DNA of 64,000 nt from Klebsormidium nitens. Its lineage: Eukaryota > Plantae > Klebsormidiophyceae. The notes beneath the pieces were generated by a model. It was not told where the DNA came from and ran no database searches. It worked only from the letters and a program-made list of their open reading frames with translations. The stretch is from contig DF237261.1 in the NCBI GenBank assembly GCA_000708835.1, forward strand, positions 1 to 64,000, read 5' to 3'. A program made the position numbers and the translations under genes. Below, piece by piece: positions 1 through 64,000 of this stretch (position 1 is its first letter; every line of letters starts with the position of its first letter).

Positions 1-781
1 TCACTAAAGCCGATCCATCCGGGATATTACGCCGTCTTGCAGACAGCCACACAGTGCGTCGTTAAGACGTGACCACTGTCGTTTCGCTAACTCGCGGTTA
101 ACGAAACCCTGTCGAGAACGAGGTTAGGCTTAACCAGTCGTAATCGTTACACTAACGTGAGTGTATGTATGACGGCCTCCACAACAGACTGCAAGCACTT
201 AGGCTATTTAACTTGGTCTCCGATATGAGGCCTTGACGCAGACCACTCAGAACACTCGATTCTGAGCATTCTGTTTTATATTGTTGCAGAGGCGGCAAGC
301 AAGGAGTATGCTGAAGAAACATTAGTTTTCTGTTGTCATGGCCATCGCAGACATGAGTAGCTCAGCTTGGATGGAGTATCGAGAAAGGAGATTGCTTGAG
401 CAGAATGGACGCAGCGCTGAAAATCGGGTGAGACATCATGGATTTCGTCCATCTTACTGGTTCAATACCCTATGGTTTTGGATACAGAGTTCACAATCAA
501 CCCATCTGCTTTAATCTTACCAGAATTGATGCACGTTTCTGTTAGGTTTTCAAATAAATACAATATTTAAAGGAAGTCCAAGTGCCTCATCAAGTGCACC
601 AGACATACTCTATTCTTAGACATCTCGCTTCTTACACACCTTTTCAAGTTCCTGTTACATCTCTGGACACAACCACAATCTTCAGATCCACTCCCTATGC
701 ACTCCAGTTCAGATTTATCAAACGCATTCATAAACTTAATCTCGACACCCATGACAAATCAGTGACCAGCCCCTGTTATGA

Positions 782-1279
782 TCACTCAACCAGATTGAAT
801 GTCCCTATGATTTGGTCCATCAAGGCAAATCCAGTCATACCCTCCGCTGCACCCTCTATCTGCTCATTCGTGTACGCCTTGACAGAGGTATTACGCCCGT
901 TCACTTCAATCATCTTGGTTCCCGGTTCCTTCCTTGCGGTCTCTCTGTACAGTGCAGCCAAGGCAATGCCGGGCTGAACAAGACGCTTGCTATTTGCAAT
1001 AACATTCTTCTCGAGCTGGAGGTATTCTGACAGCGTATACTCCTTCAAGCCACTGCCCTCGATACCCAGAAATGGACCGTTCTGTAGAGCCCCACGGACA
1101 TCTGCTTGATAAGCTTGTAGATCGGTGATTGTAAAGGCTTGCAACGTCTCCAACTTCTGCCGCCAGGTGTCCGCCACCTTCATACGTTTGACAGGAGCCT
1201 CTAAGGCCATTCTCTCCTGCTCCACTTGTAGTTTCTTCTCCTCCAGGTCCAGCTTTCGAATCTCAAGTTGATAGACCAT
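782..1279 (-). CDS. Small virus/phage-like protein (165 aa from ATG 1279): coiled coil plus a C-terminal domain resembling antirepressor-type DNA-binding proteins
   Basis: Real part of ORF 782..1693. It reads MVYQLEIRKLDLEEKKLQVEQE (coiled coil) ... GIALAALYRETARKEPGTKMIEVNGRNTSVKAYT, recalling from memory the G-x-L-x-x-x-Y-x(4)-EP-x(5)-V-NG-x(4)-V-x-AY tail of phage/NCLDV Bro-N/KilA-type proteins. The upstream part of the track ORF is just the 147-bp repeat. An AG immediately precedes the ATG, so an upstream exon is possible. Confidence 0.55.
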   Translation of the reverse strand: MVYQLEIRKLDLEEKKLQVEQERMALEAPVKRMKVADTWRQKLETLQAFTITDLQAYQADVRGALQNGPFLGIEGSGLKEYTLSEYLQLEKNVIANSKRLVQPGIALAALYRETARKEPGTKMIEVNGRNTSVKAYTNEQIEGAAEGMTGFALMDQIIGTFNLVE

Positions 1280-1387
1280 CTGGCAGTTGGCTCTGCCCGA
1301 ACTTCCTGCTCTACAGTCCTCTGTCCAAGCAGGAAATGTTCCTGAGCCGTTCCAGCGATGGCAGCATGCCTCTGCTCGAGGTGACGG

Positions 1388-1652
1388 GCCACAGAAAAAA
1401 TAGCTTCCGAGATACAAGAAGGGTATAAGTTTAGGGAAGTTATTTTTTCTTCGACTTAAAACGCCAGTCAAAGCGTCGCATGGGCCATGCCCTGCCACGT
1501 GTCTCTCTCCCAACATGAGCACCCAGAGCCACAAGCCACAGAAAAAATAGCTTCCGAGATACAAGAAGGGTATAAGTTTAGGAAAGTTATTTTTTATTCG
1601 ACTCAAAACACCATTCAAAGCGTTGCACGGGGCATGCCCTGCCACGTGTCTC
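1388..1652 (+). repeat. Two ~120-bp direct repeats (period 147) between the divergent genes
   Basis: GCCACAGAAAAAATAGCTTCCGAGATACAAGAAGGGTATAAGTTTAG...CATGCCCTGCCACGTGTCTC starts at 1388 and again at 1535. Confidence 0.95.
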
Positions 1653-4600
1653 CTGTCGCCAGAGACGCGCGCTCCTCGTTTGCCACGTGGCACCCTTTCA
1701 TTGGTTGCTGTGTTCTGCAGGGCCGGACGTTTCAGATCACTCCCGGCGCAGGTGCCGTCGAGCGGAGGAGAGGGGTCAAGCGCAAGAGCACAAATGATGA
1801 CTGCGCAGCAGGCGGGAGCTCTGGCAGCGACGCGAACTCCGACAAAAGAGGCGAGAACGTCCAGCTCTCAGACAACGGGTCGGTCCGGACCGAGGAGGTC
1901 GAGTCGGCCGGCTCGCTCCGGGAGTTTGTCGACGACGGGAGCGTGCGGGGCGGAGAAGGGGCCATCGCCCATGCCGCAATCGAACAAGAGCGCGTGGCAG
2001 CTTCGGCGGACGCCCGCGTGCCTCAGGTGAGCCCATGGAATCGCCCAGGGACGCCCGACATCAAACCTCCGAGCTCGCATCCGCCCCTCGATGGCCCCAC
2101 CCATGCCGCCCCGAATGACTGAGAGGACTGAGACCTCCAAGAGAGTCTTGTGCAAAAGAGTCCCAAAAATGGCTTTCCGCATGCCCGCCCATGCCGCCTG
2201 GGATTTGGGCCGCCTCCGAAATTGACACGGGAAATTTTCGCTTCCGAGTATTATAAGAAGTACATATATTAGAGAAGTTTTTTTTTTTTTCCCGCTAGTA
2301 GATCCGCGTATGAGAAATTTTTGGCGGATGAGCAGTCGTTGATCGCGTGACACGTGTCCCCTCCTTCAACACCGCCCGGGATCCGGGCCGCCTCCGAAAT
2401 TGACACGGGAAATTTTCTCTTCCGAGTAATATAAAAAGTATATATATTAGAGATTTTTTTTCCCGCTAGTCGATTCGCGTATGGAAAAGTTGGTTGATGA
2501 GCAGCCAATAATCTCGTGACATGTGTCCCCAGACCGCCTGGGATCTCCGAGTGTGCTCTCTTCCTGCCACGTGTGTCACGCTCATCGGTTGCCCTCCCTT
2601 CAGGGTCGGGCCTCCGACGGCAGTCTATCTCCGGACGAGCACGGTGACAGCGTTCAGCCCGCCGACAACGAGGAGGAGCGGTCCAGCGAGAGCCAGACCA
2701 CCGGATCTCTGGCCGACTTCAGACACGATGCCGGCACCCCCCGGGAAGATGCGACTTTCTACGCGGCCTTTGAGAACGAGCGTGCGGCAGCACTCGACTC
2801 CTGCGATCCGTTGCCTCAAGTGAGACCGCCCTCCCTCTCCTCTCTGCGTCATCACGAGCGGCCCGGAAAAGATCTTCGGGGTCTGCTGACGTGGCACAGC
2901 CACGGCTCCCTCCTCAAGCACCCGACCGGTCACTCGATGAGGCCAGCTCGATCTCGCGTCCACTTCTGCATCAGACTGAGCAACCTCTCGTAACTCGCAG
3001 CACCATCCGCTGGACGAGGACTTTCCTGGGCCAGCTCTGGTTCTCCAAGAAGGAGGCGGCCGTTGGGCACCAGCGGGCGAACCGACACGCGCTGATCGCC
3101 TCCTGCGACCTGAGTGCATCTGGGGGTTACAAGAAGTTCTCGAGCTTCGTCAACGCCGGTGCCTTCGTGAGCTATCTGAAAAAGCTGCGGGCCGAAGGAG
3201 TGGACCTGAACCTTTACGAGTGCGCCGACGCGGAAACCGCCTCGAAATTCTACGTGGACGTCGACTACGCGACAGCAGAGCGGAGCGACGAGGACTTCCG
3301 GGAACGATTCGAGCACTGCGAGATCGTGCTGCGTGGCTTCCTCGAGCGGGTCCTCCTGGTCCCTCCCAAAGCAATTACCTTCCAAGTAGCCACCGCCCAC
3401 GGGAAGCGCAAGGACGGGGGTTACAAGTACAGCGCCCACGTCTGTCGGCAGGGATTCTATCTGAAGGACTCGTCCGTCCGGAGGGAACTGAAACGAGCCG
3501 TGATCTTCTTCCTCGAAAAGCCTCCCCAGCAGCTGCGGCGGAACTGCGAGTTTCTGTTCTTTCGAGAGTTCAAGGAAGGGGTCTCCATCGAGAAGTGCCT
3601 CATCGACACTGCCGTGTACAGCTCGTTCCAGAACTGGCGCACCCTCTATTCGGAGAAGAAGGGGTCAGGCCGCCCTCTCGAGCCAGCGGTGGGGAGCTCT
3701 CCCGACATCGCAGACCATCTGATCGGCTTCCACGACCCGGCAGTCAGAGCGGCGGCTCTGGAACTCGACGGCGACTTGCTGGCGACTTACAACCAGCGGG
3801 CGGAACCTCTGCCGTGCGTCTCCCGGGGGCCCGCGAGGAACCCAGTACGGGGGCTCAGGGAGACTTTTGTGGAGCGGGGTGGCGCGGTATACCCTCTCAC
3901 CGGCGTGGAGAAAGACCGACTGCTGCGGCGATACCAGAAGGACCATCCGGGCGCGTGGATCCTGCGGGCGGAAGCCATGGGCGAAGGCGTCTTCACCGTG
4001 CACTTCGGTGTCCCGGCCCCCTACTGCTGGATAGCGGGGCGGGCGCACTCGTCACCCGGGAACGCGTGCGGGTACTTGGTGTACCGCAGAAACACGCCCT
4101 CCAAAGCCTTCTACCGGTGCCATTCGAGGTCCTGCAGGTGAGGCACATCAGTATACCGCTTTTTAAGTCGCAGCACAGTCCGGTGCAAAGCGAAAAACAC
4201 GAATGGGGTCAGCTGAGAGCGCAGGTTCTATTCAGTCGGTGGGGTATTCTCTCGTGATCGCTGGCCTCGTGAACGCATCGTCCTATCTCAGTCGAATCCT
4301 CTGACCTCCGGTGTCGTTCCATCTCGTAGCGGAGTGGCGGTCGACGGGAGCGGCAGGCGTCTGCAACGAGTCCTGCAGCTGGATGCGGAGTGCATCGAAT
4401 CCTGGACCAGCGACTACGAGATTGTTGGCCGTATGCGAGGGTACCCCATCCCTAACCTCCGGCGCGACGCGGAGCCTCAGACGACTCTGGTGATGGCCAA
4501 CATGGGCGCCGGGAAGTCCAAGGAGCTCTTCCACGGGCTCTTGCCTCGCTTACCCTCGGAAGCCTCCGTCTGTCTGATCGCGCCGAACATCGCGTTGGCC

Positions 4601-6627
4601 AGGAAGTACCACGAGGAGACCAGGAAGGAGGGTCTGGACTACGTCTGCTACCTGGACGAGAACGGGGGCAAGATTACCGCGCGGCGGGTGGTGGTCTGCA
4701 TCAACTCGATAGCCAGGGTGCTGCCGCGTTTCGATGTGGTGGTCATGGACGAGGTTAACTTCACCCTGACCAACATGGCCTCCACCGTCATGAAGGACAA
4801 GAAGCTAGTCTTCTTGGCTCTGGAGGGAATAGTGGCGGGGGCGAAGGCGGCGTTCCTGAGCGACGCCCATCTGAACTGCCCCCGTGTGGTGGAGTGGATC
4901 CAGACCTTGCGGCACGCGAGCCGCTTCTATACCATCCGCAACCGTGGCGTCTGGCCTTCGAAGCGGAAGGCATTCATCTCGCCGATGCCCGGACCGCTCG
5001 TGGGCAGAGGGCAGCCCAAGGCGACGTTCTCTCTGGTGGTGGAGGGTATCCTGGACCTCGTCGCATCCGGAAAGACCGTCATGGTAAGTGCACTCCGCCT
5101 TCTTCCGAGACGGAGCACGTGCCCTCCGATTTATCTCCGTTCGAGATTCAGTGCGCCTCTGAAAAATGACACGGGAAAATTCCGCTTCAGGGTATTATGA
5201 CACGTATATGTATCAGAGAACATATCTTTTCCCACCCGTGAATGTGCGAGTGTGACTTTTCACCATACCAGGCCCCCCTTATTACGCCCAGGAACAGAAC
5301 CACCCCTTAAGAGCGACATGGTTGTTTTGTGCCCCCTTTGCCCCGGCATACCGTTCGAAAATCTGTGCACCTCTCGTGCAACGACACGGGAAAATTTCGA
5401 TGATTTTGTTCCCGCCTGTAAACTTGCGAGTGTGATGTTTCCGGCCTTCTGTCCCCCCTCCATTCCGCCCGGGATCTGAACCCACCTCCTGATTCGACAG
5501 GGTTGGTTTTATCGTCTCCTTCTTCGCCTCATACCGCCCCGAATCCAGGGTACCTCTGAAAACGACATGGGGAAATTTCGCTTCCGATAGTATTGTAAAA
5601 TGTATATACATTAGAGAANNNNNNNNNNNNNNNNNNNNNNNNNNNNNNNNNNNNNNNNNNNNNNNNNNNNNNNNNNNNNNNNNNNNNNNNNNNNNNNNNN
5701 NNNNNNNNNNNNNNNNNNNNNNNNNNNNNNNNNNNNNNNNNNNNNNNNNNNNNNNNNNNNNNNNNNNNNNNNNNNNNNNNNNNNNNNNNNNNNNNNNNNN
5801 NNNNNNNNNNNNNNNNNNNNNNNNNNNNNNNNNNNNNNNNNNNNNNNNNNNNNNNNNNNNNNNNNNNNNNNNNNNNNNNNNNNNNNNNNNNNNNNNNNNN
5901 NNNNNNNNNNNNNNNNNNNNNNNNNNNNNNCTCTCCATTCCGCCCTAGATCAGAAGCATTGCGAGTCTGATCCTTTTGGCCTTCCTCTCTTTCCCTTCCG
6001 TCTCACAGGTTCCCGCCACGAGCAAAACAGTCGTAGAGCTTCTGGAGACGGCATTCGAGGCTCGTTTTCTGGAGAAGAAGCTCATCGCTTTCCACGGTGA
6101 CAAGAGAGAGGAGTCCGACAAGATGCTCCTGCAGCGCGCGATCTCCAATCCGGACGAATCGCTGAGTCATCGCGGACTGCCTCGCGTTCACCGTGCCCAC
6201 TATCGGTCCCGGGGTCTCGATCGAGAAGAAGGGGAGTTACGACCTGGTGGTCGGGGTGGCCGTAAACTCCGACAACCACCCCGACGCCCAAGTCCTGATG
6301 CAGCAGATACAGAGGGCGAGAGATGCCGGGGACATACAGATCTTCTACAGCGAACTTCCGAGCCGTCGGAGGGTCCCTCACCCGGATACCAAGGAAGAGG
6401 TGTTCCGGATGCTGGAGAGTAGCGACCGGGAGCTCGCCGACCTGATGCAAGGGGTCTCGGTAGATCATGTGGACATGCTGCGGGGTGCTCCGGGAGAGCG
6501 TGCCATCTACGACCGCAGCTCCGCAACCTGCAACCTGTACGCCTGGGAGCTCGACAAACCCTGTTGCATCTGGGAGCTCAACAACCCCTGTTGCGCCTGG
6601 GAGCTCAAACCTTTGCATTTGCCCTGA
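1634..6627 (+). CDS. Spliced AEP (PrimPol/UL52-type) primase + C-H-C-C Zn finger + UL9-like origin-binding SF2 helicase fusion; frameshift near 6171, short or truncated C-terminus
   Basis: Exons 1721-2026, 2604-2819, 2975-4137, 4330-5083, 6009-6627; all four GT-AG introns keep the frame (phases 0,0,2,0). AEP motifs: KFYVDVDY, KYSAHV, IDTAVYSSFQNWRTLYSEK. Zn finger: YCWIAGRAHSS...YRCHSRSC. Helicase motifs: ANMGAGKS (Walker A), VVCINSI, VVMDEV (Walker B), PTIGPGVS, QQIQRAR. The start is uncertain: in-frame ATG at 1634, or an acceptor at 1720. Confidence 0.85.
2194..2550 (+). repeat. Tandem ~178-bp repeats in primase intron 1
   Basis: CCGCC(T/C)GGGAT..GGGCCGCCTCCGAAATTGACACGGGAAATTTTC(G/T)CTTCCGAGTA..ATAA.AAGTA.ATATATTAGAGA-polyT-CCCGCTAGT at 2194 and 2372, with a partial third copy at ~2534. 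Confidence 0.95.
5165..5618 (+). repeat. Diverged copies of the same repeat family in helicase intron 4
   Basis: GACACGGGAAAATTCCGCTTC...TATGTATCAGAGAA (~5168), GACACGGGAAAATTTCG (~5383), GACATGGGGAAATTTCGCTTCCGA...TATATACATTAGAGAA (~5564). TGCGAGTGTGA occurs twice, and CCGCCCGGGATC is at ~5465. Confidence 0.85.
5619..5930. other. Assembly gap (312 N)
   Basis: Run of N; it begins exactly where other repeat copies enter a poly-T tract. Confidence 1.
6541..6610 (+). repeat. 27-bp tandem repeat (about 2.6 copies) at the end of the helicase ORF
   Basis: GCCTGGGAGCTCGACAAACCCTGTTGC / ATCTGGGAGCTCAACAACCCCTGTTGC / GCCTGGGAGCTCAAACC. Confidence 0.9.
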
Positions 6628-8821
6628 CAACGTGACTGCTAGCTGGACTAAGTTGGGCATGAGGTTTCCTACCCAAGTCATTGGTATGTACCGAGGGGAC
6701 TCACTCAACGTGCCCAGCAGTAACTTTCCGAGTGAATCTAGGGCACGTTCAGTGGTCCCGGTCTCTGTTCGTTATGCCACGTGGCAGGTGCGCTCCGGAT
6801 GTTCATGGAGGGGTCAGACTGGGGTCAATGCCCGGCGGGTCGAGTCGGGTTCGAGGTTCCGCCGTTTGCGGCGCGAGTGAATTCGTAGCGGGTTTTGATT
6901 TAACCGAGGTTTAAACTGGTCCGGAATTCGGTTCGCGAGTGTGTTCCGAGTCGAATTTTATTCTGGCGGGGGGGTCCATCGGACGGTGGATGTTATTCCG
7001 GAGGCTTCCCTCGGGCCGTCAGATAACTCCGATGTCACCAGTCCCTAATAGTCGGAATCATACGGTATACCTTGGTCGTCCGGTATCAACTTTCAAGTTT
7101 CAAGCATCATAGGCTTGGGTGGTTTAGCTTGCTAGGCAGTTATCCGTGACCAGGCTTGGTTTCCGGACCTGCTTCTGAGCCTGGTTTGCCAAACATGCTC
7201 TTGAGCATCTTCTTCGATACCGTCCGATAAGCTGTTTTGTTTAGATTCACGGTCCATGCAGGATATCATGTGTAACCTCCTCTGAACAATGTGTCTTTTT
7301 GACGCAAAACCCAAACTAGCAAACCCAGTCACTTTCCTGAATATATTCGACAAAATTGTATTATATTGCCAATGGACATCTCGGACAACATTTGTTTTGA
7401 TTTCACGAAAACCCGGCCCAGTACGGCAATGGCACAGAAACGCTTGGACACTCTGCAAGTCAATCATTCTCGGCGCGTTTCTCGGAGGCGCTCAGAACCG
7501 CGTCACTGTAACCCGCGGTTCTGCTTGGCAAACGTCATCTGATACGACGTCAGACTCAGAATCTCGGGCCGGATATATCCTGTCAAACTCGGCGCAAAGG
7601 AGCCAAGTCGGAAAGGAGCAAGCTACTTAGCTGCTGTCTGCCATGCCTGAGTCCAAAAGATGATGACATCAGGCAAATTTTGCCGTCAACTGTCATAAGA
7701 GCGTTGGGAATGCGTCGGAGCGTTACGGGCGTTTCAACTCTCCGTTTGTTCGTACACTAGGAACATCAGGAAGCCGTGGAAAAGGTTTCCTGCTTATGCC
7801 CAGTCGATTACATTGTCATTTATGTATCAGAAATATGGTCGACTTTTGAAACCCACACTGGAGCAACTGATCATGGTGGCTCTCTTTGACTCCTATATAT
7901 TTTCCGTCTAGTGGGCATTTCGTCTGTCGTTCTGATTGGCTAAGGTTTGGAGGTTAGTGCTCACGCTGGGAGTAGGTGTTAGTCGTGAGGATTGTGTGCG
8001 CAGGCAAAGAAAAACAAATGTCAGCAGTGCGCTGAGCGGGCGCCAAATAAATTTCACAGAGGTCTAAAGAGTTTTCACAGACTTTCCACCACCACCACCA
8101 ATCAGAACGGTTGCTTCCAGGAGGGTGGGTTGAAGAGGTGACACCAGCAAAAGTCCAAGCCGAGAACGTTTGGCGGGGGCGAATGTTGTTGACATCTACT
8201 TAACGAGTATGTGATGAGTCTCCTTTCAACTTTCTCAAGCTTCTCATTTTGAGCTTGCATTCTCAGACAAAGGTGAAGGAACTCTTCATCAAATTGGGTT
8301 GCGTGAATGCAAGACTCTGTGGCGCCTTGATATATGTTTTTCCCGGTGTTTGACCTTTCGGGGTGCCCACATTGTGCCCCGTTCCTTATGTCCCCAGAAG
8401 GCTGAACCCATCAAAGCCTTAATGCCGCATACTTCTATCCTGATTGGGACAGAAGGCCTAAATTCACAATCGATTAGACGGTGGTACATCAAGTGACTCA
8501 TATGACTGACGTTCTATGTGAAGGTCTCCCTTTCTGTGAGCTTTTCCTGACAGCTGTCTTTCACTTGACAGCTGGCATAGGCTTAAATGTGAATACTCTT
8601 ATATGCCGCCCAGCATCCATGATGCTTGACAGCCCGCCACTACAGAGATAAGATTGAGGCTTGGAAAACTTGCGAGTGCCCTCAATAACCACTACGAGCC
8701 CCTCAGTGTTACACACAGCGTGGCTGTTGAGCAAGTAGATTGAATGCAAACCAGAAGTACTGCCTTGATCACTGGGTATAACCAAAGCAGGGTACGGACC
8801 GTGCGCCCCTTGCCCTTCCAG

Positions 8822-11800
8822 GTGTCTAAGATGCTGCCTCCAGAGCTTCGAAAGAATCTCAGACTTATGCGCGAACTAGACGCGCAGTCCCAAGGTACGT
8901 AATCAGGATAGTTGTTGGTTCCTACAGAAAGATATGGATGGCTGGAACTCACCCACCTGTCTTTCTAAGAGATGTTGGCACACGTCTTCGATGCTGTGTC
9001 ATTGCGGAGGTTACCAACGTAGTGCGCAGTCGAAAAATTTGCATTTTGCCCGTATGGCATACTGTTGGGCTGACTTCGAGGCTAGAAACATTGCACTCAT
9101 GTTTGTGTTGCCTGGTTGCAACTCAATTGTTGCTCATCCTGGTTGCGGATGTGTGTACGGTTTATTCCTGAACCGCCAGGTGATGGGTGCCAACTTTCTG
9201 TTTCCAAACCTGTTTGACAAAGAGTCCACTCACCTGCTAAAGGCGTGTTCATGATTATGCCCCATTTTGAAGACGAACCCCAGTTTAGAAAAGTTGACGG
9301 TTGAAAAGTCGTCATGAAACACTGTCCACTGATCAATGGATACAAGGACTCTGGACGTGGAAAACAAGCTCCACTTTTTTGAATGCTTTCAAATTTCTGA
9401 TGGAAGCTGTTTGCGAAGAAGTACCCATGTTCAGAGAGGAGACAATCGACCTAGCCTGCCCCTCTTGGCTTGCTTCAATGTGCTCCATATTCCATTTCCC
9501 TCGAGAAAAAGAATTTTACAACAATCAGAAGACGAATAAACGGAATCCCCGACAGAAGAATCGCAATCCGTTCTTTCCATCTGACGCAAGAACTCGAAGG
9601 TGTTCTTAAAAATGATTGGATAGTCAGAGAACTTGACAGCAAGAACTTCACATCGTTTCTTTTTTGTAATGTGCTCAGATCTCCAAAGGCGTATAGAAGA
9701 CACGCTCGCGGCACGGATTGCCGAGCTCAGGGAGCGCGCGGAGGGTGGGTCGCCGAAGGAAGGGAGTGTGACCCCCGGAAAAGATGCGCATGGGAAGGAG
9801 CGGCAGATCGAGAAGGATCATGACGCGTGCGCACAGCTGGCGGATAAAAAGGTTGCTCTTGCGGAGCAAACCTATAACCTGGTGAGCGCTTTTTCGGGTT
9901 TGCGGGTAACCCGACCTCGACCCTAAAAAAGTGATCCTAAGAGTTGCCCTGGCGGACCAAACCTATGGTGTGGTGGGCTTCGTACATTGTCAGTCGTTGA
10001 AAAGGGATTCCAAATGGGTCCCAAATGCTTCAGGTTTATGCCTGTTCCCGGTTGCCTTGCTGGCGGAATGAAACCGGGCGTAGATATTCTTTGATCTGGC
10101 GAGCTTCGGGCGCGTCTTTTGCTTGGAATGATGCCCTGAGCTTTGGGATCATGTTTAGCGCCCGAGATAGCACTGACTAACCGTAACGAAGTTCAAATGG
10201 CTGGCATTCTTTGTTTTGGGCGGAATAAGCCGAAAGCGTTTGGCAACATACCAGATGCGCATTAAAGCTTGACTGGCATTGCTGTGCGTAACACGCGAGT
10301 TGAAAGTGGCGCTTTGATCAAAGGCGCAACCATTCACAATTGGACCTTCCGGATCTATTAGCACTTGACGTTGAAAAGTAGACGGCTGTTTCTTGGGGTC
10401 TGATATGTACGTCATCGGAATCTCGAAGTTCGAAACCGATCGGAGGTGACAGTCTGGACAGCTTTAGTAACGCCAGGATTCGAGATAACCACACGATTGA
10501 TCGCCCTCTTTGATAAACCCACTGTATCTCAGCTTGACGTAAAGCTTCGTTCCGTTCCAGATTACTCCTTGCATAATCTCAGCAAACGAGCTTTTTCGTC
10601 TCGCGTCGGTCGAGCCTTGCGGAGCAACGTTCAACCGAACAATTCAGGATCGATCGAAACGGTCGAGCAAAATAGTCCAGCCGCATTTTTTGTTTTTGGG
10701 GTCGTGACAACAAAGATCATCAATCTAAATTTTTCCTTTTCGTGTTTGTATTTCTTTTCGCGGTCGTTCATCTACTAATTCCGAGTAAATACGAGGAAGT
10801 TTTGAAAAGGAGAGCTTTTCTTCCCTCACGTCAAGGTCCACTCCAATCGTCACTCAAATGATTATCGTCGTCAGATCGACAAGCATCTCAGACGTTTGTG
10901 TGCGGTCGTTCCTTTCCTATTTCTCGCCAAAATCATAGCCGCTCCTTCAATGATGAATCAATGCGCTTGCAATCAAGAGTTTCTCAACTGGGTGTTTTCA
11001 GATCGACAAGCACATACGACGGTTAGACACCGACCTCCACCGCTTACAAGCGGAAGTCAAGGCCGAGCGCGCCGCGGCCGCCGCAACTGCCGCCGCCGCA
11101 AACCCCCCCCTTCAGGAGCAGCCGAAAACATCCCCCCGGGACAGCAACGGGGACGCACACACCCCGGGGGGCACTCAGCGGAAAAGGTGCGCGAGCAACG
11201 AGCTCGGAGAACGGGTTCTGCTTTCACGCAAACATTGCAAGTTTTGCTTTTGCGATTTTTTCGAATGGATCGCATTCAGTCTGGTTCGGTGTGATCCAAC
11301 CGGAGCGCTCGTACGTTTCCGATGGACGTTGAGCGTGAAATTATGTTCGCAGGTTGCGTCGGTCCGACCAAGTCTGGTTGGCTCGCAAATGGCATCTATA
11401 CTGAAGGAGACTTCAACTGTCAACCCTCCTCCTTGGCAGCATAAATGACGCGCTTCATGACGTTTAGGCCACCAATTATCGCAGTCATCTGCCCCATTTC
11501 TAACCCACGAAGAATGGCCGTCTGGGGAGGACAATATTCTCTATCTTGCAACACCGGAAGGGAGTCTGACACGTGTGCCTCTGCAGAGGCCACGTGGCAA
11601 CGGGCGCCCCACCAGTGGTTCCGGAGGCGCCAGAGCCTCCCCCTGTGGAGATCAACCTGGAAATAGATCCAAACGAGCCGACCTACTGTTACTGCCAACA
11701 GGTGGGTTCCAGGCAAGCACATATTTCACTTCATGTGGCATCGAATCGTATCCTGGCCCCCTCTCTCAGATACGCATGAAAGCATCGGATGACGGATCGG

Positions 11801-12933
11801 TTTTCTTGGAGGCCTGGCTTTTCTGTAATGCTTAGCATGCTCGCTTGACAATTGACGATTGATACTTGTGCAATGAGAATCGATCTCCGTTTCTTCAGAA
11901 AAGGTGGGTCCGAACAGGCGACTTCTGTCTCGACGTCGTTCGCGTTTGCTGTGCTTCTGGTTACTCTCGTTCTGTCCTTTTCGAAAATTTCTGCGACAGA
12001 GCTTTCCTAAAATTGGACGGATCTCGAGGGTCGCACTTGTTTAGTTACACGGCATATCTGCCATTGCATCGACGTATCTTTGATTGGCAGGCGAGCGTAA
12101 CCTCCACGATTTGAAAGGGGACATTTGTACGTCTTGATATCCCCCTTGAGAGCCTTGTGAGCACCGCTTGGTCGACTCGGCAAAGGAATCCCTTGCCGTG
12201 CCGTAAACGGCCAAAGCGTCTTCTCGCCCTTACCGCCAACGAGTTGCGCCAAGAAGAAGCGTTCCCCATCTGACGACCGTGTTCCGCTGGAAATGGCGCG
12301 GAAGTAGACAGTGGAAACATTAAGGACGGATTGACGACTCAGTCCCTCTTTCCTGAAAGCCAAGTCTCAGGAACGTCGCGGTCTTGCCTTGCAGGTCTCG
12401 TTTGGCGAAATGGTGGGCTGCGATAATAAAGACGTGAGATTCCCGACTCTTTTGACCTTCTCTCCAGCCAGATCTTCTCCGTTTGGCAGGCCTGTCTTGT
12501 AGATTGCTTGTATTGACTCCGCGTTAGTAGGAAACGCGTGCTTAGACTGCTCACCTTATTTCTCCACGATGGAAGGGTGACATCGGTTTGGACATTTTGT
12601 AGTAGCGAACCTGATTTTGAGTCCTATCAAAGGAGCAACTAGAAGTGCGTCTCTTTCCAATGTCCCTCGGGCCTACGTGGTATTCCATCTAGTGACGGGT
12701 TGTGGTGTACGATACACACTACTGCCTCGACTATGCATACGAGACAGATCCTCGAAGCAGACGCTTATGCAAAGCTGTATTGGGCCGGTGATTGTCTCAC
12801 GGTTCGCCTTCCCTTCCAACAGTGCGAAATTCAGTGGTTCCACTTCGATTGCGTGGGACTCACTACCAAGCCCCGGGGCAAGTGGTACTGCCCCGACTGC
12901 ATAACAAAAGTCAAACGGAAGCGGACAAAGTGA
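8822..12933 (+). CDS. ING: ING-family PHD-finger protein (H3K4me3 reader); first exon not located
   Basis: Exons 8822-8894 ([20 protein letters not shown]), 9679-9881 ([15 protein letters not shown]), 11002-11186 (IDKHIRRLD), 11587-11701 ([13 protein letters not shown]), 12395-12433 ([13 protein letters not shown]), 12823-12933 ([26 protein letters not shown]). All splice phases are compatible. Confidence 0.95.
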
Positions 12934-14839
12934 CCGGGGTGCAGGGCGGCGGTCGCCCTGATAGACAGGGTTAAGTTCTGGTTAGGGCAACGTTAGGCCC
13001 AGGTAAGGCTCACGTTAGGCTAAGAGTAAGTAAAGGGATCAGAGGCTTTCGGGAACTTATACGCCTTGGACGGAGGCGCCATAAGTTTCGAAAGACTCAT
13101 CTATGGGCGTTGCCGGGAAGCGTGTTTCTGATGCGGTTTTGCTTTATAGGCAGTACTGTCGGCCATATGCTGATCTGGGTCTGCAAGTCATTGTTCGGCG
13201 GCCGCATCGCTTCATCTGTGAACCAATACATATCTTCACAATGGTGGTTGGTTTGGATCCTAGAGCCTTCTTCGCTTTCCAAATGCTTGAAGTACCTAGC
13301 TACTTAACACTGAGAGATGACTGGCAGAAGAGTGCTCTGCCAGAGGTCGGACGGAACAACGTGTCTGACATTTTTTGCACATGTCATGGCTCACATCAGC
13401 TTGCATAACAAATGTGCATGGGCCCCCACTGGTTTAACAAGCTCTTCAGGGGCTGTCGAAGGCCCACAATAGTACAGTTGCCGTATACACACTAAGTGCA
13501 GGCAAAAGCAGCTGATTCAATACAAGCGCGGGCCTAGCTATAGCAGTGCTGATCGAGAGAATTCGTGTATCAAGGCCTGGAATTGATATGTAGCCAATCT
13601 CAGCATGATCAAATCTCATGACAGTGCCCGATTATAGCTACCAGAACTCGACCTTTTAGTATCCAGGCGCGTTCGCATGCAATTTGATGGTTGGGTTCTT
13701 GTCTGTACGCCAAAAGTTTCAAAGGGATTGCGATCCCATACAGGGTCCAGTAAACCGGCCGAGAACACAAATCTAATTTGTGGTGACCAGCAGAAGCTTC
13801 TTAGCCGTGTCTATGAGTCTAAAGTTGCATGCAAGAAGTAGAACAAAGATTACAGCAGCACACACTGAGCCTTGCAGGTCAATGCAACACCAAGAGCATG
13901 AGACAAGCTTTGTTTGGACGGCCAATGAAGAACGATCAGGGCGAAGGCAAACGAATTCACACAACACAACACAACACACTTTTAAATCATATACAGTTCA
14001 AACAATATCGTTCCCCTTAAGCTTATGGAGGGGGTAACACGCGATGCAACTGTAACTACTCTACAGGCAGTTTGCCGCACTATGCAGGCACTCGTCACGC
14101 ATCTATTTGACTAGCTTCTGGTTCTTAAAAGGCCACCTCACTTTCTTTGTACTAGCTTTTGCTTCTGGGAAGCCATCTTGCTTTCAATATAGCTTGTTAG
14201 CACAACTATTCGCTTCTGGCCCCGGAGCATTTGCAGCCCACTCTGAAACCGCCAGGTCAAACCTGCTCCTGCTAGATACCGGCTAGTGTCTAGTCAGCAC
14301 CACCTCTTTATACCCAAACCTTGCTAGTCATATTGATCACTACACACCAGTCATTAGCTGTCCTACCTTATGCTAATCTATGTCACACACAGTACGGGCC
14401 ACCTTGGAAGGGGCAAAGAATTAGGTACACGAGTATAGACAATCCGCGATTGTGGGACTACTATAGGTCTGCTGAGCTGGTGGGCTTTTCTGGTCTCAGG
14501 GGAGGTGAAGTGGGGCAGCTCTAAACAGTTTGCTTTGCTGCAAAGGAGGGAACAAAGACCATCTCAGGGTTCTGATTGTAGAGAATCTATTCAAGGACAA
14601 ATGACATGATCATCAGAATCAGCTAATTATTATAATAAGCCCAGGGTCACCGCAGCAAGTCATACCACAGGCCAGGCTCGACAAGAAAGTCTGGCTTAAT
14701 GAAGCTTCAGCTCTCATGTATTCAACATGCCAACTTTCTCCCAAGAACGGTTCACAATCACTTCCAGATATAAAACCATGCAACAAAAGCTTCGCAGAAT
14801 TAGGAACTACTTTGGGGGCCTGCATTTTTGTTCACTCAC

Positions 14840-15910
14840 CTAACCTTTGCCCGTCGCGGGCATCGAATTGCATGTCACCCCCGAGCGTTTGACTGCAAAG
14901 CCTTGCAGTGGCTGCTTCTAGAGCAGCATCAAAGGCCTTGGCGCGGTTTTTTGTCCTTGTGAGGAGGTAATGCTTGAAGAAGTCAGAGTTCTCCTTTTCC
15001 AACCCCTTCCAAACTGCACAAGTACGAGGACTAATGTCAACCAGCTCATAATATGCAATTGTTGTCCTGCTTTCTTTCTGACTCTGCTCTCTGACTTACT
15101 GATAACACAGACTACATGATCCAAATACTAGTTGAACGAACTACCCAGACTGAGCTCAGTTGAGTAGGAAAAGCGAAGTCAAACACAGCACCAAACCTAA
15201 CAGCTAACCTTAAGCCAGCCAAATACACAATCAGCCTCAGCTCCAACACATTCAGCACTGCAGGACACTATTGTGAAGGCTGATCGCAACACAACTTTTG
15301 ATCAGCACAGTTGATCAGATCAGGTGCCTACAACCCAAGATCATTACCTGCAATTGTGATTGCTGGTTGGACATGGGCATACTTTGCCAAACTCTTGCAG
15401 CAGCCTTCTAGATCCATGTACATAATCAAGCACTTCTCAATCAGGTGCTGAACCTGCAGAATGCAACAGGGGTAACCCGTGATCAGCTTTTACACAAGTA
15501 AGAGAAACCAGTTCTGCCATCCGGAGTGCTCGTAGAGAGACCAAGGCAATAGGAAAGACTCCACAAGGTAGAATTGCAAAAGACAGAAATGCATGGTGTA
15601 CCAATTCTGCGATCAACTCAAACCCCGCGCAAGCATCTTTCCACAAAATGGACCAAAGATCATTGCCACATAACCCAGCACCAGCTCACGAATGCACCAA
15701 CCACCTAGGAAGTGACGGAACAGTAGAGCAGCTGATTGATCAACATGCTGATTCTTGTCAGGGTGAACACGGACCAAAGAGCTTGAGAACCTTGCAGTTG
15801 CATTGGATGCTTACCATGACGATGTAAGAGTGTGAGACCTGCTTCGTGCCGGCCGCCTTGCCTGAATGCACCATCGCTGACACCTGATTTCGTTTGACAG
15901 GCACCCTCAT
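14840..15910 (-). CDS. Plant-specific A_thal_3526 / TIGR01589-type domain protein; 3' end uncertain
   Basis: Not in the ORF track. Exons 15874(or 15910)-15815 (KQVSHSYIVM), 15453-15348 (VQHLIEKCLIMYMDLEGCCKSLAKYAHVQPAITIA), 15013-14840 (VWKGLEKENSDFFKHY) match the V-Q-x-LIE-x-CL...VW-x-x-LE-x-EN-x-x-FF signature. A possible last exon is 14268-14138. Confidence 0.85.
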
Positions 15911-16773
15911 GATCGCTAACTTAGGGCGTGCGCGTCAAGCGCTTCAACTTGGCTGATCTAAACTGGACTTCCTGATCCGACTCCAAAAGCGCTCCCCGTC
16001 TACAAAATGAACCTGATCAAGACCGCCTCACGACTTTGTCCAAGAAGTAAGGCCAACTTCACTTGTCAAACCCTCAAACACCAGGATCGTCTTCGTCTCC
16101 GCGCTTTGTACTCCGCCCTCGTGAACGGAACGTGTTCTCCAGCTTCACAGCGGTGCTTGGAGGCGGGGCAGACGGCATCCCTTGCGCTCCAGCAGGGCTC
16201 CAGCTTCCGAGCTCATGCAGGCGTGTGTCCTCCCTGCCTTTTCCCAAAAGTGACGACGCGCAACTTTTGCAGCAGTCGACGTGGGTACACGAGGAGCCAC
16301 GCCGTTTGAGTACACTTTGAGTACTCTGCCTAACCTGGGTACTTCAAGAATCGTCCATCATGCAGATGGCTTGCTTCATTCAAGTTCAAGCTTCAGCTTG
16401 GCGCAGGCAGGGCGTACAGCTGGCAACTCGGTAGTGGGCGGCGCTTCGACTCCCTTTTCCTGGACTGCAGTCGTGATTGAGTGCTATCGCACCCTTATAG
16501 GGTTTCTGAAAGAAGTACCCACAGATGGTACACCAAAATTGGTTGCAACCCTCCGAACCTTTGACCGTACGTGACCAAGCCTACCCGGTGTATTGCCCCG
16601 GTAAGGCTCGCCGGCTCTGTATTGTCGGGGGGGGTGAAAAGATTAATTGGCCGCGCGGTAACATCGCTTTTGTAGCAGGAATTCCTTTCCCGGGCAGCAT
16701 GGTCCCTACCGACGACCCTGATAGCACCGGTGCCATATACTGAGCTCGCGCATGATAACTGAGTAGCTATGCC

Positions 16774-16938
16774 TACGTGGCCGGCTCGATTTGATAAAGG
16801 GACGGTTCAACTAAGAGCCACGTCAAAGCCAGCTAGATGCATCAACGTGGCAAATATCTGGGGCACGAAACGGTTACGCACTTGCTTCAGGCCAATCAAC
16901 GAGCGGTAATGGTAAACGCAGCGTCCTTTTCACGTGTG
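16774..16938. promoter_or_regulatory. Cluster of ABRE/G-box (ACGT-core) motifs
   Basis: TACGTGGC 16774, GCCACGTCA 16817 (reverse TGACGTGGC), AACGTGGC 16844, CACGTG 16931. Confidence 0.45.
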
Positions 16939-17070
16939 CTTTTCCCGCCAATTCGCAATGTGTTACGATCTCGAACACGTCAGATTGATTGCCACCGAGG
17001 TCTTCTCTGACGTCACAACATTGTTCCGTATCCGCAATCAGATACAAGATTGTGTTTCATCGGATACCAG

Positions 17071-17289
17071 CAGGGATTCCCATGGACTTTCGTCCCGGCC
17101 AGCCAGCCACAGGCAGCCCCCCGGTTGTACCAGCTGTGGGCTAGGCGGTTGGCTCTACCGGCCAGCTGAATTCCCTACAGACCTGTCAATTCTACCAGCT
17201 ACCGAGCTGGCGGGGTGCCTTCGGCACCAGCCAGGGGCCCTTCCCGGCCAGCCAGGTCCACCCCAGGCTGCCAGTTGTGGGAATCCCTG
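17071..17289. mobile_element. 219-bp non-autonomous hAT-type MITE
   Basis: Perfect 12-bp TIRs CAGGGATTCCCA (17071-17082) / TGGGAATCCCTG (17278-17289). Perfect 8-bp TSD GATACCAG (17063-17070 and 17290-17297). Internal CCGGCCAGC repeats at 17095, 17158, 17244. Confidence 0.9.
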
Positions 17290-18313
17290 GATACCAGTAC
17301 CAGACGATGGATCCAAATCGACGGTCGATTTAGGGGATATTCCGGCGGAGTTGGTTGGAGTTGGAGTTGGTTGGACGCTTTTGCATCGACGGTCGAGCTG
17401 CATTCCAGAAGTAAGAGGTCGCCTCTCCAGCCTTCAAAAATTCGCCTTGCCGTCTGATCGGGACCTGATCAAGATGTCATAACTTATATATACCCACAGA
17501 GCGGGTGTTCTCTTTTAATCGCAGATGGGGCGGCCGAAAATTGAAGGTGTTGTTTTGCCCAATTTCCCCCGGCCTGCTACTTAGCGTTGTGCCGAGGCCG
17601 GTAATTCCCGGTCCGGCGCGCAAAGTTACCCGGTATACAACAATCTGATTGCAACAACACCATATCCGGCCTACCGAGATCCTACCTTGTCCGGTGTCCG
17701 TCAAGTCGAATTCAGACTTTTATCACCGGCCGGGTGCATGGTCGTTTGGAACACCTCGGTGTTGTTGCTGACGTATAACCCACGATCGACGCGGTGCTTT
17801 TCGGCGGCAACAGCACCACGATCATCGCTGTATACCGTCGCTGCGCAAAATGAAGACAACGTGGTCCTCTTTGCAATGTGTTTATATTTATATAGACCCC
17901 TAGTAGCTAGTAATTAGAAACTCATAAGGACTTCTTAGCAGGTCTAGCTTAAAACATGCGCCAATCACTTATCATGAGCCAATTATGTTGACAGGTAGAA
18001 TTGATGAGTCAGACATGCCGACTACTTCGAGGACGTACCAAGAGCTTGCTTGTTAGCTCATCATTGCTTCTCAAGCATGGGGGCATCGGCCACTGATCAT
18101 AGCGTTTATGGCCCCATTAGTTCCACCACACCCCATATGGACGCAATTTTGTTCGCTTAATTTCCATTTGCGAAAGCGGACTCTATCAACTGAGGTCTCT
18201 AGTACAAGCGAGCTTCAACTACACATACTTATGAGGAACCCAAGACATCTGATTATTGTACATATATAACCTAAAAGCACCATTAGTTTCAATACGTCAT
18301 CTGGCTCCGTGCC

Positions 18314-21300
18314 TCATTGCGGGTTTGGTGGCCGACTATTGGCGGCTGCAACGCGCGAGCCCCACTCGAGCAATTCTTTGCTGCAATCATCTCGGTGGAT
18401 GAACACTTCGATGAAGCACAGCGACTCGTGCTTCTCCCCGAGCGCTGTGCTGATAGCCTCGGTGAGATCCTCCTCTGTTTTCACCTGCACGAAGGTTAAG
18501 ATAAGCGCCTTAGCAGGAGCTCATGAAACGAATCATATCTGGATTACACCATTTAAGAGGAAGACGTCCCGTTGTCAGCTTCCAAAGGGGGATCGTCCGA
18601 GATTTATTCTCAAAGGTAAGCACTCTGAGAACAGCTAAAAAAAAACCGTGTTTTTGATGCAACTCCGGAAAGATAACGGTCTAAAGAGGGTTCGAGTCGG
18701 ATGAGGTCGCACGCAAGAAGGTCCTCCGTTTTGACCTGCAAAACTTGCAAATTGCCATAGATGCAGATCGTTATCAGCTTCGAGATTGAGCCGAAGTGGG
18801 ATGCAAGCCATAAGCTTCCTTCTGCAGCAATGCCGGTCAAAAAGAAACCTCAGTCTTAACCAAATGGACCCCGGCAAACGCGGTTACCCAAAACGACCAA
18901 GACGTGAATTTTTGACCTTCCATGAAACGTACGACTTTGAGAAAAAGGGAGTGCCGCGGCAGTCGCTGCTCACCTGCGTGGTCCAGCATTTGCCTTCTCC
19001 GTTGTGAAACGCGTTGATGAGCGCGGCGTAGTTCCAGCGCTTGATGTTGTTATACGGGCCGTCGTGGATCTCGACTTCGATCGTGTACCCGTCGTTGTTG
19101 ATCAGGAAGATAATGGGGTTTGTCCCGTACCGGATCATGGAAGAGACGTCCTGTGCTGTCACCTGGAAAATAAAAGGCAACGCTTTATTCCAACAGCTTG
19201 AACCAGAATGTACTTCCCATCGATCCCTTATCGTTGCTCAAAAGAGTTGACTCTTTAAAATGTCATTCATCGCCTTTCTGCTCCCTTTGCCCACATCTTG
19301 CAGAAGAAAACTGATCTTCGTCAGACCTGAGACGAACCGAAATTTGGACGAGACGTCCTGTGCTGTCACCTGGGCACAAAAAGGCAGGGCTTGCTTTGGA
19401 TCAAGTACAAGCCCCCTGGATGTACCTCCTATGAATTCGATCTGCTGCTCGAAAGGATCGGTCTCAAAGGGTTCATTGATATGCTTTCCTGCCCCCTTCC
19501 TCACGACTATGGGAGGAACTACTTTCAACATGCGTACTCTTCTGCAAAAGCTCTTGGGAAACACATGTGCGAGTACTCAAGAACCATGGCGCTTCAGAAC
19601 CGATTTGAGACGCGTGTGCTTGACAAGAAACTAGGTCAATTACTGGACGAAAACCCCTGCGTAGTCGCCTTGAAAAAGGCGCAGCATCTGTTTAGAGAAC
19701 CCGAGTAGCACGTTCAGGGTGACGTCGAGCACCTTCACCCGCAGGATGAGATGACGTCACCAGAGACGTCCAGTATACTACTAGTGGGTAATGCAGGTTT
19801 GACAAGGGCCGTGGGCTTAGAGCATGTGTGACTGGTCCACGAGTTAGACGAGCTGCAGAGACATTTGAACCCTTGCGTCACCCTCTGCTCACTGCATCTC
19901 TTCGGCTTGTTTGCGAACGTGCCAAATGGTGAAACTCCGTTGGGGGGCAGCTGAGGGCCCCTTACCTGGAAGCTCCCATCGCCGATGCACGCAATCACGC
20001 GCTTATCCTTTGCTCCGATCGCGTATCCGAGCGTCGCTCCCACGGACCACCCAATCGACCCGTACTGCATTTGGAACTCGTACCTACAAAAGTTGGATTG
20101 CAGAAAAGTTGTCAATGGCCGAAACGGCTTTCAGATCGCCCGATCGTTGCCCCGGCGAGTACCGTATCTGGGATCGCGCAATCCCCGCAATCGCACGTTC
20201 GCAAACCTTTCGGGCACCTGCAAAGGTAGAGTCGCACAAGCGCGAGCAATGACGACTGATGAAAGTTAACGTGAGGGGCAAATCGATTCGAGTGTGCGAA
20301 AGTGATGTCGGGAAGACGCGACCACAAGAAATACCTTCTGGTGAAGTGCAAAGAGCCTCTCAGTGACAAATCTTCCTTTGACTCGTTGTAGTGTGCAATG
20401 AGCTTGGAGAAGACAAATGCACGAAGTAACTCAAAGAGCGAGCAAAACGTTACTCCACACCGCAGCCTTCTTTTCGAGTGCATCCTCATGTGTCTGCTCC
20501 AGGCGACGTCCTACAATATTGAGCATCTAGTCACGGAAACGCGTACAGAAAACGACAGACGAACGATTCCCAACATGTCTGATCATCTCGTCAAGGAAAC
20601 GCGTAAAGAGAAAGACGACAAAGGAACTCCAGCGTGTCTCATCATCTCGTCACGGAAACGCGGAAAGAGAACAACGACGAAAAACCCGAACGCCGGTATC
20701 GCCTTACCCGCAGCCGTCCGGCAGCTTTAGCTTTTGGCAGTTGAACCACGAGTCGCCCGTCTCCGCAATGACGGCGGTGTCGGGCGTGAGCAGCTTCTGC
20801 AGTGCAATGGATAAGAAGAGATCTCAATGGTCTGAACTTTCGAAATTTTCGCAGATGTTACCGCTGTTTAGATCCACTATTGGTTTCAATAGCAGCTCTG
20901 TACTCTGGCTGAGAGCTAAGAAGCTCTACAATGCACATGTAAAAAGAGCGTGGTCAAAAGGACTTCTGAATTCCTGGTTTCCAACATTCGCGCAAATATT
21001 ATTGCTTTCCAAATACTTCCGAGGTCAAAGGGAGAAGCCGCTGAAACGTATGCAGTTGTATCAAGAGTTGCCCGTTTAGGCGTTGACGGCTGTGTTGGAT
21101 ACAAGCAGCTTCTGTAATGCACAAGAAAAAGTGCCTAGTCAAGAAGAGGACGCCGGGAGGTCTGTTTGTAGGAGCTCGTCGCAACGGAATCTCGAACGGA
21201 TCCCTTACCTGCACGTGCTAGACAGAAGGTTGGTCACGAAATTAATCTGCATGCTCAATGACGCCTGGTAATCGGGTCGAATGTCCGAACGAAGAGATTG

Positions 21301-24300
21301 ATTCGGACGCAACCCTTACCTGCACGTGCTGGATGAGGATGTTGGTCCGGAGCGGTTCGAAGGGCGTGGGCGTCCGTCAATCTCAAACGGACGTCCGAAC
21401 AAGAGAGGATCTTCCGGACGCAACCCTTACCTGCACGTGCTGGAAGAGGATGTTGGTCCGCAGCGGCTCCCCGGCCTCGCTCGGTTGGGGCACCCCGGGC
21501 GGAATGAACATCCGGCGGTAGTTGTCGAACGCGGTCGGGTTCTTGTTTAGCTTCGCGCTGAGGGCGGCCAGGAAGTCCTTCATCAGAACGCAGCCGAAGG
21601 TCGCGTATCCGCCGACGGTGACCTAAGATGCGGGGCAAACATTCAGGTCGATTTTGGAGGGTTCTGATGCTTCGGAATGTCTGTGAAGGCACAAGTTCAC
21701 AACAGCTGCAGAGATGGGTCTGGACTTACTCGAAAGTTGGCTGAAAAGCATGGGACTGGTCAATCTTCTCAAGCAAGAGGGTGAGAGAGGCAGGTGGGAG
21801 GGGAAAAAGCTGCAGCCGACGACCGGAAATTCGTGAAAGCTCTCAGACAGCTCAAACGTACCGCCAAGGTCCTTCAAAGGAGAAAAGATGCCCAAATCTT
21901 CTGAGAGCGCGAATCGATGAAGAAAAGACAAAGAACCGAGGCCTAAGAGAGTAGACACCCGGTGACGAAAAGCAATAGCAAGAAGGAAAGGAAATAACGA
22001 CGGCTCCTTGGCAAGGTTTCGTTTCTGAAGTCCTCAGAAACAGTGGAGAATGTCAGGAAAGTTGCATTAGAGAGAACGTGAAGTAAAACATGTGAACGTG
22101 GGCGCTCGGAAAGTAAAACATGTGAAAGAGTGCACTCGTTTGTGCAGGAACTCAGATGAACGGCCCGTCGTATCACGAGAATAAACCTTCGTTAAAGCAC
22201 TCTCGTACCGGTCAGAGCTGGTGCCGCCCTGGTCATAAATCTTTAGCACCACACGGTTCCGATACAAAGACTTGTGAAAAAATACTGCGTCTCACACAAC
22301 TTACAACGAGCAAGCCCCCCTCAGCAATGACCAACTGCAGGATTGTACTAGCAAACTTCACGTCGGACTACCAACTTCTGCTCACTCTGTCAGTTTCGAC
22401 CCGCACCACCTTCTCGGGTTTGATGAGCAGCGAGTAGCCCACACTGCTGTAGTCGTTGAAAATGGCCCCCGCAAACAAATAGGCGTCCGCAGATTCGACG
22501 ATCTCCGAACAATACGGGCTGCTAACCTGGGACACCAAAATCCGTTCATCAGGGATCATTGGCAGCGGAAGATGAAGCTTTTGATCGCGCAATTCGCTTT
22601 TCGGTTTTGAGTAGCCCACGCTGCTGTAGTCGTTGAAAATGGGTTCAGGTCATATTTGCCAAAAACGCCCGCAAACAGGTAAGCATCTGTGGACTCGACA
22701 AACTTTGCACAGTAGGGACTGGCTGACCTGTGGGGGGAGAGGTTCCAAACATTCGAGAAGACATTGCTATTGCAACCCGTGTGGTTACCGTCGTTGAAAG
22801 GCCCCAAAGAAAAGTCGGTGTTCGCGGTTTTAACGATGTCAGCCCAATACGGACTGTTCACCCGGCAACTTTCATAGCTCACAAAGTGCTTGCTTCTACG
22901 GGTTGGGTGCTTTTATCATGTGACTCGCTTGTTGCACATGGGACGGTCCAAAGGCGCGAGTCGGGGCATCATGTGATTGTCACTGATGCTGAGAATTACA
23001 GCCCGGAAACGGAACAGAAGTACGGTATGAGCTTGAAACCCTACCCAACTGACACGTTGTGAGAGCGGAAGCTTCGAACCCTGTCGTCCTGCACCAAATA
23101 CTTCTTTTCGGGGCATCCTAGCATCCGAGATTAGCTGCTAAGACAGCCTGCCCATATCTGACTCAAGAAGTGGAAGGGGAGAAAGTTGCTGCTGAGACAG
23201 AGTGACACAAGGGCAGGATCAAGCTTCTGCGAAGAGTAAACTATTAACTCGTAGAGAGGGAAATCTTGTTTTTGGTGGTGAAATAATCAAGCAGGCAGGG
23301 TGTCGAGTGATGATCAAACCGAGACGCAGGCAACCCTCCTCGATAAGGTGCAAGCAGGGAAAACACCCCAAAACTTGACAGATCATCTGATAGATTTGGA
23401 ACGGGGTTCTCACGTTTCCCCAGTACGTTCCGATGAAGTGCGGGTGCGACTCCGACACTTTCCCCTTGCCGTCCGGCATCATTGACACCGGATAGTCGCA
23501 CGCGTCCATTAGCTCAGCAAAGGCTTGTTCCGCCCCGGAGCAGCGGAGCTTTGGACCTGCGGCGGAACGGAACGGAATGAAATTTGAAAGTTCGCAGTCT
23601 GGTGATCCACAGGGTCTTTAAGTGCGGCAAAAAGACTGTGCTTCAAGACTTGGTTTGGAGGCTCCGACGGGAAAGTTATTCAGGGCACAAAGGTCCATCG
23701 TCACGTCAAGATGGTTCCGGTCTTAAGCAGCATTTGGATCGAGAGCAGGAGCATCGAAGAAGAAGTTATCTACGTTGACAACTGCAAGCTACCATGTCGC
23801 TCATCCGCGCAGGAGAACCGGTGGCCCTCTCTGTACCCAAGAGAATAGACGTCACTGCAATTCACGTAAGCGGTGACTGGTGCAATCTGTGGAGAAAGCC
23901 GGGCTTCATGGCTAAGCAGCGGAAACAAAAAGCTTGTCGTTTGCATACACAATTCTTGAACCACTTTTCCGCGTTGCCCAAAGCCGCTTCTGCCTATACC
24001 ATCCAGGCAACCTCTTCTGTTCCCGTGCGTCAACTGCGATCCAGCTTAGCGGTACTCAATCAACCTTTCAAGTTACCTGCGACCAAGACCGGCTTTGCAG
24101 CTCCATTCAAAAACGCCGCCGCCGCATCAATGGCCGCCTCGAGGCTCTGCTTGTTGCTTGCCTTCTTCTGGAGGGCGTATGGCACCGGGCCTGCGCATGA
24201 GCAGAACTTTTGATGAGAATACGCCCCGACGCTTTTGCGTGTTCAGGCGCGTGCTCCAGAATAGAAGACCGCTGAAAACGAACGGTGAACCGAACTGTTC

Positions 24301-27089
24301 TCATCGGACTTCTTTTAGAAAATGTTCAGCAAGGAGGTTCTCAATTCCTTCAATCGACACACGTTTGCTGGGCGCATCTCCGCACAAGAACCCCGAGAAT
24401 GCTGTAGAACCAAACTCCATCAAACTCAGAAGTCGAGGTCTGCGGATGTTTTTCCATGACCACTGACGCTGAGCTCTTGCAAGTTGGCACTGCTCCGTCT
24501 CTTATGCTTTGCTTGTCAACGATCTGTGTTGCAGCTTTCTTCTCAATTTCTGATACTGAGCTTTCGCGGATCTGACTCTCCCATCTCTAATGTTTTAGTT
24601 TACAAATCTCTTTTTCAACATTCTGAATTGCACGACGCAGGCGGCCTTCCTGAGCGCGGAGCCCGAGTGCGGCACTCCGGCGAAGATGCAGCAGACGCTA
24701 CGGGTGCATCAACCGGGGACCGCCCTTTAAATCACGGCCTTGGGGCTACACAGCATCTTACCAAGCGTCCTCCGCTCGACATTGGCTGGAACCATTCAAG
24801 AACATCGAAGCAGGCTCGAAAGGAGTGGCCGGTGGGTGGGTACTTTTAAAAAATGCAAGAGTTCCGTGTTTTGAAGCCTTGCAAACTGACAAGGAACAAC
24901 TTTTCAAAGGTAAGGAGGCGCATCTCACTGAGCGCGAAGCTTGGATGCGGCAACCCGGCGAGGTTGCAGCAGACGCTGATGTATACGGGCTTGCTCAGAA
25001 GCAGCGCCTGCGAGATGGCGTAGTCAATCTGCTCTTGGGCGCTGTCCAGGTTCGAGATAACCACCTGCCGGAGAATGATAAGACGAGGGTTAAGGTTCGA
25101 AAGTCAGATAGTATTCAAAAAGTCGAGAATTGAGGGTCACAGTTTCGTCTCGAAAGGGAGGGTTACAAGCATGGGGGATTACAAACCGAGAATCAACGGT
25201 TAAGGGTTACGGGCTTTCGTGTCCGAAAAACATCCAGATCCGAGAAGTGCCACGCTCAGCAAGGTCTTGGCTGAAGCCCTCTTGACGGTTTCTCGGAACC
25301 GGATCAGTGTGGTCCACGGTCAAGGTTCGAGTAGACTTCCTGCAACAGAATTAAGAGGGAACCTCGTGGTCGCAAGCGCACTGCCGAAATTCATGAGTTG
25401 CGAGGCTCATGAGTCATTCTGCTCGCTCCTGCCGCTACGACGACTCTCACCACCAAAAGCCAACGTAAAAAATTGGACTAAGTTGAATAAGCTCGGGACC
25501 AAGAAAACAAGGTCTGGGCGGAGTGAAAAGAAAAGGTTGACATCTGACCGCTCCGGTCTGCCGATGGAAGACTTCGATTGCGAATCAGATTGATAAGCTG
25601 TAGAAGCGCAAACAAATTTGCCTGCGTGAAGCTACTTTAGACCGAAAGTCAACAAGCTCACCTGTGCGCACGTGACCTGCTGAAAGCACTGCAGCTCCTG
25701 CCCGAAGTCCGGCAGCCCAATGGTGTGGTGCAGTATGCGCTTTGTACCATAGTCGTTGCCTGCGAATGATGAAATGCTAGGTTTCAGGGCTCCAACATCC
25801 TTTGTCGCAGACTTGTGGGTGTGATTGCTACGTTTTTGAGAATGCTCGCTTGAACTCCCCAACTGGTGACGGTCTCTGCCAGGTTCCTATGAAGAGCGGT
25901 GTTGCAGGGCTTTTTCGGGATGTCATCACCGGACAGCTGGCAGTAGTTGGCTATGAGACTTATGAGAGTAGCCATTAGTGCAGATGATAACCAGGCGCGA
26001 CTTCTGCTGAAATCTTCTGGATGAGTACTTCAGCCAAGAACAAGCACATCGTTTCTCTTCGAGTCGTCAAAACTGGTAGAGGCTGGAAAACGAAGATAAG
26101 AAAAGCGGAGGTCTCTCAAACCGGTCTGAACTTTCCGCGGCCTCCCAAACCAGGACAACCATTGAAAACTCTTTTAATGGAGAGGGCCATCTCAACGAGG
26201 CGGCTACAACAGAGGCTCGTAATAGACTCGACTCCACAACAAGCCTGTTCTGGGCGGCAGTAAACTTTCGCATGCCAAGAGGGGGGTGGGTTCGTAAGCG
26301 AAGCGCCGAGAGGGTCCCTCACTGTTCACCCCGCCAACGAGACAGATGACGGGCAGGTTCTCGCTGTACGCCCCTGCAATGGCGTTGATGACACTGAGGC
26401 CCCCCACAGTGAAAGTGACGGCACAGCACCCGACGCCTTTCGCACGGGCGTAGCCGTCCGCTGCATACCCAGCGTTGAGCTCGTTGCAGGTGTTGATCAT
26501 TCTCAACTTCGGCTCCTGGAGGATGGGATGAAAGTGCATGATATCAGGCACAATCGATCCTTTCCGGATTGAACATATCAAATACTTCTTCGTAAAACTT
26601 GCTAGGTTGATCAGGCGAAATATTGCCTGACTCCTAAAGGACACCTCATCGAAGTTATTAAAGTGATTACATATGATTGAGATTCTAGCCCCAAACAAGC
26701 TCAAGATCGACCTGTTGCACAGCTGAGTCCGTTCCCCCTCAAAAATAACACGCGAAACATTGTACATAACACATTCTAGTCGACTTTATGACCCATCCTG
26801 GGAAGAGTGTCTGGTATTTGAAGCAGTTCAGATAACCAAGTCGACGGTTAATAAGGTACCAGAACCGCTGAAGGAGCGGCTCCTCTGAAGGTCCCCGAAG
26901 CTGAGGCCTATGGGCCCCGGTTGGAGTGTCCGGGCAGTTTGAACGCCCCCAACTTACCTGCAGCAACTGGTCCAGGAGCACCAGGTTGAAGTCCCCGGGC
27001 ACAGTGAAGAATTCGGAGCAGCCAATCTCCACCAGGCGGCTCGCGATGTGGTGGCCCAGGGTTCGCTTGTGTGCGTCGACGGGCGCCAT
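18314..27089 (-). CDS. PDC: Pyruvate decarboxylase (ThDP-dependent), 12 coding exons
   Basis: Exons ~27089-26958 ([10 protein letters not shown]...[11 protein letters not shown]), 26515-26323 ([15 protein letters not shown]), 25759-25662, ~25063-24933, ~24190-24075, ~23556-23413, ~22526-22386, ~21622-21431, ~20793-20707 (AETGDSWF), ~20084-19967 ([10 protein letters not shown]...GDGSFQ), ~19163-18982 (INNDGYTIE), ~18488-18314 ([20 protein letters not shown]). Confidence 0.97.
20523..20680 (+). repeat. About 3 copies of a ~58-bp tandem repeat in a PDC intron
   Basis: CATCT(A/C)GTCA(C/A)GGAAACGCG(T/G)A(C/A)AGA.AA..GAC recurs three times. Confidence 0.8.
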
Positions 27090-29727
27090 CTTTGTGGGGG
27101 GATCGGATGTACAAATGCTCTAGTAATCTGGTCAGCCTGCAAAGAGAGACTAAGTTCAAGACTTAAGGAACAGTAATCGGAATCCAACAGCGATAGTGAT
27201 TTGATGCGGGTGAGATTGAAATGAGAGTGATGACGCAACCTGCTGGACAATAGAATCGCAGATGAGCACTGAGCTGGCAATTCCTTGCCTGAAGGTGGAT
27301 CGAAGTGATCAACCGTACGAGCAAGCTCGGCTTTCTAGTGTGGGTTGACACATTGTACAGGTGCTAGAAACGGATTTCTGTACTGGGTCAATATTTGGAT
27401 CCCATGTTGGCTCAAAGGTCTTTGGTAGGTCTTTCAGTGACAGCAAACATAGGGGGCTAAAAGGTCATTCAGTGACAGCAAAGAAAAGTCCATCAGGTCA
27501 GGACAAGGAGGGGACTGACATCTTTCGGGACCAAGTTGGGGGGAATCAAGTGGAGCTATGCAAGCTAGCTTCAACGAAGGCGGTCGGAAGTTGTGTGTAT
27601 CCCATTAGTTGAAAAGGAAAGTTAAGTCCAAATAGATGGCATTTCCAACAGCGATCAGCCACCAAAAGAAGTGGAACTTGGTTTCAGGGGGCCATGTCGA
27701 TGGTTCCATAACATGGAGCCCTGAACTGGACGAGACTCTGAATCGACACCTCTAAGCATTTGAAAACCTGAGGTGCTTAAGCAACCACCAAAGTCAAACA
27801 AAGTCAAACAAACAAACTGGGTCGCAAAACAAAGTCATTAAAGAAGGTTATCTTCTCGACCTCAAGTAACAGACTACCCAAAGTCCTCCCTCCATTGAAG
27901 CTACCCAGTTTCTCATTTTATTCTCATCTTGAGTGATGAAATCACTTAAACTGATAAGAAATGTCCCATGATACAACTACTGGATTCTTCTTCCTCAATC
28001 AGAACTTGAAGCAAGTTATCATATGCTCTATATGATGATGTTCCAGACTCACGCTTTGCGCCCAAGTTCTGGCTGAAAGAATGTAGTGATCAGCTGTTCT
28101 CAAGTCTTTTGGAAGTAATCAAAGTACCGTGCTGTCACCCTAAAGAAGATCTCTGAACTCTCACAAATGAGAGAAACATGCGGCTTGCAGAGGCCCCGGA
28201 ATTGTGTAGCACTTCTGGGGGCCCCAGTAATGTCAACAATCAAAATATCTGTGAGGGGCCTTGGGAGCGCTTGATTGTCTTGTGACCCCACAGCATTGTG
28301 TCTGATTGTGGCCCTTCACTTACGGGGACAGCATTGCATTGCTACGGACACTCTTCTTCATCTCTTTATCTCACAAAAAGTTTCTTTACCCTCTGACAGT
28401 TCATATACGAAAGTCTAACATGAACATCTCTTTGCCTTTCAAGAAATTACATAAGCCGCAGTTGCCAATGAAAGTCTCACCTGTTGTGGCACCTTTGAGA
28501 TCAGAAATTCCCCTCGATCTCCAGCTCAGAACCACAGCAGATTGATGCGGCTGCGAAACATAAGATCACTTCAAATACCTGAAGCTGAACGAGGAGGGCA
28601 TGGCTCACCAATAGCACTTTAATCAATGCTACATTTGAAACAATGGGGTCGCATGGCAGCGAAGCAGAAATGAAGCTGGTGGTATCGGAATGTGAGTGCA
28701 TGCATACGTCTCTGCAATCCTGGGGAGACGTCTTCAAGACGTCATCCTCCATGAGCATATGCATGGCTGGCGCTGCTTGGATTGAGCTGATCAATGGGCT
28801 TGAAGCTTCCTTGTAAACCCTAAAATGCAGCGTTAGGGTTTGAGCTGGTGAGAGCTGCATGTTTTGAAGAGTCTGTGGGCAGGCTCTGAACTTGAAAGTA
28901 TTCTCACACATGTGCATGCAGCAGCTGAGGAGTCTTTTCTCCAAGCAACTCTTCACGAGTTTGGGCCCCCTCTTTGCAAAGATCAGGATATCACACAAAA
29001 GCACGCTGTTGCGAGCAAGAGCTGGCATCGACGGTGGTGGTGTTTAGTTGGGAAACATTGAGGTGAGTATCCTGATCCGTTCAATGTATCTAGGACTTCG
29101 GAACCCCACTTCTCTTCATGTAAGCTGGATCTTCAGGTTATTCATGCTTGTGAACATGGTTACTCCAAAGGCAAGCAAGAGAAAGGAACAGGGGTTTGGA
29201 GAGTGTTTCAAAGTAGGGCTACTTCAGACAACTAGAGCGACAACTATCTCAGAGTCTGTTTGGAGGCCGTCCCTATCTTCAAAAGTGCACCACCATATTT
29301 CATCCTTTCTTATGATTGGGCTTCATTTATCTAAGTTCCTTTATCATGCTTGGCGTTCTATCACTCCAGTTTATGCATTTCTGCTCGTTTGACGTTTCCA
29401 GTTATGTTTGCTGTCCAGTCAGAAAGTTGGGGTCTCGGGTGCAAGATGGAGGTCAACAGTGATGACAATGACATGGATACTAAGCTTCTGATCCTAATAC
29501 AAGTTCAACTCAATCCAGCAACCCTGGTTGTTCTCCTCTTCTGGTTGTTCTCCTTTTTGAAGCATCTAACCATAGTTGCATCTGATGTTGCAAGTGATCT
29601 GAAGCACCTTGAAACAAGTCATCATACTTGACTGTGCGATTGCAGCTTTGGGAGCACTGAAAGTCTTTGCACCCTTTCTTTCCAGGGCTTGAACAATCTG
29701 TCTTGCCAGAGGCGACTCCTGCTGGTC

Positions 29728-32700
29728 ATGCTCAGCAGCGCTGTTCGGGGAGCGGCTTCCACCAGTCTCTTGGTCTTGAACTATAAGCAGCGAGCGCTTC
29801 CTAAGAGATACTGGTCAAGAGGTGTACCAAACTGGCTTCCCAGGTCCAATTGCTCCACCACAGCACAACAGAGTTTGACAGGCCACTGGTTGCTGTTCGA
29901 TTCCCTCCCTCCAAGGCCAGTCCTTCCTCCACCCCTCCTTCCCAGCTGTAAAAAGGCAACTTCAAACCTTCGCAAGCCGGGCAGTAGTGTTGCGCTCTCT
30001 TCTAAGATGGAGATGCCGCAGTCTTCAGCTGGCAATGTTCAGATTCAGGCCAATCAATCCAATGAGCCAGATCGTCCCAAAGTGATTGTTGTAGGGGCTG
30101 GTATAGCAGGCCTTGTGGCCGCTCACAAGCTCCAAAAGACGGGGCGTTTCAACGTTGTTGTTCTCGAGGGCTCCGACCGCGTCGGCGGACGCGTTTACAC
30201 CTCCATTTTCCAGGGCAAAAGGGTTGAGTTAGGCGCCCAGTGGATACACGGGATCAAAGGCAGTCCTGTGTACGCACTCGCCAAAGAAGAGGGGCTAATG
30301 GAAAGCGAAGACGACTTGGCAGCGAGTGAGGGCGACGAGTCTGAAGACGAGGAAGAATTTGACTTTGACGAGATGCTCGCTGACATCAGCGTGACGCGCA
30401 CCGAGACGGGGGGTGTGATCGACAAGGCATTGCGGCGGGAGGTGGGGCGGGTGTTCCGAAGGCTGCACAAAGCAACGGAGACAAAGGGGACGTTTCAGCG
30501 GGGGGGCGTGGAGAGCGTCGGTGAGTTCTTAGACGAGCGTTTTGAGGAGTGGCTTAGCGGAGAGCAGACTGAGGGTGGAAGTGTGGAAAAGGGCGGTGGT
30601 GAAGAGAAGAGGCAGGTTGTAGGCGGCGACGAAACGGGGCGGGGTTTGACACAAGCGCCAAAGAGAGGGCTGGGGCCTGAGGTCGCCGGTGCCGCAGTGC
30701 CAAGCTCGGGTGCGCCAACTGACACCGGCCCTGCGGAGGGGAGTAACGCCAGTGGGCAAACGCCTGGGGAGTTACGCGCCCTGAAGCGGGCCGTGTTTGA
30801 GATGCGCAAGAAGCTGGAGTGCAACATCACCGGCTCCGCTGACCTCACGCTGCTGTCGCTCGAGGCGTTCCCTGACTACTTGGAGTTCCCTGGTCCCCAG
30901 CTGCAGATTCCACGCGGTTATTCTGGGGTTGCGGAGGCGTTGCTCCGGAAGCTGTCGCCCGGGTCCGTGCGTTTTAACCAAAGGGTAAAGTGCATCAGGT
31001 GGGGTTTGATTGGAGCGGCACATGTTGACGTCAGCTCAAGTGACGTCAGCTACAAGGGAAGGGCCGAGGTCGGAGGAGGTGCACGGGTTTCGGAGAGGTC
31101 TGCCGGTGCCGAGGTCAGGTCGGAGAAGGAGGGGGTCAAGTCGGACGGTTTAGGTGACCCCGTTCGAGTGGAGTGCGACAGCGGGGACCATTTTGCGGCT
31201 GACCACGTGATTGTCACGGTGTCTCTTGGTGTGCTGAAAGAGCGCGCAGCCAGCACGCGTCCCTGCGATGCGTTCAGCAATCAATCGTCTGAAGCCGGGG
31301 AAGGTCTTGAAGCCGGGTTAGCGAACCGGGAACCCGCCCCTGAAACCTCCGGGGCAAGCGACCGGAGCTTCCAACCGAGCACTGGAGAAGAGACCGGGAG
31401 TGCCCGGAGCTTTGAACCGAGAACAGCGCTGTTTGACCCACCGCTCCCGGAGGAAAAGCGGGCAGCGATCCGGAGAATGGGCTTCGGTGTGGTGGATAAG
31501 GTGTTCGTCGACTTCGAGAAGCAGCCGCTGCCGAGGGGGTGTGGGTCTCTCGAGCTGGCGTGGTTGTCAGAGCCATCAGGTGAGTTATTGGCACGCCCAT
31601 GTGTAAATCGGCTCAGCAGGGGGTGTTGTTTCTGGTTCGATCTGATGTGCCAGGTTATCAAACGGTCTGGATCACAGCTTGTGTGTTTATCGTTCTTCAA
31701 AGCCCGCAAGATAGTTTCGATGACAGGGCTTTCGCGAAACAAACAATAGTGGCAGCGAGTCAGACGTGTCAATCTGCAAGCGTCAAATACTTCCTAAGCT
31801 TGCCACGGTGGCAGTCTGCTGAGGTGCGTGGCTTTATGACTTTGTACCGTCTTCTCAATCTCTCAAGACCGTACGTATCGTCTCCGATTGCTTCGAAATC
31901 TCTAACAAAGTCGTTCTAAATGCATAGAAGCTTTTCCGTTGAGCTCATCGGGCTCAGCGAGACTTCGTTGCCTGCTATGCCTTTAGCTACATCGGGCTGC
32001 TTAGCCCTTTTCTGGCCGCGTTTGGTAGACAGTCAATCCGCAGTTCCGAAGCAGCTTGGTCGTTCAACCTCGACCTGTTTCCAGCCTGACGGCCATTTCT
32101 TGATCCATTGTCGGAGCTCCGGTTCAAACGTGCCTCGGACTTGTTGCATTGTGCTTTCACTCCTTAAACCTGGTTTCATAACGTTATGCAGATTCTGAAC
32201 CGTCCCATTCCGAGTGGGTGCGAGGCCTGTTCTCCTTTGGAACACCAAACGGGCTGCCCAAGTCCGTCATGTGTTGGGTCAGTGGGCAAAACGCCCTCGG
32301 AATGGAACAGCTTCCTCCCAGCACGATCGCCGACGACGTCGTGAGTACACTACGACGGTTGCAAGGGGACACGACGGTACCCACCGTTGCTGACGTGGCG
32401 CACAGCAACTGGGCGACGGATCCTCTGTTCAGGGGTTCCTACTCGTACGTGGCCGTCGGGTCGAGTGAGGAAGATATCCACGAGCTAGCCCGGCCCTTGC
32501 CGTACCTGCAAAATTTGAAGGCCGTAGATGTGGCCAGTTTTGGCGAACGTCTTTCTTTGGACAACGAAGGTGCGGGTAGCACGGAGGAGAAGAGGCAGAG
32601 AATTATAGGGCGTCAGGATGAGAGCGGAAAAGAAGAGGGGATTGAAGAGACGGCGCGGGCTTCGAGAATTCTTTTTGCTGGTGAGGCCACGCACCCACAC

Positions 32701-32793
32701 TATTACTCGACCACGCATGGGGCGTGGTTGAGTGGTTTACGGGAAGCGGAACGGATCATGAAAGCTTACAGGATTCAAGCCGATGATCCATGA
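29728..32793 (+). CDS. PAO: Flavin amine oxidase, PAO5/spermine-oxidase-type polyamine oxidase; 2 coding exons
   Basis: Exon 29728(or 30007)-31579: VIVVGAGIAGL, EGSDRVGGRV, ELGAQWIHG, FAADHVIVTVSLGVLK, LFDPPLP..K..AI..MGFGVVDKVF. Exon 32192-32793: W..DPLFRGSYSY, LFAGEATHPHYYSTTHGAWLSGLREA. Phase-1 intron 31580-32191. Confidence 0.92.
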
Positions 32794-35700
32794 GGCTGCG
32801 TGGAAGGCAAACTCGGAGTGCTTTTCAATTAAAGAGTGTATACCGCTTTCGAACCTGAACAACTTCTACATGAGACATGGGGTATGGCTTTTGAATGGAG
32901 TTGCAGCAATATCGCAAAAGGGTTGTCGGTAACTTTCAAACGTTGAAGACTTCAGTACATGCTTCCAACTAATGATTGCGAATATGGCCGTCACGTCTCG
33001 ATAAGTACACAAACTTGAAACGTAGCCTATGCATGAGCCATCAATAAGGTAATCAATACATTTGTGAGCTAGGCATGTCATGCTCGGGCCAATGCACGGC
33101 CTTCAGTATCGTGCCATGCGCCAGATGAGTCCGTGGCGCGTATTGCATGGCCAAAGGTCTTGACATCACTTTGATCGTGATCACTGTCATGCAAGGCAGC
33201 CGATACCGACGCCGTGAGTCGATGCATCGAATTCCGCAATCTAGATCATGTCTAGCCGCTGCGCTGCGGCGTCCAGGGGTACCGGTATTCTGAAACTTGA
33301 CATCCACCGTGACTGAAGTCCAAACGTTTGCTTTTGGGAAGCTTTTGGCCCTAGCTGTTGGGAGATCAGCGTCGGAATTAGCTGTCAAGCATGGGCTAGC
33401 CTAGGTACTAAAAAGAAGGATTCGTGCATTCGAAGAGTTCCGCTTCTCGATACGGTATGGCGAAACACTGCATGGGCAACTTTGAGAAAGCCAGAAGAAC
33501 CGGGAACCCTGAAGGGCATGGTCACATATGGCAGATGCGTGTAATGGACTCTCCAAGGTCTGTGGATGGTGTCAGACCAGGAGGACATAAGATCCGTCGA
33601 TCCGTTTGAGTTCATCATCCGACGGTCCTTTCGCCTTGCTTTTGGATTAGGCGTGCACACTGGCAAACAGCGCAGTGTGCACAGTGTTGTCTGCAAGCTG
33701 ATGTCAGATACATGATACCATAATCCTTAGCTCCGATTCGGCAGGGGGCCCAAGTTTACGCCGGTTTTACCCCCCTGACGATGAATGTTGCACTCAGTCA
33801 TAAGGCAGCGCCAATCACAGGCCGTCGTACGGAAAGCGAATCTTGAAAGCTAGATTTTCAATCATAACAACAGTACCGTAAAAGTCGGAGGTTGAACCTT
33901 CGAATCAGGAAGCCTGAAAGAGCCAGCTCACGGTTGCCCTGAGCAGTGAGCAACATTGAGAAATTGAAAACCAGGGCGGCGCCTCTGGCAGTAGGACACG
34001 GAGACCCTGAAAGCTACTACGCCGTACGGTATGCGTTCCTTGTAAATACGAAAACGGTGATTGCTGAACCCTGTCTGATTTGCGAAGTGTTGGCAGCAAG
34101 GGTTTTGCCCTAGCTATCAGTGTAGAAAAGTGAGACGGATTGGGAACAACAGTTGGAAACGCTGAGGTAACACGTCGTGAAGTGTTTGAGCATTTCAATC
34201 CAGCAAGGGCCAAAGGTACCTGCTGGCTGGGAAGGTGAGAGAATGCTTTTGTTGCAAAGAAATTTTGTACCGATGACGCTTTCCTGCCAGAGATTCGTTA
34301 CAGATTGTGCTTTGCCACCACTTTGCGAATGTGCTCCTACGGGTGCGTTTGGAGGGGATGCTTACGTATGGCAAGTAAGGGTGTACTCAAATCTCAGGGC
34401 AGGTCTCTGAAGATGTGTGTGAGGTATCTGGACGGCGTATGTTGCACTTGGCGGACAAACGCCAAGCCAATGGACAGGGGTGACAATGCTCGAACGTTGC
34501 TGACTGTCTTGGATGCCCACTGCTACAGAGTTGGAGTTACAGCATTCCTCCCGTACTCCAAGCATCTACACAATGCGTCGCAATGCTGTGACATTCGTCT
34601 AGTCTGCTCGAAGACAATGTGTTACAGGATGTGATACAAGAGGTCACTTTCCTCCCAACCATTTAGCTGGACCATTCCTGTAGAGGACTCTTGCTTCAAA
34701 CGAGATGGAGCTCACTTCTTTCTTTCGCTTGGCGAAAGAGCTGAGCTCGCATGTTGCATTCTGAAGACAGCTCACGTGGCTGCTAAAGGTCCCATGGCTG
34801 ACAGCTGTCGGCTTCGGAGCAGAGAAAGATGTAGAAGACACTTCCACTCGTGCTTTACATTATGGACCCTGTGCTTATTCTGGGCGTTTACAGATAGCTC
34901 TAGCGGGTTCTCCTTGTACTTGGGCTGTTCCTATACTTCGGCAATTAGCTTCTGCAACGCACTTCAAAGGCGGCCACTAACAGATAACCAGACAATGTAA
35001 TACGCTCTGGTATTGCATGTTTTTAGTAGTGGCGTGCAACCAGACTCTCAGCGAAAAGTAATACTCAGAGCTCAACCAAACATAAAGCGGTGTGGAACAA
35101 TGGTGAAGTGCATTGAAAACTCTCACCTTTTTTTCTACTGCAGATACGGCTCAACGGAATGTCCGAGGTTAAGCGGAGCTGAAACAAAGCTAGGTGGGCA
35201 TTGGCTGCGTCAAACCACACCCAGCATTGCAAAGGATGTTTTATGATGTTGGACAGATTCAGAAAGGGCACCAGTCGGCAGAGCAAAGGGCACGGCTGTT
35301 GTGGTTCTGCAGAATTAGAGACGGCGTCTCGGTGCATCTGTGGAGATTCGGCATGGTTGCGTGTTTGGCCGCAGATCTCTGATGACCACCTCAGTATCCT
35401 CTCAAGAGTGCTTCCCGCAAGACCCTTGTTCGATTTCCGTAGCTGCCTGTGAAAAAGCGCAAGCTTGGGCGTTGATTCTGAGACTGTTGTGATGAGCAAT
35501 CTGCATGTCAGGAACTCGTATCAAAAGTGTAAATCATAATCCTGCAAACATATTTGAGAGCGCAGCTGCTAAACTGGCCGTTCCCAGTTTTAGCCTCCCA
35601 ATGATTCTCTCGCCGGCAGAACTGCCAGTCACCGGGTGCGCAGCACAACTAAGGATCTCCGATGCGCTTGAAGAATTCAGGCACACCTCCAATTGGACTA

Positions 35701-35902
35701 TCTTTAGACAATTGGCCCATTTCTTTGAGTCACTCCCTCTTGCTTCTCACAGGTAGCTGCTGCCTCCGGTGTCAATCTCTTTTGAGGTTCTCTCAAGAAG
35801 ATAGACGTTTTTGGATTCAGGATAAAAAATGTCTGACGCTAATAACTTCAGAGACTTCCTTGTTAAAGGCAAAGGAAGAGCCTAGATTCTCTTTGACTCC
35901 AG

Positions 35903-38900
35903 ATTCTGCCCGAGATGGGGGCCGTAGTCATCATCGCGGTGGTGGTGCCAGTTTCTGTTATAGCGCTCCTGGTTTTCGTCGCGGTGTTTTTGGTGTGGCG
36001 GCACAAGGAGGAGACCTCGAAGACGGTGGATCACACGGCATTGGCCAAGCGGTGGTTTGTGTGGAACCAAAACCAGGATCTGCCTGTGGGGAAGAACGAA
36101 AAGCAAGGTGGGGGCTTGTAGTTTTCTGTTCTTCTCTCTTTCACTGTTATCTCCCTCTTTTTCGGTTCCTTTCCTTTTCCCTCAGGAGTTCTTGTTACCT
36201 TTTGGTGCAAGCCCCTGGTGTATTTGTTCTGATGCGCAGACTCGCCAAGGGGACTTTTGGGGCGGCCCGATGAATAGTTTCTTCAAATCTGAAGTAATTC
36301 AGGAGGGGGACCCAGGCAGTAGCGAATAAGGATACAGAAAGCAGTCGCGGGGCTATGAAGCAGCAGCCAGACTGCAAGTGAACACGTTTGCACTGTTTTT
36401 GGGGACCCCTCTCGACAATAATCAGCAGCATTTAAAGCCAGGAGAAGTGTTTTGCCCTCGTGTGCCATGCTGACGAGGAGGGATTGCTGGCTGCTCTGCT
36501 GCCACTCCGGCACGCCTGTCTTTTCGTTTTTCTTTCTCTGTGTTCCTTCTTCCACTTCTCCTCTTCATCTTCATTCACCTTCATTCTCCTCCTCTCCTTC
36601 GAGACCTCTTTCGGCTGCAAGATCCCAACAGATCGGGATACGACGTTGAGCCTGTAGCGTTCCATAGGTGCCCCTCAGCATATCGCTTTCACGAAGCCAG
36701 GTCTGCTTATTCCACTCCTTGCTTGCCAAATCTGAGGCGATCCCTCTTTGTTGCTTTCAGGGCCCTCAAAGCCCGCAGATTCAAAGCCCGCCTCCAAAGC
36801 CCCCATCCCCCTCCAATCGGTAGTCGTCACCACACCAACCGGGGGGCGAAGCGTGGGCGAAACCCTCCCCCCCCGGCCTCAAACCACCCCCCGGGACTCC
36901 CCCAGGGGCGACGGGATCCCCCGCCCGGAAGTTCTTAACCGACCAGAAATCGTTAACCGACCGGATATTGTTAACCGACCAGAAACGAGCCCCCGGGTGG
37001 GGGTGCTGCCGCGCCCGGGAATATCTCCCCAGGAGGCCGCGAATCAGTTGGCGGTCACGTCGCGGACGCCGTGGAATGCCGGGTCGGCGAGCCCCGAGTC
37101 GGTGCGGTCGCTCGGGGCGTCGTCTGCGGATGCCGGCGCGGTGGACTCGCCGTAAGTATGGAAGGAAGTCGTTGGACGTGCAGCGGAGTTGCTCTTATTT
37201 TCCGATATTTGACAAGCTCGAATCCGCTCTGGCCTTGTGTATGGCGCGTCAGTGTTGGCGTGGCTATGCGGATACAGATGACTCTGCTCTGAGAAGGAGT
37301 TTCAAGACAATCTCAATGGGCCAACAACGTCAGGTTGGATAGACTTTAACGCTTTGAGCTTCGGGGAGTTGGGAAAGCAAGACGAAAGACCCTATCCAAC
37401 TTGTCAATCGAAGCGCTAAGGCCGAGCTTCGACCCGCCTATGCGCAAAGATAAGAGTGCTGCATTCATGTTCCGAGCTAAGCACCGAGTGACTTACATTT
37501 CCCGTCGTGCAGGAGGGCGCGCATCGTCCCGCTCAATCATGGGGGAGCCACCGACTGGCTGTCAAGCCGCAGCTTCACTCTGCGGGAGATCCTGGTTGCG
37601 ACCAACTATTTCAATCCGAAGGTGAGCTTCCATCTTCTCGATCAAAGGACTTTGGGTGCAGTGACTCAAATTGAACGAGTTTGGGTACACTTTGAGTTTG
37701 AAGGACGATTGGTTACACTTTGAAAACTGCGGGCGCTCCGGTGCCGTGAGAGCTGCATGGAAGCGAAAGGAACGAATCTGTTGCCGGCTTCTCTGTGCTT
37801 TCTAGCGGGCAACGGTAGGCTCGCATCTGTCAACAATGGACTTGGGATAAGAACGCCACAATGGATCCAGCACTGGGTTTGTTATGCTTTTTCCGTACCG
37901 TTGCCTCTTTTGCATACTCTCTTGTTTGGCAGACCTTTCTCCCTACATGTGCAGTACCAATCGCTCCGTTCTTCTTCTCAGTGAACCGCAGAGATGATCA
38001 ATGGACGGGTCTCTCCGCGTGCGTTTTTCTGGCTCTGGTTCGCGCTCCATGTCTCATTCTCCCCATCTCCTTCGAAACCTCTTCCGCTTTTTCCGGCCCG
38101 CAGTTGGAGCTGGGCAGCGGCGGGTTCGGCAAGGTGTACCACGGGCAGCTGCGCGACGGCGGCACCGTCGCGATCAAGCGCATGAAGAAGGAGTCCAAGC
38201 AAGGGATGCGCGAGTTCATCAACGAAGTGCGGCTGTTGGGCAGACTGCGCCACGTGAACTTGGTCCAGCTGGTGGGATTCTGTGCGACGGAAGAGGAGCA
38301 GCTGCTGTGCTATGAGTACATGCCCAACGGAAATTTGGCGCAGCACTTGAGAGGTGGGCATTCTTTCCAAAACGTCTGGTTCTTTCCTTGTCAAGAAGGC
38401 CGGGAAAGCCAGGAAATGTAGCAATTGCATATTTAATGATATTTTGGCCCTTCTCCATCCGCCTATTCATTTTTGATGGCTATAGACGTTTTCCCGCTGA
38501 TTTGAGGGCCTCGACTTATGCCCAACGGGAACTCGGCGCAGCACTTGAGATGTGGGCGGTCGCAGTCAAAGCTGTGCGAGTTTCGATTCAGCGGATGATT
38601 GGCCAAGAATTTCAGCAACAGGCCCTATGTGTCTCCGTGTTCTTTACCTAAGTGCATTCTTGTTTACGATTCACAGCATATCGAAGACGACAACGGGAAA
38701 AGCATACCTTCTTAAAGCATACCTTCTTGAGCCTTCCTTACTCACCTTTCATCACAGCAGCCCTTAAATCGGTTCCCTTGAGATTCGGTTCTTCGCCTTT
38801 GATGGCCCGGTTTGAGAGGCAGGGCGTCCAGCCGAATGTTTCCTTGAAATGAACAGGTGTTGAGATAGAGATGTTAACTTCTGATGACGGAACGGTCAAG

Positions 38901-41551
38901 CTCCCTCCCCTTCCCCGTTACGTTGCTTGTTCTGTTCGTAACCTCTCAGATCGTGCTCAACGAAGCTTGCGGCACTCGCGGGTTTAGTCGTCCAGTATCA
39001 GATATTTTTTGCCACTCTCGAGAGTCTCTGATCGCAAGCTCTTGTCCTCCGTTTCGACTTGTGGCTTTGTGCTGGAACCGAAATCTTCTCGAAAGCCCCA
39101 GGGTGTAGAACCTCAAAATCTAAATCTTATCACTCCGCTACCAATATGACTGGGCTCTGGGAGGTCATATTTTGCTTCTTGAAGTGCCGATGTCAGGCGA
39201 GCACTGACTGCTAGTCCACCCGAAATCATACAGCAAAACCCTCACTGCTAACCCCAAATGATTTTGCCGACTGCAGGGACGAAGAAACCGCTCTCATGGC
39301 GGATGCGTCTGGAGGTGGCAATCGGCGCGGCCAAGGGCCTAGATTACCTCCACGTCATAGCAACGCCACCTGTCATCCATCGGTGAGCCCAATGGTTTAC
39401 CTGCGCAACCGGCTTGTGGCACGGGCAAAAGATGCTCGTCATTGCGGTGGTTCCTGACGTTCTTCATAAGGGACAAAGCGTGGGGAGCGATTTGTTTCCT
39501 ATTGAATTGATCCGCTCGATCTGGACGTTCTTATCTTGGGATGTTTCGTGCAAAGACAATCCGATTGAATCCGCTTTCCAAAAATTGTGCTACGCAGCGA
39601 TGCTGACTATCCCGGCAGAGATCTAAGTTGTGCCGCTTTCAATTGGTGTGGTTGACCTGATTGGGACCAGAGCCGTTGATTGACCTGTTCCTAATAAGAG
39701 CCGTTGATCAACCTTCCGCTGATCAGAGCCATTTGTCTGACCTTCTGCTCGAGCCGTCGACTGACCTTCTGCTTATAAGAGCCGTTACTTCACTGCGCAG
39801 AGACGTGAAGAGCAGCAACATCCTGTTGGACGAGGACTGGAACGCCAAGGTGGCCGACTTTGGCCTATCAAAAGCTGTACCGATGAATTCCAACATCGCC
39901 TCCAGTTCGACGTTCGTTAGGGGAACGCCCGGTACGTCGCTCCCGGCGATCCCAGATTCCTCCGTATTTTTCACCCGTTCTTTAAATTCCTAAATTCCTG
40001 TCTTTCTGCTCTGAACGCGGTTTGCTCTTTTACTCCGAGTTCGGTACCAGCTCTTCTTCAGGTCGATTGTTTCGATGCCTGACTCTCTACTCGGCTGCAC
40101 CTCGCTGTCCCGCTCGTTGCGCACCTGTCCTTGAAGGTTCACTCTCGTAACTTCCTTTCCCTCCTTTCAATAAACTCTGACTCCCGTAATCCTCTTCCTG
40201 CATCTGTCAAATCACTCGCGGCCTGTTCCCCCCTTCTGACTGTCGCATCTTCCCACAGCCAAGAGCACTGACATGTGTTTCTCCAGATACTCTTCGCTTG
40301 TCTTCCCCCGGTTGGCGGAAATCTGCGGTGCACTCCAGTCCCGCACAGGGGTGCCCTTTATAGGCTTTCTTGGCGACCGGCTTCGACCACTCGAGTCTCA
40401 CCTCCATTTCTTGTTTGCCGCAGGATATTTCGACCCCGAGTATTACGAGGGCCAGCGACTGACGGAGAAGTCGGACGTCTACGCTTTCGGTGTGGTGCTG
40501 TTGGAGATGCTGACCGGGAAGAAGCCCATAGACGAGACGCTCCCCCTTGCCGACGGCAGCCTCGCGAAATGGGTATGCTCTCGAACCGTCAAGTTCTGGC
40601 ACGGAAACTGAGAACGCGCTTGGAACCGCGCTTGAGAATGCAAACCCTTGCGTCGAAGTTGATTACGCCCTCCTTACAACCTCAAACCCCAAGATTCGAC
40701 ATCTTAAAGTGTGAACGTTTGACCCCCCAAAATGCATCAGAGGTGACTTCGCTCTCGAACTCAAACCTCTGGCCGGTTAAGCTTTTTCAGCCTCTAACTC
40801 TCGTACTGGAAATGGGTCCCCCGTTTCTTTCCACACACGTTGCGTTTTCAGTCAGACGTCCGTGTACTCGGTCTGACTCAGTAAGGCCGTGGCTTTTGGA
40901 ACCGGTCATCGCAATGGTTACACGAAGCTGTTTTGTTTGAGTTGTCCCACGCGCAAAAAGACGAGAACGTGGGCCGTTCCTGTCGCACCAGGGGCCTGTT
41001 CAATCTGGTAACTTTAATCGTACGGTCAAAAAGCTCCGATAGACTGCAGACAGAACGACGAACGGATCGCTTGGAAGGTCCTTGGGGGAAGCAAAGCAGG
41101 GTACCGAGAATAACTGAGGTTCAAAATCTCGCAGCCCATGTGAGCATAAGACTTCAAATTAGGTGAAGTAAGCTTAATGTAAAGTAAGCCGAGCAGCCTA
41201 AGACGGGCGGGGTTAGTTTGGGGTTTAGGGTGGTTACGGGTGCGGAGCGGGTGATTTTGAGGGTTAGTTTTCAATGGCAGACTAGGAGCTTTCTATACCT
41301 AGAGCTTTCTATACCTAAATTGAAGAAACATCATTTGAGCCCCCTGCGTGATTGACGTGCAGGCGCGGCCGCATTTGCGCGACCCAGAGCGCGCGGTGTC
41401 CCTGGTGGACCCGCGCATCCAGGGCAGTATGACGCGCGCATCGGTGCTCAAGTTCGCGTCGCTCGCGCTCAACTGCATCGCATTGTCGGGCGATGAGCGA
41501 CCGTCGATGAGCGAGGTCGTCCTGCGGTTGCAAGAGGCCATCGCTTCTTGA
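35903..41551 (+). CDS. RLK/Pelle-family Ser/Thr kinase (RD type) with an N-terminal transmembrane helix
   Basis: Exons 35903/35915-36107 (TM: [25 protein letters not shown]), 36761-37151, 37513-37621 ([14 protein letters not shown]), 38104-38353 ([10 protein letters not shown]...VAIKR), 39277-39382, 39801-39931 ([11 protein letters not shown]...DFGL), 40424-40572 (GYFDPEY...[13 protein letters not shown]), 41363-41551. Confidence 0.95.
39668..39790 (+). repeat. About 5 copies of a 25-28-bp minisatellite next to a kinase acceptor site
   Basis: Units begin GAGCC(G/A)T...GACCTT. Confidence 0.8.
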
Positions 41552-42917
41552 AACGATTTTCGTCGTATGTCAGTCAAATGTGTTATTGCTTTGCGGGATG
41601 GTCCGCACGAGGGGGTGAAGTTAGGGAGTGTGTATTTAAAACGTGTTTGGAAGTTTGTTGTGTTTGAGCTTAGGCCAGATGAATTGAAGCTTTCGTCGAG
41701 TGGGCGCGAGATAAAACAATCTCTTTTACTGGAGAAGTTGTGCATCAGACTAGGCAAAAGTCGATTGGGTCAAATTCTTAGAATTGTGAGCGGATCAACA
41801 TATTCTCTCAGTCAACGCTATCTTGAAGCCCGTTGATTCTAGCAAGCCCGTGGGCCGGGCTGCTTGAGCTAGTGCGTAAAGTGAGAGGTGCTGATGCGTA
41901 CGGTGTACAATCAAATCTGACGTAGTGCGTTCACAATTACGTGTTAATGGTGGGTGCCGTCACCGTGTAGTACGTAGAACGTAGATAGAGCGTGCGCGTG
42001 TTGAGTTGTGGATACAGATAGGTTAGTTGAGTAACCTCGACAATGATTTCTCTGTTCTAATTCTTTAAGCTGCAACGGGTGGGTGTTGATCTGGCACGAC
42101 CGAGGGTTCTCTTCTTTTTGGTAGATTGGATTGCTAGCTAGTAACCGTTGCATTGCTAGCTAAACATCAGGATGTCACCATCATCAACCAAGTGACTGCC
42201 CACGTGGATAAGCTCCGGCTGGGCTAGCTAGATTGAACTCATCATCGATCTGCTTTTATGAGCCCGCAATGATCCAATTGATTGTTATGGCATTCCGATT
42301 TGCGGTTAGTTGGACATGCATGTAAGGTGATCACCACAGCCCTGCAATCTCAGCAATTGTGAGCTGTAAATTTCTATACGTGGTACGAACCACAAGAATT
42401 GAATTGATCAAAATAAACCAATCACAAAAGGGTCTCATCGTCTCAGAATGCATATTTAAGAAACTGCACCGTTATAAAGATCGTCGATCATCTGATTACG
42501 TGCCGTTAGCTTGCCGCCAATTTTAGAATGTTGCATACGAGATCCGATCCTGGCCTAGATCGTCCTTATCGGAGTCCTTTCAAAAATCTTGTGCATATGG
42601 CGGTATATAGCTAGCGCTGCCGCCACTTGCAGTGATTGCATACATACTAAACTTAACTAGCATACCGTTAGCTGGAACGAGGCTGGTGGAACTTACTTAA
42701 TCATATTGTCGGATCGCAGCTCTATACCCGCAATGATCGTTGGCTTGCGCGCGGGCGGGCTCTATCGCACTATTTGAGTGGAAGCTGGCGGGATTGTGCA
42801 TTAATTTTCATATAGTACAACCCTTTCAGCAAGAAATACTAAAACTGAAAAGGAAAGTTCTAACAAATATACAAGATGAAACATTCATGCTCCCCTCAGA
42901 ATGTTTAACCCCGCAAC

Positions 42918-45900
42918 TCACACCCCCTGGTCACCGCTCTCCTTATCCCCGTCTCCATCCCCTTCCCCAAACATCTTATCCATCAGCCGGTCCGAGTTGC
43001 TCATCTGCGGCCTGACGTTTGCCCCGTGGCGCTCCGCGCTTAGATTCAACCCGTCCCCGCTCCGTGAGGCCGCCTTTTCCGCTTCCGTTTCCGTTTCCAT
43101 CTCGACGGTGAACGCCTCCATGACGAAGGAAACGAAGACATTCATGACCAAGCCTGTTCCCAGGCACATGAAGGCGAGGAAGAAGGTTCTGGCGGCGAGC
43201 GCGCGGTGGCCCAGAATGGCGTAACCCTCCATCCAATCCTGGAGGAAGTGAATCGACGGGGCACCGACCGTTAGAAACTATCACGACAGTGCAAGCATAA
43301 GGCCTGGGCACTCGTTGATTGCTTGGTTCGAGCGGCAGCTTTTCTGGATGGCGCGGCATAAAATGGATGTCAACAGCTACAAAGGGGGAAATGGATTGGG
43401 GCAAAATCCGAGCAGGAAGCTGCTCGTAGAAACGCGGCTGGAAGGGCCGTGATGGACACGCCACCCGGAGCACGAGTGTTCGCGTTACGCTCCTGTTCGC
43501 TTGTCAGCCAAAGACTTTACCTGCCAGCTGGCAGGCTACAACCGCAGGTCACTAGAGCACGAAACGCTGACGGCTTGCTGACGTCACTCACCTGCCAGTC
43601 GGCCTCCGACAACAGGTTGAAGAGTGTGACCATGCCCGTGGAGTAGTCGTTGAAGTTGTACGGCTTGTGGTCGCTCAGGGGGGTCGACTTCAGCAGCGGG
43701 TTGCTCTCGTAAACCAGCCCCCCGAAAAGATGAATTCCGAGGCTGCGGATGTGGGGGGGAAAAGTCAGGCGAGGGTGGAGAGGGGGGAAAGAAGACGGAG
43801 AATGGAAGTACAATCAGGATTTTAGGAAGAAGAATAGACCTCTGGCTACGAAAGCGGACGGAAAACCAAGATTCGAAGGGAAGAGGGTTTGGTGCTACGG
43901 CCAACTGAGACTTTGAAGGCAATGTTAAGGGTATGCAACTCGTAAATGGTACTTGCTATCGACTGACTTGCAAGACCACGCAAACGGGGGATGCTAATTG
44001 GCGTTTCACTAAGCTGGATATCCACCTCAAAAGCAGACACCTACTGACCAGCGGACCGATCTGAATGTGCAGGGAGCTTCACTTTGACGGATCTAATCTG
44101 TGCTTCGCCCACGTGATTGCATAAGATGTAAGCTTTAGGACTACTAAGCTCTAAAAAGGTGAGGCAATCAGCGAAGCTGAGGGATTGCTCGTCATGTTTG
44201 CGAACTCGTGGAGCAACCATCTAGAAAGACTCGAATGCCCGACGTGAGGGAAATGAATTGCTTCCAAACGACGTTCAAGCGTGAAGAGAACAACGGTAAA
44301 CGCCTGATAAATTAAGACGAGAATGATGAGAGAAAGAGAAAGCCGTTGAGAACTGAAACGAAGATAAGTAATGACCGAAACATCAAGAGCACATAAAGCC
44401 ACCAACGAAAACTGGACATGAAGGTCCGGGCTTACCTGTTGAAAAGCGAGACGAAGCCGAAGAGGACTCCGAAGAGGGGACCCATTGCGGGGATGAGTTT
44501 CAGGAACGTCTTAACAATTGCGCGGTACCGCTCGACGTACGTCAGCAGCCGCAGGAGCCGCAGCATACGGCCGATCAGCAAGTAGCGGATCCACTCCTGC
44601 AACACGAAAATGGCTCAGACGTCGGCGCAAGTGAAAGACCACTACCTTGAACGTTGTTTTATTCCATGAGGTGAAGACGCGGCTTTGACGCTTCTTCTAG
44701 CCTTACGTCGGTTTACCGACAATCCAGGGGGAAGTACAAGGATAGTTTGACACCGAGACCATGTACTCAAGAACAGTCAGCAGATTGCTTGGAGTAAGCG
44801 CGAAGCATTCCACTTCTGCAACAGTTCACGACTCGAGGATATGAGAACCAAGTCGCTTTTTCAAACTATGCCGCAGGACCGTGCAGCTTGAAGCAGAGCA
44901 CAAAGTGCGTTGGGGAGGAAATCCGAGCTTCTAACCATTCTGGATGATGAAGGTCCATTTCAGGTCAAGCAGCAAGCGGGCAAGCCGCACTTCGGAATTG
45001 CTTTCTGTAATGCTCCTACTATGCACGGAAAACTCAACGGCCGACGTTGATGTCGAATATCTGGGAAGTAGTTCTCTCAACGTTGATGTTAAAGTGCTGG
45101 AAAGTGGTCTTCATGAGAAGACGTCACAAAGAATCTGAAGTGAAACGAGAAACTCACAGACAGGCGGAACTGACAAGAGAGAGTCATGGACAATCAGGCT
45201 CGACCATCAAATGAACCAATACGACCCTTTCTTAAGCCTTTGTCTGGAACACCCTTCCACCGCTAGCCATGGCTTTCCTTTGCTCAATAGGGTTAGGCCT
45301 TGACCAAGCACGGCAACCTCTCAGATTTCCACCCCAAAAACAAAGAAAAAGGGAAACAGAAACAAACCCACGCCTCACCTTGTTGGCGACAGTCTGGTTC
45401 GGGTCCAGGATGAGCGCGGTCTGGCCAATCAGGATGGTCCACGTGATGAAGAAGTCGAAGCGGTTGGCGGTCTCCCGCCAATAATTGCTGAAGCCGAGAA
45501 CGCTGACCTTCAGCAGAGCCTCCAGGACGTAAATCCACCCAAACACGTACTCAATGTCCTGCCGGAGGGTCAAAAGTTAAGAAACGGGAATGAGGGGTTA
45601 AGGCTTGGGTTGTATTCAACGGTTAGAGGTAAGAGTTGGAGGGATCGCGCCAAATTGCCCAGCACTTTCATTGCAACACAAGGGAACTGGTAACTCTAGC
45701 CGGTTCATCCCACCCAAGCGCGTGCGAGAGCAAGAATTAGAGTTCAGACTTTTGGTTGAAATTTCAGACTAAGGAGAATTCTAGAGGTTTGGTCTCACAA
45801 CGTTTTCCATGCCAATCTGAGACGCCGAGAGGCGGGAAGCAGCTCTGAACGGTGTCCAGAAAGTCGCCTTCTACTGTTGAGAGCGATAGAATGATTGGCA

Positions 45901-48900
45901 TTTGCGGGAAGGGACCTTTTACGAGGCCATTGCAGTAGTCAACCCGAATGTGGAGACAATCGGAGCGTTAGGAAGAAAGGATACTCAGTTGATAAGCTCC
46001 TGCGCGAACATTCTTGCGGGTAGAGATGCAGGTCTGCAATTCCGAGCTTCATCTGTCGCATTGCTCGCACCAGGACCCACTATCCGCCAACTCGAAGCCT
46101 CTCACAGCCAATGTGGACTTCTGAAATAGGATTGGGCGTAGAAGTGCAGCTTACGTTTCGGTCTATGCCGGCGGCTCAGTTGAAGAAAAGAGAAGGCAAT
46201 TCACGAAACCCGTAGAGCTTCTGGCGCATGACATGAAGATCTAGCAACCGCACGAACCGGAAGAGTGTCCCACCTGCCAGAGGGCCTGCGAGGGCAGGTT
46301 CCTCATGTCGAGTGCCGTCTCGATTGCCACCGTCACTAGGTTGGCCAGCAGGATCGACGTCATCACGTACCGGTCGAAGCGGGGGTCCTTCACAAAGTCT
46401 CGCACCGCGGTGAATGCGCGGCTGTTGAAGATGCCGGGCGCCACGATCTAGAGGAAAGACGAACGAAGCGAGTCAGAGTGCGCGAACTGTCACCCCTCGT
46501 AAAAACGAAGCGGGTCAGAATGCGCGAACTGTTCCCCTCGTAAAACTAAAGCGGGTCAGAATGTGCGAACTGTTACCCTCTGAAAGTTTCCACCAACATC
46601 GTGCAACTGAGACCGGGACGTTCGAAAGAACGACGATGAACAAGTCCCGTTCAATCCAGGAGGATGCGAGTTGGCGCAGTCCATACTGTCAGTCAAAGCG
46701 GGTGCTACCAATGAGAGAACGAGGAGAACTACGTCTCAGTGTGCATGGCTTTCAACGCATACTCTACGTTTGGCTTCTCAGGCAATGATTTTCTTGCGGT
46801 TCGGAGCGAGACCCTGGGAAAAATGGCAAAGCGTTCACAAGGCCATGTGCTTGGGCGGTCTGGGGCTCGCCTCAGAAGCAAATCCCGCTAGGTTGCAAAT
46901 AAACCAAGAACAAAAGAAATCTGGTGACCTGAATGCTTCGCATATATCTGATCCGGAATGTAAGCATCTGAAACCGAAGCGCCTTCCATGGGAGAAACTC
47001 GTATATTCTCGACACCAACCGGGCGAGCAAAGCAGAGGCAACACTACAAAGGCAAAGGCGATCAAAGGTCGACATCAAGGTCAAGAATGACCTTAAAGAA
47101 AATTATTTCACATTGTTTTGGCCTCGTGAAACACTTTCAAATCGTTCTGATTGGAAATGTTGCATTCTACACCTTAAAATCAATCTTAAAGCGGCGTATC
47201 ATGTTTCGTGCAAGGTACGCACCTTCAGAAAGGGCGGCTCGTCGAGCTTGATGAACTTGGTCCCGATTGCGTCGCACAGGTCCGAAAACTCGTCCTCCTG
47301 GATTTTGTAATCGCCGGAGTCGTCTAATGCCAGGAAGATATGGCGCATGTCGTCCTTCTCGATGTGAGGCACTGCCCGGTACAAGTTGAGGGCGTGCATC
47401 AGCCCGGTCAGCTGGTCGCTGCAACCGGGAAACGCGGGAAGTTTTGGCCCTTAACCCATGGGTGGTTATGGGCTGGCTATGGGCTGGTTCGAAAGTGGTT
47501 GACCGTCCAACAACCAGAATGGGCGGTAACCAGCTCTTGAACGAGGTTAGAGCCCGGTTAGTGGTCCAATAACCCGAGACTAAGTCTGCTAATCAGCCTG
47601 GTTAGCAGCCAACATTCCTATGAAACGCAGTCGGATCCTTTGCTGCTGAAAACCTTGATATCGGTCTTCAGAAAGCGGGCTAGCTGTGCTGACCTGTCGA
47701 TGTAGCCCCGGTTGTCTCCGTCGACGAACGCAAAGGCGCGGGACAGCACACGTCGCTTGTTCGCTTCCTTGGCTTTGCGAGCTTGGCCCAACTGTTTCTG
47801 GAAGCTGGCAAAGAACACGGCCAGAGGCTCTCAGAACGATGCCCCGCAATTGACCTCTTGAGTTTCTGTGTTGATTGTAACAATCTTGAATGACTGTTGT
47901 GCTCTGTAGGAATTTCAGATCTACGTCCTCAAAGGTCTAGCCAGGTCTTGAGCGTCATTGATCACGTCATGGAAGGCTTACCCTTTGCTTTGCTAGGCCA
48001 GAGGAACCGATTCAAAGCCACACAGACGAAGAAGGTTGAGATTCTTATGAACGGGCTCACACGCCCTTTTTCTAGGTAGAACCGGTCTTCTCTAGTTCTT
48101 CAAGCTGCCTTAGCCTAACCGTATGCAGAGAAGCAGCTTCCAACGAAGATTCGTCACGGAAATTCGATATTCCCTTCCTAAATCGAAGAAAGTTCTCTCA
48201 GCTACCCTCAAGCGACTTGGACCGAGACCTGCAAGCAGCCAGCATTCATAGAAGCAAACCGGAATCTGCAAAGAAGGCAGCAATGACAGGGACTCAACCG
48301 AAGAAGCTCACCTGTCGAAGATGACAGCAAGAACGAGGTTCGTCAGGAAGTATAGGCCCAGCAGGAGGTAGACGACGAAGAAGATACTGCAAACGAGAGT
48401 GCCAGCTCGACTTTAGTTTGAATCAAAGCTGATGGTGAGAAAGATTGGAGGGCTGTGTTCTGAAGTTTGATTTGGTTTGATGGTTATGCTTATGCATGAT
48501 AGGGTGTTCCAATATAACTGTCCCCAATCGGCGACGGTTGGTGCATATTGACAAGACCGTTTGAGACGAGGAGCTTCAATGATCAAGCGCTAGCTCCTTA
48601 AGAGATCTATGCCAGACCTGGGCAATCTGTTGTTCCTGCAAGCCGCCACTAAAAAGCAGATGGTAATCCTGACTGCGGTTTTTGACCAGAGTCCAACTTT
48701 ACCCACCGGCTCTTCTTCAAAAGGTCATGATTTGCCATGCACACATTCCACCACAAGCGCTGAGAGACAAGGATTTGTCGGCATGGTGTAAACACAACAC
48801 TTTTATTCTACTACACTAGATACTCTGAAACTCCATGAACCTACTTACACAATTATCAAAGGTACAAACTACTACATTAGAATTGGATAGGCTTTGATTT

Positions 48901-50237
48901 TGGACCTTCGACGAGGAAAGACTAAACCCCAAGAATACGCACATTTGCTTCGAAGCCCGGAGAACGCTTACCTGTATGCACGGTGCTCCTCGTAAGCTTT
49001 TTGCCAGACATCTGGATTGTTGGAGCCCGTAAAAAGGATGACCATCTTCAGGGAGGTGATACTAAAAGTGGTGAACTCTTCCTTCCCCTGCAGCAGAATA
49101 TGGACCAGCTCTGAAAAGATATATAGATATGCGCGGCTGCTCTGTCCCTTCTCATTTTGTTCCCAAAACTGACAAGATTCTCCAACGAAAGGAAACTCAC
49201 ATTACACCAGATGCACATGCCAGATGGACTCGGTTTTGCAGAGCCTCGCAAAGGCTGACAGAAAGGCGTTCTGCATTGTCTGTGCGTCTGAACACTGGGC
49301 TTTGGGCTTGACTGCAATCATCCTGTTTCTACGCCAGCTTTTGAAAGTCAGCTCAGAATACAACCCAGATCTGGTAATGTTGATGCACCTTTTGACACTC
49401 TTTGAAGACGCAAGTACTCTGAAAATCGACAGTGAGACAAGACAAGATGAAATGAGTTCTCACCTGGAGGGTATCCTCGAACAACACGTACGCCAGCCAC
49501 GAGGAGAATGCCACGTAGACGAAGCCCAGGATAAAGATGTCCATGAAGTTGGGTACTATAGTTACGACCGTCCACAGATTGTCCCGCACCTCTTTCACAG
49601 AGACAAGGAAGATTAACACGCGCAAATACGGCGCGAGCCGCACTGACTCCAGTTCCACAACCGGAAAGTCCGTCCACACAAAGAGCATCTGGCGCACGAT
49701 GTCCAGACCCAGGAGGAGTAAGAGCCCTGTGCTGATTGCATCCTTAGGGCTCTCTTTATACAGCTTGGGCCCAGCATAGAGGAGTGGAAAGAGGACGTGT
49801 GCGGCAAGGAGCACGAAAAGGACGAGCTCAACTATAAGGAAGACGGTGGGGGGCAGGTATGGCACGTCACCCAGCCAATACTCTTTAGGGTCCCCGCAGG
49901 AGTGCTCGTGCCTGGTGAGACACCAAGAGGGTATCTCTACAAAGTTGAGCAACAGCAGGGCCGCGTACGTTGCGAGCCATAAGGGCCCAGCAGCATTGTA
50001 AAAGAGATAGTAGTCTGCCTTCTCAGAAAAGTGGGGGCTATCCAGAAACGATTCGGGCAGCCCTTCACCGTCATAGGCTATGTCCACCAGAGCCGCCGCC
50101 TGCTGCACTTTGGACCCTGTTTTGAATGCCTTTCCTCTCCGATCTATCGAGAGGGCATTGGGAGAGGATTCACGGCCAGCACTTTGATTATTGCCGCCAG
50201 GCGAGTTGCGGTGGCTGTCAATGAGCGGACGCTCCAT
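42918..50237 (-). CDS. TPC1: Two-pore channel (plant TPC1 family) with EF-hands and an atypical filter
   Basis: Exons ~50237-49464 ([13 protein letters not shown]..., LFEDTLQ), ~49089-48973 ([11 protein letters not shown]), ~48390-48312, ~47806-47692 (EF1 DGDNRGYID), ~47418-47222 (EF2 [12 protein letters not shown]), ~46447-46274, ~45562-45378, ~44597-44438 ([18 protein letters not shown]), ~43742-43592 ([22 protein letters not shown]), ~43241-42918. Confidence 0.95.
46462..46581 (+). repeat. About 3 copies of a ~42-bp tandem repeat next to a TPC acceptor
   Basis: AAGCG(A/G)GTCAGA(G/A)TG(C/T)GCGAACTGT..CCCTC three times. Confidence 0.9.
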
Positions 50238-50884
50238 CGCTGCTCAATTGCAGCTCAAAGACGTCGCCGGCCGCCCCGCAAGTTGATTTGCACGCCACCA
50301 CTCCTGAATCATGAGCGATCTGCAGGGAGAGGTTTTTAATGTGTGGCTTCCTTTCCAGTAGCCTTGTACCCTTGCAGTGCACTGCAAAGCCTTGATCTGC
50401 TCCACATTCACGAACTCGTCAATTTGTCAATGTGGGTTCTGAGTTTCATAGAAGATCTACGCTTTTGCCGCTTTGCCTCAGCCTCATGGGCGCTTGTAGG
50501 ATTAGCATGGCAGCGCATGGCGACATCTTCAAATTCTACAAGTGGTCAGATTCGCGGTGCAGGAGGGCCAGCTCGTGCTTCACAAGACCGGGACCCTCTA
50601 GTATATGACTTTGCGCAGCCGCCTACACCCCGTTACAGGCTCCGGGTCTTCAGTGCTAGTGTCAGAGTACCGGTTTACGTGGGGTTAGTTAGCGGGTCCG
50701 GTAACGCGTTCTACTACAGTTCTTGAGGGGGGTAGTCGAAGCTAGTGTGGGTTAGAGGTAGTATGAGATGTTTCGATTCTTAATGATTGCTTGCATGCAG
50801 GACTATTGTGACCATGTCACAACCCATGTAACACTTGCGTTCGCTTTGCGAACCATTGTAATCGAGGTCGTATGTGAAAGGAAA

Positions 50885-50923
50885 AAGGTGCAGTGGCTCA
50901 AAACAAAGGTGCAGTGGCTCAAT
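50885..50923 (+). repeat. Short tandem duplication upstream of TPC
   Basis: AAAGGTGCAGTGGCTCAA occurs twice. Confidence 0.8.
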
Positions 50924-52235
50924 CTGGCATGCACACTGTTATCACCTCGGCTCGACTAGCGTTACCGGCTTCCAAATGGCACAATTGGGGCTGTTCACCC
51001 AGGATCGACGGTTGGGATCCACCTGATAAATGTGGGGATCCCCCTCACGAGATGCAGGCCCCGATTTGGAGGGCCGTCAACGGTCAGAGACCTCTGCGCC
51101 ATTATATGTGCGAGTGGTCGCACCAATGTGGAGCACTTCGGCACCGTCACTGCCAGGCGCCTTTCTGCATCAGAATAGCCGGCCACTGCCTTTGCCATCA
51201 TGGCTTCCGTCATTTATAGAGACCAGCCCGCGGCCACTCCCCTCAGCAAAATCTAGCTTGCAATGTATCATAAGCCAGGCTTCACGTAATCCTGTGCCCA
51301 GCTGCTAGTTCCGAGCTAGCTTGCACACTGTCGGACATGTGCCGCCAATGATGATGCATGATAAACATAGTTGGACCGAGGGCCCCATGCATGCATGATA
51401 TGCATCTTGTGCCTGCATCATCCAGCAGCAATTAAGTTGAATAACCATGCGGTATAGTTTATAACGATGTTGTAACATGACGGCCTACTAATTAATTCGT
51501 CTTCATGCCTAGCTAGCACTGTTCGGAGATCTCATGACCCGATTGCATGGGGCTCATGCATGCAATCCGGCCAAATACGCACGAGATCTTTCATACGCTG
51601 CAGCTGTCGCTACTAGTCAGATTGGCGCCAAAATCATTGAATCCACAACATGATGCACTTGCACACGGTCTGCAGCACTCGCTTGCGTCGTTAAGACGGT
51701 AGTGCAGCAGGCCTTGAGTAATCGAGTCTGCAACCAGACCGTTCCGACATGCTTCTTATATGACCATGTCACAATGTTGAATGTGCATTGATGAATTTTG
51801 GCACCACATTTTCTCTATTGGGCTTCCGGCTTCCGACTGGTTATTATTGTCCAAAATTCTTGATCAATATGAGGACACAATAAATGCACGAGGTTGGTCA
51901 ACTGAGGTGCACCCGGTTCAACTCGGCAATAAAGACCGTCATGAAAGATTGCAGGCATACGAACAGGTTCTTTGTAGACTTTACAACAAATCATCACTAC
52001 AAAATGGTCATCAGTGTCCCACTTTCACTAGACAATTACGTATACAGGGACTACGCGGTTGAGTCCGTTGTGAAAGGGTCTGTGAGAAACCAAGGCGATA
52101 ATATGGTCAACAACAATGAAATTCTCGTCGATGGCGGCGCTCAGAGCACCTAGCTTCCCCTCAAACAACTCGGGCAGTAATTATCAGATTGAATAAGAGC
52201 CCGCTTATGTGAGCGGTCCCTCGCAAACACGATGC

Positions 52236-55200
52236 TCATTTCTTGCCCGCTTTTTCGAAGAGCGCCCCTAAGAACTCCACGCAGGGCCGCGTCCACCAGA
52301 CCTATTTACAGGAAAAAGAAAATAGAAATTGAATTACAAGAAGAAGAACAACAACGATAATGACAAAAAAAATAATCACGATAGCATCCCAACGAAGGCC
52401 GAACCAAATTCACACGATTACCAGGTCTCAAATGGTGATCGCTTGAGCATCACTATGCCTTGTGCCTGCAACTGTGCTATCGCGAAAGGATCATTGCGAC
52501 TCACCTGGGTCGGCAGCCACCCCTCGTAGATAGCCAGGTGACCACCCCGGGCGGCAGTCGCCAAAACGACGTTCGGGTTAAGGCGGATTTCGTCCCGGGG
52601 AATGGCCTCTTGAGTGCAGATTGGGTCGTCCAGAGCACTGACGGCCAGAAGGGGCACCCGGATGGACGTCACGACGGGGGCGCAACTAGACTGGCGGTAG
52701 TACGAGTCGACCGTCTGCAGGAGGGGAAGGGTTTTTGAGGAGAGGACTTTGGAAGTGGTTCGTCGCTGACAGCTAAGTGCGCAGCATCAGTGCGGGGCAG
52801 TGCTGCGGACATGTAAACTTACGCCCAAACCAAACCATACAGTTCCGAAATGCAGAAAGTAAGTCAAGCACTCCTGCCTTCTGATCGAGAAGGAATGTCT
52901 TCGTCGACGCTCCAGAATTGAAGGCTGGTTTTGGCGGCTGGATCGCCTTCTGACATTGTCAAGTCAAGGCCGCGTACCCTCAAACAGCCAGAGTGCGTCA
53001 TGCATCTGTGCACAAGCATGAGCTGCTACGGTAACAGACTAGGGCCACGAATATCTCAGGCACACTCTTGCAGAGTTGCGGAAAAGAACGAGACGCTGAA
53101 AGCAATAAGTCGGCCGCAATAAGTCGCTGGGTGAGAGAGACTGAACAAATAAGTCTCTTTTTGGCGCTCAGATGCCCTACATGCTCGTGATGGATTGAAA
53201 AGGAAGGGAACGATTGAAAAGGGATCCAATCCGCAAGCAGCACAGTCCGCTTCCTGGGCAATGGACAAAGTAGAACCGATACAAGCGGATGACCGGGAAA
53301 CGAACACCGCTTGTCTCAACGCACGGTGGACTTGTCCAGAAACGACACCGTATTCCCACAAAGCGCCGTCACGACGATTTCATAGTGACATGGGTCGGAC
53401 TTTCATTCCAAGATTGCTCCTGCTTTGGTTAGGGAATTTGTCCTATTCGGCTTGTCTCACAGCGCCGGACAAATTACACCTCAACCCTTGAATTGTCTGA
53501 CCGCTGAGCAACTCGAGATCAAATGCAGAACCCAAGAAATCTAGGATGTACGCTCTGCAAAACTTTATCAAATCCCGCCATGTAACCCAAGAAAACAGAT
53601 GCAAGTGACGCCTCACCTTGTACTTGGCAATAATCCGCACGCACCCAGCCCTCCGTCAATTTATCACAAGACCTCAACCAACGCCTAACCTTGCATTTAG
53701 CAATAACCCGCAAGCTCCCTAACCCCTTCTTAACCGACAATCTAACCACAGCCTCACCTCGTATTTGGCGATTACCCGCACGACCCGGTCGTCAAACTCG
53801 TGCACGGTGCGGCTCGCCATAACATGCGCGCGATCCGCCACCTTCGCGAACGCTTCCCGGTTCTTCTCCGCGTACTCTTTCATCCCGTCCGCCATGAGCT
53901 TGCACCAGATCTTCTGGATCAATTTCCGGTTGCAGAACCGGTCCACGATCAGCATATCGTATGGGCTGCCGCATGTAAATCCGCCCACGACGGGCGTCTT
54001 ATCGCCCTCTTCACCCAGATAGCGTATGGTCATGTTGGCCCCGAGACTGCAGCCGACAACCGCAAGGTGCGCGGCCGGTATGCGTTTCTGGAGCAGCGCG
54101 ACCACTTCGCGGATGTCGGTGGTCCAGCCGGCGTGGTGGGTTGCGTCAGACTGTGAAGAGAAGGGCAATTCTTTTTAGTAGAGAAACTCGGCCTTTGGTA
54201 AGCAGAATTCCTTGATTTAGGATTCTCAAGCGGCGTTCCTAGAGCGGCGAGGCAAGGGCACGGTGCTTCGAATCTCAGCTTATTATGGGTTGCGTCAGAC
54301 TGCGAAGCGAAGGGCAGGTTGTTGTTAGAAGAGAGGTCGGCGATATCATGATGCAGACTCCTTGATTCACGATTCTCAGATGGCGTTCCTAGGTCGGGAG
54401 AAAAAGGGCACATTAATCTGAATATCAAGTACTCCAGGTTGCGTCAAACTGCTATGAGCAAGGGCAAGTTGGCACGAGAAGAGGAAAGTCGGCACTTTCA
54501 ATCAAAGGATCCAACAAAGGAGCAGGCTTTTCGAGCGGCATCCCGTAGAGAAGGGCAAAGCGTTTTGGGGTCGTGTTTGGGTCGCGTCAGAGTGCAGGAA
54601 GAGAAACAAGTTGACCAAGTGCGACGTTGTCCGCTGCGTCGGGACTGCAGAAAGCTTACGCTGCCAAACCTCTCAACGAGCTCCTGATTGGTCGTGCATC
54701 GAGCTGAAAGAAATTCAATTAATATATTTGCACCCAGCAAAAGCTGCAAGCTACTTCATGCAAGATTGCAACCACTGATTAAGAGCTGCTTTGCCCCCAC
54801 ATTCTTTAAGTTTTGTATGTCCAAGTCGGGCAAGAAAATTGCATCAAAAGCAGATAGAGACAGGTTGGTCAGAAACGTACCGTAAAAGAGACGCCACCCA
54901 AGCCTCGGTGGTTAATCACGACTGCCCGCCAGCCTTGCTTCACAATGGCGGCGACCAAGTACTTGACGTATGCTGGCGTGGAATCGCTCGTAAGCCCCGG
55001 GGTGATGATGACGGTCGGCGTATCTGGCTTCTCAGCGCCAGCCCAGTCCAGACCCACCGAACCGCCATCTCGCTGAATGACAACTTCTCTGCACAATATA
55101 AGACAAGGAAAATGTCATGGAAACAACTTTCAGTGCGATGGCAGGTGCTCAATCAGTGCAGACAGATCTTTGGGGCCCGTCAAAGTGAGTCAGCTGTTTC

Positions 55201-56258
55201 AAGACAATGCGGAAGTTGGACCACACGATCATTTGTTTTATGAAACACGCAAAATCTTGCGTGCAAGGTGAACTGAAAGCGTCCTCCGTGCAAGAGGTTC
55301 TGTACGCCTTGTTCAAGTCAACATTGACGTTAATCCAGTTGCTCTCGAGTTGACAAATTGGAGGAGCGGAGTCAAAAAGCGGGGGAGAACGAGGGGTTTG
55401 GATACTGACCGTCTGTACGTAACCTTGGGTCCCTTCTCGAGAGCAAGGTAAACGACTTGCAGGTGGGGGCTGCAGAGGAGGGGTGTGGATCGAAACCTGC
55501 ACAGAGAAGAGCAAACTGTATACACTCCAAGCGCAGAGGTAGAAAACCGTAGGAGAAGCCATATACACAAGATCATGCTGACGTGGAGAAAGTCTGATTG
55601 CAAGTTCTTGAGGTACTGTTTCCTTACCAAGGTTCGGTTGTGGATTGTTTCTGGTGCAACCGGCTAAAAGGAAGTGAATGCTATCTCCAATGCATTCTGA
55701 AGTCAAAACATACTGTTAAAGTGAATACGAAAATCCAGCATAACCTGGGCTTCCCTTTCAAGACTGACTTCTGAATGGACTGTTTGGCGTTAAAGCAAAT
55801 GTGAGCGGTTGCGACTCCCAAGCCGTTCCCTTAGTAGCTCCAAACTATCCACGTGTTGGGCAAGGACGGCACTCGTGTTTCGATGATGACCAGCGCAACA
55901 CACGCCCCTACTTTGCAATGACACAGCTCCTTTGCACAAAGATGTGGAGCTTTGCGCTTGATGTTTCAGAAAAGATCGTAATTGGCATCATCTGTCGCTT
56001 TTTGTGATGTAAATGAAGCTCAAAACTAAAGGCCTACCTGCCACGGGTGAGCGACTTGCAGTGTTTTGCGGCCAGCTTAGTGATGGGCGAATCACGATCC
56101 CATTCCACCTCAACCTTGGATGTTCCCAGCAAAGCCTCTAGGAGATAGAAGTCCAGCGCCCAGTACAAAAAGGCGCCTATCCCCACCAAGACCGCCACTG
56201 CCACCCACACCCAGTCCGGCTGGTGCGAAAAGCCCCCTGGGCAGGTCTGTGAGTCCAT
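52236..56258 (-). CDS. Alpha/beta hydrolase, ABHD1/2/3 (YheT/EMB8-like) family, with an N-terminal TM anchor
   Basis: Exons 56258-56038 (TM WVWVAVAVLVGIGAFLYW), 55496-55410 (SPHLQ), 55088-54881 (DGGSVGLDW...PGLTSDS...NHRG), 54150-53758 (VGCSLGAN nucleophile...EFD), 52714-52505 (SALDDP...GGH), 52301-52236 (VWWTRPCVEFL...*). Confidence 0.93.
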
Positions 56259-58442
56259 CGCTTTGCTGGCCGCTGGCCGATGGGACAAGCGCCGATCGCT
56301 TCGTAGGTGAGTGCCTGATGCGGGAAGTATTCGTTCAAGAGATTGTGAGTAGGGGTACTGAGATACAGTGAAGGACATGGACCTTCCATCGTGTCTTCGT
56401 TTCACATTCTGTCGGTGGTTTGCTTTTGCATAAAAGAATGCTGGTCTTTGGCCTTTCATCTTTGGTACAGGTGATGAGGACTTTTGTCCCACATAAAGAT
56501 GTTAACATTCCCAGGCGGATTGAAACCCAATGATCTGGGTTCTCCCAGATGAGCTTACTGCAGAAGCTCTTCCACTGTCAACTAATACCAGCTTTTGCGC
56601 CTCCTGAATGTGCAGAGGGACGGAGCCAGCGGGCTGACATCAAGATCTGGCATGTCGCATACGAGTATGGTGACCTGATCAGTCTCGCCTGCAAAAGTGT
56701 GCATTTTGATATTGCAGATTTCCGTGACCTCTGATCCCGATCGTATTACGTGCTCTGAAAACATGCAGAACCAAAGCCGACAACAATGTGATTTTGCACC
56801 ACCAGCTATACATCTACCCAAGAGGATTCAAAACCCAATAAGGAGCAACTGCATTCACAACAGAGATCCACCTGATTATTTGATTTGGCGGCGAAACACA
56901 CAAGAAGAAGGTTTTCTTGCATGGCCCTTACTTGAATGCAAGCACAGCAAACTAATGGAATGCTTTGATTGAATTGCCCAAGCACAGCATTCGAGATTGT
57001 GAAGAATTAAAAGGTTGGACACAGCTTGTGAAAGACAGTCCGCACAAGCCACAGAAAGCTACCCAAGCTTACAGATCTGGGCGCATTCAACCACTGCTGA
57101 TTCGAGATCGCAGCATTCGAATGCTGCATTTAGCGTCTTACTGAAACCATCTATAAACGTTGGGGGTCAGATTGAGAAAAGCTGACTCCTGGGGTGGGTA
57201 TCCTCGAGGAGCCATACCTTGAAAAAGTTGCTGCGCTGGGCTTCTTCCAAGTCCACTCTTTTTATCGGATTTACGATGTTGCAGAATGCAGGCCTCAACA
57301 CTCACGGATCGATAGTCAGATGGTGCATGCCACTTGCTGTTTGAGCAACATGAATCAAAGCACTGATTCGTGGAAGTCAGATTGAACCCCTAAAGCAAGG
57401 ATGTAAAGCTAACTCTCTCATGTAGCAGACGCTTTGACCTGCACGCTTGCACAATCGCACTTTACAGTTGAGCTGCAATGCCGACTCAACGCCGTTTGCA
57501 GTCCCACTGCCCTGGCGCCCTTCTAACCTGCTTGGAAGGGGTTTCTGGCTGAATTCGACAGACGGTACCGAGCTAGGGACAGGGACTACAGGCCACCACC
57601 CTGACCATCCTGCAGCACCAGTTTGACTCGCTGGCACAGCTTTCTCTCCTCCGCTTTCAAGCACTCAGCGAGATGGTCTGTATCCTACAGTCTACTGCTC
57701 AGTGCAAGTGCAGCACTGTGAAGCCTGCCGTGTGCACATTGCAGGGCAGGCTTGGCAGGCTGCCGTTTACTAGACCGAGAATCTATAAGCTATGAATGGG
57801 CTAGCTAGACGATTCAATGATTGTTTCCTGGAGCGGCCCGGCGGCGAAAATACCGCCGCGCCGCAGTACGTACCTACTTGTAGCGGTGCCACCGTCCGCT
57901 ATTGAATGCCCGGGGCGCCCCGAGAAACCGGCCCCCGGAGTAAGCTTAAATCCAGGGTCATGAACACGTTATTCTTGAACCGGTCGACTAGGGCCGGTAC
58001 CTATCCTCCTAGGTAATTCCAGATCGCCACCAAGCGGTACTGTACTACCGCGGCGTTTAGGTCCGTATCCGTCTGCCGCCGGCGCCGAACTGACCAGAAC
58101 CGGGCGGTGCTCGGGCATCGTGGGCAAGTCACGGTATGAGTGCCCACTTGGCACTGCCTGACAGTCGCAGGATACGTTCATCGGTCTGGCATGCGTAGGA
58201 CGCCCAACTTGAAGTAGGCAGTGGCAAGAACTCGAGCTAGCACGTACGTCTCGGTCCAACATCGCCATAGGTATGCAGTGCGGGCAGAAGTGCACTGCAT
58301 GCATTGCAATTTAGCAGTTGCACAATGACAAGGATGCAAGGAGTGACACCGACGGAGAGCATTTGACCGAGATGCTAAATGATATTTACCCCGGATGCAT
58401 GTCGTATGGGCAATACTATCCAGACGACACCATCCGACGTCT

Positions 58443-61400
58443 CTAAATTTTGAGCCACTTCGGTTTTGACTTGGGCGCTCTGGCCCCCCCCTCGCTTTCC
58501 GTCTGCTTTTTGCCAGCAGCTTGCATGGCCGCCCGTTTTCTCCCCGCCTCTCGCTCGGCCTCACCAATTTTTCCTAATCCCGGTGGCTGAGGCGCCTCCT
58601 CCCGTTTGTCTGTAACCCACTTTTGGAGGTACGGGCTTTCCGAGTCGGGTACGCTCGGCAAAACGGCTTCTGTGAAATCCAGAAAAAGGGACCGTCAGCA
58701 TCTCCTTTTGGTTCTGCTTTCCACACTGGCAGAAGGACCTTCGAACGGCACTCGCTTCATCATGCCAACACGAATCTGCGCATCTCGTTTCAATTGACTC
58801 GAAGGGCTGGGGTCGTCGTGCGAGTTAGGTGAGCAAGGGGACAGCGATTGCAAAGAGGAACGCAGGCAAGGGTTTGGAACGAAGTTACTGACTGAGCGCT
58901 TTCAGTAGCCTCGCCTCAAAGAGCCGATAGCTGCTAAATCGCCACACGCGAGTAGATGGGGAAAATCCGTTGTCCTTCGCTCTGGTCAACGTCTTGCAAA
59001 CCCGCTGATGATGATTCGCGACCAGCAAAGCAACTGATGTTCAGAGAACTCACATTCGATGAGCATTTCTGGGGCGCTTTTGCGCATCCAAGGAACCCCG
59101 ACAGAAGTAGCCGATGGAACATCATCTCAGCCTGGTCGCCGTTCATCTGACCAAGGCCCTCAGCAAGCCCATCGTGAACAAAGACGACAAAGGATATGCC
59201 TCCAGGGTGATCAAGACCCAAAAGTCAGTAGGATACCCCCACGTGGCACCTGACCTTTGTCATCGACGGCCCAAAAGACCTGCGCGAGCGGCACTAGCCC
59301 CGCCTCCCACAGCGTCCGGCTCCGGTCCACTAGCCGCTGCTTCGGTGGAACCGTGAAGAGATGCCACGTAGCGACGCCTGGTCGCACGATGGTCGAGATG
59401 AAAGCGTACAAGCCGTCGATTGTACTCTCGCTTGGGAAAGATGCCTCGACGACGTACAGATCTGGAAACTGGACTCTTATTTTTGTCTGCATGAGAAGGG
59501 ATGTCACGTCAGCGAGGGAGAGTGACGTCCGCGCAAGGGGGCGATCATCGATGTCGGTGCCAACCTGAGCGGCGGACGGCCGCCACACGTTCTAGAGGTG
59601 CAGAACAGGGCTTCAGTGGGATAAGCGCGTGGTGGGGTGAAAGGATATGAAAGGTTTCTGGCAAGTCGATGCAGTGTCAATTGAAGAGGCGACTGCGACT
59701 GAGAAATTTGGCGATGAATAAGAGGCATCAGACAAACAGGCTCGTGCAGGGGAGATCGCACTTGGAATGTTGGTAGGACTGTCAGTTTCTGTCACATTTT
59801 GTTCGTCTTATCGAGGAAACATCGGGCTTTAAACAGTTTTCGCTTCAACTCTCGACCAGAAACAGGAGGGCACAAAAGATCAAAGGACGCTCCTCACAGC
59901 TTGACCTTAGAGATGATGCTATTGATGAAAACCGCACTACGGATTCTAAGGAGTAGTGATGAGGCACCACAACTTAGAGTAGGCGCTCGTGATGAGGCAC
60001 CACAACTTAGAGTAGGCGCTCGTTTCTCTGAAAGGTGCAGTTTGAGAGGGGAGCCTTACAGATGAGAAGCGCGCACGTCGTTCTCGTTCCTCCTGCTCTC
60101 GCATCGCACGAGTCTTGAGCACCGCCTCCCCTGAACCAACGGCAGTACGTTTCTGATAGATGACATAGGCAGGGTGGAGAGTCTACCAATGGATCCCTTC
60201 TTGGGGAGACCACACCGAACGCATCGGTAAACCTGACTGTCAGCCTTCACACATCTGACACAAACTAAGGCCATTCGTTATATTCAACGGCCTAGTTCCG
60301 CAGGCTTTCTGATTTGCAGAATGGTCAATGAGAAATCGGCCAAAGATTCTGTGCGGCTTTTTCAGTAAGACAAGTTCGCAAAAGAACAGCTTTGATTATG
60401 AGCGTTCGAACTCTAGAAAACGTCCAGAAGAGGCTCAAACTCCTGCTGTCTGTAGGGCAACAGAACAACTGATGATGACCAGCCCAACGTAGGGACATAC
60501 ATCAACAAGTCAAAAAGACTGGTCTCCTTGAAAACAGAGTGGTTGCGAATGTTGGTATATTGGACTTCCAGCGTAATGGGCCACAGGAGAAGGACAAGAC
60601 ATGAACAAGTTACCGAAGAGGGGCTGCGTCAAGCTGTAGATACAAGCACAATTCTGCTGAAACGTTCTTACAGACCACGATGTTTATGGTCTTACCAGGC
60701 CTGTTCCCTTTCATTCTAAAGTAGTCCTCCGCTGTAAACTCATAGAAGTCGTCAGGCAGCTCATCTGCAAAGGGCAGCCACACCACTGTGATTGACAAAC
60801 ATGCCTGCATAAACCTATGACCATTCCCTCAATCCTGGCCTGTCTTTTGAAAGCCTCTCATAGGGGGTTGCCACATCTCCTCTGCAGCTCCTTTGAACAT
60901 CCTAAACAGGCTGACTCATCAATCAGAAGCAAATCGCCAAGCACAGCCTCCAATGAGTCGAGGATCTTTGCACGTTTTGCTACGTCCATGTTCCATTTTA
61001 AAGCCACTATAGCCATACATGGTGTTCTTATTGGAGCTAGAAGAGCAAAGACACAGACGCAAAGTGCAAGAAGAGTCTGATGAAAGATGGACCATTTCTG
61101 CATTATTCTTGGAGAAAGCAACTATCAACTGACGTGCTGACTTTACTGGACAACGTGGAAAAGAAAGAACGTAGAGAAGAAAGAAAAGAGTGGTCACATC
61201 GAAAGAAGCGGGTCGCCAGCATTACGGAGACAAACATAGACAAAATCTTTTGAAGATCATCAAATTCTTGCCATTAAGACCACCACCTTATAAATGGATT
61301 GCAACCTTATCATTCCAATGCTCTCACCTTGCTGGCTGGGACCAGCCGCCTCGTCCGGTGCCCCTGTGGTGCGCAGGTTCGTGCGCTGGAACACTCGTTC

Positions 61401-61454
61401 GAGGTGTCCTTGAAAATCGTTCACGCTCACGTTCACCTCCTTCCCTTCTTCCAT
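58443..61454 (-). CDS. PUX1: PUX1/TUG-like UBX-domain protein (CDC48 regulator)
   Basis: Exons ~61454-61328, ~60766-60706 (DELPDDFYEFTAEDY), ~60127-60058 (LKTRAMREQEE), ~59487-59256 (IRVQFPD..VEASFPSES...FTVPPKQ...AGLVP), ~58652-58443 (SPYL...KPKWLKI*). This matches the plant PUX1 layout. Confidence 0.85.
59956..60023 (+). repeat. Perfect 33-bp tandem duplication in a PUX intron
   Basis: GTGATGAGGCACCACAACTTAGAGTAGGCGCTC twice. Confidence 0.95.
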
Positions 61455-62121
61455 TGTGACACTTCTCCAGGCGCGATAGAAACGATCGAAACCAGGATTG
61501 GCCAGAGCTGTCGTTGCAGCTTTGTATTGGCCCGGACGCAGCCTTGATTGTTGTTAGCTGCAGTGCGGATTCTGAAAGCCGCTGATGTATAAAGAGTAAC
61601 GACCGCACAAGCAGGAACGGGTAGGTCCTTGGATCCGTGAGCAGCAACTGAACGCCAAGGAGCTTGTCCTACCGTATGTAGAGCTCTGCTTGATGGCTGC
61701 AAGTGCTTGCACAAGTTGGGCGATCGATGTGAAAATTTTACCATGAGAGAATTCTAGATGGGTCTGGTGCCGTCTTACTGCCGTTTAATAAGAACAACTA
61801 ACCAACAGGTGAAAGGCATAAAATGGACCAACCCCGTTCCGACACGTGTCCCCCCTGTTCAGAACAACTTACGCGCCAAGTCTCCGGTCGCCATCCACCG
61901 GCCAGGTTCCGAATCCGGTCAACTTTCCTAACTGGCCGTCCGGTTCCAGTTGCGCTCCGTCCGACTCGTCCAGTGCCCAAAGAGCTGCTTTTTGGCAGCT
62001 GCTCTTCGGCAGGTGGCCACGCAAGTCTGCCTGTTCTTCAAGACTGAGCTCAGTCAAGCTACATAGTTTAGACTTGTCCGGACGGCCAGGCTACGTGGCG
62101 CAGACTCCCAGGGAGGTCACA

Positions 62122-64000
62122 ATGGCGTCCCCATCATTCCAAGCAAGCGCAGTAGCCAGCAAGCAGCATTCTCTCCACTTCATCTTTGCACAACCCAGAA
62201 GCACCAGCTCGCTGTTCACCTTAGAAGACCGCGACAAGCTGTCTGATCTGCCACTTCATACGGTGGCTCAGGGACTGCAGGCTGAGCTGGCCAGACGGTG
62301 CCAGAGGGCAGCTACGACATGGCCCAGCAATTGCGAGCAGCTGCAGAATGCAGGGCGTGCTTGCTATAGCTGCTGGCGTTTAGTTTCAGGCTGCCAATTG
62401 TCTAATTCAAGAGTAGTCAATGTCAAGCGGTCAGCAGCTTGCAGCTTGGGAGCACCTTCATCACTCTGGCATAAGACAGCTGGCAGCAAAGTACCACTGA
62501 GTGACGCTGTACTTTAGAGCTGCTGGCATGGCGTCCGACCTGCGTTTCCGCTGGGAGAGGTAAGCGATATTCTTAAGTGAGTGTACCACGCATGAGGCAA
62601 GGGACGGCTGTTGCAAAGAGCGACTTCTGTCTGAGGGCTGGCAAGCAGGTCGGAGGCGGCCGTTTTCAGTCAAAAGGGAGTCGCTTTTCCTTTAGAGATG
62701 GATGGCGACTTTTGACTGCTGTCTCTGTGATGGCTGTATCGTGAAAGGACTTGATGATCGCTGAGCTGCTTCGCGCAAACTGTTCCATGCGAAGCTGACT
62801 TGCAACTCAAAGTCTCTCCTTTTCAGTGACCCGTCATCTCCTGAAGGATCAGAAGAGGACATCGAAGGTGTTGAGTATGCTCCTCGCTCTATCGACGGTT
62901 CAGATTCTGGACGCTCCCTGGAGGACTTCTTTAGTGATGGAGACTCTGTCAGCAGCCAAGCCCCGTCGTTCTACAGGGCGATTGACAACGAGAAAAGTCG
63001 AAGCCCGCTTCATATTCCAAAAGGTCTCGCTGGTGTTCTGAGCAAGGCTTTGGTGAGCTTGCTCTGTCTGGTTTTCTACTTCCCTTATAGCAGTGCCCGC
63101 CTCTTCTTCTCGAAAGGACTTTCGGATGCTGCTTGCGATGCCGAGCCTCTTGGACACGTTTGATATCTGGGTTGCAAGTCGCACAATCTCCATGAATCGG
63201 TTTGAAGGTGCTTTCCGGGCGGAGTTCCTGCTTGTAGAAACCTATATCAGCTGATTAGTCCATCCACTGGGGCAATGAAGGGACCCTTTGAAGGGGAATC
63301 GGACTTGTGCTTGCATCATGAGTTGCTCACCACGACCATGTATGGTGTGCAGGGGTATGTGACTACTTCCCCATCAGCTTTTTCCAGCGGCAGCAGCTTT
63401 AGAAAGCGGACCTGCTTAACGCCACCAGGCAACCCCCAGGTGAGAGAACAAGCTAGTACAGTTTCTGGGTGACTTGTGATTCAGGGGTAAGGTACTTTGC
63501 AACTGATCCTTGAGTACGAAGAAATCGAGTGATATCACCGCCCTGCCATTGGAAGCTCAGTGGGAACAAGCAACTGAAGTTCGCTTCGGATGCAGATCGT
63601 ATCTACTCGGCCCACATCCTGTTCGAGATCTAGATTTGTCCCTCTTTGTGTTCTCAGGCGTCTCCGCGTTGCTACATCCCAGCTGGTCCTCAGAGCTTTG
63701 CGAGCAAGAGGGCTTCAGTTGAAACCTCAGTTGGCGAGCCTAACCTCGGTTTGCCAGTGCGGAAGCGAGGAGGGCTTGGAAGGAAGCATCGGCGGGTCAT
63801 CCTCTCGCTATGACTCGGGCAGCGACTTGGATATGCTGACGTCAAAATATGACGACGAGAACGAGGAGAGCATGCCAGTAGTGGATTCGAGCGCTGAGCG
63901 TATCCTGGCCGTTGATGGGAAGGTGCTCCAAAAGGCTGCGGAGCGCGCGCCTTTCTCGCAGCTCAATACGGCCCCGGACCTTCAGCGCACAAGCGAGGTC
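62122..64000 (+). CDS. 5' part of an uncharacterized Ser/acidic-rich protein gene, continuing past the window
   Basis: ATG 62122 (MASPSFQ...). Exon-like open stretches ~62828-63051 (DPSSPEGSEED...SKAL|GTGAG), ~63260-63439 (…PPGNPQ|GTGAG) and ~63760-64000 (EGSIGGSSSRYDSGSD..., open to the end). No recognizable domain. Confidence 0.4.

Follow-up and report, generated by a model that had tools for sequence, protein, structure and literature searches.

Fusion of an AEP domain to a UL9-like helicase is already known as a viral gene type. It is described as the NCVOG0024 primase-helicase family (PMC3493329), as a fusion common to the mriyavirus SF2_hel protein, R8 and pF1055L (10.1101/2024.02.29.582850), as a gene of SmDNAV (10.64898/2026.08.29.747986), and among further viral AEP-UL9 primase-helicases (PMC10653895; other literature consulted: PMC11244446, PMC12344493). 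The literature also gives UL9 an origin role (10.1101/2025.10.31.685793) and describes it, unlike the family studied here, as lacking an active primase (10.64898/2026.08.29.747986). For green algae, it is reported that Klebsormidium carries NCLDV core genes (PMC5294986, whose Figure S5 presents gene context in Klebsormidium and may bear on a viral reading of the locus below) and that punuivirus latency genes have spliceosomal introns (10.64898/2026.10.09.758095). The role of the AEP-UL9 fusion in giant viruses is only predicted.

Here, we analyzed 64,000 nt of Klebsormidium nitens contig DF237261.1 (GCA_000708835.1; forward strand, 1-64,000), referred to as the window. Near its left end lies a broken, intron-bearing copy of a giant-virus-type DNA-replication gene that has been multiplied in the K. 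nitens genome, likely because it is carried by a not-yet-described mobile DNA element. What is apparently new is an algal clade of multicopy genes that bear introns, are expressed, and show hints of being mobile, for which we found no earlier description. The literature searched, with few subscription papers and no supplements, yielded nothing on Klebsormidium together with UL9 or on endogenous Polinton-like elements together with a UL9 helicase, and no treatment of the Klebsormidium primase-helicase family or of its transfer from a virus. We compared the window with contigs from 5 of 24 listed sequencing runs (X1, X6, X10, X11, and X12). Since X1 is probably the window's own source, its agreement with the window is not independent.

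The window copy is a primase-helicase pseudogene

The primase-helicase exons are GC-rich, lie within 1721-6543, and are separated by canonical GT-AG introns. The locus comprises the following features:

782..1390, minus strand: left ORF; 3' remnant from a 312-326 aa protein family that lacks the N-terminal third and changes frame near 1280
1388..1720, plus strand: intron, 3' portion only; pair of AT-rich repeats spaced by 147 bp, both containing an imperfect palindrome; splice acceptor at 1720
1721..2026, plus strand: acidic exon of low complexity, whose start is deduced from the acceptor at 1720
2027..2603, plus strand: intron with a GT..AG joint in X6 and X11; two copies of a ~178-bp AT-rich repeat
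2604..2819, plus strand: another acidic exon, which likely arose by tandem duplication of the preceding one
2820-3000, plus strand: GT-AG intron, skipped by RNA-like contigs
3001..4137, plus strand: exon, PrimPol-type AEP and C-H-C-C finger; frameshift near 3022
4138-4329, plus strand: GT-AG intron, skipped by RNA-like contigs
4330..5083, plus strand: exon, RecA domain 1 of the UL9-like SF2 helicase, with Walker A and Walker B
5084..6008, plus strand: intron with further AT-rich repeat copies; 312-N assembly gap at 5619-5930
6009..6543, plus strand: exon, RecA domain 2 with motif VI; frameshift near 6163; cut at 6543
6543..6620, plus strand: 27-bp short tandem repeats at the truncation junction
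6650..7051, no strand assigned: multicopy non-coding segment, candidate element terminus; sharp right end at 7051

An earlier note on this DNA had proposed an AEP domain with DxD and SxH motifs, a UL52-type finger, and a UL9-like SF2 helicase. HMM searches recovered the first and the last of these. Pfam AEP_C962R matches window 2999-4138 (E 3e-5, above the family cut-off), with DxD at ~3251 and SxH at ~3428, and Herpes_ori_bp matches window 4217-5083 (E 7e-13), with Walker A at ~4505, Walker B at ~4739, and motif VI at ~6301; PDB profile and fold searches agree on both the PrimPol-type primase and the helicase. The finger has its C-H-C-C motif (C...H at ~4025) but no UL52 Pfam match at E<=1, so its UL52 label follows from motif spacing. 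Cellular PrimPol has a DxE motif and no helicase, whereas the window copy has DxD and a fused helicase. As in R8/F1055L-type proteins, an N-terminal AEP with intact catalytic motifs is followed C-terminally by a UL9-like SF2 helicase, but the locus lacks the intact reading frame of that type.

The window copy is a pseudogene, frameshifted and doubly truncated. Its five exons, which had been read as one ~1,020-aa protein, yield 7 internal stops when spliced at the predicted sites since the frame slips early in exon 3. The window has 1 extra base near 3022 compared to X6, X10, and X11, and 4 extra bases near 6163 (6163-6165) compared to X6, X10, and X12; around 6165, paralogues align to the window in two frames. 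Over 2388-4049 and 5931-6736, intervals that span both sites, X1 contigs are identical to the window (0 differences, 0 gaps), so the frameshifts are not assembly slips. Homology ends at 6543, where X6, X10, and X12 contigs and the paralogues P0002/P0003 continue, and the C-terminal ~300 residues past this point are missing from the window copy. The UL9-like C-terminal domain is present in the intact paralogue P0176 and deleted here. Another X1 contig joins at 6556, coming from unrelated upstream DNA. On the 5' side, the start had been placed at ATG 1634, which sits inside a 147-bp intron-type repeat. Together with 1653-1720, this repeat shares homology with the 3' terminal part of the following intron; given the acceptor at 1720, the true start and first exons are likely missing. 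The 4,474-nt X6 contig carries its own indels (1 base at 4444, then 9, 6, and 2 bases further on), so the X6 copy also looks broken; the 1-base loss at 4444 is absent from X10 and X11. Thus, the domains, introns, and repeats of the earlier note hold, as do its viral ancestry and domain architecture, while the intact protein does not, and a broken copy cannot make the working protein that its compact initiation module would need at this locus.

Introns are spliced in relatives and carry AT-rich repeats

All four GT-AG introns are skipped by RNA-like contigs of X6 and X11. One X6 contig of 4,474 nt skips all four at the predicted sites, X11 joints are identical, and X10 DNA contigs run through the introns. 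An X6 contig covers 1757-2022 and then splices to 2600. The "RNA" status of the X6 and X11 contigs is the tool's guess, and the exact GT-AG skipping supports it. No RNA run is on record for the window stretch itself, an absence that has no bearing on expression of the window copy. The two acidic exons plus their preceding introns (1721-2819) look like a tandem duplication, and an X10 contig that leaps back 790 bases, from 2762 to 1973, suggests a further copy.

The repeats claimed earlier are real. Aligned to the 3' terminal part of the following intron, the 147-bp pair together with 1653-1720 scores 112 (maximum of 83 in 300 shuffles); its alignments to three other repeat units are weaker (80, 71, and 68 versus shuffled maxima of 77, 85, and 80). 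The AT content of the intronic repeats far exceeds that of host DNA: repeat units fall to 15-30% GC over 40 bases, a level that <1% of host 40-mers reach. The idea that all repeat units are palindromic was rejected, with 2 of 6 beyond shuffles. Window 1-8000 had no Rfam match.

A multicopy Klebsormidium family nests among viral proteins

Annotated gene models give a minimum of 7 paralogues in K. nitens, spread over 6 contigs, a lower bound for the paralogue count that the earlier note called for; they are 38-88% identical to the window exons where the domain is present. The named close homologues are all from Klebsormidium (7 K. nitens models plus K. subtile transcripts), and no named plant or other algal homologue appeared among the 27 proteins whose clusters were checked. 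As annotated, only 2 of the 7 gene models, P0169 and P0176, contain every domain, a decay pattern usual for mobile DNA, and these two keep the catalytic motifs. K. subtile transcripts share ~90% identity with the P0176 subfamily, as would suit a conserved host gene, and this counts against a mobile element. The P0049 (KFL_009210030) model joins the AEP-finger directly to the C-terminal domain without a helicase, which may be an internal deletion or an annotation error.

A phmmer search with P0002 returned 624 clusters at E<=0.001; among the 150 of these that were listed, 95 are >=950 aa and 30 are <450 aa. From the matches listed, we picked by hand 26 short, exon-sized, Klebsormidium-like hits, 21 of which start or stop <=15 bases from window splice sites and none of which covers two exons. 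Fifteen of the 21 are <50% identical, and relatives down to 36% break at the same sites. Since hits end at the window's splice sites, the introns likely predate the paralogue split, as judged from gene-caller ORF ends rather than paralogue DNA. By simple patterns, DxD occurs in 59 and DxE in 6 of the 94 long non-Klebsormidium hits among the matches listed, making DxD the family norm. A profile of the long hits retrieved viral contigs of 234 kb, 548 kb, and 346-376 kb, as well as plasmid-phage RepA genes.

In a FastTree phylogeny of the first helicase domain (140 rows; 29 sequences with too little of the helicase region were left out), 15 Klebsormidium-like rows fell in one clade with a support of 97. 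A quick IQ-TREE run (LG+G4, 35 chosen rows, 923 columns, with long branches and uneven composition) placed 7 Klebsormidium rows in one clade (SH-aLRT 100) among viral rows, sister to the 1,090-aa protein P0020 (support 98). In these trees, both built without cellular SF2 helicases, the family groups with viral homologues as R8/F1055L-type proteins do, and neither tree singles out a donor virus lineage. Altogether, domains, profiles, fold, and trees agree with the viral ancestry, and with the fusion type of large DNA viruses, that had been proposed; rather than the single-copy gene grouping with cellular genes that was named as counterevidence, we find a multicopy family nested among viral proteins.

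This placement could also reflect the remains of an intron-bearing, nucleus-replicating DNA virus lineage that repeatedly integrates in Klebsormidium, with the gene as its origin-binding primase-helicase, a reading that we regard as possible but doubtful. Outside Klebsormidium, all full-length relatives that have a name are viral, and another orphan gene fragment adjoins the locus. Diverged virus strains would suit the introns common to divergent copies, and infection would account for the low between-strain divergence described below. The literature lends this reading intron-bearing punuivirus latency genes (10.64898/2026.10.09.758095), small nuclear viruses that carry the fusion (10.1101/2024.02.29.582850, 10.64898/2026.08.29.747986), and the NCLDV core genes of Klebsormidium (PMC5294986). 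However, the copies are dispersed over 6 contigs, 144 window frames contain no hallmark gene, and Ariadnaviruses are reported to be free of intron invasion (10.64898/2026.08.29.747986). IMG/VR likewise yielded no close relative of the gene, its sister P0020, the left ORF, or the right end, although the search needs exact short peptides and its blanks are weak. A viral-contig scan with exon 4 gave 2 weak matches (E 4e-4), and metagenome contigs and prokaryote genomes gave nothing close in a scan with the same need for exact short peptides and equally weak blanks.

The same family data bear on domestication, in which an ancient viral gene became a host repriming or repair helicase, was duplicated or captured by unrelated transposons, and died in the window copy. 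The ancient common introns, the spliced transcripts in X6, X11, and K. subtile, the catalytic motifs kept in P0169 and P0176, and the fact that no mobility enzyme was found all speak for this. Yet broken copies occur among the gene models (5 of 7) as well as in the window and X6, between-strain divergence is below that of conserved host genes even with introns included, and the 27 proteins checked offered no named plant or other algal homologue. We consider domestication rather unlikely.

The flanks hold host genes and a candidate element end

The left ORF aligns with P0004 in two frames (79% and 57% identity) and corresponds to the C-terminal two-thirds of its family, cut near 1390. The family has 4 homologues (P0004-P0007) and no Pfam, PHROGs, PDB, or phage assignment, and its C-terminal half found only sub-0.9 clusters without a name in the Atlas; its N-terminal part may resemble giant-virus KilA-N-like proteins. 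P0004 is located on a 35-kb JGI contig. The left ORF and the primase-helicase stand head to head, and both heads are gone. The divergent partner ORF of the earlier note therefore exists as a truncated, frameshifted 3' fragment rather than an intact gene, and the supposed promoter region between the two is remnant sequence.

On the right, contigs at 7011 number 11 in X1, 4 in X10, and 3 in X12, and behind 7051 their loose ends are mixed in X1 and X10 (agreement of 0.68 and 0.53). The 6650-7051 segment has no inverted partner within 1-7200. Helitrons end in a 3' hairpin plus CTRR, whereas here 6960-7060 folds no better than shuffles (z -0.13) and the end reads ATAG; neither the window nor the paralogues have a Pfam match to a Helitron/Replitron HUH Rep. 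An X10 contig over 7147-7621 carries 1,425 upstream bases unlike the window, which hints at an empty site, although intergenic DNA also diverges. The left end of the element is not within the window and is outside it or lost. None of the contigs shown joins an intact gene to the left ORF or to the 6650-7051 repeat, and either may be a separate insertion.

Host genes lie directly right of the locus. Among 144 window frames, a filtered subset of 404 frames >=70 aa, the families are all host (ING/PHD, A_thal_3526, TPP enzyme, amine oxidase, kinase, ion channel, hydrolase, and UBX). None of these frames is a viral hallmark, capsid, integrase, polymerase, transposase, recombinase, or HUH gene, so the capsid, integrase, or recombinase genes for which the earlier note would have searched the flanks are missing from the window frames. 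We found no other viral genes in the 57 kb right of the locus. With four spliced introns and adjacent host genes, the locus does not fit the usual picture of an endogenous virus as an insert that is dense in genes and poor in introns. Among the 144 frames, all from the window and thus to the right of any left arm, there is no NCLDV core-gene cluster. Over the same stretch we found no capsid, packaging ATPase, pPolB, integrase, or HUH gene and no terminal inverted repeats, the features of Polintons, Polinton-like viruses, or mriyaviruses. A host ING gene (ING N-terminal plus PHD exons, window 8000-13000) begins ~1 kb from the candidate element end.

It is very improbable that the locus is a giant-virus fragment that arrived recently and without introns, or that viral DNA contaminated the assembly. 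Its viral ancestry and the GC3 of its exons (0.81-0.84 versus 0.64 in one host gene) would suit such an origin, but the family is present in several organisms, and the four spliced introns and the overlapping X1 contigs that link the locus to a 10-kb host contig largely refute it.

Several other features surround the locus. Window 1-152 is a very high-copy repeat in X1 (summed contig depth of ~179,000 in the first bin) that ends near 152, has varied flanks, folds somewhat better than shuffles (z -2.0), has no Rfam match, and is probably a short transposon or satellite. Window 152-427 is multicopy in X1 and matches the 5' part of a 4,216-nt RNA-like X6 contig plus X11 pieces, which suggests a transcribed repeat or gene fragment left of the locus. 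A motif from upstream of X6 exon 1 was not found in the window. At many single-copy sites in window 7100-16000, X10 has two host-like contigs, which may indicate a mixed culture, a hybrid, or a duplicated genome.

Signs of mobility and a proposed mechanism

Compared to X6, the gene differs at 93 of 2,882 bases (3.2%) and host coding pieces at 53 of 866 (6.1%). Compared to X10, the gene differs at 161 of 3,659 (4.4%), leaving out four short rows (three intron pieces and one likely paralogue), or at 220 of 4,287 (5.1%, by hand) with these rows, and host pieces at 274 of 2,624 (10.4%). This contrast, drawn among the pieces listed with thresholds of 85 versus 82, few host genes, and non-independent sites, hints at recent horizontal spread between strains. 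Hemizygosity or an episome, considered from the half depth of the gene in X1 (9-14 versus 22.8 for host DNA), was rejected, since the X10 ratio is similar and depth is not copy number.

Three paralogues, P0001, P0049, and P0169 (KFL_001380210), have a 2A-like GG(V/I)ESNPGP motif in their long low-complexity N-termini, ahead of the enzyme. This motif has G in the position usually occupied by D, and the 2A-like NPGP motif is absent from the window; both points count against a mobile element. P0169 also has a small Cys/His cluster upstream of the motif. 2A-like peptides are reported from viruses and retrotransposons (10.64898/2026.06.17.732966).

The domains, the breaks, the splicing in relatives, the several divergent paralogues, and their single clade nested among viral proteins are established. 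From these, we tentatively favor a decayed copy of a virus-derived, intron-bearing gene that belongs to a multicopy family in Klebsormidium and likely serves to replicate a capsid-less mobile DNA element. The multicopy family, the one viral-nested clade, the common splice sites, and the low between-strain divergence count for such an element, as do the sharp multicopy end at 7051 with varied flanks and host genes at once behind it, the X10 contig with 1,425 unlike bases, the 2A-like motif in three paralogues, and the AT-rich intronic repeats. Against it stand the lack of a transposase, recombinase, HUH gene, or inverted right-end partner in the window and the mere 2 of 6 repeat units that are palindromic beyond chance; spliced expression is equally expected of host and latent-virus genes. 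The earlier note's undescribed self-replicating mobile DNA is thus kept as a proposal, and the window offers no mobility enzyme for it.

Under the mobile-element proposal, one ancient capture from a large DNA virus would have been followed by intron gain before the paralogues split, repeated copying, and then recent movement between strains. By analogy with UL9 and PrimPol, the protein of an intact copy is predicted to enter the nucleus, where the UL9-like C-terminal domain would bind the element's repeats, the SF2 motor would open the adjacent AT-rich tract, the AEP-zinc finger would lay a primer, and host polymerases would copy the element. Insertion would need either end-joining by the host or a recombinase encoded on the left arm, which is missing, and the window copy could move only in trans. 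It is unlikely, though conceivable, that this amounts to a new class of eukaryotic self-replicating transposon, in which a captured giant-virus primase-helicase works without capsid, polymerase, HUH, or DDE, with AT-rich origins inside introns, some subfamilies relying on 2A-like processing, and a recent horizontal passage from strain to strain.

In this family, a giant-virus replication gene may have given rise to a transposon-like lineage; alternatively, its members may point to an intron-bearing virus of streptophyte algae that has so far escaped notice. Should domestication and dead copies account for all of it, the family would still represent an old virus-to-streptophyte transfer, one that our searches did not find in print. 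An intact paralogue is predicted, by analogy, to have primase, helicase, and origin-binding activity, and since the clade is intron-bearing, expressed, and multicopy in a culturable alga near land plants, its protein should be easy to test.

Comparison with known systems

We compared structures with a model of P0176 (79-sequence alignment, pLDDT 82), since a single-sequence AlphaFold model of P0002 (pLDDT 34) was useless. HSV-1 UL9 is the best PDB match by profile (E 3e-50) and the best fold match (Z 24.4, rmsd 12.8, 506 aligned), with model residues 459-1143 matching UL9 chain 41-812 and reaching into the C-terminal domain; the high rmsd indicates that domain positions differ. By analogy, the family may bind DNA sequence-specifically through this C-terminal domain, which the window copy has lost. 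Human PrimPol matches the AEP fold of model residues 64-331 (Z 20.6, rmsd 3.1, 231 aligned), and cellular PrimPol shares the order of an AEP fold and then a C-H-C-C finger. Compared to cellular PrimPol, the family has DxD, a fused helicase, multiple copies, and a place in a viral clade.

The RepA proteins of linear plasmid-phages (VP882, PhiHAP-1, and relatives) also combine primase, UL9-like helicase, and origin binding in one protein, and their helicase part is homologous (21-23% identity), but they are bacterial and their primase is Toprim rather than AEP. Giant endogenous viral elements, such as the Klebsormidium inserts and punuivirus in Chlamydomonas, likewise place viral genes in a green-algal nuclear genome, and some, like the Klebsormidium family, have spliceosomal introns and are expressed; one study reportedly treats intron-rich mirusviruses. 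In contrast to these elements, the locus has no NCLDV core cluster within the window, and its introns are common to deeply split paralogues.

The NCLDV AEP-UL9 primase-helicases have the same domain order and intact AEP motifs. This set (NCVOG0024) includes mimivirus R8, ASFV pF1055L, the marseillevirus origin-binding helicase, the SF2_hel of SmDNAV and mriyavirus, and Ostreid herpesvirus 1, and among viral models the P0176 model best matches giant-virus origin-binding proteins over their whole length (1,100-1,250 columns). Compared to them, the window copy is broken and without viral neighbors, whereas the Klebsormidium genes as a group are nuclear, spliced, and multicopy, have an acidic low-complexity N-terminus, and are 20-30% identical to their viral counterparts.
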